From Lama guanicoe (lineage: Eukaryota): 61,257 nt of DNA. Made by a program: the position numbers and the translations under genes. Positions 1 to 61,257 of the stretch are shown piece after piece (the first letter of the stretch is position 1; each line of letters starts with the position of its first letter). Location of the stretch: NCBI GenBank assembly GCA_013239625.1, contig MU053933.1:3525817-3587073 (forward strand), read 5' to 3'. The notes under the pieces are model-generated. The model was not told the origin of the DNA, searched no databases, and saw only the letters and a program-made list of their open reading frames with translations.

Positions 1-145
1 GAAAGAATTGGCGGATAGACAAGTGCTAATCAAGGAAGAGGAGATTAGACGTCTCGAGGAGATGAACGCCAGCACCGCGAGGAGACTCGTGCAGCTCCAG
101 GAAGACCTGGAGAGACAGAGGAGAACCGTGCAGGACCTGGAGCAG
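1..145 (+). CDS. PCNT: Pericentrin coding exon, partial (5' end outside window); approx. human exon 25
   Basis: Frame from nt 2 reads KELADRQVLIKEEEIRRLEEMNASTARRLVQLQEDLERQRRTVQDLEQ (coiled-coil); donor CAG|GTGAGC at 145/146, phase 0. Confidence 0.88.
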
Positions 146-299
146 GTGAGCACCCCGTTGTGCTCGGGGTGGGGGTCCCAGTGGGGTGTGCAGTTCTGGG
201 GCGCTCCTGGTCCGTTGCTCTGTGGGGCTGAGCTGCAGAGCCCTGGCTCTGACCCCTGTGGGCACTCCTCGCCACACTTACGACACTCGGGGCACCGGA

Positions 300-985
300 G
301 GTGAGGTCCCCCATCCTCAGCGACCCCCCTGGGTGTTCTGCAGCTTCGCTCCGCTCTGACACCGTCTTCCAGGAGGTGGCGTCAGACCCCACAACTTAAG
401 GACTCAGACCCACAGGACTGCCCCTGCCCCCAGATGTCCATCTCAAGTCCAAGTGGTGTAGATCAAAGGGTCCCACAACCTCCTCGGGTCCAACGAATAC
501 GGTAGAGTGGCTCTCAGAACTCAAGACATTTTTCTTACTAGATCAGCGGTTTATTAAAAAGAAGATACAACTGAGGAACAGCCAGATGAAAGAGGTGTGG
601 AAGGCAGGGTGTGGGGAGGGGTGCACCAACCCAGAAGCCCGGGAGCCCGTCCTTTCAGGTTTTTGTGGAGACTTCCTCATGCAGCCATGATTGATTCACC
701 CTTCAGCCCCCTCCCCCCGGAGGTCAGGGGCGAGATGAAAAGTTCTGACCCTTTAATCACATGGTTGGCTCACTTGCCCAGCAGCCCCCATCCTTAGGTG
801 ACCTGGGGTCTCCCTGAACGTCCGCTCAGTACCACAGACTCAGATGTGGCAGGAGGGGCTTGTCACGAGTACTGAGGTGCCTTCATCACCGCCACTGCGC
901 TGGAGACCCCAACGGTGTCAGGATTCCGTGCCAGGAGGTGGATGAAAACCAGTTGTGCGTCTCCTGTCCCATCCCAGCGTCACGC
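300..985 (-). mobile_element. MER21-like solo LTR (ERVL class)
   Basis: gggtcccacaacc...ctctcagaactcaag...gatacaactgaggaacagccagatgaaagag and ccgtgccagga...gaaaaccag resemble recalled MER21 consensus; boundaries approximate. Confidence 0.65.
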
Positions 986-2126
986 TTCGTGTGACAGTAG
1001 CGTGTACCACTTTGCGCCAGTTTTGTAGCGCTCCTCTACCTGACGAGCTTGTCCTTAGTGATAAAACGAATGATCAAGATTTTAGGCTGAAAAGCCTATT
1101 TCGTCAGATATTTTACGTGGAGCCCAGTTGTGATTAGTTCACTGAGCTAGGAGTTTACGTCAGTTCCTCGGTGATAACACCAACAGTGCTCGTTCTTCAC
1201 ATCGGAGCTTGGAACATGCCTCTGCGATGTTCAGACCTTGGCGTCCGAACGTTGGAGGGGAGGCGGGAAGTCTCAGCAAGGGGGGTGGGGGTGGGACGGC
1301 CTTTCTAGTCAGTGCCGCCCCCTCCTTCACGCATGTAGTCCGAGGGTATTGAAGTTTCTTGTATTTCGTGTCACTGGAGGTTTAAAGGTTACTTGGAAGT
1401 CTGAGGCTCAGGGAGAAACCTTATTTTGGAGCCACTGGTTTGGCCCTAAGAAAATCCTGCTTTAAGGACAGGAATTTTTATCGGGGTGTTTGGTTCTCGA
1501 AAATACTGCTGAGACCCATTGATGCAGCCAAGGCCCTCCTTGAGGACTTGCTGTCTGGGAAGGGTGCCCAGCACATCGGCCGCTCTGCCTGCGGGGGGCG
1601 TTCTGGCGGCTTCTTCCCCCAGCAGGCAGCAGTGCGGGTGTGGAAAACGCCTTCGTTTCCTCTTCAAAGCTGGACCACATGTACGAGTTTGGACGCCTGT
1701 TTCTTCCCCGCTTAGTATGTTGTGACCCTTTTATTCCTGTTGAAAGCTCCTTGAAACCTTTTTAAAGGGCTGTTAATATTCACTGTATGGCTGTCTTGTC
1801 AGCCACTGCCTTGTTCCTTGGCAAGTTCTTTCCAGTCTTTTTAAACCACTAACAGTCCTGAGACCATTTTGTACTTTTTGAGTAATTACTGAGGACAGCT
1901 TCTCGCGGCGGAGGCCCGGGTTTGCACTGTGGTCTGTCTGGGGTGCGCCTTCCACCAGGCAGACGTCTGCTCCGGAGTGTGGCTGGGCCTGTGGGTTGTG
2001 GGACTGGTACACGCAGGTGTCTCCAGGCGGGTGGAGGACAGTCTGTGCTTTAATAACAAACAGTGGTTTGAGGCTCTGATTTCCTGAAATGCTTGCCTAA
2101 AAATCAGTCTTTGTTCTCTTAAATAG

Positions 2127-2297
2127 GATAAGGCGGCGTTGCAGGAGCAGCAGATGAGCAACTTGCTTCTGGTGTCCACGCTGCAGTCCAGGCTGGACGA
2201 GGGCAAGTGCCTGGTACCTCCTGCGGGCAGCAGTCTTGAGGGCCCAGAGGTCCGGCTAGAGGCGCTGCAGAGGGTGCTGCTGGAGCGTGAGGACGAG
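2127..2297 (+). CDS. PCNT: Pericentrin coding exon (171 nt)
   Basis: Acceptor ttgttctcttaaatag|GAT; DKAALQEQQMSNLLLVSTLQSRLDEG...LLEREDE resembles recalled PCNT; weak donor GAG|GTCCGT; phase 0-0. Confidence 0.88.
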
Positions 2298-2523
2298 GTC
2301 CGTGTGGGCAGCCTCCTCTGCTCAGCGTCTGCACGTCTGTGTCCGTGAGAACAGTTTGTGCTTTGTGATGACTGTTTGTCTCTGTGATAAGCACATTTCT
2401 GTGTGGATTGTGGGGAATTGATGGCTTTCTCTGGTGTGTACTTTTAAATCTTTCAAAGTGAATTTAATAATTATTAAGTCAGAATATTAGGTGATTTTTC
2501 ATGCTTACCTTCTCTAATGCAAG

Positions 2524-2676
2524 GTTCTGGACTTAAAAGAACAATTAGAAAAAATTAAACATGACTTAGTGAGCAGAAACGAAGAAGTACTCCACCTGGG
2601 CTGGAAGCCGGATGTGCAGGACAGCAGTGCCGCCACGCGCATCAGAGAACTTCAGGAAGAGAATGCCGGTCTGAAG
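2524..2676 (+). CDS. PCNT: Pericentrin coding exon (153 nt)
   Basis: Acceptor ctctaatgcaag|GTT; VLDLKEQLEKIKHDLVSRNEEVLHL...RELQEENAGLK; donor AAG|GTGAGC; phase 0-0. Confidence 0.92.
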
Positions 2677-3745
2677 GTGAGCTGGGAGACCGCAGACACC
2701 TACGTTCAGTCGGTTTTGTGAGTGCCAGGCGTCAGTCACAGGGTCAGACCTCGGGCCTCCCGGACACACGGGACCTTCTTTCTGAAGACAGAGGGACGTG
2801 GTGCTGGCAGGTGACTCAGCAGGTGCATGACTTCTGCGCCAGGCTGGGGCTCACAGCAGCTCTGGAATGTGTGTGGTGGAAGCAGCTTCCCAGCACTGTC
2901 AGTGGAAAAGCAGCATCACTGGGCCTGGCAGAGCCCTGCTGCCCCCTGCGCCAGGCCTCGCCCCCACCTGCAGCACTGCTGATCGGGCCTTTGGGGGATG
3001 CTTGTTGGAGCAGAGCTGCAGGAGAGGGAGGCGCTTCCCTAATGACGGACACTGTAAGGAGGGAATAATGGTCACTCTGAAACCATGGTGTTGCTCTGGG
3101 CCTCTACGGGGGCGCCACGTTCTAGAAGAGGCGTGCTCTGGGTTCCTGGTCACTCCCTGTCAGCAGCGGGAGAAAAATCGGTTTTAAAGTCTTCTCTGTT
3201 GCCTTAATGTAATTGTGCTTTTGAGGCAGAAATGAAAAACAGGCTCTGTATAGTGCGGAAGGTAATCAGACCTGGACGAGCTGCCGGTGGGTGCAGCCTG
3301 GCGGTGGTTTGGTGAGCGGGAACTGACCACCTCCAGGGAAGCTGGGGGTCATGCCGCCTGCGCCCATTCCTCACAAGGTTGCATCTGCATGGTTTTAAAA
3401 TATCTTCAGTGAAAACAGGGTTTTAGGCCATCCCTAGTCCCTGGATATCCTTCTGGTTTGGAGCTCGACCATAGTTAATAGGTGAGCACACTTTGCTTGC
3501 TCTTTGGTGCTTGCTTTGAAACAAGATTGCCTGGAAAAATGCAGTAATTGAATTTAAAAGCTGAACTAATATGTCATTTTAGGCAGGAAGTACTTTAATA
3601 GAAAAACATTTTCAAACTGAGTGTTTGTATTTAGAACTGCAGGCTTGTTTGATTAGGATATTTGGCATCTGCAGGGTCAGGACTATTTCCCATAGTAATG
3701 CTTTGTTGGCATTATTGTTATGTTTTATTGTTATTATTTCCACAG

Positions 3746-3838
3746 GCATTTCTGCAAAACAAGGAGAGGGAGATGACGTGTGTGAGCGAGCAAAGCGAGC
3801 AGCAGCTTGCGGGGACGGGCTGTGGCGCCCTCAGCGAG
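3746..3838 (+). CDS. PCNT: Probable extra or cassette pericentrin exon (93 nt)
   Basis: Strong acceptor ttattatttccacag|GCA; open frame AFLQNKEREMTCVSEQSEQQLAGTGCGALSE; donor GAG|GTGGGC; symmetric phase 0-0. Confidence 0.65.
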
Positions 3839-4286
3839 GTGGGCCTTGCCTGGCGCTGCGCGGGACCGCAGTCTGATCTGATGTCTTAGGCATGACGTTC
3901 TCAGTAGTTCGTAAGGTGTTTGGGGGTCAGCGGGGGCGCCTGTGTCCTTACACGAGGTCACAGTGGTTTGTCATTAATGCTGGAGGAGGTGTGAGGATGG
4001 TGGGGCCGTCGGGGACAAGGAGTCTGTCTGCAGTTCCTCACGACCCCAAGTGTCGCCGTGACAGAGGCTGTGGGGAAGTTAGGGTCTGTGTTGGTACCTT
4101 ATCTATTTGGCAAAATTTTAAAATACACTTTTGTGTTACTTAGAGGAATGCCTTTAAAACAGGAGGTTATATCTGCTTCTTGTCCACAGTGCTCTAGAAC
4201 TGGCCATGCGAATGCTCAAGTATTGTAAATATTGAAAATAGTTTATGAGGAAAATATTTTAGTTCTATTAGGAATATAAAGCGTTA

Positions 4287-4416
4287 GGGGGTGGGTATAT
4301 AGCTCATGTGGTAGAGCGCATGCTTAGCATGTGCGGGGTCCTGGGTTCAGTGCCTCCATTAAAATAAATGATACTAAATAAATAAACCTAATTAACCCCC
4401 CCCAAAAATTAAAGAA
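4287..4416 (+). mobile_element. tRNA-derived SINE, camelid Vic-1-like
   Basis: A-box-like tagctcatgtggtagagcg, B-box-like gggttcagtgcc, tail aaataaataaacctaattaaccccccc; degenerate TSD 4272-4286 / 4417-4431 (12 of 15 identical). Confidence 0.8.
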
Positions 4417-4919
4417 GAGTAGAAAGCTTTATAAAGATAATCTCAAATACTTTCTTTGAGGTTTTTGTTTATTTCTAAACATGTCAATCTGTACGTGCTT
4501 TGTTTTCTGTAATTCTATTTGTAATTTTTTGTGAAAGTATTGATGATGTCTTTGCTTTGATACAATAAATCGAAATTCCATTTGTAGGACTAACTTCTGT
4601 TAGGCTTCTGACTCTTCGAAGGAGACCGCGTTTTGTTGCATTTTCTGCCCTTATTTTCTGTCAGTGAAGACTCTCATCTTGTAGACTCATGGTGTCTGCA
4701 GGTTTGTGGGAAACTGAACACTCCTGCCCCCCCACCCCCCGCTGCTCAGACCTCTTCTGACGTGTGTGTTCTTTCTTTTCTGTGGTTGCTTCTCCAGCAG
4801 CTGCTGGACGAGCTGGCCCCTTACTCTCAACACGCGGTGTCCCTTCCTTCATTGTTTATTCTAGTACCTGGTTGGTGGTGTTTCTTTCATTTTCGTTTAC
4901 CTTCCCTCTTACTCTAGTT

Positions 4920-7005
4920 TTCAAGGACGAGGTCTTGAACCTCGTTTATTGGATGCACTCCTGAGTATTTTTGGCTTGTTGCACTATTGTAAACAGACTT
5001 AAACTTCTTTCATTATCTAGCTGTTTGCTGTGAGCACACATACACACATGCATGTGTGTCGTTTCTGCGTGTTAACCTTGTACCCTGTTACCTTGCTGAA
5101 CTCACGCGCACTGGTAGTGTTGGGACAGACTTCTGGGGCTTTCTCTGCAGAGGACACACTGCCTGCAAGTAAAGCCCGCCCTGTCGCTTCCAGTCTTTGT
5201 CTTCTCTTCCGTTTTGGTGCTTGTTGCAGGGCTGGCACTTGCAGCGCGGGGTTAAGCACAACCGCTGAAGGCGGCCGTCCTGGCCTCACCCCCTCGCTGT
5301 CCCACCGTGGGGCGGGTGTCAGCTGCCGATCTCCTTGCGGTCCTTCCTCAGGTTGAGGCGGCTCCCTTTTGTTTCTGCTTCCGTCCTCCGACTCTTTGGA
5401 AGTGGTTGTGTTCTTGTTCTCGTTGTCTAACAGGGTGCGTCACACTGGGTGGTTGGGGAGGTTCAGCCAGCCTCGCGTGGGGCAAGCCCTGCTGGGTGCC
5501 GACCGGCGGCTCTCAGTGCTTCGCTGGGGCTGAGCTGCTGATGTTTTTAGTGGATTTCACGTCTGTGTTCATGAGGGATTCCAGTCTGTATTTGTTTTTG
5601 GTGATATTTTATCAGATTTTGGTATGAAGACTTTGCTGGGCTTGTGAACTGAAATTCTCCTACTTTCTCCATTTTCTGACAGAGGTTATTTAAATGGATG
5701 CGATTTTGTCCCTTACATGTTCTGATAGAATGCACACGAAACCATCTGGCCCTGGAGGCTCCTTAGTGGGGACGTTTTGGTGATGAACTCGGTTTCTTTC
5801 TTAGGTATGTGGGTGTTGAGACTTTCTGTTTCAGCTTGTGCTGGTTTTGATAAGTTGCGTTTTTCAAGGAGTTTGTCCATTTCATCCAGATTGTCAAATT
5901 TCTTGGCATGAAGGAATTTGTAATCTTTCCTGTTAACTATTAATCGTATTAACCATTTCCTGTTAAGTCACTGAATACCTGTAAGTTTGGCATCGATGAC
6001 CCTTTTTTCATTCTTACTGGTGAATTTGTGTTTTCTCTTTTTCTGACATCTTCCTATTCTCAGGGTTTATTAATTTTATTGCTGTTTAAAAGAACCAATT
6101 TTTGGCTTTACTAGTTTTGTCAATTTTTTTCCTATTTCTTTGATTTCTCTCATTTCTGTTATTGGATTCCGTCTATGTACCTTGGATTTATTTTGCTATT
6201 CTTTTTCTAGCTTCTTTAGGTGAAACCTTCAGTCGTTAATTTTAGACAGATCTTATTTTTAATATAATCATTTCTTATTGATAAATATTTCAAAGTATTT
6301 AAAAAATCCACAACACAGTAAAATTCCCTTTTCGGGGTACAGTTCCATGCGTTTTGAAAACTGCGTTTCGTTCTGTAAGCACCACTGCAACCAAGACAGC
6401 GCCTTACTGAGTCCCTCACCCAGGAGGCCTGAGCCCTGTGCTGCCCCTTGTGGCCACCGTTCCCCCACCCCCTCCCGCAGCCTCCGATCTGTCTCCCAGC
6501 CCTGCGGCTTTTGCCTTTGCAGGATGCTGTCAGTCACTTAGCACAATGTGTTTGCAGTTCATCCACTAATTCTTTTAATACTTTAATCCGTGGTTTGTGT
6601 ATCCATTCACTCACTGAGGTGTGTTTGGGTTGTTTCTAGGTTCTGACTGAAAGTTATGAGTTGAGCTGCTGTAAACATTCATGTGTAGGTTTTTGTGTGA
6701 AAATAAGTTTTCAGTTCTTTAGGGTAAATACCTGTGAATAGAACAGCTGATTCACGTGGAAGTGTGTGTTTAACCTCAAGAGAAACTGCCTGACTCTGGT
6801 CCCATTGCTCTGCCATCTTACGCCCCCAGGAGCAGTGTGCGAGGACTGCACCGTCCTCGCCAGCACTTGGCGTGGCCAGTCTTCTTCACTGTGGCCGTTC
6901 CCATGGGTGTGTGGTGGGTGTCCTTGGAGTTTTTCTTTGCAGTTCCTTAATGACACCTTACTACGTGCTTGTTTGCCATCCATATGGTGGTGAAATGTTT
7001 GCAAT
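4920..7005 (-). mobile_element. Old L1 fragments (ORF2 and 3' end), antisense to PCNT
   Basis: T-rich L1-like tracts, e.g. aaaccatctggccctgg, tttgtccatttcatccagattgtcaaattt, gctgctgtaaacattcatgtgtaggtttttgtgtg. Confidence 0.7.
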
Positions 7006-7009
7006 TTAA

Positions 7010-7905
7010 AAAAATTTTTTTATTGAAGTCTAGTCAATTTGTTGTACTGTGTTAATTTCAGGTATACAACATAGTGATTCAGTATTTTTATAGATTCTAC
7101 TCCATTCAAAGTTATTACAAAATAATGGTTATATCTCCCTGGGTTGTACACGTATCTTTTTTGCTTAGTTATTTTATACGTAGTAGTTCATGTCTCTTAA
7201 TCCTCCACCTCGTCATGCCCCTCCCCCTTCCCTCTCCCCACTGATAATCACTAGTTTGTTCTCTACATCTGTGAGTCTGTTTTTGTTTTGTTATATTTAT
7301 TCATTTGTTTTGTTTTTAGATTCAACATGTAAGTGATAACAGTATTGTCTTTATTTGACTTACTTTTCTAAGTGTGATACTCCCTGGATCCATCAATGTT
7401 GTTGCAAATGGCAGAGTTTCATTCTTTTTAATGGCTGAATAATATTCCTGTGTGTGTGTGTGTGTGTATGTGTGTGTACACCACATTTTTATCCATTCAT
7501 CTGTTGGTGGGCACTTAGGTTGCTTCTATATCTTGGCAATTATAAATAATACTGCTATGAACATTGGGGTACATGTATCTTTTTGTATTAGTGTTTTTAT
7601 TTTTTTCAGACATATACCCAGAAATAGAATTACTCGATCATATGGTAGTTCTATTTTTAGTTTTTTGAGGAACCTCCTTACTGTTTTCTGCAGTGACAGC
7701 ACCAACTTCCATTCCCACCAACAGTGTAGGAGGGTTCCCTTTTCTCCGCATCCTCGCCAACGTTTCTATTCTGTGTTCTTTTTGATGATATTCATTCTGA
7801 CAGATGTGAGGTGGTATCTTATTGTGGTTTTGATCTACGTTTCCCTGATGATCAGTGATGTTGAGCATCTTTTCATGTGCCTGTTGGTCGTCTGTGTGGC
7901 CCCTT
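7010..7905 (-). mobile_element. Younger L1 3' end nested among older L1 pieces; includes (TG)n at ~7449-7477
   Basis: Poly-T start, then well-preserved L1 3'UTR and ORF2 C-terminus (ccaacttccattcccaccaacagtgtaggagggttcccttttctcc). Confidence 0.85.
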
Positions 7906-8370
7906 TGAATCTGTAGCTTGATCTGGAGAGAACTGACGTTTTAACAATGTTGAGTCTTCTAATCCATGAACATGGTATGACTATTTGTCTTCTTGCAGTT
8001 CTTTCATTGATGTTGTATAATTTTCAATTCACATGTCCTGCATGTATTTTGTTAGATTTATGTCTAGGTACTTAATTTTTTGTGTGGTGCTATCTTAAAT
8101 GATATGTTCATTTAATTTTAAAAAATGCTATATTTTGTTAAATTTGAAATTCTAATATGGTTGATTACATTGATGGATTGTCGAATACTGAACCAGTCCT
8201 GAATCCCTGGAGTAAGCTCCCCTCGGTCATGGTGTATAGTTCTTTTTATATTTGCTGAATTCTATTTACTGGTATTTTAAGAATTTATGCATCTGTATGC
8301 ATCATGGATATTGGCCTGTACTTTTCTTGTGATGTCTGTCTGGTTTTGGTATCAGGGTAAAATTGGCCTG
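7906..8370 (-). mobile_element. Old L1 ORF2 fragment
   Basis: gaactgacgttttaacaatgttgagtcttctaatccatgaacatgg and tggttttggtatcagggtaa are typical antisense L1 ORF2 motifs. Confidence 0.75.
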
Positions 8371-8489
8371 CTTTAGGAAGCAAAACAGTATTGTGACAAT
8401 TTGGCTGAAAATTGTTAACTAGAACGTAGATTGGTTAGAACTTTCTTATTTTTTGGTCACTACAATGATGTAATCTTAACAGAATGGAG

Positions 8490-8680
8490 TTTGGAGCCGT
8501 ATGGACACAGGTTTCTGTCCTGATTTTCCATTTACTGTCTTTGCAGTCTTGGCAAGATTCTTCATACCTAAGTTTCAGTTGTCCCATCTTTAAAGTAGGA
8601 ACAGTAACATTTCTTACCTTAAAACTGCTGAGAATGAGATAGCACAGGCAGAAGCACCCTTCAGCACCTGGCGTGCCAAG
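8490..8680 (+). mobile_element. MIR SINE
   Basis: Core gtcttggcaagattcttcatacctaagtttcagttgtcccatctttaaagtagg...gctgagaatgagat. Confidence 0.7.
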
Positions 8681-9239
8681 TCCCCTGTCCCCGCTGCACA
8701 CAGTGTGAAAAGCATGCTGTGTGCTCTGGCTCGTTCACACCCCGAACCAATGCAAATCCCCCACCCCGACTTCTCGCTTTTATTCTTATTCTCCTGTTAA
8801 AATGACACCTACAATCTAAATGCCCCCTTTAGGAAAATCAAACACGTCAAAGTTGTTGACATGCTAACAAAATACATTTAAAAGGTGACTGAGATGGGGC
8901 CAAGTTAGAGCGTCCCCTGAGCCTGGGCAGCGCGTTGGGTGAGGCCTGGAAGCAGCAGGACGTGGCCGGAATCGAAGCGTTTGAACAGGCGGCAGGGCAG
9001 CAATGGCACGTGTGGCTTTTTGACCATTTTGCTCCACCTGAAGTAACTGGATGTTTGGGTGGTTTTCAGACATTCATGTTGTTTGGTGGCATTGTTAGCC
9101 AGCTTCCACAGCTGTTTGGTTGTTTAAGCTGTGGAGCCCCTCCGCTTCTGTGGGAGTGAGTTCAGGCTGAACTGCAAGGTGAAAGGGGAAATTCTGAAGT
9201 TGGCCATTTAATTTCCTCTGAAATGTGCTTTTTCTTCAG

Positions 9240-10100
9240 GTCATGTGTAACAGGGGTTCTGAAATTGAGGAGCTGAAATCCATTATTGAGAATCTGCGGG
9301 AGAACCAGGAGCGGCTACAGAAGGATAGAGCGGAGGAGGTGGACCAGCTCCACGAGGTCATCGAGAAGCTGCAGCGGGAGCTGTCCGTCGCGGGGCCGGC
9401 GCTGCACGAGGTCAGCGGTGGTGACAGTGGCGGGGCGGGCAGCCTGAAAAACGAGCTGCTGGGCCTGCAGGCGGAGGGAGCCGCGGCCCGCGAGGTGCTG
9501 GAGGGCGAGCTGCACACCGCCCTGGAGGCCAAGGAAGCCCTGGGCCGGCTGCTGAGCGAGCAGGAGCGCCTGCACGGCCAGGCCCTAGAGGCCCTGCAGG
9601 GGCGCCTGCGGGATGCGGAGGAGGCTGCCGCGCGGAGGCTGGCCCAGCTGGAGCAGAGTGCAGCCCTCAGGGAGGCTGAGGTCCAGGGCCTGGCCGCCCA
9701 GATCCAGGAGTTTGAAGCTGCCCTGAAAGCCAAGGACGCGAAGATTGCAGAAAGAGACCTAGAAATTGAGGCCGTGAACAAAGAGAGGCGGGCCCACTCC
9801 TCTGAGCTGGAGGCCCTCCTGTCGGCTGTGGCCCGCTTCCGCCATGCCTTGGAGCAGCAGCCCCTGGCTGCCGCTGAGGAGCCCCCCGAGCTGCAGCGGC
9901 TCCGAGCACAGTGTCGCCGCCTCAGCCGCCAGCTGGAGGCGCTCCACCAGCGGTTTGTGAGGTGCCAGAAGGAGCTGGACAGGGAGCAGGTGTGCGGGGC
10001 CCACCCACCCCCTTGTATGGACGACAGCGCCCAGTGCCGGGCGCCATGTGATGAAGGGCTGGAGCAGGAGGCTCCCCACGGCCATGGCGGTGACCCACAG
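9240..10100 (+). CDS. PCNT: Large pericentrin coiled-coil exon (861 nt; approx. human exon 28)
   Basis: Acceptor tttttcttcag|GTC; VMCNRGSEIEELKSIIENLRENQERLQK...GHGGDPQ; donor CAG|GTGGGT; phase 0-0. Confidence 0.95.
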
Positions 10101-10492
10101 GTGGGTCCTTCCTCCTTGGGCTACAGCTGTGCAGCCTCTGTGTGCAGGGAGCTGGGTGAGGTGGGGATATGGGGGTGCATGTGGGAGCTGGGGGTGCAGG
10201 CAGGGGAGCTGGAGTGTAGGAGGGGGACTGGGGTGCAGGCAGGAGCTGGAGGAGCTGCAGTGTGCTTGATGTCTACGGGAGGCCGTGCCTTGTGGGGCTG
10301 CCCCAGCCTCCAGCACGTCGTGGCCTGTTGTGGGCATGTGCTCCTCTGGTCTCCTGCCCCACTTGTGTGATGTGGGTCACGAGCTGTGGACTTTCCCTGG
10401 GAGCCTTGCTGGCGGGTGAGCCGGCTCCGGAGCTCCCAGAGTCTGAGGCTGCGTGTTCACAGCATCATCGTGGTTTTTTCTGCACATTGCAG

Positions 10493-10684
10493 AGCCCAGC
10501 TTCGGCGGACTTGCAGCCTGCCAAAGCCCTGGTGATGCTGAACCGTGCAGGCCTTTGCAAGCAAGATGACGTGATGTCCGTGCTCACGGTCTGCCAGAGG
10601 CTCCTGGAGTCCGAGCTGCTTCTGGTGAAGAAGGAAATGTGCTCGCGCGTGGAGGACCATGGCCACGTGTCCGGAACGGTGAAG
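10493..10684 (+). CDS. PCNT: Pericentrin coding exon (192 nt)
   Basis: Acceptor ttttttctgcacattgcag|AGC; contains LCKQDDVMSVLTVCQRLLESELLLVKKEM; donor AAG|GTGCCT; phase 0-0. Confidence 0.85.
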
Positions 10685-11689
10685 GTGCCTGGCCGTGTTC
10701 AGCGGGTGGGGGCCCAGAGCACGGGGGCTGGTTATGGGCAGAGAACTCCTTGGTGTCACGCACATGGGCTACAGACAGTGACGCCCTCCCCCAGTCTGCC
10801 ACTCGTTGTTCAGATCCGTTTTGAAATTTCCCACGTTTGATTCACCCTCACGTTTCTCGTGGTCTAATCATCTTGTAAAAAATGAGCAGGTATTTTTCCC
10901 TCGTGGTTGATACAGGTGGGGGTCTGACTGGGCCAGGGCTTGTGTCTTGGAGTTTTCCCACGAGGACGAGTGGCCCGCAGCCTTTATTGGCAGCGTCGGC
11001 TTCACCTGAAGGCGTCACGTTTATCCTCTGACCCTCCAGGGTTTTCCCTTCATCTTTTCGCTCTTCCTCCTGGCCAGGCAGAGCAGCGCAGTCTTCAACT
11101 CAGCAGGTTTAAAATTCTGGTCACCAGGACAGAAGCTACAAGAAAGCCGACTTTTCTGTCCCAGGTGGGGAGGCTGCAGTCAGCAGCATCGGACTGTCAC
11201 AGAGCTGAGATGCTCTGAGACCTGACAGGTGCTCGGGTGAGAGCCCGTCACCTGCTGTGTGCACGCTGCGCACTGTGCTCGGGTTCCAGCCTGAGTCCCC
11301 GGGACCCCCTGCGCTGTGCCACAGGCCCCATGTTGGGGATTGGGAGACTGGGGGATTCCGAATCCTGCAGTTTCCTAGAGGACACCTGAATCTGGTTTTG
11401 TGCGTTTATCGGGCCCCTTCAGAAGATATATTCTGTGTGGAGAGAACCTGTTCCCTGACTTCGTGGCAAACTTGTCTCAGTGCCCTGTGGCAGGAACATC
11501 TATTTGGACTCTTAAGGGAAAGCTTAGCCCTGGATCCCAAGAGCTGGTCGCCAAATCCTCAGAAGTCATACACTGACAAGGAAATTCCAAATTCATTTCA
11601 TAAATCACAGTTTTGTTTTTTCCAGTGTTTGCATATAGAACCTTCCAGGCTTTGTTTCCTGAAAAAGTAGGTTTTGACGTGTGTGTGTG

Positions 11690-14600
11690 TGTGGTGAAAT
11701 ACATCTTAATCAACTTGAAATGTATACTCAGTGATATTAAGTAAACTTATAATATTGTGTGACTGTCTGTCTGCATAGCTGTTTTCATCTTGTAAAACTG
11801 CAACTGCCCGTGTGACTGAGCAGTAGCCCCCCTGCCCCCGGTGCCCACCAGTCTTCTCTCTGTTCCTCTGTGAGTTCTGAGATGCTCTAGGAATCTTACA
11901 CAAGTGGAGTCACACAGCGTTTGTCTTTTCACTCTGCCTTATTTCACTCATTATGTTATCACCAAGGTTTATCCATGTCGTAGCATGTGTCAGAATTTTC
12001 TTCCTTTTTAAGGCCGAGTAATACTCCACTGTGTGTATACACCGCATTTTGCTTATCCATCATCTGCTGGTGGACACTGGGCTGCTTCCCCACGCTACCC
12101 GTTGTGAGTCATGCTGCTGTAGACATGGGTGTGCAGATCCCTCTTAGAGACCGTGTCACCTGTCAGGTGTATGCCCAGAAGCAGAGCTGCTGGATCACAT
12201 GGTGGTTCCATTTTTCACTTTCTGAGGACCTGCCATAGTGTTTCCCACTGTGGCTGCACTGCTTTCGTTCTCATCAGAAGTGCGGAAGGGTTCCAAGTTC
12301 TCCACAGCCTCGCTAGTATTTGTTATGTTCTGTTTTTCTGCTGGTAGCCATCCTAATTGTAGTTTTGAATATGCAGTTCTCAAATGATTAGTGATATTGA
12401 GGATCTTTTCATGTGCTTATTGGCCATTTGTGTATGTTCTTTAGAGAGATGTCTATTCAGGTCCTTTGGCAATTTTTGAATCAGGGTGTTTGGTTCTTTT
12501 AATTCTTCTAGGAGTTCTCTCTGTAGTTTTGGATAAATGAATCCCTTATTGTGGTGTCTGATTTGCAAACATTTTTTCTCATTTTGTGGGTTGCATTTTT
12601 ACTCTGGTAATAGTATCTTTTGATGCACAAACTTAAAAAATGTCATGAAGTCTAATACTTTGTTTCCAATACCTTTGGCGTCATATCCACGAAATCATTG
12701 CCAAATCCAATGATGTGAAACTTTTGCCATGTTTTCTCCTCAAGAGTTTTATAGTTTTGGGTCTTACATTTAAGTCTGATCTTTTTCGGTTTAATTTTTG
12801 TATGTGGTGTTAGGGAAGGGTCCAACTCATTCTTCCGCGTGTGGATAATCCAGTACTCCCAGTGTCATTTGTGAAAACAGTCCTTTCCCCACTGAATGGT
12901 CTTGGCACCATTGTCAAAAACCCTGTTCCAGTACACGCTGAGGTTTATCCCTGGACTTCCTGTTCTGTCCCCTGTGTCTGTTTTTATGCCAGTGTGACAC
13001 TGTTTTGATTACTGTAGCTTTGTCAGAAGGTTTGAAGCCAGGAAGTGTAAGTCCTTCAGCTTTGTTCTTCTCTTCCAAGGTGGTTTTGGCTGTTTGGGGT
13101 CCTTTAAAATCCCATATGAATTTCAGGATGGGTTTTTCTATCTCTGCAGAAATGTCTGGAATTTTGATAGAGATCGCGTTGAATCTGTAGATCGCTTTGG
13201 GTAATATTGACATCTTAACGGTACTGTCTTCCAGAGCATAACCATGAGATGTGTCTCCATTTATTTGTGTCTTCCTTGATTTCTTTTGGCAATGTCTGTT
13301 CTTTTAGTGTACGAGTCTTTCACTTGCTTGGTGAATTGTTTGTTAATTTTTGTTGTTGTTTTTGCTATTGTAAATGGAACTGTTTTCTTCATTTTCTTTT
13401 CAGATTGTCCTTGTGCAGAAACGCCGCTGATTTTTATGTGCTGGCTTTGCATCCTGTGATTTTGCTGAGTTGATTTATTAGTTTTAATACTTTGTGGACC
13501 CGTTAGGGTTTTCTACATGTAGGATCATGTCATTTGTGAACACGGATCACTTTACGTCTCCCTGCCGGCGTGGATGCCCTTTCTTTCTTTCTCTTGCCTA
13601 ATTGCTCTGGCTAGAATTTCGAGTGCTGTGTTTAAGAGAAGTGGGCACTCCTTCCTTGTTCCTGATCTTAGGGGAAAAGTCTCCAGCCTTTCCTCAGGTG
13701 TGATGTTCCCTGAGGGTGTCTCGTGTGGCTCTTGTATGTTAAAGTAGTTTCCCTCTACTAGTGTGTTGACTTGCGTGTTTTGTTTGTTTGTTTTAATCAT
13801 GAAAGGGTATTGGGTTTTGCTTTTCAAATGCTTTTACTGCATCAACTGAGAAGATCGTGTGGCTTTTTTCTCTTCGTTTTGTTGATGTGGTGTGTTACAT
13901 CGACCGAGTTTCCCATGTTGAATTTCAGGAATAAACACCACTTGATTACGGTGTATAATTCCTTTAGTATAGTGTTGAATTTGATTTGTTATTATTTTGT
14001 TGAGGAGTTTTGCACAAATGTTTATAAGGGATACTGGTTTGCAGTTTTCATTTCTTGCAGTGTCTTTGGCTTTAGCTATCAGGGTCTTGCAGGCCCCACA
14101 CAATAGGTTAGGGGCATTTCCTCTGCTTCTGTCCTGTGAAAGAGACCCTAAAGAATTGGTGTAACTTCTTCCTTAAATGTTTGGTAGAATTCACCAGTGA
14201 AGTTGTCAGGTCCAGAACTTTGTCTTGTTGGGAGATTTTAAATTACTGATTCAGTCTCCTTTTTTGTCTCTTGTAACTTTTCTTGGTTTAAATTTATTTT
14301 GTCTGATATTAAAATAGCTACCCTGCTCTCTTTTGGTTATTATTTGCATGGAACACCTTTTTCTGTCCTTCTATTTTCAACCTATTTGTGTCTTTGAGTC
14401 TAAAGTGAGCTTCTGTAGGCGGCATATAGTTGGATCATGCGTTTTTATCCGCACTGCCAATCTCTGTCTTTGGAGAGCTTAACCCTTTTACATTTAAAGT
14501 CATTGCTGATAAAGAGCCCTGTACTCTTGTCACTTTGCTATTTGTTTTCTTTATGCCTTGTAGCGTTTTTGGTCCCTCATTTCCTGCATTACCGTCTTCT

Positions 14601-16687
14601 CTTGTGTTTAACTGATTTTTTTTTAATAGTGAAATGTTTAAATTCCCTTCTCGTTTCTCTTTTACAAAACCTAATGCTTATTATGCCTGTATGCCTCAAA
14701 GCATAAACTAATAATTCTTTTAAATTCATTAATCTCTTTATGTAGAAATCATGTGGAGTCACAAAATCAAATTACAACACTACCTTTCAGACTAATAACT
14801 TAGAAAATATTTTTAAAAGATAAAAAAAAATCTTTTAATTCATGATGAAAACAAAATGTGCAGTTGCAAGCCATTGTTACAATGACGTTAGCTTTTGTAA
14901 TTGCCCACGCGTTTTCCTTTACTGAGATCTTTGTTTCTCCACGCAGCTTGCATTGCTTTCTAGGGTTCCTTCAGTTCCCCTGAGGACTCTCTTGAACCTT
15001 GCTCACAGAGCAGGTCTTAGTGGTAACAAACTGCCTCACTTTTGTTTCTCTGGGAATGTTTTAATTTCTGCCCTACTCTTGCAGGACAGTTTTGCTGTGT
15101 TTAGGATTCTTAGTTGGCAGTGCGTTTCCTTTTAGCACTTTGAATACACTGATGCACTGTTCTCTGGCCTCCACAAGTTTCTGGCGGAGAAATCTGTTGA
15201 TCTTACTGAGGTTCTTTTGCATGTGGCAAGTCAGTTTTCAACATTCTCTCTTTATCTTTGGCTTGTTTGTAAGTTTGATTACGATGTGTCTTGGCAGTGG
15301 CCTCTCAGTTCATCTTTCTTCGAGTTTGTGGAGTTTCCTGGATATTTATGTTCATATCTTTCATCACATTTGGAAAGTTTTCGTTCACTGTATCGTCGTA
15401 TTTTCTCTTTGCCTCTTTCTCTCTTCCTTCTCCTTCTGGGACTCCCATTATGCATGTGTTGGTTTGTTTGGTGCTGTCTCACAGGTCCCATAGGCTCCAT
15501 TTACTTCTCCCAATCTTTTTTTTTCTTTTCCTTAGATTTGATAATTTCCTTTGTTCTCAAGTTCATTAATTCTTTCTTCTGCCTTCTGAGATCTGTCTTT
15601 GAGTCCCTTTAGTGAATTTTTAATATCAGCTGTTGTACTTTTCTGCCAGAATTTCTTTTTGATTTCTTTTTTCCTTTTTTATTGATATTTTAATTTTGTT
15701 CATACATTATTTTTTGACTTTCTCCACATTTTCCTTCATTCTTTATGTGTCCTTGAATGGCTTTTTTTGAAGTCTTTGTCTGGTAGATCCATCATCAGGT
15801 CTTTTTCAGGGATAATTTTTGTTAATTCATTTTCCTCTGGTTGGGCCGTACTTTCCTGTTCCATTGTTTGCTTGTGACTTTTGTTGTTGCTGTTGAACAT
15901 GGAACCTTTTTAACGTAATAATGTGGTGAATCTGGAGATCAAACTGTCTTTCTCAGTGTTTGCTATTTTTTGTTATTGTGTTTGAGAGTTGGTTTTTTTT
16001 GTTTGTTTGTTTGTTTTGGCTTTTGTTTTGGGGCTTTTTGTTTAGTTTTGTTTTGTTTTTTAGGTGGTTGTCTCTGAGTGAAGGATCAGCCTGGGGTGTA
16101 AAGTTTAGTTCTCAGGGCTCTTCTCAGCCTGTGCCTTTTCCCTAGGCACACACGGGCACTTCAGAACTTCCCTTATATATGCAGTTGTTTTTGAATGTCC
16201 TAGTTTTAAGTTTTTCCCCAAAAAGATAAAAGAGGAAAATGCAATGGTAGGGAAAAAGAGCACTTGCCCTTCGATTCCCCTGGAGGTCACTTCAGCCAGA
16301 GGGGCAGGGGCTGCAACAAAGAGGGGGACAGGTGCAACAGCCATGGCCTCCTGCCTCTTTGTCTGCACCCCTGTGACCAAAAGCAGCAGTCAGAGCACAG
16401 ATTCCCAGTTTTTGGAGGACATGGTCCTTTTTGCCCACCCTAGGCCCTGCAGGTACTCCAGGGACACAGGCATCGTTCCTGCTGGGCCCTTCGATGGAGG
16501 GGTAGGTAGCTGTTTCCCTGCCAAGAGCTGAGAGCAGCTTACCTCCAAGTCTTCCCCTTGGGGGTTGCAAGTCTTTGACAGACCCCAGACTGGCAGGATG
16601 GTTGTATCGGACAGTTCTGCCTGTGCGGGTTGTCCAGGTGGGGAGAGGGATTCCTGGTGCTTCCTGCTCTGCCATCTCTCTAGGATC
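11690..16687 (-). mobile_element. Nearly full-length ancient L1 (L1MB/L1M4-like), antisense, disrupted
   Basis: 3' end ~11690-12300; ORF2 peptides [17 protein letters not shown] (12914-13213), FPLRSGTRKECPL (13552-13827), KPVSLINICAKLLNKII (13834-14103); endonuclease-like 14260-14600; ORF1-like ~14950-15900; 5'UTR-like to ~16687. Confidence 0.88.
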
Positions 16688-16741
16688 CTGGCTCAGCATC
16701 TGAGCAGGGTGTCAGGGGCAGGCTGGGCAGGGGTTCAGGGG
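16688..16741 (-). repeat. Inverted copy of PCNT exon segment 17424-17479
   Basis: 16696-16733 is the exact reverse complement of 17432-17469 (38 nt); extends to 54 nt with 2 mismatches and a 2-nt gap. Confidence 0.95.
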
Positions 16742-16927
16742 AATTAAAACAAAACAGAAACAAAACTGGAAATTGTAGGAGTCTAGAGGGACCCGAGGGC
16801 TCATCATGGACTCTCATCCTTACTTGCTCAGACCCTGAAATTGGCTCATAAGTGACAGACAGACAGACAGACATGGCAGAGTGCAATTTCGTTACTCCGC
16901 TGTGTGTGTGTCCTTTTTTACCTGCAG

Positions 16928-17659
16928 GATAAAGGCGAACTACTGGAAGGTTGTCAGCTTCGGAAAGCTGATCTCATAGCCCAGGCGAGACAACTTCAGG
17001 AGAAGCTGAGCCGTCTGGTGCATTCCATGAGCTTCCCGGACGTCGACGTCGAGACGAAGGGCTTTACATCTCAGTGGGCACTGGCGTCTTCACATGTTCT
17101 AGAAAATAGTTTGAGTGATGGTTCTAGTAACAGTGAAGAAACTGACAGCTCACCTCCCGTCGATGCGTTTAGTGTCGATGCAACCACCTGGGATCTAATT
17201 GACGCGGCTGGAAGTCAGGGTTCGTGGCTGAGAAGCGGGATGCTGGATGTGCCCACGGCAGAGCAGGTTGCTGCACAGGAAGGGTCGCTCTGCTCCCAGG
17301 TGGGCTCGCTCAGGTGCCTCCCAGACCCCGCCCACGCCGAGGGGCCCGAGCCCTTGAAGCTCGGGCTCAGGACAATGGACCTGGCCTCCTGGAGCTCCCC
17401 TGAGGTCGCCAGGAAGGACTCCACCCTTGAGCCCCTGCCCAGCCTGCCCCTGACACCCTGCTCAGATGCCCTGAGCCAGCGTAGCCTGGACACCTCCCTG
17501 TGGGATGGGGCGGGCACCTCACTGCTCCAGGCCGACCAGTCAGGGCTGCTTTGTTACCCGGGCGAGTCCACAGCGGGAACGGCCCCTAGGTGGGCGGAGT
17601 CTCCACTGGCTGCAGACAGGACTCCCTCTACTGACCGCCATGCTCAGCGAGGGGCTGTG
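16928..17659 (+). CDS. PCNT: Large pericentrin exon (732 nt; approx. human exon 30) with separase-type ExxR motif SWSSPEVAR
   Basis: Acceptor cctttttta-cctgcag|GAT; DKGELLEGCQLRKADLIAQARQLQEKL...DLASWSSPEVARKDSTLEPLPSLPLTP...AQRGAV; donor GTG|GTAAGT; phase 0-0. Confidence 0.94.
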
Positions 17660-18534
17660 GTAAGTGGTCTCCTGGGTGCTGTCCTGGTTCGGGTCCAGGG
17701 GATGCCCAAGGCCCCAGCATGTTCCCGCGGGGCTGGCCGGCGGGGTCACAGCTGCAGCCATTGTTGGTTCACCTCCTGATGGGGCCTGGTGGCCAGGCCT
17801 GGGTGGGCATCTGGCAGTCCCTTGGTCAGCAGGTGTGGGATGGTCAGCATCCTGCAGGATGAACCCAAACCGACTGTGATAGGAACATAGAGCACTTCAG
17901 TTGTTCTCAAAAACACTTGAAATGCATTAGCCTTACTCGGAAATGCACAGCAGACCCACATTTCCTGACTCATGGGAAGTATAATCATAAACACATCTTC
18001 ACGTGTGTTCTGCGTAGGGTTCTTGGGCTAGAACATGTCTTTTTAGATTTATTTTCAGTTGCAGTTCATGTTTAGTGAGTTCAACATATAGTCTAATTAA
18101 CTTCAGGAACACTTCCATTTTTTTTTTTTGGGCTAGATTATATTTTCTCTGACATAATTTTGACACTTTGTGTATCTTGGATTAGATAAAGTGGCAGGTA
18201 AATTATGGGGTTTGTGTAATTTAAGGGGTCCACATACTACCATTCATTCCCACATGCTTCCTTCTTTTGTCTGTGTGCTCCTGCAGCAGGCACGACTTTA
18301 AAATATGAAATATTTGCCAGTGACTTCTTTAACATATTCCTAGAGAAATGTGGATGACTTTGACTAAATTATGAGCGTTTAACCTCATGTCCACCAGCTT
18401 TGAACACTTTTTGGGTTTGGGTTCTGTGTGGGAAGATGACAGCCTCAGAACTTAGTTTCCATCTGGCAAGTTGAACTCTGTGACATAATAAGTTATTATT
18501 TTATGACCATTTACAAATCTCCCTATTTGAACAG

Positions 18535-18631
18535 GAGAAAGATGTTGAAGATTTTATCGTAACATCTCTTGATTTTCAAGAAAAGTCAAGATCACCTCCT
18601 TTGGGGTTAGAAGGAGAAAGCGCTGACAAAA
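18535..18631 (+). CDS. PCNT: Pericentrin coding exon (97 nt)
   Basis: Acceptor ccctatttgaacag|GAG; EKDVEDFIVTSLDFQEKSRSPPLGLEGESADK; donor A|GTGAGT; phase 0-1, matches next exon. Confidence 0.88.
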
Positions 18632-19398
18632 GTGAGTCAGTCACAGTTTACTTACGCAGCTGTGGCGTGTAGACCAGGGCGAGCGTCCTGCCCCACCGAC
18701 CGTGGTAGCCTGGCATGCCTGCCTGCGCCTGCTCCCCCCTGCCTCTCCCCCCACGTCTGTCTGCCTCTGGGTCTGTGCACTGAGCGTCACTTGACGTGTT
18801 ATCATTCCCCTCCTGGGAGGGTCACCGTGTGTGTCGTGACGTCCGGTCCACAGGTCTCACTGAGTTTCTGCCCACTGCCCCGTCAGTGCCTGTTATAGAG
18901 ATGAGCACCAGATGGCACCAAGTGTCCAGGTGTCCCTTGTGGGGTGGACACTGGTGAGGGCAGGCCAGGTGCCTGGCGGGGCGCTTGGGCCGGGGCCCCG
19001 TGCGGCGTGGACCCCACAAGCGGTGGCCCTTCTGTTTGCAGCAGACGGGTTGGTGTGCGTGTGTCTCATGGGGCCCCCTGGCCACCGTGGCGGTGCTGGC
19101 TCCCAGGGTGTCAGCCTGGACCCTGCGTCTGTGTGAAAATGAGCCGAGTTCCCTGAAGGTTTATGTTCAGATTGTGGATGTTCACGTATCAAACGTGCAG
19201 ATTGCATGTTTTCTTACTTAACGTGTGTAGTTCTCATCTTACGTTTTTGTGAAGTACTCTCACCGTCTTGGGGCTCCTTGGATGTCTTCTCTGGTGAGAG
19301 GAGCCCCCGTGGCTCTCCTGGGCGTTTGGGGGCCCGGCCTCACCCCAAGCAGCCCCCCAGAGCTGCGATCCTCTCCCCTGCCTTTACTGTGCCTCTAG

Positions 19399-19547
19399 GT
19401 GCTGGCTCGGGGTCTGGAGAGATGCTAGCCCACGGCTCGGGAAGACTGGGAGCTCCCACTGCTGGTCCTGCGGCCCCTCCTGCCCCCAGAGGGTTCCGAC
19501 GGCCACTGGTCACCGTGAAGAAGGAGGTCCATCCAAAGCAAGTGAAG
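19399..19547 (+). CDS. PCNT: Pericentrin coding exon (149 nt)
   Basis: Acceptor cctttactgtgcctctag|GT; ...GSGSGEMLAHGSG...VKKEVHPKQVK; donor AAG|GTACCG; phase 1-0. Confidence 0.87.
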
Positions 19548-22378
19548 GTACCGGCTGAGGGGCACGGGATGGCGGTGAGGCCCCTGGCATCTGAACGCAC
19601 GGCCCTGTCCCGGGACACAGTTGTGATTTGTTTGGTTTTGAGGATTGACCTTCAGCCTTTCTGGAGATGACCCAGGGGTGCTTGTGCCAGGGCTGCCCCC
19701 CGACCCCGGGCACCCACGGAGGTGGGGAGGGGCCTTATCCGCAGACCTGGGGGCGTGGGCCAAGTCGGAGCCTGAGGCGCAGAGGAGGTGCTTCCGTCTC
19801 ATCCAGAGCCCGAGACAGGCGCGGTTTCTTCCTTGGCCTGTACGGCAGGCGGGGTGGTTCTGGTGGGCGTCTCGGCCTGGGCTCGGCTCGGTGTTCACAT
19901 TTAGTGTTGCACATGCAGAGGTTTCCGGGTGGCCCAGGTCACTCCCGAGATGTCACCCGTGTGTCCTCGACCACTGTCCTTGGGGTGGCCGGAGAGACCA
20001 GGGCCCCGGGCTCCCGTTGCCTGGAAGCCCAGACGTCAGCCTCTGCCGTCCTGCGGGGCTGCTGGCCCGCTGCGCCCTGCACACGCCCTCCGGGCTGGTT
20101 CTCTCTGGGCAAGGGAGGAGGGGCCCCCTCAGCGTCTGGGGGTTTAACGTGGAGACAGAATTGAAACTTTTCCCAGCTCGAATGCACATGTGAGAGTGGA
20201 GGGGTTTAAGGTGTGCACTGTGATGATCTGACACACGTGTCAGTTGCAGAACGGTCACAGGTCACTTAGCGCCTCTACCCCCAGAAGGCAGAGTGTTTGG
20301 GAAGCTTTTCTTAGGTTTTCTTCTCTCTCCACTACTGCATACTTTTATGGCAAAACCAGTGACGTAAGCTTGACCGATAAGGTAAATGGTAATATGCCTC
20401 TGTTGTGTCCTATCTGGGTGTCAAAGTATTCCCGAAGGAAACAGTTTTCACGTTAAGTAAAACCTTGTCTGATATTGTATTCAAAACATGAAACTGTTTT
20501 TATTCCTTTAAGAACTGAAATTGCAGTAATGTTTTCTAGGTTTTTTTTTTGCATTTCTCAATTTTTTATGTGACATAAAACATTAAAGACGCATTTCTGC
20601 TAGCATCTCCAACCTAACGCTAGAATTCCTAATTTTCTGGGGAAAAGGTTGAGTGCTTATGCTCAGGCCTTGATCTTTACCACCTGATGCTTAGTGACTG
20701 GAAGGGAGAACCCAGCAAAGCCCGGGCGCCCTTTCCTGAGCGGCCACGAGGGGGCGGCGGAGGGAAGCCAGGCGCTGGCACCTGGGCAGGTGGCTGGCCT
20801 CCTGTGTTCCCCACGTTCCCCAGGCTTTTGTGGACTAGGGGTTCCCTTGGTTGATTTTAAGTGTCAACCCTGTTTGTGGACTGAGGCCGCCTGCCCGCCG
20901 CCATGAGGGAAGCCGCCCGGCCAGCCAGGCAGTTCCCAGTGGGGTGCGGCCGCAGGGCCAGGTCCCGGGGGCCCTGTGTGGTCGCAGCCCTAGCCGCCCC
21001 GAAGCCGGGGACACAGGTGCAGGTCCTACACGTGTGAGGGGCCCCACGCCGGGAAGAGTGTCAGCTGGAGCAGGCGGGGCACTGGGTGACGGGCGGATCC
21101 ACGAGACTGCCCGCGGAGGCCACGGCGGTGCAGCCCCTCCACGGGACGCCGTGGTCCTGAGAGTGGAGGTGCCTCAGCCCTCTCAGCCCAGTGCTGTGTC
21201 TGTGGTCCCCGCGCCCGGCCGGCGCCGGCTGGGGGTGCGGTTCCACGCTGGTTCTCAGAGCCGCGGGGCGGGGCGGGGCGGGGCCCGTGGGCAGCTGTGC
21301 TCCTGGCTGGCGAGGGCGGAGGACCTCACTCGTCACGGCTGTTCTTTCTGGGACGCATTTCTTTTCGTGCTGCGATCCAGGAAGGGGGTTCCCATGTGGA
21401 AAGTGGCCGGTTGGCTGCAGCCAGGGCAGCGGCTGTCAGGCTGTCTCGTCGGCCTCTCTGGACGGACAGGCCTGGCAGCGGCACGGGGCGGGGGTGGGGG
21501 GTGTCCCGCTGCTTCTCCCGCCTCTCTCCTTCCCCAGGGGCTGTGACTCGCATCGTTTCATGTCACATGCCTTGTTTCTAAAGTGAAGTTGTCCTAAACT
21601 GTTAAAGATAGCTGCTCGCACAGAACACAAGATGCATAGTTTGGTGTCCAGCACTTTTATGTTAACGTCTCACTTTTCTGGTCGCACCATTAGAGGTAAA
21701 TCTCTAGTTTACTGGTCCTTGGTTGTAGGCCCCTTGGTTGCTAGTGCCATGTTCCCCACATGGCTGGCTCCCTGCCGTGCCCTTTGTGTGAATCTGTGCC
21801 TGCACGTGGAGTGAGGCCGGGTGCCAGTACTTTGAACTCTGTGTGGGTCCAGCTCCAGCTTCTTGGGGGGACAGCTCTGGGTAGAGAAGCTGCCTTCTCT
21901 CAGCCTCCTTGGGAGGGACAGATGGCCAGTGTGCCCGTCGAGGCCCTGTGGCGGGGATGGGGGCACAGGCAGGCTGGCATGGTCAGTAGCTGGCCCAGTG
22001 CTGTCTGCTGGTGCCCTCCCCCAAGGCACCTCCTGGTGTGGAGCTGTGGTCCCAGGAGAGCCAGAGAGGTGCCCGGCATCCTACTGACCTGGTCGTGCAG
22101 TTTGGCCCAAGGCCCTGAAAGTCCCTAAACTTGAGTGTCTGTGATGAGGGAGTGGGTGGGGCGGCTGAATTGTGGGGGCTGTCGTTGGAGCAGCTCACAC
22201 AGAAATGACTCGTTCAGATCCAGTTACTCGTCTCTGACGGTGGTGACCTCACAGATAGAGCAGTGGACTCTGGTGTCTGGTGCAGAAGCCGTGCTGGCGG
22301 CCTGGTGACAGTGGGGCAGTGGTGGAGAGGAGGGTCCAGGCCACTTTTCCTTATTCCTGCGGTGTTTGTCCACTCCAG

Positions 22379-22573
22379 GCCCTGCTGCAGATGGTGTGTG
22401 ATGAGAGCCACCACATCCTGGCTCTGTCCGAGTGCCGTGGACCGCCCAGCGTCCTGAGCAGGGGCGAGCCCAGCACCCCCCTCGAGCGCCTCCCACAGGG
22501 GTGCCGGGGGCTGCTGGAGGCAGCAGCGCCTCCGAGGGGGCACCCCACCCCAGCACCCCAAAAGGGAGAGAAG
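22379..22573 (+). CDS. PCNT: Pericentrin coding exon (195 nt)
   Basis: Acceptor tttgtccactccag|GCC; ALLQMVCDESHHILALSE...PQKGEK; donor AAG|GTACAG; phase 0-0. Confidence 0.85.
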
Positions 22574-23272
22574 GTACAGGCATTCTGGGTAAAAGAAGAG
22601 CAGTGGGCTGGGCCAGCTTGAGGGCTCTGCTTGGCCACAAGGTGGGAATAAGGCAACGAGAGGTGGGTCAGCGGCGGCAGCGAGGCCGTGTCCCAGCCAG
22701 CCACCCCCTCACTTGTGTTCTCTAGGCTCCAGCCACATGCCGGCGCCTTCCAGGCCTTGTTAGGGCAGGAGAGGCTGCAGGGAAGGGATGGGATGGGGAG
22801 ATGGGCATGCAGGCCGGGCCTGAGGCCACAGGGTCTCAGTGTCCACGCTGCAGCCGAGGGCCAGCACAGAGGTCATGGCCAGGTACTGAAGCCATGCAAG
22901 GGGAGCCAACAGGCCATGGGGCAGAGGGAACAGTGGGCCAGACCCCAAGGCCAGCCTTCAATCTTCAGGGGCGAGGAGTGGGCAGCACAGACTCGGTGCA
23001 GAGGGCAAAGGGCAGCCAGCCCGCTCACGGCCCGCACGGCACACACACCTGCAAACGCCCTGCTGCCACCCGGGGCCCTGGCCTCTCCTGGACCGGGGCT
23101 GGTGCGCAGTTAGGTGGGGGTTGCCCCGTCTCACCTCCCTCGAGGGCAGCCCTGGCTCCTCGTGCCCCAGCTGGTCCTGGGCACTTGTGCACCCTCTTCA
23201 GTCGGGGTAGGTTCTGTCAGATCTGCAGGATGCGTATGTAGGAACACCGAGCTCCTTGTTCTGATACTTTAG

Positions 23273-23446
23273 GAACCTTCTGACCTGGGCCTCGATTGGA
23301 AGGGAGAATTTCTGCAGGTTGTCCAGGAAGCCTTTGAAAAAGAGCGAGAGATGCTGAACGTTGAGCTGCGGCCCCGACTCTGTGGTTCGGATGTTGGGGG
23401 CTGCAGCACGCTGTTGGAGAGGCTGGAGAAGGTGGTCCAGGAGCAG
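23273..23446 (+). CDS. PCNT: Pericentrin coding exon (174 nt)
   Basis: Acceptor ttctgatactttag|GAA; EPSDLGLDWKGEFLQVVQEAFEKERE...LERLEKVVQEQ; donor CAG|GTGAGC; phase 0-0. Confidence 0.92.
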
Positions 23447-24076
23447 GTGAGCTAGCCTCGACCTCCAGAACCCCCCACCCCTAACAGAGGGCGATGGGAG
23501 CTTCGGTTCCCATGTTTCACCTGACCTTAGAATGTGGTGGAGATTGAGGGGCAGACCCTGCTTCAGTCTAAGGATAATGCTGTGTTTTTATGTGTGAATT
23601 CCGTGAAGTGGAAAGCTTTATAGATTGACCCTCTTTCACAGCCTCACTCTGTTCTGGAAATAACTGGCCTTTCCTTGAAAGCAAAAGGCCAATTCCAGGC
23701 GGCCCAGCCCTGGCTTGTGAGCGCTGAGCCTGGGGTCTGAGGGTTGGAGGGTCTGCACTGAGAGGGCACTGGAGTCCAGATGCCAGGCATTGACCAGGCC
23801 CAGGAAGCGAGACCAAGGTCCTGGGGGCAATCTGAGGGTCCCAGGGCCACTGTGCCCACGTTCCGTGCCACACAGTTGTCACACTTGTCTTCCTGCGAGC
23901 CTGCTCTTGCCCTGGTCGAGGACTAGACTGAGACCCGTGAGCTGTGGCAGTGATGCTGGGAGCTTGAGTTTGCAGAGCAGGGGCTGCTCTTGCCTGGCCC
24001 CCCAGCCCTTGGGACCTCCTTCTCCTGCCATGTCTGTGATGTCCCCTGACCGCTCCCCTCCCCGCCCCATCTGCAG

Positions 24077-24272
24077 GGGGTGCTGCGGGAGAAGTCCTTG
24101 GAGCACCTTCGCCTGTCGGACAGGAGCCGCCTGCTGTCAGAGATCCAGGCTCTGCGCGCCCAGCTGCGGATGACGCACCTGCAGAACCAAGAGAAGCTGC
24201 AGCAGCTGTGTGCGGCGCTGACCAACACGGAGGCCCGCGGGAGCCGGCGGGAGCACCAGCTGCGGAGGCAGG
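24077..24272 (+). CDS. PCNT: Pericentrin coding exon (196 nt)
   Basis: Acceptor ccccatctgcag|GGG; LREKSLEHLRLSDRSRLLSEIQALRAQLRMTHLQNQEKLQQL...QLRRQ; donor G|GTGCGC; phase 0-1. Confidence 0.93.
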
Positions 24273-25254
24273 GTGCGCACGGCCCTCGGGCTCCCTAGGC
24301 CCCAGAGCACAGGACACGTGCCGATCAGGGCCGGCGCTGGGGGCGCCGTGGGGCCACTTGCATGAGGGTCTCAAGCTCACATGAGGCTTGAGGGCCCTGT
24401 TGCAAGTTTCTGTGTTTTATTTAGACTCTGGGGTTTTCACACAGACACATCTGTGAGCATAGAGTACTTTATTTTATTCTTCTTCCCCGTCTACTTCCCG
24501 TTCTTGTCACTGCTCGCGGGGCTCCCGAGTGCTGGGTGACAGGCCGTTTCTGTCCTGGGGCGGCCTGCATTCCAGCCACGACCCCTCAGCCTGGAGCCTC
24601 ATGCTGCATGTTTCTGGGCTGGATTTGCTAGTCTTTGGCATTTTGTTCATGGGGGTCCTGGTTTTGGTGTCAGGGGGATGCCAGCCTCCTGGAGGACCAG
24701 TGTCTCCGCCCCTGTGTTCTCCACAGGACTCTGTAGAAATGGGATTATTTCCTCCTTGGTTTTGGGAGAGTTCTCCAGTGAAGCCTGGTGGGAGGCAGGC
24801 AGTGTAGGAGTGGTGGGTGAGGTGGGTTTCGGGGTGACTACAGGGATGGTTGCATCTGTTCTCCGTGCACCAGGCAGGGTTGGGTCTGAGCGGCCTTTCC
24901 TGGTCAGGTCCTTTTCGGCCCACCTCCAAACTCTGCCTCTGGGAGACCACGCCCTGGGGGCTGCGTTGCACCTGCAAGTCCTGCGAGGCTGGAGGATGTC
25001 CTGCCCACTCTCTGCCCCTGTGTCACTTTGCTCCTCACCAGCCACGAGGGCAAGGCTCAAGGGGGTGTGAGCAAAGGGCGTGTGTCCCACGTGTCCTCTC
25101 TCAGCAGAATCAACGCTTTTGGGTCATGGAAACTTCATGGTCTCCCGAAATGATTACATCCTGTCCCCTTGGTCTGCTTTTAATTTTGTTAAGTCATTTG
25201 CAGCTCACTGTAGCCTCCTGAATAATGATGTTTCACATTTAATCTCTTTTTCAG

Positions 25255-25477
25255 TTGAGTTACTGGCCTATAAGGTTGAGCAGGAAAAGTGTATAGCGAG
25301 CGATCTGCAGAAAACCCTGAACGAAGAGCAGGAGAAAGCAAATCATGCTCGGAAGCTGCTGGTGGTGGAACAGAGTGCGGTCAGGGACCTAAAGTCCGAG
25401 CTGTGCGAGTGCAAACAGGACAACGAAAGGCTGCTGCAGTCCCTCAACGATGTGCAGAAGGAGGTCCTCCAGCTGAG
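25255..25477 (+). CDS. PCNT: Pericentrin coding exon (223 nt)
   Basis: Acceptor ctctttttcag|TT; VELLAYKVEQEKCIASDLQKTLNEEQEKAN...QKEVLQL; donor AG|GTGCGT; phase 1-2. Confidence 0.94.
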
Positions 25478-25710
25478 GTGCGTCCACACTGCCTGGCCTG
25501 CCCTCGCCACCTCTTCCCACCCTGGCTTCCACTCCTCAGGAGGAGCAGTGGAGCTCGCATGGCTCCTGCTGTGTTTGGGGGGGAGCATTCTGCTCCCACG
25601 TGCTCGTGGGGGGCCGAGCACTTGGGCCAGGAGGTGGCAGGGCCTGCCTTCCCTGCCTGAGAGCTTCGGGTGCTGGCGCATGTCCCTCTGAGAGTGCTGT
25701 CCCCACACAG

Positions 25711-25861
25711 GTCGGCGCTGGACAGTAAGGAGAAGGACCTGGCGAACGCACTGCAGCAGCTGGAGGGCGAGCGGGTGAAGGGGCAGGCCCTGCAGAGCCG
25801 GCTGGACGAGGAGCGGCTGCAGTACCTGCAGAGGGAGGGCCAGAGCGCCAAGACCCTGGAG
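25711..25861 (+). CDS. PCNT: Pericentrin coding exon (151 nt)
   Basis: Acceptor tgtccccacacag|G; SALDSKEKDLANALQQLEGE...REGQSAKTLE; donor GAG|GTGAGG; phase 2-0. Confidence 0.93.
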
Positions 25862-26855
25862 GTGAGGGTTGCAGCCAGTGGTCCTGCCCGAGGATGAGGC
25901 TTCGGGGTGGTGCGGGGGCCACACCTGCAGGTCACAGAGCGCCTCTTTGGTGACGGACAGCATGGCTGCTCACAGTTCCCACCACCTCTGCACATTTGCT
26001 TCTGCAAGGTGGACGCAGCATCAGAGCCTTGTGGCAGAGGCTGCGTGTGTGGTGGTGCCTTGTGTGGCAGCCATAGTGGCCATACCTGGCGGTCTTTTAT
26101 GATCCTGGACAAGCTGACCACCGTTCAGTGGTTACGGCGAGGCTGCCTTTTACCAGCACAGAGCTGCGGTTGACACAGGTGGGCGAGTATGACTGAGTCC
26201 TGGGTGTTGTGGTTGAGGGCAGGGAGATGAACCCGGACGTGTACGCTGCCGTCAGAAGTGCCTTGACCGCGAACAAGGCAGGCAGAGTCCCAGGAGGAGC
26301 CACACACATACTCTGTCGGTGTCGCGATACCATGCACACATACACACCGTATGTGGAGAGAGCTGATGGCTACTCTGAAGCTTTATTATGTTGCACAGTC
26401 TTGTACAGCAAAGAAGAACGACAAGGGTTATGGTTGACAGGCAGCGTCTGGCTCGAGGTCAGAAGACCCTTCATGTTTTGTTAAATCATGTTCGTGTTGG
26501 CACCAGCGAGCCTTACAGCTTATCAGGGCGGAACGTATGAGAAACGGCTGCTTTACAACATTCTTCCTGGACTCAGGCGGCTGTGCCTGTCTCAGGTTGC
26601 CCCCCTCTGGGGATCTTACCCGTCCTTGGCTAACCAGCCTTCTCACCTCTGAGCCTGCAGCTTTTCAGAATTTGTTTGCCATTCCGGCCCTTGGTTCGCA
26701 CAGTCGGGGGCCAGCACACTCCTCTCACCCACCCAAGGGATCACGTCCAAACGTTTACCTGCTGGGTTGGGGGCACAAACAGACGTGGGCAGGAAAAGTG
26801 TTTAGACACTTTTGCCCTTGATTTAATTCTTCTGTACTGTTTTTCCATGACACAG

Positions 26856-27464
26856 GAGCTAAGAACGTCTTTGGAGAAGCAGTTTGCTCATAGTAACCAG
26901 CTGTGCGTCGCCCTGGAACACGAGCAGACGGCAAAGGACAACCTCCGGAAGGAGCTGCAGATCGAGACCTCACGCTGCGAGGCGCTGCTGGCCCAGGAGC
27001 GCGGCCACCTCTCCGAGCTGCAGCGGAGCCTGGAGGCCGAGCAGGGCCGGGCACGGGAGTTGTCGGAGGCCTTGCACCACGAGCGCCTCTTGACCGAACG
27101 GCTGAGCCGGCGGGCGCAGGAGAAGCAGGCGCAGCAGGCGCACCAGGCGCTGCTGCAGAAGCTGAAGAGCCAGGGGGCCCGCGTGCGGGAGCTGGAGGTG
27201 GCGCTGGACACAGCCCAGCGGCGGGCCCAGGAGGCCGAGAGGGAGCAGGAGGTAAGTGCCGCGCCGAGGCCCACCGTGGAGGCCCTGCAGACCCTGGAGA
27301 GAGAGCGGGAGAGGCCTGTGCGGGGCCAGGCAGAGTTAGAGCAGCCGCACGCGGGACGGGCAGAGCAGGAAGGACGCAAGGCCGCGAGGACAGGAGCGGA
27401 GCTGAGGCCCAGCCGAGCGGACGCGCACAAGCGGAGGAGGTGGCAGAGAGACAAGGAGACGCTG
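26856..27464 (+). CDS. PCNT: Large pericentrin exon (609 nt; approx. human exon 38)
   Basis: Acceptor tttttccatgacacag|GAG; ELRTSLEKQFAHSNQLCVALEHEQTAKDNLRKELQIE...RRWQRDKETL; donor CTG|GTGAGC; phase 0-0. Confidence 0.94.
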
Positions 27465-27659
27465 GTGAGCCCGCTGCGGCCTGGGGGCCTGTCCTGGTGT
27501 CCGTGCATCCCTCCTCAGAACACGGCCGCCTTGTAGCAGGTTGGAGGTCAGGAAGTGTGTGAGCGCCGTCTTTGCTTTTCACGTGGGTTTGGGTGCTCAG
27601 GGCCCTGGCCGCTTCATGAGCACCTGAGGATGGCCTTTCCATCCCTGCAGTGAGGCCCC

Positions 27660-29200
27660 TGGGAATTTGGTCAGGGTTGCGTGGATCTGTGGTTCGCTTT
27701 GGGGAGTACCGTCCCCTTAATGTTAGGTCTTCTTGTCCGCGAAGTTGGAAGTTCTCTCCATTTATTTAGGTTTTCTTTAATTTCTTTCAAAGATGTTTTG
27801 GCCCTTTCAGGTGATAAGCTTTGTACTTCTTTTGTTAAATTTATTCATAAATATTACTTTTTGATGCTGTTATGTGTTTAGTTGACTTTACTTTCACTTC
27901 CAGATAGTTGTTTGCTAGCGTGTAGCAGATACAGGTGGTTTTTATACCTTGATCTTGCGTCCTGCAGCCTTGCTGAACTGGTTTGTTAGTTCCGGTTTTT
28001 TAATGGGTTCTTCGGGATTTTTCATGTAAAAGAGCATGTTATTTGTGAATAGACCGTTTCACTTGCTCCTTTCCAACCAGGGTTCCCTTCTCTCGTCGCC
28101 TTGCCGGCGCCTGGCTGGCACGCCCGGTGCACCATGCGCCAGGCCGAGGGCAGCATCCAGCCCGATTCCTGAAATTGGCGCCGAGTTTGGTGGCAGCTGT
28201 GGGACTGTGGACGCCTTCAGCAGGGGAGTGCCCGTCTGTTCTGGTTTAGCGGTCTTTCCTATCTTTGTTTTCAGTCATGAGAGAGCACGGGATTTGGTTT
28301 TTCAGTTTTTCTTGAGATTTATGGTTTGCCCTCCTGTTGGTACGATACCTGGTGCTGATTTCACGTGTCGAGCCGTCCTTGCCCTCTTGGCAGACTCCCA
28401 CTTGAGTTTGGTGTGGGTTCTTTTCTCTCTGTGCTGGATTCAGTTTGATAGTATTTTACTGAGGACTTCATTGTACTTTGCGTTTATATGTGTAAGGGGT
28501 ATTGTTCTATAGTCTTTTGTGATGCTTTGGGGGTTTTTTTGGTTTTGGTTTTGGCTTTTTTGTTGTTGTTGTTAGGATGATTTTGACCTTGCAGGATGGG
28601 CTTGGAAATGTTCCCTCCTTTATTTTTTGCATGGGCCTTAATTTTAAACATATTTTATGTCAGTGGAAGCCTTTACTTCTGAGGGAAGTATATCTTCTGT
28701 CTTCTCATGAATTGACATTTTGCTCTCTTTAAAAATATTATTTTAAAACTTCAAAAAACACACCTTTATTATTTCTGTGTTTTGTGAAATTATAAAAAGC
28801 TTTTAATACGCACAATGAAAACCAATGGCCCAGTCTTTTTAATGGCTAGCCTGCCGTGAAATGGTTGAGAAATGAATATTCATTATTATTCATACACACC
28901 ACCAAGTTCACCAGTGTAAACTGCACAATTCAGTGGCTTTTGCTGTATTCAAAGCGTTGTGCAGCCGTCACTATGATCAGTTTCAGAACATGCTCGTCCC
29001 CCAGATGGAGCCCTGCACCTGTGTGGCCCTTCCAGCCCCTGGCACCACCCGCCTACTTCCTGCCCCTGTGGGTCTGCTCTTCTGGGTGTTTCTCATCACT
29101 GGGCCCCTACGGGGGCGGGGGCTTCTGTTTCTGGCTTATGTCGTGGTGTTTTCGGGGTTCACTCACCTTGGGGCGCATCGGCGACCGTCTGTGATTTTTG
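27660..29200 (-). mobile_element. Old L1 fragments (ORF2 and 3' end)
   Basis: tctctccatttatttaggttttctttaatttctttc; gctggattcagtttgatagtattttactgagg; aagttcaccagtgtaaactgcacaattcagtggctttt. Confidence 0.7.
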
Positions 29201-29923
29201 TGCTGTTAAGTAGCCCTCAGAGGAGCTGGAGGGCTTGGGCGTGGAGGAGTCTTTGTGGGGGCAGAGCGTGGCCGGGAGGCGTCCCCAGTGTTACAGGACG
29301 GAGGGGGAGGAGGCGGGCGGGCCTGGCCCTCGGGGCCCCCAGGGCATGTTCCGGGTTTTGGGTGTGGGAAGAGGGCTTTATAGTTTTCACGAGCGTCTCA
29401 GAGGGTGCCCCAAACCACATGTAGAGTCTTCTGCCAAACCGTTTTATTCAATTTTAGGGTTGTTTTTTTTTTTGGCTTTTGTTTTTGTAAAACTATGTGA
29501 TAACATAGCTGCTTGAAAAAATTAATAACAAAGTGTTTTCTAAGTGAAACCAGTAACTGTCCTTCACGATGCACCTCAGGGTGTGTCTTTAAGCGACATG
29601 GTCCTTTCGGTGCATTTCTGCTGTGGATGGTTAACTTGATCTGGACTATGGGGTCTTTCTCAGGCCACAGAGGCCAGGCCTCTCAGAGTAATGTAAGGCC
29701 AATTTCATCTTTTCTAATGGAAGTAAGCTGTCGGTCCCTCACTTTGTTACTTTGCTCATCTGGAAAATGGATAAGTGAGGGTCCCAGTTTCTCCACGGGG
29801 CTCAAGGACTGACCGGGACGATACGGGAAAGGGCAGGTCTGAGCTGCACATGTGGCGGCTGGAGGAGCTGGGCTGGAAGCCGGCAGGGTCTGCCTGCTGG
29901 CCTGTAGCGGGCTCCCTACCCAG

Positions 29924-30325
29924 CCTGCCCGGTCCTGTCCTGTCCTGCCCTGCCTTGTCCTGTCTTGTCCTGCCCTGTCCTGCCCTGCCCTGCCCACTCG
30001 TGTCCCCTATCCTGCCCTGTCCTGCCCTGCCCTGTACTGCCCTGTCCTGCCCTGCCCTGCCCAGTCGTGTCTCCTATCCTGCCCTGCCCTGCCCAGTCGT
30101 GTCCTGTCCTGCTGGTCCTGCCCTGTCCTGCCCTGTCCTGTCCTGCCCAGTCGTGTCCTATCCTGTCCTGCCTGGTCCTGTCCTGTCTTGTCCTGTCCTG
30201 CCCAGTCCTGCCCTCCTGTCCTGCCCAATCGTGTCCTATCCTGTCCTGCCCTGTCCTGCCTGGTCCTGCCTGGTCCTGCTCTGTCCTGTCCTTTCCTGTC
30301 CTGCTCAGTCCTGCCCATCGTCTCC
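29924..30325. repeat. (CCTGT/CCTGC)n pentamer array with higher-order unit
   Basis: ~400 nt pyrimidine-rich array; TCGTGTC interruption at 29998, 30065, 30097, 30151, 30229. Confidence 0.95.
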
Positions 30326-30908
30326 ATCCCACCCCAGCCCTCCTCCCCTGTGAGTGGCCCCAATGCTCTCTGTGCCTCAGCTGTCTTCAGCATACTTCTC
30401 AGTCCGTGGACTGGTTTCTTTGGGTGATCTGCCATCTGCCTCACAGAGACTCGGGTCCTGGATGTGGGGCAGGGAGCGGTGCCTGGCTGGCAGGCTCTCC
30501 AGCACCTCCACAGTGGAGGGATCTCACGAGAGAGTTGTTTCCACCTGGTGAGGTTGGGCTTGGAGGCCAGAGGGTCTCCCAGGACTTGGGCTGCACGGTG
30601 CTGGGTGTGTGCGTTCACATGCACAGCGCACTGTGTTGCGTGAATGTGTTGAGGTGGAGGGACCAGAACTTGGGCTGTGAATCGTCCTCACGTTTGTGTT
30701 CTTGTCCCGGGTCCCTCCTCTGTCCCCTGGTGCTCACCTTGGGCCTGGCAAAAAAAGCTTAATGGTTCTCAGAAAGGAAGGGGACCCTGCAGTGTGGCTC
30801 CACCATCTGAGGGGTCGCACCAGCCGGGAGCATGTCGAGGGGGTGTGTCGAGGTCTCTGCCCCAGGACATGTGGGTGATGTCTCTTCGGTTTTCTCGGTC
30901 ACCCTCAG

Positions 30909-31144
30909 CGGGAATTAGAGCTGCAGCACCAGCGAGATGAGCACAAGATCCAGCAGCTGCAGCGGACACTGAGGGAGCAGCAGGCGGGGGCGCGGCCCTG
31001 CCCCCCGGAGGCGGCGGGGGCGGCCGAGACAGAGGCGGAGGCCGAGCGCCTGCGGGAGCAGCAGCTGGGCCTGGAGAAGGTGCGGCAGCAGCTGCTCTGC
31101 GCGGCCGGGCTCCTGACCAGCTTCATCAACCAGATGGTGGACAG
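30909..31144 (+). CDS. PCNT: Pericentrin coding exon (236 nt)
   Basis: Acceptor tttctcggtcaccctcag|CGG; RELELQHQRDEHKIQQLQRTL...LLCAAGLLTSFINQMVD; donor AG|GTGGGC; phase 0-2. Confidence 0.93.
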
Positions 31145-31862
31145 GTGGGCCTCCCGGGACCGCGACGGCGGGTCAGCGCCGCTGATGTAAGGAAGAAGCC
31201 TGGCTTCGGGGCGTGTCTTTGATTTCAGATCCATGTTTCCATAAAATGGACTCCATTTCTCTGCCCGCGTGTGAGGGTGAACTCGGGGAAGATGCTGATG
31301 AAACTGTGTCTCTTGCATTCTAGTGTAACAGGAAATACAGGTTCCTTTCAGAGCAGTTCTCCCCTGCCCTTTACCACTGCTCACTGCCCAGAGGGTCCAG
31401 TCCAAGGCCGGCCCCACCCCTCTGCCCCAGCCACTAGGTTGACGTGGCGCCCGTGTCTGCGCCCCAGGGGGACGCGTCTGCCTGGGTGAGGAGCCGAGAC
31501 CCTGCCGTTTGGCATGGACAGAAATTACTCACGATAGCATTCGTCCCGTGTGCCCTTTTCTGGGCACACGGACACTCAGCTAGCACAGCTCTCCAGTCTG
31601 CACTGGATTTGGTTAATGGAGCAGTGAAGCCTCGCCTTGGGCGGCATTTTGGTAACAGACGCAGAGTCCTGCAGAGAGCTGGGGGGGGCACACTGAGGGA
31701 GCCCTGGGGTCGGCGGTCAGCTGCTGGAGGTTTCTGGGCTCACCAGACTGCCTACCCCGGGACCACCTGCCCCTCGGTGCCGCCATCACTTGGAGGGCCT
31801 GCTGGGTGCCCGCCTGTTGGCTGGACCCATGTGCCCCTCGTGAGTGTCATGTGCTTCCCCAG

Positions 31863-31965
31863 GACCATCGGTGACTGGACGTCATCGAACGAGAAGGCGG
31901 TGGCGTCTTTGCTGCACACGCTGGAGACACTGAAGTCTGAACTGGGCGCCTCCAGCTCCTGCCGG
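31863..31965 (+). CDS. PCNT: Pericentrin coding exon (103 nt)
   Basis: Acceptor gtgcttccccag|G; TIGDWTSSNEKAVASLLHTLETLKSEL; donor CGG|GTGAGT; phase 2-0. Confidence 0.93.
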
Positions 31966-32676
31966 GTGAGTCCAGCTTTCTTGTTCATTGTCGCCCGCCT
32001 GCTTGCCTGCCCGCCTTCGAGCCTGCCTCTTCTGTGGTTTGCCTCCGGGGGGGCCATTCAGTGCACTGTCGAGACCCTGGGCTGGAAACCAGCTGCCCGT
32101 CTGCTGCGTCCGGAGGGCTTTGGGTCCTGGCTGCTGCTGTGAGTGCCCAATAAGCAGTGGGCAGTGGGGAGCGGAGCCTGCTCTCCCTCTGACCCACCTG
32201 CGTGCACAGAGCACCCTCAGCTGGCCTGGTGCATCTTGCCCTCCTGTCTGGTGGGTTCCAGTGCCTCCTCAGTGTCCCACGCCTGCCGGTGGCTGACCAG
32301 AGGGAATGGGCCTGTCCCGGGGGACCCTCGGGGAGGGACACGCTCTTGCCGGCCACCTGTCACGTACAGCCTCTGCCAGCAGTGCTTCTGGAACAAAGAA
32401 AGAGGGCCGTTTTGTAACAGGAGTACTTTGTTCACGCGGCCCAGTTTTGTGCAGAGTTTATTTCATAGAGGATTGAGAAGAAATGCGGTTTGGTGGTTTG
32501 ATGGTTTTTATTATTTCACGTCCCCGAGGTGGACTCTGCCTAGCCCCACAAGCTCCCACCAAGCCCAAACATACTTAAAATTGTAATCCCTGAAAATAGC
32601 CAACAGTAAAAGCCATGAATAGCGTGCGTGCCTTTTAAAAGAGAATCCTCATACATGGACTTTTTTTCTCCTTAAG

Positions 32677-32835
32677 AAGAAAACAGCGGCAGAGCTGCAG
32701 GTCCAGCTGGTGGACGTCCTGCTGAAGGACAATGAGTCCCTGACCAGAGCTCTCAGCGCGGTGACCCGGGAGAAGGCAGAGCTGCGCCGGGCACTGTCCC
32801 AGCTGGAGAGGCCCCCCCGGGGCTGTGCGCGCAAG
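32677..32835 (+). CDS. PCNT: Pericentrin coding exon (159 nt)
   Basis: Acceptor tttttttctccttaag|AAG; KKTAAELQVQLVDVLLKDNESLTRALSAVTREKAEL...CARK; donor AAG|GTACGG; phase 0-0. Confidence 0.9.
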
Positions 32836-33119
32836 GTACGGGTGCCGGGCCCGCTGGCCGCGGCCGGGTTTCATGCTGTGTTCGGACTCTCGTGCATGAC
32901 GCTTGCCCCGAGGCAGTGCTCGATACTTGCTCATGAGAGGAAACTTTGACTAGGAATTGAATAAGCTGATGAAATGAGAGTTTTGTTTGACCTTCACCTA
33001 ATGAAAACAATTAGTTTTCCTGGTTGTGTATTTTGATAGACATTTTCTCTGGAATGTCTCAATTTTTCTTTCTATTTATATTCAGCCTTTTTGTTTGTGA
33101 ATTGCTTTTTTTTTTGTAA

Positions 33120-35830
33120 TGAAATCTTTTAAAACTTGTTTTTAAATTTACATCCAGTTAAACCTGCCTCTTGCTGGCACGATGGTGTTTGAGCTTTGCT
33201 CACCGTGAAGCCACCATGCTGGCAGAGCATGCGAGGCGGTCCCGCCCGGCCCCCAGCCTCCGGCCCCTGGCCCCCCTGTGCTCTGCTGCCGGTTTTCCTG
33301 AACGTCTGTGAGTGGGACCACAGGGCTGGGGCCTGGGGGCACCTTCACTTCTCTGTAAAGCATTTGAGGTCCATGGGTGGCCGTGGGCCATGGCTCAGAC
33401 CTGTTCTTTGTCGTGTGGCTCCACCTGGCACGAATGCACCCAGCTTACGAGGGGCCCTCTGTAAACATCTGTGTAGGCGCACTGCTGTGTGGACGGAGGG
33501 TTCTCTTCTCTGGGTAAAGGCCCAGCAGTGGGCTCCCTGGGTCTGGTGGCAACTTGTGTGAACTTCCGCCTTTGACACCACTGGTGATTTCCAGAATGGC
33601 GGCACCGGTCTGATGAGTGTTCTGGCTACTCCACACCTTTGTGTTTGGTGGCGTTTTCCCTCTTTACGTCAGCATTCCGATAGGTGTGAAGTGGCTTCTG
33701 CGTCTTCTTTGGTGAGGTGCCCATTGACGTCTCCTACCTTTCCTTACGTTGGATCATTTGTGTTCTCATTGCTGAGTTTGGGAGCTCCTTAAATAGCCTG
33801 GGCGTGACTCCCTCGTCAGACCTGCAGGTGCTTCTTTCCAGGTCTGTGCTGTCCTGTCTGTGCAGGACCCTTTGCAAAATAGAAGGTTTTAATTTTGATG
33901 GTGTCATACGTATCAGCTTGTTCTTGGCTCGTGCCCGGAGTTTCACAGTTTTACTTTTTACTTTACGATCTGCGTTGCGTTAGTTTTTGTAGTGGCCTGA
34001 GGGGTGGGTTGAGGCCCGTTTTCATGCACATTGGTCTCCAGTTACTCCTACATGCTTCATCGACCAGATGGTCCTCCCCTCCTGAACTGTCTCTTCCTGC
34101 GTCAGGAGTCACCGGTTGGTGCACATGTGTGTGTCTGGATCCTCTGTTCTGTTGCACTGATCCGTATGTCTGTCCTCCACCAGCTGCCTGATTGACATAG
34201 ATTTATGGGCATGTTGGGGTCCAGCAGTGCTCTGGTTTTTTCTTTTTCAAATTGTTTGGCTATTGTAGTCTCTCTGTACTTCAGCATGAATTTTAGGATC
34301 TTGCTGGCTACTCTGGGATTGCATTAAGTCTGTAGATCGATGTGGGGAGGACTGGGAAGAGAAGTGGTGTGGCCACAACGGACAACAGTCTGGCAGGTCC
34401 TTGGAGTTGTGGGGCTGCTGTCTCACCCCAGCCCCAACTCTGGTGTTTACTCACAAGTGAAAATACATGTGTGTCCACGTAAGACCTTGCTCATAAGCTT
34501 TCCTGTCCCCGTGAGTCCTCATTCAAATGTGGGGATAACCCAGATGTCCATTCACTGAGGAGTGTGTGGTAAAATACAGTATACCCATGAATGGAATGCT
34601 ACTTGGCCATGAAAAGCAGCTAAGGACTGACGGACGCTATAGGGTGGACGAGCCTTGGGAACGTGCCGACAGCAGAGGGGGCCGGACCCGGTCGACAGGA
34701 AGGGCCCGGCCAGCGGCTGGCGGGGGTGCCAGGAGCCACTGCTGGGCTGCAGCACCTCGGGCGTTGAAATCAGGTGATGTGAACAGACTGGAAATGAGTT
34801 CAGTTTCACACTGTAAGAGGATAAATTATATGGTGTGTGATTTATCTCAGTAACGCTGTTATTAAAAATTGGGGCAGGAATTGACGTCTGTAACTGTATC
34901 TAAACTTAACTACTTGCGCCTCCTGATCCGAGTGCTTGGCGTGTCGCTCCATGTAGTTGGATCTTCTAAAATTCCTTTCTTAAATGTGTTGTAGCCATTA
35001 GCCTGCAGATCCTGTAACTGTTTCATTACATTGTTACACAAATATTTCACTTGGGGGGCCATTGTAAATGGCAGTTTTCAGGTATTTGTTTCCCAGTTGT
35101 TTGCGGCTCGTGTCGGAGGTGTGACTGCTGCTCATAGGCTGAGCTTGTGTCCTGCAGCCTTGCTAGCCTCATGTTTTAGTTAGTCCCCTGAGCCTTTTTG
35201 TAGGATTTTCTCCATAGACAGTCTTGTCATATGCTCTTGAAAGGGGGTTTATGTCCTTCTTTCCAGTCTGCATACCTTTGATTTCTTTCTCATTCCTGTT
35301 GCACTGGCTGGGCCTCCCCAGGCTGGAGGGGGACATGCAGCTCCCATCCCCGGTGGAGCCTCCGTCTTCACCAAGGCAGATGCCCTCGGATCAGTGTGAA
35401 GACGCCCCTTCTGTTCCTGGTTTGCTGAGACGTTTTGTCACGATGGACATTGACACTTGTCAGGCTTTTTTCTGCATCTGTCGACGTGATGATGAGGTGC
35501 TTCCTGGTCATCTCTTCCTGTGGTGGGTCACGTGGAGTTTCCCGTGGCCCCAGGAAGAACCCGACTGGGTCATGATGGATTACTCTTTCTAGGTACTGCT
35601 GCGTTCGATTTGCTTACGTTCTGTCGAGCGTTTCTGTCTGGCTCCGTGAGGGGCGTTAGCCTGGAGGGCTTCTTCTCGTTGTCTCTGCCTGGCTTTGGCC
35701 TTCTGAAGTGAGCTGGGGCTGTTCCCTCCTTGTCTGTTTTCTGAAGGAGATTATGTAGAGCTGGTATTTGTTTCTTCCTTAAATATTGTTAAAATTCACC
35801 AGCAAGACTGGCTGCACCAGTGTTTTCTCT
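33120..35830 (-). mobile_element. Highly diverged antisense L1 with a nested sense L1 3' fragment (~34350-34868)
   Basis: ttcagcatgaattttaggatc, gcattaagtctgtagatc, aaattcaccagcaagac; nested part cccagatgtccattcactg...tggaatgctacttggccatgaaaag ending in an A-rich tail. Confidence 0.7.
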
Positions 35831-37143
35831 TTCAGAAGGAGTTTCTGGAACTGTCGGGCAGAGGGTCCTGTAAAGGGCAGCTGAGTCCAGTTGGTCCTTG
35901 GGGACATTTGGGCCTTGTCCCTGCGGGTCTGTCAGGACCGAGAGGATAGAGTTGATGTCCTGGTGCAGCTCTGGGTCTGTGTGTCTTTTCGGCTCCACCC
36001 AGTCCCACCTTGTCTGTTGTGAGGCTCTGTGGGAGGTGAAGGGGCTTCTGTGCTGGTGACGTTGGGCCCAGCCACAAGGTAGAGCCAGGGTCTGCTCCCG
36101 GACGGAACGTTTTCATCTTGACGAGAGCCCTGTCTGCGTCTCTGGAAGCTGCTCCGGGAAGTGTTTTGAGGCTCCTTGTTCAGGGCACCCTGTGTGAGCT
36201 AAAGCGTGGTCACCCGAACACCTTTGTCCTTCCTGTGAAATGTAAGGAGGCACGGGGTACGTGTTTGTGATGTGCAGCCCGAAGGCAGGTGGAATGTTTC
36301 CTTCTTTGTGTCCAAGATGACATCTGTGCTGGTGTCTCTTTCCAGAGAAGACCCCACTGTTGTTAGAACCAGGAGAGTGTGGCTCTTTCCCTCTGCCTCA
36401 TCGGGGATCACCTTGCTCTGCACCTCCTTCTTCCTAGCCCTGCCCTGGAGTCGTGGCCAGCACAGCCAGGCTGCCTTGAGGGCACTGACCACATGGCCAC
36501 AGTGACAGGCGGGTCCTGGCTGTCTCTGGTGGGCGGCATCCATGGCCCCTCACTGTGGGTCCTTCTCTTTCTGTTGTGTGTCCCCAGGGGTGCTCTGCAC
36601 AGCATGGGGTCCAGGCTGTGCCACTGATGTTGGGACACATGGCTGCTCACGCTGCCCTCTCTGCCCGGTGCCTGGCCCTTGGACGTGTGGCTGCCATGTG
36701 GGGCCCGCCCACGGGGGTCCAGGTGTGGTGCCCTCACTCAGGGGTCCAGGTGTGGGCTTCCATGGCCCTGGAGCAGAGCTGTTTGCATCTGCCAGGGGTC
36801 AGCATTTCTAGGACCAGGGAGCTCTGAGTGTTTAATATGCTCAATGCTTTGTATTCAGGGTGACTTCACAAATATTAGGGGTCTTGTTTTTAGTGAAAAT
36901 ACGCTTTCTGTGCAGCCACACTTCAGTCAGTAGTGCGCAGCAGCCCCCTGCGTGTGGGTGGTCTGGCTAGTAACCACATAGCAGCCGGGACACCACTGAG
37001 GAGAGGCTGGCCGGGGCCAGGGTGGGAGGTGCAGCCGGCGGGGTTTGGCTCCAGGCTGGGGGCACCGCTCTGCTCTGAGCAGCTTCTCTCGAGATGCTGT
37101 CACAGGAGTGGCGGTGTGGACATGCTGTCTGTGGTCATTGCAG

Positions 37144-37239
37144 AGGTCGGACAGGTCTGTGTGGAGGCAGGACAGGACAGTCTCGCCCAGCTCAGCACGA
37201 CCCCCAGACCCAGCTCTGCCCACGCCGGAAGTAGCCAAG
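37144..37239 (+). CDS. PCNT: Pericentrin coding exon (96 nt)
   Basis: Acceptor gtggtcattgcag|AGG; RSDRSVWRQDRTVSPSSARPPDPALPTPEVAK resembles recalled RSERSAWKPDE; donor AAG|GTGAGA; phase 0-0. Confidence 0.82.
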
Positions 37240-37902
37240 GTGAGACCGAGCCTAAGTGTGGTGGGGGGTGTGCAGACTGACCACCCCTCCTCCCACGGTG
37301 TGTCCAGTCCACAGACCTGCATGCCCTGTTCACAGCGGGCTGCTCTTGGGGCTGTACGTTCTGCGGGTCTGGGCAAGTGTGCGAGGACCCGTGTCCACCA
37401 CAGTGTCCTGCACGTGTTTTCACTGCCCGGCAGTCCCCACGCTCCCCGTGGTGCTTCTGAAATCCTGGGTTAAGGGAGAAAGCTGTGATGCCTCGAGTCC
37501 CCAGATGATAGTGAGACGGTCTGACCAGCCGCTCACCCTCCGCATCTCCGACACTGAGGCATGGGCTGTGGGCCTCTCTTGAGGGAATGTCTGTGTTAGG
37601 ACCCGGACACCCGCCTCGGCCTGTGATCCAGGTTTCTGCTGGCTCCCCACGCCCTGACGCCACCCCCGGTTTGGACCTGACTTCGTGGTTAGGTTTGCGG
37701 GGCCTTCGCGGGTGAAGGGACGTTGGTCTGTGCGTATTGTCTGGTAAACAGGATCGAGCCTTGAACAGCAGGGCTGTCTGTGGGTGCAGATGTCGTGTGG
37801 GCTGATCCTGTGATCCCCGAGGAAAAGGCACCCGGCATGAGGGTGCTGTACATGCCAGAAGGCCTTGTTCCGTGCTTAAGCTTCACTGTTTTTCCCTTTG
37901 AG

Positions 37903-38135
37903 ATGGAAAAATTGTACCTGCGCTATCTGCGAGCAGAGAGCTTTAGGAAAGCCCTGATCTATCAGAAGAAGTACCTCCTGCTGCTGATCGGCGGGTTCCA
38001 GGACTCTGAGCAGGAGACGCTGTCCATGATCGCTCACTTGGGAGTGTTCCCTTCCAAAGCGGAGAGGGGCGCTGCGGCCTCCCGCCCGCTCACGAAGTTC
38101 CGCACGGCCGTCCGAGTGGTGATCGCAGTCCTCAG
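37903..38135 (+). CDS. PCNT: Pericentrin PACT-domain exon (233 nt)
   Basis: MEKLYLRYLRAESFRKALIYQKKYLLLLIGGFQDSEQETLSMIAHLGVFPSK...KFRTAVRVVIAVL is the diagnostic PACT domain; donor AG|GTATCG; phase 0-2. Confidence 0.97.
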
Positions 38136-39229
38136 GTATCGGAGGCACGTGCCCGTCTTCCGCGTTACGTCGTTGTCGTCTGGGAAATGCTGCAGTTGCG
38201 TTCTCCTCTGAGATGGGTGACACTTGAGGCCTTAAAGTCCATGATCCTTGTCTCTGGAAGCCACGTTGTGCAAAATTGCACCTTCTCAAATGGAGAGAGT
38301 TTTTGTGACACAAAGCCTTACCCTTAATGGGGTTCCTTGTGACAACAGGCACGTTGATCAAGTTTAAGCTGCGTTGCCTTTCGGTACACTTCAGTTTCCC
38401 TCATTTTAGTCAATCCTGCGTTACAAGGTGGGGCATTGCCAAGAAGATGTGGTCCAGCAGGTGTGTGCTTGGCATGGGCAAGGCCCAGCCTCCACTGCGG
38501 ACACAAAGTGTGTGGGGGGCCCTCGCCCCCAAGCGCCCTGATGCAGCCCTGCCCGTCCCCGTCCTTATTTGCACAGGGTGCCATTGTGGAGTGGGGATGA
38601 GACTCCCTGGTGTGATGGGGGATTTTGACTATTTCAGAAGTAACAGTGGTGAAAATCTATTTTATTTTACAATTTTTAAATTGGTTGTTTTTCTAAAACT
38701 GTTCCACTAAGAACCGTGCAGCTGTGTCCACCCTGTGGTCCTCCAGGCCATGCTTGCCTGGCTGCAGGAAGGGGCAGCAGGACTCCCATTGCCGTATCTG
38801 GTCCACCCGCCCACCCGTGGGGGTGGGAGCCACGTATACCCTCCCTCCTGGTTCTCCTGGCCTCAGGCCACCACCCACCTGCCTGTCCTTCTGTCTCTTG
38901 CTCCATCCATCCCAAACCTGCCTCCCATCTTCCCACCAGCATGGAGCAGTGGCATTCCTGGGGCCGTGGGGCTCAGAGGCAGCTGGGCTGAGGGGGAGCC
39001 ACCGGGGAGGGGACGTCGAGGAGAGGGGCCCCCACATGGCACACCTCCTGGCACCAGGAGTGAACACCTGGAGGGCCAGGGTCTCCGTTTCCCCTGCTGT
39101 CCTGAGCCCGGCAGGTGCGTTGGTGACCTGACTGTGCTCCCACGCTGGGAGTCAGGTCACGTCCGGATCTGCATGGCTCTTTTCACTCCTGTTTTGCTCT
39201 GGTTTTCAGTGTTTTTCTTTTTTTGGTAG

Positions 39230-39303
39230 GTTACGCTTTTTGGTTAAGAAATGGCAACAAGTAGACGGGAGAGGAGCCGTGGCGCCTGGTTGGGCGCGTG
39301 CAG
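39230..39303 (+). CDS. PCNT: Pericentrin coding exon (74 nt), end of PACT domain
   Basis: Acceptor tttctttttttggtag|G; LRFLVKKWQQVDGRGAVAPGWARA; donor CAG|GTACGT; phase 2-1. Confidence 0.93.
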
Positions 39304-40199
39304 GTACGTCCTCCACACCCGCAGCGCCTCCTGAATGCCCGTCTGACCTCAGGGCCCAGGGGGATCAGTGACGCGCAGTGAAGAATCAGAAAGTCAGCCA
39401 GAGACAGGGCTTTTGAAGGGAAATGGTTTTTATTCTGGGAACGAGCACAAGTTCCTACAGTTCACGCTGGGGAATAAAAGTGGCTCAGAGGAGCGCAATG
39501 AGGATTGAAGGTAGAAATGCTAAATATTTTAATAACTTATTTTCTTCAATAAAAAGTCCTTTTTCTCCAAAACTGAGTGAAATGCTACTTCACCTGTGCA
39601 CCTCTCTGTGGGGGCATCGCTGCCTCCTCTGCCTCAGCCCCATCTCGTCTCCTGTTGTCTGCCGCCCCATCACACAGGCTCCCCCCAGGGGCAGCCTTGC
39701 ACAGAGAACCTCCCACTCAGTGCAGGGCCGTACGCCTGGGCCCTGCCGACCTTCAGGGCTTCCCGACCCGTGCCGGTCAGCTTTGATGTCCACGTGTGAG
39801 TCATCACACTTGAAATCACACTGCTTCATAGGCCTGCAGGGGAGTTTGCCTGCCTGCCGCTCGCCCCCCCCCCTCCGGGCACCGGTGGTCCCCAGGTTCC
39901 GCCCCCCTACTCCTCAAGGCTCCTCCCTCAGGGCACGGGGCGCTCCTCCGGGAACTGCCCACACACCAGGGGTCAGGGCCGGCCTTGTAGGAATGAAATG
40001 CAGGTGATCAAAACTCAGGTTTCTTGTAGAGGTTTTTAAAATATAACTTTCATAACAGGGACTCTTAACATGTTTTGAACTTGCCATGCACACTCTTAAA
40101 AGCTCATAAATTTAAAATTTTGGTGGGTGGGCCTTCTTACTAAGTGCATCTGGCATCTCTTTTCTCAACCCCTTTCTTGTTAAATAATTCTGGGGGAAG

Positions 40200-40323
40200 G
40201 ACCCCCGGTGCCGCAGCGGCAGCAGTCCTCACCCGACGCCAGCGAGTCCCCACCTACCCGGGACGTGTCCTCCAGCCACGCCAGGGACCCTGTGGCAAAA
40301 GCCTCCCCACGCAGGAGGGAAAG
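40200..40323 (+). CDS. PCNT: Pericentrin coding exon (124 nt)
   Basis: GPPVPQRQQSSPDASESPPTRDVSSSHARDPVAKASPRRRE with conserved ESPPTRDV; donor AG|GTGAGT; atypical acceptor ctgggggaag chosen for phase 1. Confidence 0.82.
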
Positions 40324-41987
40324 GTGAGTTGTGGTGCCTTTGGCTACTCTTCCAGTGCAAGAATGAACGGGGCCTCGGGCGTAGCCGTCGGTGGGAGCCC
40401 GTCTGCAGAGACAAGGCCGTCCATGGAGGTGTGTGTCCTGGGCAGTTTGTGGGGGTGCCCAGGCACACATGAACCCCCACATGTACACACACACACGTGC
40501 AAGGCCTTAGTGTGAACTTCACATGATCTCTTTTCTTTGGAATTTGGGATTTTATTGCACATGTGATGTATCTTTAGACTTACGATCCACTTGGCAATTG
40601 AGATGTTACAGTGGTAAGGTTAAACATCCATAACGTATTTGGGGGAAAACCCATTATCAATGAAAATATAATTAAGGGGACTTGTTGGTTAGATTGTAGG
40701 ATGTAATTTTGTGTAAAAATTGCTGTGAAGAAAGTCTTCCCTGATGGCTTTGATGGTCTGGGCTGTGGTTGGTGTCACTGTCACATTCTGAGGCCCTGGG
40801 GTCATGCAGTGGTCTGGTGTGGCCTGTTGGTGCGGGGCTGACCCTTCACTGTCTTCATCGTGATGAGACTTCTCATCCCAGTGCTGCTTGTGGAAGACGT
40901 GACTCTCCAGATCGAACCACGTAAATGACACAAATCATCCTACCAGACGCTTGAATATGATGATGAATCATTTATTTAATTCTTTCAACTCTGACTTTTC
41001 CAATATTTGGAACCTTCCCTTGAGGTGAACAGAAACGCCCATTTGTTTGTGGTGTTGCAAGCGCACGCAGAGGCTCCCGCCAGCGCATCGGCTCTGATCT
41101 CTGCGTGTGTTCCCCCAGGGTTCTAAAGGGAGCTTGTTGGAGGGAAATGCGTCCTCCAGCTCCACCATCAGGCCAGCAGGGATGAGATGCTGGCCTCTGG
41201 TGATGGTGGCCATTCTGTACGAGCTGCGTGGTAAGAGCGAGCCAGCCTTGGGCGGCCCCGCCCTGATGGGAGAAGCCGCAGCCATGGCGGCCCTGGCAGC
41301 CAGGAGCCGTCTCTGAGCAGGCCGGGGTCCCCGCTCACCGTGTGTCTCTGCTGACGGTGTCCCAGCAGAGTCTGTGCTCCTCAGGGTGATGCATGTTGAT
41401 GGTGTTGGTCCCAGAGTAAGGCAGGGGCCGCAGCAGCGTGAGTCTGTTCTCTGGTTGTGGCTCCCTGGGGCCCGGGTTGGCGATTGCTTTGAAAGAACAG
41501 ATGAGGCCCAGGCCTCTTTCTCGTGGATGCTTAAGAACCACTCCCTGCCCTGGAGAGAAAGCGAACAGTGATGCAGACGGGGCTCCCTGGGCCCAGCTGG
41601 AGGCCAGGAGCGAGGGGCCAGGCAGTGGGACAGTTTGTGCTGGTCAGGGAGGGGCGCCGCACAGGGCACAGAGGTGTGGGTCTTAGGGACACGGGGCAGA
41701 ATCCGGTGGGGGTAATAGATCCCTACTTGAAGATTCAGTGAAGTAAATAATATATGGTAGTTTTTACTTGTTTTAACTCGAAGACGTTGTATAGAAGTTG
41801 GTTTTTAAAGCACTGTGTAGCATCTTTTTAAAAAAGCCTTTCTTTTGTGGTAAATAAGAAATATGGAGGTACCAGCCACCTGCTTTTCCCCGTTTCCCCA
41901 GCGCCACTGCCGTCTGCACTCACTGCATTCAGACCATCTGCTGAGCTCAGTTCTGTTTGTTTCTTGGTGTGGTTCATCTGTATCAAG

Positions 41988-42115
41988 ATCCATTTCATTT
42001 CTGAATTCCAGATCAGAAAGATCCCTGACTGCTTCTCAAGATCCGGAACATTCCTTGACGGAATATATTCATCATTTAGAAATCATCCAGCAAAGACTAG
42101 GAGGCGTCCCACCAG
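41988..42115 (+). CDS. PCNT: Pericentrin penultimate coding exon (128 nt; alternative acceptor at 42012)
   Basis: SISFLNSRSERSLTASQDPEHSLTEYIHHLEIIQQRLGGVPP; donor CAG|GTACTG; phase 2-1. Confidence 0.9.
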
Positions 42116-42527
42116 GTACTGAAAGTCCTGTTTTCTGAAATAGTCTCACTGGTCCAGGAGTGTGCAGTGTGAGGAGGACTGCTAGTGGCCGGCTAGTTTC
42201 AGTCTGGCTGACCAGCCATCACGGGTGGGACCGGAAGATGGGTGACGAGTGTCGGAGGTGCCTTCAGGACGCGCTGTGGCGGGGTTGGAGCTGCTCGGGC
42301 ACCAGCCAGGTCTCTCTCTCTCTCTCAGTGAACGTGAAGATGGTGTTTCAGCCGGGATGGAGTTTGTCCAGTGGGTCTTAATCCTCCCTTAAACTAACAC
42401 TGTGTGTTTTAATTGTAATTCTTATTTTTACCAAAAATAAGTTAATTCAGTGTTAGCATTTTAAAATTGGGAAATTCTTCCTAAAAGACTTCTGACAAAT
42501 TGCTACCTCATTTCTATTTGTATTTAG

Positions 42528-42571
42528 ATTCTACTTCAAAGAAACCCTGCTACCAGAAGACGAAACAGTGA
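42528..42571 (+). CDS. PCNT: Pericentrin last coding exon to stop codon
   Basis: Acceptor tttgtatttag|AT; DSTSKKPCYQKTKQ then TGA at 42569-42571; resembles recalled human C-terminus DSTSKKSCHPMIKQ. Confidence 0.93.
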
Positions 42572-42921
42572 ATAAAATCCTTGTGGCTCCGACCTGTGAT
42601 CATTCTATATTGATTTTCTGAGGAACGCTCATGTGTGGCACATGTCCGAGGTGCCAGCCCCTAGGTGTCCTCATCTTCATGCTGTTACAAAGCCAAATGG
42701 AGTATTTTCTATGTAATTTCAGTGCGTTTTAGCTTTCTTGACTTGGAGGGGTCGCCACGTGCTCATGAGTGACAGGCAGCTGGCCGGTTCTGTGTCGGCA
42801 GAGCCACCCTGGCCACCTCCATGGAGGGTGAGCAGGGGATGGCTTCCTGATGTTTATTTTCTTAAAGTGCACTGGTGGAAACTTGGTTTAAGAACAAAAA
42901 CATAAACAAACAAAAAGAGAT

Positions 42922-42933
42922 AATAAAATTAAA
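42922..42933 (+). terminator. Probable main PCNT polyadenylation signal (AATAAA directly followed by ATTAAA)
   Basis: AATAAA 42922-42927 and ATTAAA 42928-42933, followed by U/GU-rich sequence; ~350 nt after stop; another AATAAA at 43003-43008. Confidence 0.7.
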
Positions 42934-43699
42934 GCCTTCTTGTATTTGTGAATAGCCCTTGTGTTTTTTAGTTTATCCAGTTTCCTTTATCACTGGCAAA
43001 AAAATAAAACATAGACTTAGAATTTATGTTAAACTCCTGCAATTCAAAAATTTTCAGTGGAACTGAACGCATTCTTCACCTGGTAAGACAAACGGCCACT
43101 TGTGCGCCGGTTAATCGTGACTGGTTTATTCCGCTTTTGTGAGCTGCTGTCACCGTGTATTTACTTCTCATGCCGTGGCCTTCTGCATTTTGCTCATGCC
43201 CACTCGTGCCACGTGGTAGTATCTACTCGGCACCCTTTGCCCAGAAGTCTGTCTGCCACGTAATATTAGTAAGTGTCTCGGTGTGTTTCTGGGACCCTTG
43301 AACATGACATTTACTCTGCTGTGCTTGGTTTTAACATTAAGCTCCTTTTTTCTAAACCACCATTACGTATTTTGGGGAGATATTTTCTCTCAACCTACAA
43401 CATGGTGCAAGTCTACGTTTTCTGCCTCGCAGTCACACTGCCGGGGTCGCTGTCTACAACCTTCCCTGTTTCCACCGAGGCCTGCATTCTGCTGCTTGAC
43501 GCTGCTGAAGCCGAAATCTTGATGGGCCTCTGGAGGAGGGACCCGAGAACTGTCTCTCACTTTCCACATCCGGAGGAATGATGACTGAGGTTGGTTGTCA
43601 AGTGCGGCAAAAACGGAATTCCACATGCACCAGTCTCAAGCTAATGAGGGAAGGAGGGCTTATTTAAAGCCACTAGTGGACGTGACCATGACGCCAGCT

Positions 43700-44500
43700 C
43701 GTTACCCTGGGGGTTGATAATTAAAAAGAAAGAGACATTCCCCAGTTTTCATGGGAGAATGCGGGTCACACTTGCTGATGAGGGAAGTTCTTCACGGTAA
43801 AGCACTAGCTGACAAGCCAGAGGGGACGATACAATCAGAGAACCTCCAACTCTGCAGCCCCCGCAAAGTAATCACTTCTGGTCAGGCTCAGTGGCAGGTC
43901 CTAAACTAAGGTGACGTTAAGGGGAGTGGGACTCCCAACAGCACAGGGCCTGGCAGGTCCACTCTGCCGGCGGCTCCTGCGGCACGCTCCCAGTTTACAG
44001 ATGGAGGAGCAGGTGACGCGAAACCACGAGGACAGAGACAGACAGGGCGTTCTTTAAGAGACTGGCTGGATTTCACCAAATCAACAGTGTTAGAAAACAA
44101 ACTACGCTGAAAGAATCTAAGGAGTCAAAATCAGTGCATCTGTGAAACTTAGTTCCTAAATTGGAGGGAAACAGCTGTAAATACATTTCTGGGAGTAACT
44201 GGGTGAATCTGAACGTGTACTGAATTGTTAGGGGACGTGGTGGTCATCTTCCTGGGTGTGACGATGGCTGGGAGTGCAGCTGTCCCTGGGAGCCGTGCAC
44301 TGAACTGTAGGAAAAAGGAGCCACGACTGGAGCAACGGACTGTGAATTGTCCCGTTAGAAAAAAACACATGCCTACATGGGTTAAGTAAACATTAGGTAG
44401 ACATGCAAACTCTTCTGAAAATGTTGAATCTGGATTGAATCATAGTTCATATGCAGTTATTTTTTCAAATTTTTCATAATGAAAATGAAGAAAACACATC
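43700..44500 (+). mobile_element. Ancient L1 3' end (L1MC/L1ME-like)
   Basis: catttctgggagtaactgggtgaatctgaacgtgtactg...cttcctgggtgtgacgatgg, ending tttttcataatgaaaatg. Confidence 0.5.
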
Positions 44501-44547
44501 ATAGCCAACTGAAGTCTGGCCAGGACGTCTCGACCTACTACAGGGTT

Positions 44548-44915
44548 CTGCGCCTGCCCAGGCGTGAAAACAAACCACGCTGGGCTTTCACACCAAGGGA
44601 ATTCGGTACAAAGATGATGGCCGTGGTGGTGTGGAGCTGAGACGCGAGGCTGGTAGCACAGGTGGTAACCCAGAGACCGGCCGTGTCAGAAGTTGCTCTT
44701 TCCCTGGGGCTGGAGGGTCAGCAGAGTTGGTACTGGGACGGGGATAGGGTGCCTCTGGCAGGAGCCAACCCCAGAGGAGACGCATCAGCTCCTAGGGATG
44801 CTGCCTGCAGCTCCGTGGAGGGGAGAGGTACCCTTGCCCTCCTGCCCTCCTGTGCACCAGGCCAGACGGGAGCAGGCAGGAGTCCATCTGAAGGCACATC
44901 GGCAGATGACCCTTT
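44548..44915. mobile_element. ERVL-class LTR, LTR33-like
   Basis: gaaaacaaaccacgctggg...gtaacccagagac...ggggctggaggg...cctctggcaggagc...gaggagacgca resemble recalled LTR33 consensus. Confidence 0.55.
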
Positions 44916-47744
44916 GGCTACTAAGAATTTGTCCTCATCCACCTGTATTTAATCGCCAAAACACACCTGCCTGGTGTGGGGCACATACTCTTCAAAACAA
45001 AGACGATCGAATCCTCTCCAAGACCCACGAGGTCATACCTCAGTAAGGCAGGCTCTCCAGCGAACCCAGACTTCTCCCTTGTTGCCGGGCCTGCCCCCTT
45101 GCTAATCTGTACAGTTAACACACCAGCATGCGTGACTACATGTGGAACGTGGATCTGCTCCTGGGAAAACAAACTTGTGACTCTTACGGGACGAGTCCCA
45201 GTATCGCGCATGTGGCTGGGCTGACCTTCCCGGTGAAAGGGGCCACACTGGGAGCTCAGCGTTGGTCTCTTCAGCTGGCAGGTTAGACCTTCAGTGGCAG
45301 CAAGTGCTTAGACCAGGCTTTGGTCAGGCAGCCACACCATCGGGCCTGTGAACAGCCTCCAGCTCATTACCTGGACCGATCGTGCAAGAGATGCTGTCCA
45401 GCGTCAGCCTGGCTGTTTATTACTTGCCCGGACACTTGTGGGCACCAGCGTTTATACAAAAACCATCCCACTTGGCGCCTATTCCGGTACATCTGCTCAC
45501 ACGTTTCTACCACAGACCTTTGTCCCCAGTTTCCAACTGTGTTCCTTCCAGGCCCTTAACCAGCCACCCAGGCCATCCACCACTGCCCGAGTGTCCGTAT
45601 AGGTCCTCACCTTGGGCCGCCACTCACACGCAAAAAAGTGAGTGACCAGGCACTCTGCCTATTGAGAGGGTATGTCGCTTCAAGGCCACCCTGAGCGAGG
45701 CTGTCGTGTAGCTGCTGTCCATTTTCATTTTGAACTCACATACCAAGCCAATCTAGCTATGAACCAAGCTCGAGATTTTTCCTCCTCTGTCAGCTGGTCT
45801 TAAAAGCTTCCCCACACAATCCCAGGTGAGATGAGAGAGGCCCTGACACAACAGCAGTGGATGCCGCGTGGGTCTGGGCCACGTGCTCCGAACAGTCTCA
45901 CACTCACTGGAATCTACTGCTCTCCACCTTCTGATGGACTGTTGCCAGGCCAATCCGACCTCATGACTTGGCAGGTTTGGCAGAACCCCCCTAACAAAGC
46001 GCTGTTTTTCCCTGCATGGTCACCTGGTGTCCCCAGGTCAGGTGTTCCACCTGTAACAGAGCACAGAAGCACACCAAGGCGGTGGTGTTTCCCCCAAAAG
46101 GTACATAACGCCCTGCTCCAAGTATCATGGTGGAACCTAGGGTCGGGCTTTGTGGATCTTCTACTGAGATGTGCCAGGAACTCCACATTGCACTGTTCCC
46201 CACCAGCAACCGCCAGTACCACCAGCTAGACCACATGGCCCAGGCAGCAGAGCTGCCTGCATCACAGCCCTGACCTACTACAGAACTCTTCCTGTTCTAG
46301 GCTCTTCTCAACCTGGCAGCCTTCCAAATCACCCAGTATTCGGGCCAGAGCAGTATCTCTAAGGTGTGGAATATGCTGCTTCCAGAACCTGAAGAGGCCC
46401 AACAGTGTCTTCCTTTCTTAATGGCTGAAGGTGCAAGATGCATTAACTGTCTCCGGCTTTTGGAAGGGATGCCATAGGGTATCACTGGACTCCTAAAAAT
46501 GTTACACGTAGCAAGTCCTGGAATTTTCATAGGGTTCATCTATTATTCCCTGGAGCACCTGTGTCTTACCAAGGCCTCCACCATTGTCATCTCTTGCTCA
46601 TCTGGCCAATCAACATAATGTTATTGATACAGTGGAACAATGTGATATTCTTCAAGATGGTGAAGTCTTTGGGCTGAGAGAGGGCAAGAAGGGTAACACA
46701 GCCTTCAGGCAAAACTGTATCTTTGTGAAATGCTTCTAATCCTCTTTTCTGACAGAAAAGAGCACCCAGTCAATAGCCACCTGCCTCGTCTCTACTATCA
46801 GGGCTGTTATTTGGTTGAGTTTGTAACACGCTGTCATCCTCTGATTCTTGCAGGGGTCATGTTGGTGAACTAAAGTTTCTGGGGACCACTATGCTGTATC
46901 CTTTAGATCCTTTAAAGTGGCACCAATCTCTGCCATCCCCACCCCCCCAGCCCTACATGTGATACTGTTTTATGATCTTGGTAGGAACAGGGCACTTTCT
47001 GAGGTTTCCACTTGGCATATTGTGACAGCTCTAAACCTACAGGTCAGGGACCCCACATGAGACTATGTCAATGCAATTACTCAGCTGGGGACAGGGGAAA
47101 TGACCACCCAGCAGGTCCAGAGACCCAGTGAACCCGTAAGCTGGACCTTGGGCAGGACCCATTAATTATCTGGCCACCATATGCAGCCACTCTGACGGGG
47201 GAGCCATGGTGATGATCTGGTTGTCTGGATATCAAAATCACCCATCCTCGGCCTTTTTCAGCTGGGAGAAGCCTCAGTAGCTCTCTGTTCCTCTGGGGAC
47301 GCCTGTTTTATTAGCCATTTCTGCAGCTCTGCACTTACGCTTCCTTGGTTGCCACTCAGACCTTGCTGGCGATCGTAACTGTGATACTCTGACTTCTCAG
47401 TTAAGTGCTGCCCCTGGCCTCTTGTTGTAGGGCCCTACTACCCCCAGTGCTGTCGCCCAGGCAGGTACTGGAGCAGCCTCTCCTGCTGTCCACTCTTGCC
47501 TACAGAGCTGAGCCACCACTGAATCACAACACCAATGCCCCTTTCGTCAGCCTGTTTATTTGTAAATGTGTTATTTGTGCCTTTATGTGGAATACAATCA
47601 TCTGGTGGGTCTTCAGGAAGCACGGAGTATTTAAATTTCAGCACAACTATATCCCTGTCCCCTTTACTCCTTTCCATCCTTTAGTCCATCCCAGCAATTT
47701 TCTCATTTCAGCTTTTTTTATTGGGGGCCATAGCTTTCTCCATG

Positions 47745-48231
47745 TGTAGTGTTTTAAAAATATATCTGCAAATTCTGACATAGCTCCCTTCAGAAGATGG
47801 AGTCTAATTCCTCTTCAGCGACTACAGGTGAGATTTACTAGCAGAAGCGGCAGAAGTGATGGTATGTTACTCGAGGGTAGTTCACAAAAAGGCTGTGGCT
47901 TTCCTTTGTCTCTGGACAACTGCCCTTGGAACCCAGCCATCCCACTGTGAGGAAGCCTAGGCCACCAGGGGTGGCCACGTGTGGGTATGCCGGCCAACAT
48001 TCCTTAATCTGGGCGCCAGCATCAATGGCCAGACATGTGAGTAAATGAACCCTCAGATCATTCCAACCTCTAGCCTTCAAGCTGCTCCAGCTGAAGCCCC
48101 AGATGCTGTGAAACAGATAAGCCATCCCCACTATGCCCTGACCCACAGTCACCTGGAGAGCTAATAAATGATTCTCATTTTAAGCCACAAAGTGTGTGTA
48201 GTAATTTGTTATGTAGCAAAGGTACAGCACA
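47745..48231 (+). mobile_element. MaLR LTR (MLT1F-like) nested in the ERV-L
   Basis: ggagtctaattcc...gcagaagtgatgg...tgtgaggaagcctaggccac...ttttaagccac...gtaatttgttatgtagca. Confidence 0.8.
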
Positions 48232-48471
48232 ATTTTAGGAGCCATCCTTTCAGTGAGTTTGCTACCAGTCTTTGCCTGGGTGTTAAATCCTGTATCTTAG
48301 AAGACTGCTCATAATAGTCTTCTACCCGATTTTATACTCCAGCTCTCTCTTGAATTCTGCAGCGGTCATGCTGTTGTACTAAACAAGGATGCTGGGGACC
48401 ACCACTCAACAAGCACTCACAGTCCCACACAAACTTTCCTAGCTCCTGGCAGCTGGCTGGATCTTACAGCC

Positions 48472-48889
48472 TGTAATGGGTTGAACTGTGTCCCCCCAAA
48501 AGATGTTGACATCCTAATCCCCAGTACCCATTAATATAATCTTACATGGAAATAGGGTCTTTGCAGATGATCAAATTAAGATGAATTAATTAGGGTAGGT
48601 CCTAATCCAATGACTAGTGTCCTTAAAAACAGGGGATTTGGACACAGAAACAAACAGGGAGAAGGCCATCTGAACATGAAGGCAGAGACTGTCATGATGC
48701 ATCTACAAGCCAAGTAACATCAAGGATTGCCACAAACCACCAGAATACAGCAGACAGGAATGGAACAGACCCTTCCCTCATAGCCCTCGGTCACCCTGTT
48801 CTAACTTCTAGCCTCCAGATCTGTAATACATTTCTGTAAGCAACTCAGTTTGTGGTACTTTGTTACTGCAGCTCCAGCAAACTAATACA
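48472..48889 (+). mobile_element. MaLR LTR (MLT1B-like) nested in the ERV-L
   Basis: Intact termini TGTAATGGGTTGAACTGTGTCCCCCCAAAA ... GTGGTACTTTGTTACTGCAGCTCCAGCAAACTAATACA. Confidence 0.88.
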
Positions 48890-49583
48890 CAGTGGTTTTG
48901 GGTGGGTTGGGGGGCGCTTTAGTCTGTTTTCTCTTTCACCATGTTTCCAGCTTATTTATGTTAATAGTCATAATTATATGCCTAGTATCCAATAGGTTGA
49001 GGGAAGGAGTGCTAGGTTGGTAGAGAAAGGTGAGCCACATGGGCACGTTCCAAAGGTTCAAGGCCGTCTGGGGGAGTCAAAACCTTTGAGGGCATCTACC
49101 CTGATCTCAGGTATCTCTGGGCCCAGGTCTCCCCAACCAGGGCCCCAAACTTAGTGTAACAGAACTGCCTTGATTGGGTGTTCATCATCTCTGAGGTATT
49201 AATTCTTAGGTCTGGCCCTTGTCTTTATTGTCTCAATGTAGATCAGAGTTTCTCTGCATGCAACCAAAGTGACTCCATGGCTTCCTTGGTGCGTTGCTGG
49301 CAGCTGGCAGCTGTCCATTAAGGACATCAGTAATACTGAGAAATAGCTTCCCAATTCTGTTACCCTTCTGTATAGCTAACGTTTCCACATTTCCATCATA
49401 CATAAAGGGCCACTAGTGTATTCCATTTCACTTGGCTGGTTTACTCTCCTACTTCAAAATGGGTGAAAAGCTAACAATTAGATCACTTTCAGCCAGAGGC
49501 TGTATGTGTTCCCCCACAAGTGGTGAGTGATTCAGCCTCAAACGCCATCTTTTCACCTGCCTTCTCAGACTCCTGGTACCAAC

Positions 49584-49970
49584 TGTTGCAGGATGGTTTC
49601 CCCAGAAACAGACGGTGAGATGGAGTTTGGGGCACAAGCTGTTTACCCGGCGTCAACACGTGTGAAGGGAAGAAGGAGGAAGCAGAGTCGGGCAGAGCCA
49701 GTAGAGGGCTACGCCGGCCCAACAACGAAGTTAGTCCGCTGTACTCTGGAGCAAGCGCTTCTGAGCAGAGGCCCCCCGCCTGGGCCCAGTGGCCTGATCT
49801 TTGTCCTCCTGCCTGTTCAGCCCCCCTGGGAGGATCGGCCCGGGACGGTGGCCCTCCGCAGGCAGGTGGGTCCAGCACAGCCCACGGCGGCACCAGGCAG
49901 ATGGCTTCCCGACGCTGGGGACCAGCCCCTCCAGGGCTCGGGGGTGGCGAGCGGTCTCAGTTCAGCTGCA
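49584..49970 (-). mobile_element. LTR16A-like 5' LTR of the ERV-L
   Basis: ggtttccccagaaacagacggtgagatggag...tcaacacgtgtgaagggaagaaggaggaagcagagtcgggcagag resembles recalled LTR16A; abuts the PBS. Confidence 0.75.
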
Positions 49971-50637
49971 CCAAGCCCCCAGGCTCCGGACGTCCGTCTT
50001 GCCCGATGTCTGTCCTTGCCCTTCGCCTGAAATGGCCGCGGACGCGCTTCCGGTCAGTGCCGTGCCTGCCGAGGCTGTTTTAAAAGGCAGACGGGTTAAC
50101 ACATTCGCGGCGCGTCTACGCGGGACGTCGAAGTTGCCCGGGGCGTCCGGCTGCCCCCACAGCGGCGAGAGTCCGCGAGGGAGGCCGCTCGAGCCGGGAG
50201 GACAGCGTGTGGCAGGGCCCCACGGTCCACGCGGACGCGAGGCCAGTGCCCGCTGCCCCTCCGAGGGGCCTGTGGGAACTCCGCGGACGCCAGCCCGCCG
50301 AGGTTCGCTGCCCCAACGCGAGGTGAGGGGCGCCTCGTGGCCGAGACCGCAGCACCGAGGCCACGCTCAGAGCCTACCCGCCCTCGAAACCCCGGTCGCC
50401 GGCGCCGAGCCTCTCGGGAGTGACGCTCTCCCCGTTCTCCCAATAGGAGCCCTGAGCGGCCTCGCCGCGTCCTCGGGACCAATGGGAACTAGCCTCCGGT
50501 GTTGCTGGGCGGGGCCGGGGCTCCCACTCTGCCGGAGACTCGCCGCGCACGCTCACTCCCCTCCCGCCCTTCCTGCCGCGCACGCGCGCTCTGTGTCGGG
50601 CTGGCCAGTAGGTCGGGGACGCGCAGGGTGGGGAAGA

Positions 50638-50691
<54 letters not shown>
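50638..50691. repeat. Perfect (CCGCGC)9 hexamer repeat
   Basis: 54 nt counted directly. Confidence 0.97.
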
Positions 50692-50863
50692 GGGTGTGGA
50701 GCCAACTAGGCCGCGCTGCTGCTCGGCGCCTCGGCTACCCGCGGGCCCATGCGAGTCGCCGGACTGAGAGGAGCGACTTAGCGCCCGCGCCGCCGCCTGG
50801 GCTCGGCCTGTCCCCGGCTCAATCCCGCCCGGCGCAAGCGGCCGGCCGGCCTCCCACAGGGCC

Positions 50864-50954
50864 ATGGCCGAGCGCGGCTGCCCGCTGGAGGCGGTGCCGC
50901 TGCCGCCTGAGGTGCGGGAGAGCCTGGCGGAGCTGGAGCTGGAGCTGTCGGAAG
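50864..50954 (+). CDS. DIP2A: DIP2A exon 1 coding part (start of DMAP1-binding domain)
   Basis: Strong Kozak gccATGG; MAERGCPLEAVPLPPEVRESLAELELELSE; donor AAG|GTGAGC, phase 1; PCNT-DIP2A order matches known mammalian synteny. Confidence 0.95.
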
Positions 50955-50966
50955 GTGAGCGCCCGG

Positions 50967-51135
50967 CCCCTCACACCGCGACCCAGGTCCCCGGAGAGGA
51001 CCCCGCTCGACCCCTCACACCGTGACCCTAACCCCCGGGGAGGACCCACCCCCCAGCCCCTCACACCGGGACCCCGGCACCGGAGGGCACCCCTTCGGGC
51101 TCCTCACACCGCGACCCCGCCCCCAGAGGAGCCCC
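50967..51135. repeat. C-rich minisatellite, 4 degenerate units of ~44 bp
   Basis: Core CCTCACACCGNGACCC in units starting 50967, 51011, 51057, 51100. Confidence 0.85.
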
Positions 51136-54100
51136 GGCCTCAGGGCGCGGCGGGCCCCGCGCTGGGCTGGTGAGGCCGCGGGCGCGGGGTCTGGGCAAGG
51201 ACGGCCGGTTCTGCCGCGGCCTCCTCCCCCACGAGAGCAGGGTCAGGCCCGAAGCGCCCCAGCGTGTGCAGAGTACGGGCCCTCAGAGCGGGCTGCCGCC
51301 GCTTTTAGGGAGTTTTTACAAATTAGGCTTCAGAGTCATTCGGCTTCGGGGGTTGGGCGGCGCCCAGTCCGCGTCAGCGCCCGGAGGACGCGGCGTGGAA
51401 CCCGGCTGTGGTTGTTGGTCATGGGGCCGGCCGTGAAGTCTGGAGGGGAAGCTTCCGAATGTTTACCTGTTCGGAAACTTAAGTACGCTTTCAACTTTTA
51501 GAATCCGTTTCCCCATAGTCTTATTATTCTTTCTTTAAATTCCAGGTTGAGTGTCGGACTGGGGTTGGGCTCGCGGGTTCTTACAGCTGTCGTTCGGGTA
51601 GGTGCGCACAGGTCGCACTAACGTGCTGAAGCCTTGCCAGCTTAGGGGCAGGTGTTTTACAGGTAACGCAACATCTGCTTGCAACTGCCCTGAATTGCAC
51701 GTACAAAATTTTAAAAGCTCTGTGATACATGGCATATTTTTGTAATGGAAGCACAATGGGAAATGGGTGGATTTAAGAGTTGGTGACTAGACGCTTTTGG
51801 GAACCTGAAGAACTCAAATTTAGGGAAGATTCTGACAAGAGCAATGATCCTGGGTTTGTACAGCCCTCATCTAGAGAAAAGCAAGTAGACACAGTTTACA
51901 TTTGACACATTTCAGATGTGTCTTTGTAGATTGCTCCTAATTTCTGCTCCAGTGTGTTTGCTATTCCCTCAATTCCTTGTTTTGTTGTTGTATGTTTGAG
52001 TTCTTTCTAGACATTGATGGTTAAATGAGATCAAGTCCTTTCCTCAAAGAACTTCATAATTTGTGTGACGGAACACACGTAAAGACTGGCACTTCAGCAA
52101 AAGAAATGCTTCTTATCTATTGAATCGTTTATGCTGTTGTCATTTTAGACATATGTAGAGGATGTACAGATGTGTAAACGGTGTGGGACTATATGTAGGT
52201 GGACAAGAACCTGGAAACGCAGCCTGAGCTGAGGAAGGAGGTGAACTCAGTGTTGAAGGGAGGGGACAGCCAAGGAGGTCATAGCTCTGGCCTCTGGCCG
52301 CCTCCTGGATTGGCCCAACACCTTTCTTTTGGCCCAAACAGGTCAGCGATTACTTGGGCATAATCATACTTGGCTTTGGTCCCAGGGTGCTTCCACACCC
52401 TTGATGTTGGCTGCTTCAGCTTTTGTTGTGGTTGTAGCTGACTTGGGCCTCCCCGCTGGACTTGGAGATGCTTTGCCATAGGGACTTTGTCTTAGGCAGG
52501 TTTTTGGCATCTTCGCACAGTTCCATGTGGTAAGTGCCCATGAATCTCCACTGAATTATAACATTTCTGAACTTGGGTTTGGTCAGCTGTAAAAGGAGGT
52601 GAACACCAGCCTTACTGACATCCCACAGTTCTTGTGAAGATTCAGATAGTATATGTGAAAGTGCCTTGAAACTGGTAAGGTTTTAAAGGAATTAACGGTT
52701 AAAGGAAGATTTTTGTTTTGTTTTGTTTTTGTTTGTTTTTTTTTCAGCCTTATTGGTTGCAAGGCCTCCAAAAATTTTGCAAAAGGAAGATGTTTTTAAT
52801 GAAACATAGTCCCAAAGCAACCGCATTTAGTTTCATCGTCACGATCATTTTTACATTTCGACCATGTAGAAGTAGAAAGTGGGACTCTTTGCTCTGTGTG
52901 CTGTCTGTCCCCTCCCCCTTTGTGGGGAAGGGGATGAATTTCTAATTCAGAATAAAGTAATGTCAAAATAGGATGCCTTCACAGCACTCACATTTGTCTG
53001 AGCGAGAAGTTGCTTAAAACTTAGAGACGACACTGTGCTAGGCAGATTGGAGGGGAAAGCAAACAACACAGACAGAATGCTGCCTACGTGGAGACAGATA
53101 ATCAGTCTTCAATACCTGGGTAACTGAGAATCCTGCACGACCTCCCCTCAGCTGTACCCAGGTACGCCCCTGCCTTTACTCATAACTCACACGTGGACTT
53201 GTTCTCCAGCATCCTCACTGGATTCTCCCCGGTCATTGAAATTGGGGCTCGCCCTCAGGGAAGGTTCTGGTTTTAGACTACACTGATTTCTCCCCACAGG
53301 GCAGGCTTGTTGACTTTCTGGTATGGATTCCCTAGGGGGAAATAAAGCACAGCTGTGATTTTTTTTTTCCTGACTTTTCCTGGCTGTTTCACCCTTCTTG
53401 ACTTAGGAGTCTCCTTCAAATTTAGATGAGGATGAAAGGTGGAGCAGAACCTCACTCTTCTTAGAAGTCCCCCACCCCCACCTCCATGAAAATATTCAGA
53501 AGGATTCACATATGTGGCTCCTCAAAGTATATTAAAATGCCTGTGGATGGAAATGAGGTTATTAGAGGTATAATCTTCTTTTTTTTTTTTAAAAAAAAAA
53601 GATTCCTAAACACTTGTGCTTTGCCAGTTATTGTATGAAATGACCTTCGACTGATTTCAGTACTGGACAGTATCTTGGGGTTGTTGCTACTGAACGGTTT
53701 TAAAAACGAGGAGGACGGTATAAAGTTTGTTCTTTGTTTCAGGGGTCTACAGAAGTTTAGAGAGGAAGTTCTTACACAATAGGTTACATTTGTCTCACTC
53801 CTGTTTTTTCATCCTGGTTAATAGGTCTATTCCCTAGCTTTAACTTTAGTCTGTTTCTTGTTTTCCTGCATTCTCATAGTGCAGGGATCCCAGCCTGGAT
53901 GGAGTCAGCCCAAAGAGGAGGAGCTCTGTCTATGGATGTAGAGGAAGGGGCTTCTTCCTTCTTTCTTTCACAAAGCCTTTTTCCTCTTCAAATGGCTTTA
54001 ATTTCTAAAATCTGTCATGTAATTCTTAGCTTTCAGAATGACAGACTGATGTTGCCTTCACATCAATAGACGTTTGTTATGCTTCTGAAATACTTTGTGG

Positions 54101-54544
54101 TATACTGAAGTGCTCATGTCCAAATTCCGTTCACCTGTCAAAGCCCAGCCCAAATGTCTTCTCATTGTGACACTTTCCTGATCACCTCTGATGTGGCTCC
54201 TTTCCCGGAATTCTCATCAAATTTGCCTCATCTTTTGGAGTTCTTGCCACTTTTTGGTTTTTGTGTTTCTTATTTGTATGTATTCATTCATTCAGTAATT
54301 GCTGATACCTGCTGGGTGCTTGGTCATGTTTTGGCTGTCAGTGGTCAGGTTTAGCTTTGTTTCTCCAGTGGTCATAAGGCTTTGCACAATATTGCATTAA
54401 AATAGTGATGCAGACACACATTGCAGAGAAATGAAGCAGTTCAAAGGAAATGTTGGATGGAGTGAGCCTCCCTCGTACCCCTAGCCTCTCCCCAAAGGTA
54501 GCCTCTGTTATCCATTTCTTGTATTTCCTTCCAGAAGCAATCTG

Positions 54545-55879
54545 CCCTGGTTCCCAAACTGTGTTCACACACCTCTCAGGAGTCCCTAAGACTCTTGCTG
54601 GGGGCCTATGAAGGAAGATGTCATTTTTGTTTTCCGTTTGTACTGATGGTGCAGAAGCAATGGTGAGTAAAACTGCTGGTGCCTTGGTGCGAACTGTAGC
54701 AGGGGCCCCAAACCACACTGAAGTCATTGCATTCTTCATCACCTCCCTGCTCACAGTAAAATCAGTGCCACTCTGACTTAGACATGTCCTTCCTTGCTGA
54801 AGCAGGGACAGTTGGTTTAAATCTCAACCGCGAGTACTGTTTTAGTCTCTTAGTGAGGAACGGGAGGTGACTAAAGCATGTCTGCCGCACTGAGCGGGCC
54901 AGGCCTCTGTGAGGAGCAGCGGTTGTGCAGTTTGAGCTGCAGAACAAACTGGCTGCTTTTGCTGTGGAGCATGATTTTTAGTTGAAAAAAATGAGTGGCA
55001 GACAAACTGCAATTATTCAGAATGGGTATTTGGCGGACATTTTCTGAAAAATAAATGAAGAACAACTGTCATAAATTTATACTTTCAAGCAAAAATTTTA
55101 AAATTTAAAATTTGTATGTGCTACCATGAGCTTGACAGCTTCTCAGTCCTTAAGGACTTCTTTGATGGGTTCAGTGGCAAAGTTAATGAACGTGAGTTAC
55201 TAATGCTATTTAATGAAATGTGTTGACATTTGGAAGATTTGCAGAATTCTGTGAACCAGTATTTTCCAAATGATCGGTGCATCATGTTACAAATTCACAC
55301 ATAGGTGAAGGATCCATTCAAAGTAGACCAGTGGGTTGCAGTGTATCAGCAGGAAAAGTTCATTGATAAGGTTTTAGATTCTATGTTGCAACTGTTGTTT
55401 AAGAAACTACCACTTGCCTCATTTTGGTGTGGTATCAAAGAAGAATGTCCACAACGATCTGAAGAAGCTACTGAAATACTCCCCCCTTTTCCAAGCCATG
55501 TGTGTGTGTGAGAGACTGGATTTGCTTCATAAACTGCAACCCCACATTCTGCAGCCCACTGAATGCTGATGTGGGTACGAGAACTAAGAGAGTGCAGTTG
55601 TCATCTGCGAAGCCAGGTATTAAAGAGGCTTGTAAAAGTAAAGCAATACCTGTGCTCAGTAAATGCTGTGGAAATCTATTAATTTTTATTTAAAATATCT
55701 TTATGTTAACATGGTAGGTTTATTATAAATTTTTAAAAATTAATTATTAAATTAAAAAAATTTTCACAGTTTTTATTTCTAATATGATAAACATTGATAG
55801 CTCACAAACAAAAGCTCCATGGGGTTTTTAGTAATTTCTAAGAGTGTGTTCTTGAATCCAAAACCTTTGAGAGCTGCTA
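54545..55879 (+). mobile_element. hAT DNA transposon fossil (Charlie1-like)
   Basis: TIR-like ends tggttcccaaactgtg / tttgagagctgct; hAT dimerisation-domain remnant FKKLPLASFWCGIKEECPQRSEEATEILPPFPS at ~55400-55500. Confidence 0.82.
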
Positions 55880-57272
55880 GGCCATGTAACACTGACAAAG
55901 ACCTAGGTGTCATCATGTATTTCTTATACTTTTTATAACATTTTTAAAAGCTGTTGTCTGGTGGAACATGACTTCTGTTTATATTTGTCAGGGCAATCAG
56001 ATATTTCAGCTTAAAAAACATATGTTTGAAAATCATTAAAAATTATACTTACTGACTAGCTGGCTGGTGGTCAGGGTTCCCCCGGTTCTGTGCAGCAGAT
56101 CTGCTGTTTCTCTCTTTAGTGTTTACTGAACTTGGGGTCAGAAACCTTGGATGTGAGTCCCTTTATTAGTTCATTAGTTTTGGGCTGGAATCTGTTTTGG
56201 GTTCTATTTTGTTCTCTGTGGCTGGGAGCTTGGCATTCAGTGGCACTTTGGGGTTGGTGTCTACATTGGATACTTGAAAATACGGTAACGGGTTACACAT
56301 TGAAATCTGTAGCTGGTTATGTTCAACTAGTTCAGACAGCTTTCAGGGTATCATGAGCACCAAATAGGGAGTTAGAACTTTTCCTTTCGGAAGGCTCTTT
56401 GGTGCCTTCACCATGTAATCATTCATTTGAAATGGGGACATAAGAAGACACTGTTTCTAGGAAATGAATACTTAATTTTTAAATATCCTGCAAAATCAAA
56501 TGCTCTGCTTTTAAATAGGATTTTATCTGTTTTAGTGTATTGTAGCAATATTAAGTTTTGATTTATTTGTCTTAATTACATATTTTCATATATTCCAAAG
56601 GAACATAAATTTTTTTTAGTAGATATTGTTTCAAAAAACACATGTACTTTAAAGTTGTTCACAAGTTGAAACTCATTAAGCAAAATCATAAATCATATCC
56701 TGGATCCGATTGGGGTCTATGAGTGTCTACTGAGTGTCTAAAGAGGACAACACAGTCCAAGGGCCACTGCCGCCAGCAGGGGCTTAGGTGTGCTCATTGC
56801 ATCATAGATGGGATGGTGATAAACACGAAGCGCTTGGCGAAAAAGATTGTCAATGGAGTGAGATTTATTATATAAGGTCATTCAGGTAAAGTCAAAATAT
56901 GTGGACACAAAGCAGGCATACGTTCTACAGAACACATTCGAATTAAAACGCACTCAGTGCAATAGAATAGTTTCCTGTGGAGTGGGGGTGGGGGTAAGGC
57001 GAGGAGAGGGATAGATCAGAGTGTTGGGGAGGTGAAGAGCAGCTCTGTGGGGAGGGGCCCAGCTGAATACTCAGTTGTCCGAGCAGAGGCTCTCTGCAGA
57101 GGGCAGGGCACAACCTAGTGATTCCCTGACCTCAGGCTGGCCTTCTGTAGAGGGTTAATGTCTACCTGGAGGCTTAATCTAGATGTTAGACATTCAGAAG
57201 TGTTGATCTTTGGAAAACAAATCAAGAGTTTATTTGGAGGAAATCCTTAGTGAGACACTCAGGAAGCGGCAG

Positions 57273-57334
57273 CAGCAGCCTGGCCTCACCACTTGGCTTC
57301 CAGTTCCCAGCAGCCTGGCCTCACCACTTGGCTT
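57273..57334. repeat. 27-bp perfect direct repeat with 8-bp spacer
   Basis: CAGCAGCCTGGCCTCACCACTTGGCTT at 57273-57299 and 57308-57334. Confidence 0.95.
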
Positions 57335-57676
57335 GTTTGTTTGGGGAGGATGGGGGGTCAGGGGATGAGGGGGTGCCTAGAGGGCTTGCAAAACACTAAA
57401 AGCTTTCTGTTGAAAACAGTTCACCTGAAGAACAAGGTAATAGCAGAAATTGTAATATATATTTCCAGTCAAAGTAAAATCTTTAAAAGGTGCCAGAACC
57501 ACCCTGAGCACTTTGAGTTCTGTCTCGGAAACCAACTGGTGCGCTTATATTGGGGAAGTGTTTCCGTGCAGACACATTTCCTGTCTTGTTCCTGGGTGCT
57601 TTAATTCTTTTTCTGGCTGCTTGTCTTTATGGTAATCTATTAGATGGGCAGTCTTGGCCCAGGGACGCCCTTACAC

Positions 57677-57810
57677 CAGTACTTCCACAGCTGGAAACCT
57701 GCACAGGGTCACCTGGGGATCTTGGTAAAATGAGGATTTGGATTGTCTCAGTCTAGGGAATGGCCTCAGGGTCTGTAGTTCCGACCGGCTCCTGGGGGAT
57801 GGTGATCTCA
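57677..57810. mobile_element. MER5A-like MITE
   Basis: gggtcacctggggatcttggtaaaatgaggatt...cagtctagggaatggcctcagggtctg. Confidence 0.65.
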
Positions 57811-58250
57811 GTTTTTGAAAATTGAAGTATTGTTTACACACAGTAGGCTCCACACTTTCTGGTTGTAGTTTTGTGTTTTTGACAAGCACAGAGGCCATGG
57901 AACCACCACCACAGTCAGAGTATAGAACAGTGTGATTGGCCCCCAGAACCCCCCGTCCCCCCTGTAGTCAACCTTCCCTCCTCCCACCCCTGGCAACTAC
58001 TGTCTGCTCTCTGTCCCTATAATTTTATCTTTTCCAGAAGGTCATGTAAATGGAATCATTCAGTGTGTAGCCTTTTGAGCCTGGCTTTTTCACTTAGAGT
58101 GTAAACCCTATCCAAATGTTGTGTCAATAGTTTCGTTTTCCTGCCAAATAGCATTCCACTGTGTGGATGCATCGGGCTTAGTCTGTCCAACCACCAGTTG
58201 GAGGACCTAAGTGTTTCCAGTTTTTCCATTATGAATGAATTTTTCATTCA
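57811..58250 (-). mobile_element. Old L1 3' end fragment
   Basis: cccctggcaactactgtctgctctctgtccctataatttt...gtaaatggaatcattcagtgtgtagccttttg. Confidence 0.75.
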
Positions 58251-58304
58251 AAAATTTTGGAACTTTAAGAGAAATATAAGTCCATTTTTCCATTGTTGTT
58301 TCAG

Positions 58305-58376
58305 GTGACATCACTCAGAAAGGGTATGAGAAGAAAAGGGCAAAGCTGCTTGCACGCTGTGTGCCGCTCGCTCAAG
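58305..58376 (+). CDS. DIP2A: DIP2A exon 2 (72 nt)
   Basis: Acceptor ttgttgtttcag|GT; GDITQKGYEKKRAKLLARCVPLAQ; donor AAG|GTAAGG; phase 1-1; gene continues beyond the window. Confidence 0.95.
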
Positions 58377-58599
58377 GTAAGGCCAGCGCACAATCCTGAA
58401 ACTGATTGAGAAGTTTGACATTGGTCTGCTTCATATTTTATTAAGGAGGTATGGGCAAATAGTGTATCTAATACTAACTTATAAAATCCAAAGGCATAGA
58501 TTACAATTTATAGCTCTGGCTTTGTATAGATTTCATTCCCAAATAGGATTTATTTTATTTTTATGATCGTAGACCGTGATTATTTTATGATTTTAGTGA

Positions 58600-60130
58600 G
58601 GAGCATTCCTTGCTCCTGGATCAAATATGACGAAGATGTCAGTTCTTCCCCCTGAGACTGCTACACAGGGTCAGAACATTCAGTGTTTCAACAGAGGTTC
58701 CTGGATGGAATTTCACAAGCTAATTTTAACATTTATATTGAAGTTTAAAGGGCCAAGGAATTCAAAATATGATTTAAAAAAGAAGAACGAAGTGGGAGGA
58801 TTTGCCGATTAGGGTGTGAAGAGTTATCGAGCCTTCGTCACGAAGACAGCCTGGTTTGGCAAGGGATCGACAGCTGGATAGCAGAGCAGAACATGGAGCC
58901 CCCAGTGCTGGCACAGCTCCTTGTCCACATGTGAGACACACGACACCGGACACAAATCGGTTCCAGGCGTAGGGAAGGCCTAAAGGTGAAAGGCAAAACT
59001 GTAACACCTTTGGAAGATCATACTGGAAGACTGTCACCATCTCTAAGGTGATCCTCTGGGAAGGATTTCTTAAGTCCCTAAAGATAGCAAAAAGCAGCAA
59101 CCATAAAGGAAAAGATTGGTAAACTGGAGTGTGTTAAAAGTAAGAGTTTTGTTTTATCAAAAGTCACCATGAAGAGATTAAAGGCTAGCCGCAGAGTGGG
59201 AGGAGATTATCATTAACACACATAACAGAAAAAGGACTGGTGTCCAGATCCTGTAAAGCAGCACCGTCCAACAGAGCCTTTCTCGATAAAGGGGATGGTC
59301 TGCAGCTACGTTGTCCAGTACACTGTTCACACTGACCACTTGCCACGTGTGGCTATGGAGCACCTGGGATGTGGTAGTGGGACTGAGACACTGGACTTAT
59401 AATTTAATTTTAACTAGTTTAATCTAAGTAGCCAGAAAGTCCCCCAACATGATTTAAAGCAAAGCCCAGTGGAAAAATGGGTGAAGACCTGAGTAAGTAT
59501 TTATTAGAGGAAACCCTAGAAGTCAGCAAGCAAATGAAAAGATGTGTACCTACCCTCGGTAGTAGTTAGAGAGATGCCAGCTAAACCGAGACTCACCTTG
59601 GGTTGCTGGCAGGCTTCAAGCTGGGTGAGCACAGTATGGGGCTGGCAGAGCAGTGGAACTGCAGGGCGGCCAGTAGCTCCCCTTCAGGAACAGCATGCCC
59701 TTGAGAGACACCGGGTGTCCACACGTGGTCCTGGTTCTGCGCACAAAATTCATTTTCCCCTCAACTGCCAAGTCCTTAAACATCAGCAGAAGGCATACCT
59801 GTGTCAGCAAGGATGAGCCCCCTAATGGGAATGACAGAAACGGTTACATGGAATATGGCCATGGAAAACTAAAGAGCATGTGAAAGGCACCACATGGGAG
59901 CCTTTCATAACTGGTAGAAAAAGACAGGGAGGGAAGTGCCTTCCCCGAAGTGGGCACACATTCTGTGTGGGTGCCACTGGAGGGGCCACAGGCAATGCTA
60001 GGGCACTTGAGTGTTTATTTCTTAACTGGTGCAGTTGTTACCTTGATTTATTTTTCTGTATAATAATTCTTAAACTGAGTATAGGCTTTGTTCTGCCTGT
60101 ATCGGTGTGATACATTTTATAACACATCAA
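58600..60130 (+). mobile_element. Old sense L1 fragments with a nested MER3-like MITE (~59265-59435)
   Basis: ORF2-like FHKLILTFILKFKGPRNSKYDLKKKNEVGG; MER3-like ccacgtgtggctatggagcacctgggatgtggtagtgggactgag. Confidence 0.7.
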
Positions 60131-60544
60131 TAACAAGAATGCTGAGGAAGCTTCATATGTACGGCCATTCATTCATCCAAAATAAAACAAAAACAGACTC
60201 AGAGTAAAATTGAGGGACCCTACTAAAAAACATCTTAATGCCCATTTGCATGACACCAACAGCAGCCGTCCAAGGAGGGTGGGAGGGCCCACAGTGTGCC
60301 CTCAGGCACTCTGCTCAGGTGGCCACTGCCAGTGCATTGCAGTGAGCTGGCCAGTGGACGCAGGACCGACATGCTCACTCACAGGTAGTATTATTTCATA
60401 CCTTGAAAACCTAAGTGACTGCTTACTTAACTATCAGAATTAGTAAGAGTTTTGGTTTGACAGAAGATAAAATGCAAGAATCAATAGCTTTTCTCTGGCA
60501 GTGTTTCTGTTTTGTTTTGTTTTGTTGATTAACAAATGTCAATA

Positions 60545-61100
60545 TTTTATTTTAATTAATTAATTAATTAATTTATAACAGACTTTATTCTTTTAGAGCA
60601 GTTTTCAGGTTCACGATAGAATTGAGCAGAAAATACAGAGTTCCCACATAGCCCTCCCCACCCACACATATATACTCCCCTGCCCTCAGCATCCCTCATC
60701 ACTGTGGCATATTTGGTACAATCGATGAACCAGCATGGGCACATTATTATCAACCAAAGTCCATGGTTTACATTAGGGTTTACTCTTGATGTACATTCTA
60801 TGAGTTTTGACAAATGCATAATGACATGTAGCCACCACTATAGTATCATACAGAATAATTTCATTGCCCTAAAAATCCCCTGTGCTCTGTCTATTCATTC
60901 CTCCCTCCCTCCCTCCCTCTCTCCAAACCCCTGGAAACCATGATCTTTTTATTGTTTCTGTAGCTGTGCCTTTTCCAGAATGTCATTTGGTTGCAATTGT
61001 ACAGTTTGTAGCCTTTTCAGACTGGCTTCTTTCATTTAGTAATATGTCTTCTAAATTTCTTCTATGTCTTTCATGTCTTGCTAGATCATTTTTTTTAACT
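60545..61100 (-). mobile_element. L1M 3' end with (TTAA)n tail remnant
   Basis: tttagagcagttttcaggttcacgatagaattgagcagaaaatacagagttccc...gatgtacattctatgagttttgacaaatg. Confidence 0.8.
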
Positions 61101-61257
61101 GCACATACATTTTTTAATTTACATATAAAAACAACCACAAAAATTAACTCAAAAAGATACATACACCCTGCTATTAACAGCAACATTATTTATAATTGCC
61201 AAGATATATAAGCATCCTAAGTGCACATCAATAGTTAAATAGATAATGGAGTGGAGA

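What the first reader, a model, noticed from the sequence alone, without database searches (positions are those of the whole stretch)
16688..17479. Intronic 54-nt inverted copy of PCNT exon sequence that could pair across a 3' splice site beside the separase motif
Seen: 16696-16733 is the exact reverse complement of exonic 17432-17469 (38 nt). It extends to 16688-16741 against 17424-17479 with one 2-nt bulge and two mismatches. Both mismatches (exon T17427 opposite G, exon G17431 opposite T) would be G-U wobbles in the sense pre-mRNA, so a ~54-bp duplex could form. Its ~680-nt loop contains the polypyrimidine tract and acceptor (16927/16928). The exonic arm encodes LEPLPSLPLTPCSDALSQ, a few residues after EVAR. 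Established: intron-exon duplexes of this size act as ADAR editing-complementary sequences or alter splicing. Inference: editing would recode E>G (17430), S>G (17441), T>A (17453, a TP site), D>G (17466), S>G (17474) or Q>R (17478), or the stem may modulate exon inclusion. The copy matches this species' exon rather than the human peptide I recall (LEPWPSLPVTPHSGALSL), so it is either recent or co-evolving.
Basis: partly seen in the sequence, partly recalled or inferred. Interest (0 to 1): 0.8.

Follow-up and report, generated by a model that had tools for sequence, protein, structure and literature searches.

The report
Exon scrap fused to L1 head
A 54-base piece of a pericentrin exon sits reversed in the intron before it, exactly at the start of an old LINE-1 jumping gene, and is most likely a leftover of that insertion: the RNA can fold back on itself, but camel and llama-type copies show no sign of working as a control element.

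Summary
16688-16741 is an inverted copy of exon 17424-17479 (38 nt exact; 52 Watson-Crick + 2 G-U pairs), present in an independent DNA run and in camel-type runs. That geometry fits capture of local DNA or RNA during L1 integration.

Against an editing or splicing element: camel and window differ at four arm positions, none compensated; two camel-type RNA runs show none of the six proposed recodings (contigs miss minor variants); the acceptor is used, and its predicted accessibility is unchanged.

Two points are open. The copy is closer to the exon (2/54 plus one indel) than the L1's 13-25% decay predicts (P 0.0005-0.2), so it may have been homogenised later or be younger. One synonymous A>G (17464) cannot be assigned to DNA or editing. 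No non-camelid intron could be examined. The scan noted the same arrangement before in another genome (e1-7801558).

Verdict: new member of a known kind; modest interest.

The parts
16688..16741 (-). Intronic copy of PCNT exon sequence (54 nt), inverted relative to the gene and in the same orientation as the L1
   Evidence: only other place in the genome matching it is the exon; present in runs X3 and X17, and 16688-16731 in X19
17424..17479 (+). Exonic source arm (LEPLPSLPLTPCSDALSQ), residues R+4 to R+22 after the separase-site arginine
11702..16689 (-). Decayed, 5'-intact L1 lying antisense in the intron. 5' terminus at about 16689-16691; 3' end approximate. The subfamily label L1MB-like is recalled, from no call.
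   Evidence: 25 of 29 paralogous loci start at this point; ORF2 remnants at 13837-14172 and 12917-13303 match L1 ORF2p residues 501-571 and 812-904, E 1e-12 and 6e-23; 3' part matches dispersed copies at 66-75%
16742..16767 (+). A-rich tract directly after the copy; either pre-existing flank or a decayed poly(A) (unresolved)
   Evidence: no other genomic match for 16735-16930; no significant target-site duplication
16900..16927 (+). Pyrimidine tract and AG acceptor inside the 682-nt loop
   Evidence: spliced to the upstream exon in X15 and X19; predicted accessibility the same with and without the arm
16928..17659 (+). PCNT coding exon (244 codons) carrying the separase site
   Evidence: open frame; pericentrin homologues; RNA contigs 16927-17660
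17411..17413 (+). Arg of EVAR, taken as equivalent to human R2231 (inference from alignment and spacing to S2222/S2259)
   Evidence: invariant in 35 of 35 distinct mammalian peptides; R2231 from PMC4682042 passages
10679..10680 (+). GT donor of the host intron (10679-16927)
   Evidence: loose end of spliced contigs matches the upstream exon

Best explanation
The copy is a by-product of the L1's integration and does nothing selected today. When reverse transcription reached the L1's 5' end, about 55 nt of PCNT sense sequence from 0.7 kb away was copied and joined to it. This happened either by the enzyme jumping to the PCNT pre-mRNA or displaced strand, or by fold-back synthesis on the resected far end of the break. 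Both routes give the observed minus strand: flank, exon 17424-17479 in sense, L1 from its first base. The piece has stayed recognisable because the exon is held by protein constraint and, probably, because the intronic arm was refreshed from the exon at some time by conversion or template switching between the inverted arms. The pre-mRNA can form the duplex and may be lightly edited, but that is incidental. Shown: the copy, the base-precise junction, L1 identity, presence in both camelid lineages, no compensation. Inferred: co-insertion, the copying route, any later homogenisation, neutrality.
For: The junction is within 1-2 nt of the family's 5' terminus; landing there by chance within a kilobase or so of the source is roughly a 1-in-200 event (my estimate). 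Copy and L1 have the same orientation, as template-switch chimeras do (PMC13174262 passages). L1 insertions with local templated or inverted duplications are documented (bioRxiv 2024.08.27.596794; bioRxiv 2024.12.14.628481). Camel-type alleles differ at 16689, 16695, 17435 and 17464 with no compensation, and the exon arm differs at 2/56 against 21/676 elsewhere in the exon, so it is not slowed. The window's three differences lie in the outer 16 positions, about the L1's own decay, around a perfect 38-nt core, as partial conversion would leave; with three events this pattern is only suggestive. Perfecting of inverted repeats by template switching is reported in primate genomes at short range (PMC5453318 passages).
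Against: The copy is too clean for simple neutral co-insertion. The L1 differs from its paralogues' majority at 40/157 (5') and 122/594 (3') sites, giving P 5e-4 for 2 or fewer substitutions in 54 and 0.008-0.02 for 4-5. The two 54-site blocks nearest the junction have only 8 and 7 differences, which softens this to P 0.014-0.2. The copy carries the camelid-only codon state at R+8 (CTG; horse, rhinos and whales have Pro), though this is a hypermutable codon. No target-site duplication was found around the element. Reported templated pieces usually come from within 15 bp of the insertion, not 680. No conversion is visible since the camel split. No non-camelid intron was available.
Confidence: 0.6

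Rival explanations
1. Younger templated insertion. A replication or repair template switch in the camelid stem lineage pasted the inverted exon piece at the head of the already old L1, perhaps replacing its original flank. It is neutral.
For: Divergence dates the copy to about 2.5-3.2 times the camel-llama split (95% range 1.3-7.5), against 16-20 times for the L1 on the same rough clock; the split is 11-25 Mya (PMC4884201 passages). The copy shares the camelid-only codon. There is no TSD and no older remnant homology beyond the arms.
Against: It needs a breakpoint within 1-2 nt of the L1 terminus by coincidence. Such inverted copies are rare: 1 in 184 kb, this one. The dating rests on 3 and 4 events and a constant rate.
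Confidence: 0.2
2. Selected RNA duplex. The L1 insertion created an editing-complementary sequence that has been kept paired with the exon, giving partial recoding (best contexts S>G at 17441 and Q>R at 17478) or tuning splicing of the separase-site exon.
For: The duplex is very stable and less diverged than the L1. Of 6 non-Watson-Crick positions in the camel type, 4 are G-U. The camel 16689 change puts a C opposite A17478, a mismatch ADARs favour (recalled). A>G at 17464, in a CAG context, is the only letter in both camel-type RNA runs.
Against: 0 of 4 inter-lineage changes are compensated. No A>G is seen at the six recoding sites in X15 or X19, although X19 keeps bubbles at 17551-17611 in the same exon. 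17464 is synonymous, makes a CpG, and one such A>G in the arm is expected with P 0.16 from the exon background of 3/136. Acceptor accessibility is unchanged. PCNT is absent from the human recoding tables of PMC8897444, which counts only if humans have the arm.
Confidence: 0.15
3. Separate short retrocopy. An antisense PCNT RNA end with a poly(A) tail was reverse-transcribed from the other side of the break (twin priming) or later, leaving the copy plus the A-rich tract 16742-16767.
For: An A-rich tract follows the copy on the + strand. Twin priming from both ends of a break is a proposed route to L1 chimeras (PMC13174262 passages).
Against: No TSD flanks the copy plus tract, or the whole element. 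No antisense transcript was seen. A-rich microsatellite-like tracts are common.
Confidence: 0.05

Closest known systems
L1 insertions with local templated insertion or inverted duplication of target DNA (bioRxiv 2024.08.27.596794; bioRxiv 2024.12.14.628481, Fig. 4D-E)
   Same: A short duplicated piece of nearby genomic DNA joined at the L1 5' side, inverted relative to its source, with only a few bases of microhomology.
   Different: Those are somatic or experimental and the template usually lies within 15 bp. This one is germline, fixed in camelids, copies coding exon from 682 nt away, and has no recognisable TSD.
mRNA/L1 and U6/L1 5' chimeras (Law and Burns 2026, PMC13174262)
   Same: Non-L1 sequence fused in sense to the 5' end of a near full-length L1.
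   Different: Of their 17 mRNA/lncRNA cases, 15 map to transcript starts, several end at splice donors, and the examples carry TSDs. Here the piece is mid-exon, has no splice boundary, and comes from the host gene itself. PCNT is not in the text or 6 supplements.
Exon-intron editing-complementary sequences (GRIA2 Q/R type; recalled)
   Same: Intronic arm able to pair with a coding exon in the pre-mRNA.
   Different: Known ECSs are conserved with compensation and produce measurable recoding. Neither was found here.
Inverted repeats created or perfected by template switching (PMC5453318)
   Same: Near-perfect inverted arms without invoking selection.
   Different: Those events are short-range (tens of bases). 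The spacer here is 682 nt.

Membership tests
L1 5' chimera / L1-associated templated duplication | Adjacent element is an L1 | tested here: met
   ORF2p matches at E 1e-12 and 6e-23, collinear on the minus strand; Pfam gave 0 families for these fragments
L1 5' chimera / L1-associated templated duplication | Foreign piece joined directly to the L1 5' end | tested here: met
   Junction within 1-2 nt of the terminus shown by 25 paralogues
L1 5' chimera / L1-associated templated duplication | Identifiable source of the piece | tested here: met
   The only other genomic match is the exon 682 nt away
L1 5' chimera / L1-associated templated duplication | Target-site duplication enclosing piece and L1 | tested here: inconclusive
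   Best candidate matched by 1076 of 2000 shuffles; at this decay a TSD may be unreadable, and resection can remove it
L1 5' chimera / L1-associated templated duplication | Piece and L1 arrived at the same time (same species distribution) | not testable with these tools
   Both are in both camelid lineages; no outgroup DNA; divergence suggests the piece is younger or was refreshed
ADAR editing-complementary sequence | Stable exon-intron duplex | tested here: met
   (prediction only)
ADAR editing-complementary sequence | A-to-G in RNA against matched DNA in the exon arm | tested here: inconclusive
   None at six recoding sites in 2 of 2 RNA contig sets; one synonymous A>G at 17464 without matched DNA; contigs drop rare variants
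ADAR editing-complementary sequence | Compensatory conservation of pairing | tested here: not met
   0 of 4 camel/window differences compensated; two become mismatches, two G-U; small numbers
ADAR editing-complementary sequence | Loss of editing on deleting the arm, rescue by compensation | not testable with these tools
   needs a minigene
Splicing-regulatory long-range RNA structure | Changes splice-site accessibility or exon inclusion | tested here: inconclusive
   Predicted accessibility unchanged; acceptor used; skipping could not be seen because flanking exons were outside the laid stretch

The most novel reading that the evidence does not exclude
An L1 insertion copied a piece of its host's exon into the neighbouring intron early in placental evolution, and the copy has since tracked each lineage's own exon, by exon-to-intron conversion or by selection on the duplex. 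A retrotransposon would then have made an editing-complementary element next to the pericentrin separase site in one step.
Probability: 0.15. Interest if true: 0.75.

Novelty: new member of a known kind. Interest (0 to 1): 0.33.

Why it matters
If neutral, it is a clean germline fossil of templated capture at an L1 5' junction, with the source still intact 0.7 kb away. It also gives a natural test of whether 54-bp inverted arms are homogenised over evolutionary time. If the copy proves older than camelids yet matches each species' exon, it would show exon-intron concerted evolution. It would then offer a testable route by which editing-complementary sequences arise, at an exon that controls centriole disengagement. 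I found no paper on this feature in three targeted searches; the library lacks most subscription journals.

Tried and rejected
Assembly artefact: rejected.

Chance match: rejected.

The copy being part of the L1 family: rejected. None of 25 paralogues has it upstream (scores 8-14 against 89), and it occurs only twice in the genome.

Local capture at other L1 heads of this family: 0 of 25 (scores up to 27 against 89). Old captures would be too decayed to see.

Target-site duplication, and a longer decayed duplication beyond the arms: not found (1076 of 2000 and 361 of 1000 shuffles did as well).

Outgroup intron DNA: two metagenome scans found nothing (221 pattern matches, 0 confirmed; 0).

Known RNA families: 0 in the window. 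Pfam on the ORF2 fragments and the exon: 0 of 3.

Look-alikes among earlier findings by place or sequence: 0, and 0 for a longer protein including the conserved C-terminal domain, so these blanks say nothing on how close the other genome is.

Supplement file 5 of PMC8897444 gave 0 for PCNT and 0 for the control COG3, so it is uninformative; file 4 is unreadable. Supplements of the two bioRxiv preprints could not be seen and may hold template distances that bear on the mechanism.

The background for inverted copies is limited to 184 kb of mostly L1-centred 3-kb loci, too little for a genome-wide rate.

Full report
Observation. The inverted match is exactly as described. 16696-16733 equals the reverse complement of 17432-17469, and the next longest exact inverted match in the window is 24 nt. 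The extended arms 16688-16741 and 17424-17479 give 52 Watson-Crick pairs, 2 G-U pairs and a 2-nt bulge, with no similarity beyond either end. The duplex is predicted at -124.5 kcal/mol with mean pair probability 0.99, and the region folds with z -9.5. The exon is PCNT.

It is real DNA. Of 24 listed runs, 14 hold 95-98% of the sampled words; two of these may be the window's source. I laid 4 of the 24. X3 has contigs 16500-16725, 16704-17461 and 17440-17800, which cross both junctions of the copy, and the 38-nt core forms its own contig at about double depth, as a two-copy repeat should. X17 spans 16500-16873 in one piece. All four runs are contigs; no raw or long reads were seen.

Upstream of the copy lies an antisense L1. 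Two broken frames match L1 ORF2p residues 501-571 and 812-904 in collinear order. A genome search with 16560-16760 finds dispersed copies that begin where the PCNT piece ends, while the piece itself matches only the exon. Of 29 non-redundant paralogous loci, 25 anchor at this 5' end. Their column agreement rises from about 0.4 to 0.6 or more at 16690, and the window follows the majority at 16689-16685. The exon piece therefore overlaps the L1's terminal 1-2 bases. On the minus strand the order is flank, PCNT 17424-17479 in sense, L1 from its start. None of the 25 paralogues has such a piece. The label L1MB-like is my recall of the 3' end and comes from no call; PMC13174262 (section 9) places L1MB2 in all sampled placentals except Xenarthra and Afrotheria.

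Mechanism. Two published routes fit this geometry. One is a template switch of the reverse transcriptase at the end of the L1 RNA, which gives same-orientation chimeras (PMC13174262 passages); the PCNT pre-mRNA would be at hand at the locus (inference). The other is fold-back synthesis on the resected reciprocal end of the L1-made break, which gives an inverted duplication of nearby DNA with about 2 bp of homology (bioRxiv 2024.12.14.628481 passages). A tumour survey found 22 templated insertions, typically under 250 bp and within 15 bp of the site (bioRxiv 2024.08.27.596794 passages), so 682 nt is unusually far. I found no TSD.

Camel comparison. X15 and X19 carry 17435 C>A, which gives the EPMPS of Camelus ferus, so I treat them and X17 (same organism label and intron alleles as X19) as camel type and the window as a South American camelid. 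The copy is in both lineages. The arms differ at 16689 and 16695 (intron) and 17435 and 17464 (exon), and no partner position changed: two pairs become mismatches and two G-U. Position 16730 is one base from the end of X19's contig but well inside X17's. The exon arm differs at 2/56 and the rest of the exon at 21/676, so the arm is not slowed. Four events are few, but they point away from co-evolution since the split (11-25 Mya; PMC4884201 passages).

Editing and splicing. X15 (word depth 169) and X19 (98) show no A>G at 17430, 17441, 17453, 17466, 17474 or 17478. X19 does keep bubbles at 17551-17611, so common variants can survive in it (5 pieces were not displayed). Minor editing would be lost in contigs. 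The one A>G in the arm, 17464, is synonymous and creates a CpG, and its background expectation is P 0.16. Among the 22 listed exon differences, 4 are A>G and 7 G>A. No camel DNA covers 17464, so editing there is not excluded. Four of the six proposed recoding adenosines follow a G, a poor ADAR context (recalled). The stem encloses the acceptor without pairing it: mean unpaired probability at 16900-16930 is 0.368 with and without the arm, and both RNA runs splice there. Exon skipping could not be seen with the stretch laid. With human numbering the arm covers residues 2235-2253, which hold none of the nine PLK1 sites needed for cleavage (PMC4682042 passages). PCNT has no entry in the readable supplements of the human recoding atlas PMC8897444, which include its gene-named table of about 1,500 sites.

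The unresolved point is age. The L1 differs from its paralogues' majority at 40/157 sites at the 5' end and 122/594 at the 3' end, and at 71/291 in a longer alignment, where the longest unbroken run is 19 and the best 54-site run has 6 differences. The copy has 2 substitutions and one indel against the window's exon, and 5 and one against the camel's. At 20.5% decay the probabilities are 5e-4 (2 or fewer), 0.008 (4) and 0.023 (5); at the 14% seen next to the junction they are 0.014, 0.11 and 0.21. Exon-side change would lower these somewhat, and the fact that the feature was noticed for its identity would raise them. The paralogues were found by similarity to the window's 5' tip, which biases the nearest blocks low. 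A rough clock puts the copy at 2.5-3.2 times the camelid split and the L1 at 16-20 times. The copy also has the camelid-only codon at R+8, where 35 distinct peptides from 124 of 127 proteins show at least eight different residues, so parallel change is possible. Either the copy came with the L1 and was lucky or later refreshed, or it is younger and sits at the L1 head by chance, or it was selected. Only non-camelid introns can decide, and two scans found none.

Earlier finding. Note e1-7801558 describes a 52-base PCNT exon piece at the head of an old L1 in another genome. I had reached the L1 reading before seeing it. It is an unchecked AI note. The camel-type arm trimmed at 16689 would be 52 nt, so it may add no new lineage; if it is a non-camelid, the novel case gains much.

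Literature seen. PMC13174262: outline, passages, sections 9 and 13, supplement search. PMC4682042, PMC5453318, PMC4884201 and the two bioRxiv preprints: passages. PMC8897444: search listing and supplement searches. Searches for PCNT with editing terms (0 PCNT occurrences in the 20 listed of 34 papers), PCNT with RNA editing and camel (0 papers), and pericentrin with LINE-1, intron, inverted and dsRNA (0 papers) found no description of this feature.

Verdict. The feature is real, fixed in camelids, and best read as an L1 junction capture of host exon sequence with no present sign of function (0.6). Rivals are a younger templated insertion (0.2), a selected duplex (0.15) and a separate retrocopy (0.05). 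Novelty: new member of a known kind. Interest 0.33.

Noticed in passing
window 17100-17560: One contig in run X19 (depth 32 against 98 for the through path) joins 17100 to 17560, an in-frame 459-nt skip that would remove the separase site and the arm. The ends are non-canonical (AG..CC), the short side is 21 nt, the letters between are unknown, and X15 lacks it. Probably an artefact.
   Followed up: partly
window 17384-17386: Both camelid peptides have Ala at R-9, where 33 of 35 distinct mammalian peptides have Ser. By spacing this is human S2222, one of nine PLK1 sites near the cleavage site, so camelids seem to have lost that site.
   Followed up: partly
window 17464: Synonymous A>G in both camel-type RNA runs, CAG context, inside the duplex; genomic allele or editing not resolved.
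   Followed up: partly
window 16381-16700: The L1 copy shows more AT-to-GC than GC-to-AT changes against its paralogues' majority (38 against 23), as GC-biased conversion in a GC-rich region would give.
   Followed up: no
window 4288-4410: Short tRNA-like SINE with an A-rich tail, resembling the camelid Vic-1 SINE (label recalled; sequence).
   Followed up: no
window 4800-8400: Further decayed antisense L1-like pieces in an upstream intron; 7527-7550 and 7272-7289 have inverted matches at 61185-61208 and 60184-60201.
   Followed up: no
window 29924-30303: Intronic CCTGT-type tandem array of about 76 copies, 71% matches.
   Followed up: no
window 50638-50691 and 50960-51074: Perfect (CCGCGC)9 repeat and a 44-nt unit array in a GC-rich stretch, probably the promoter region of the next gene (DIP2A by recalled synteny).
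   Followed up: no
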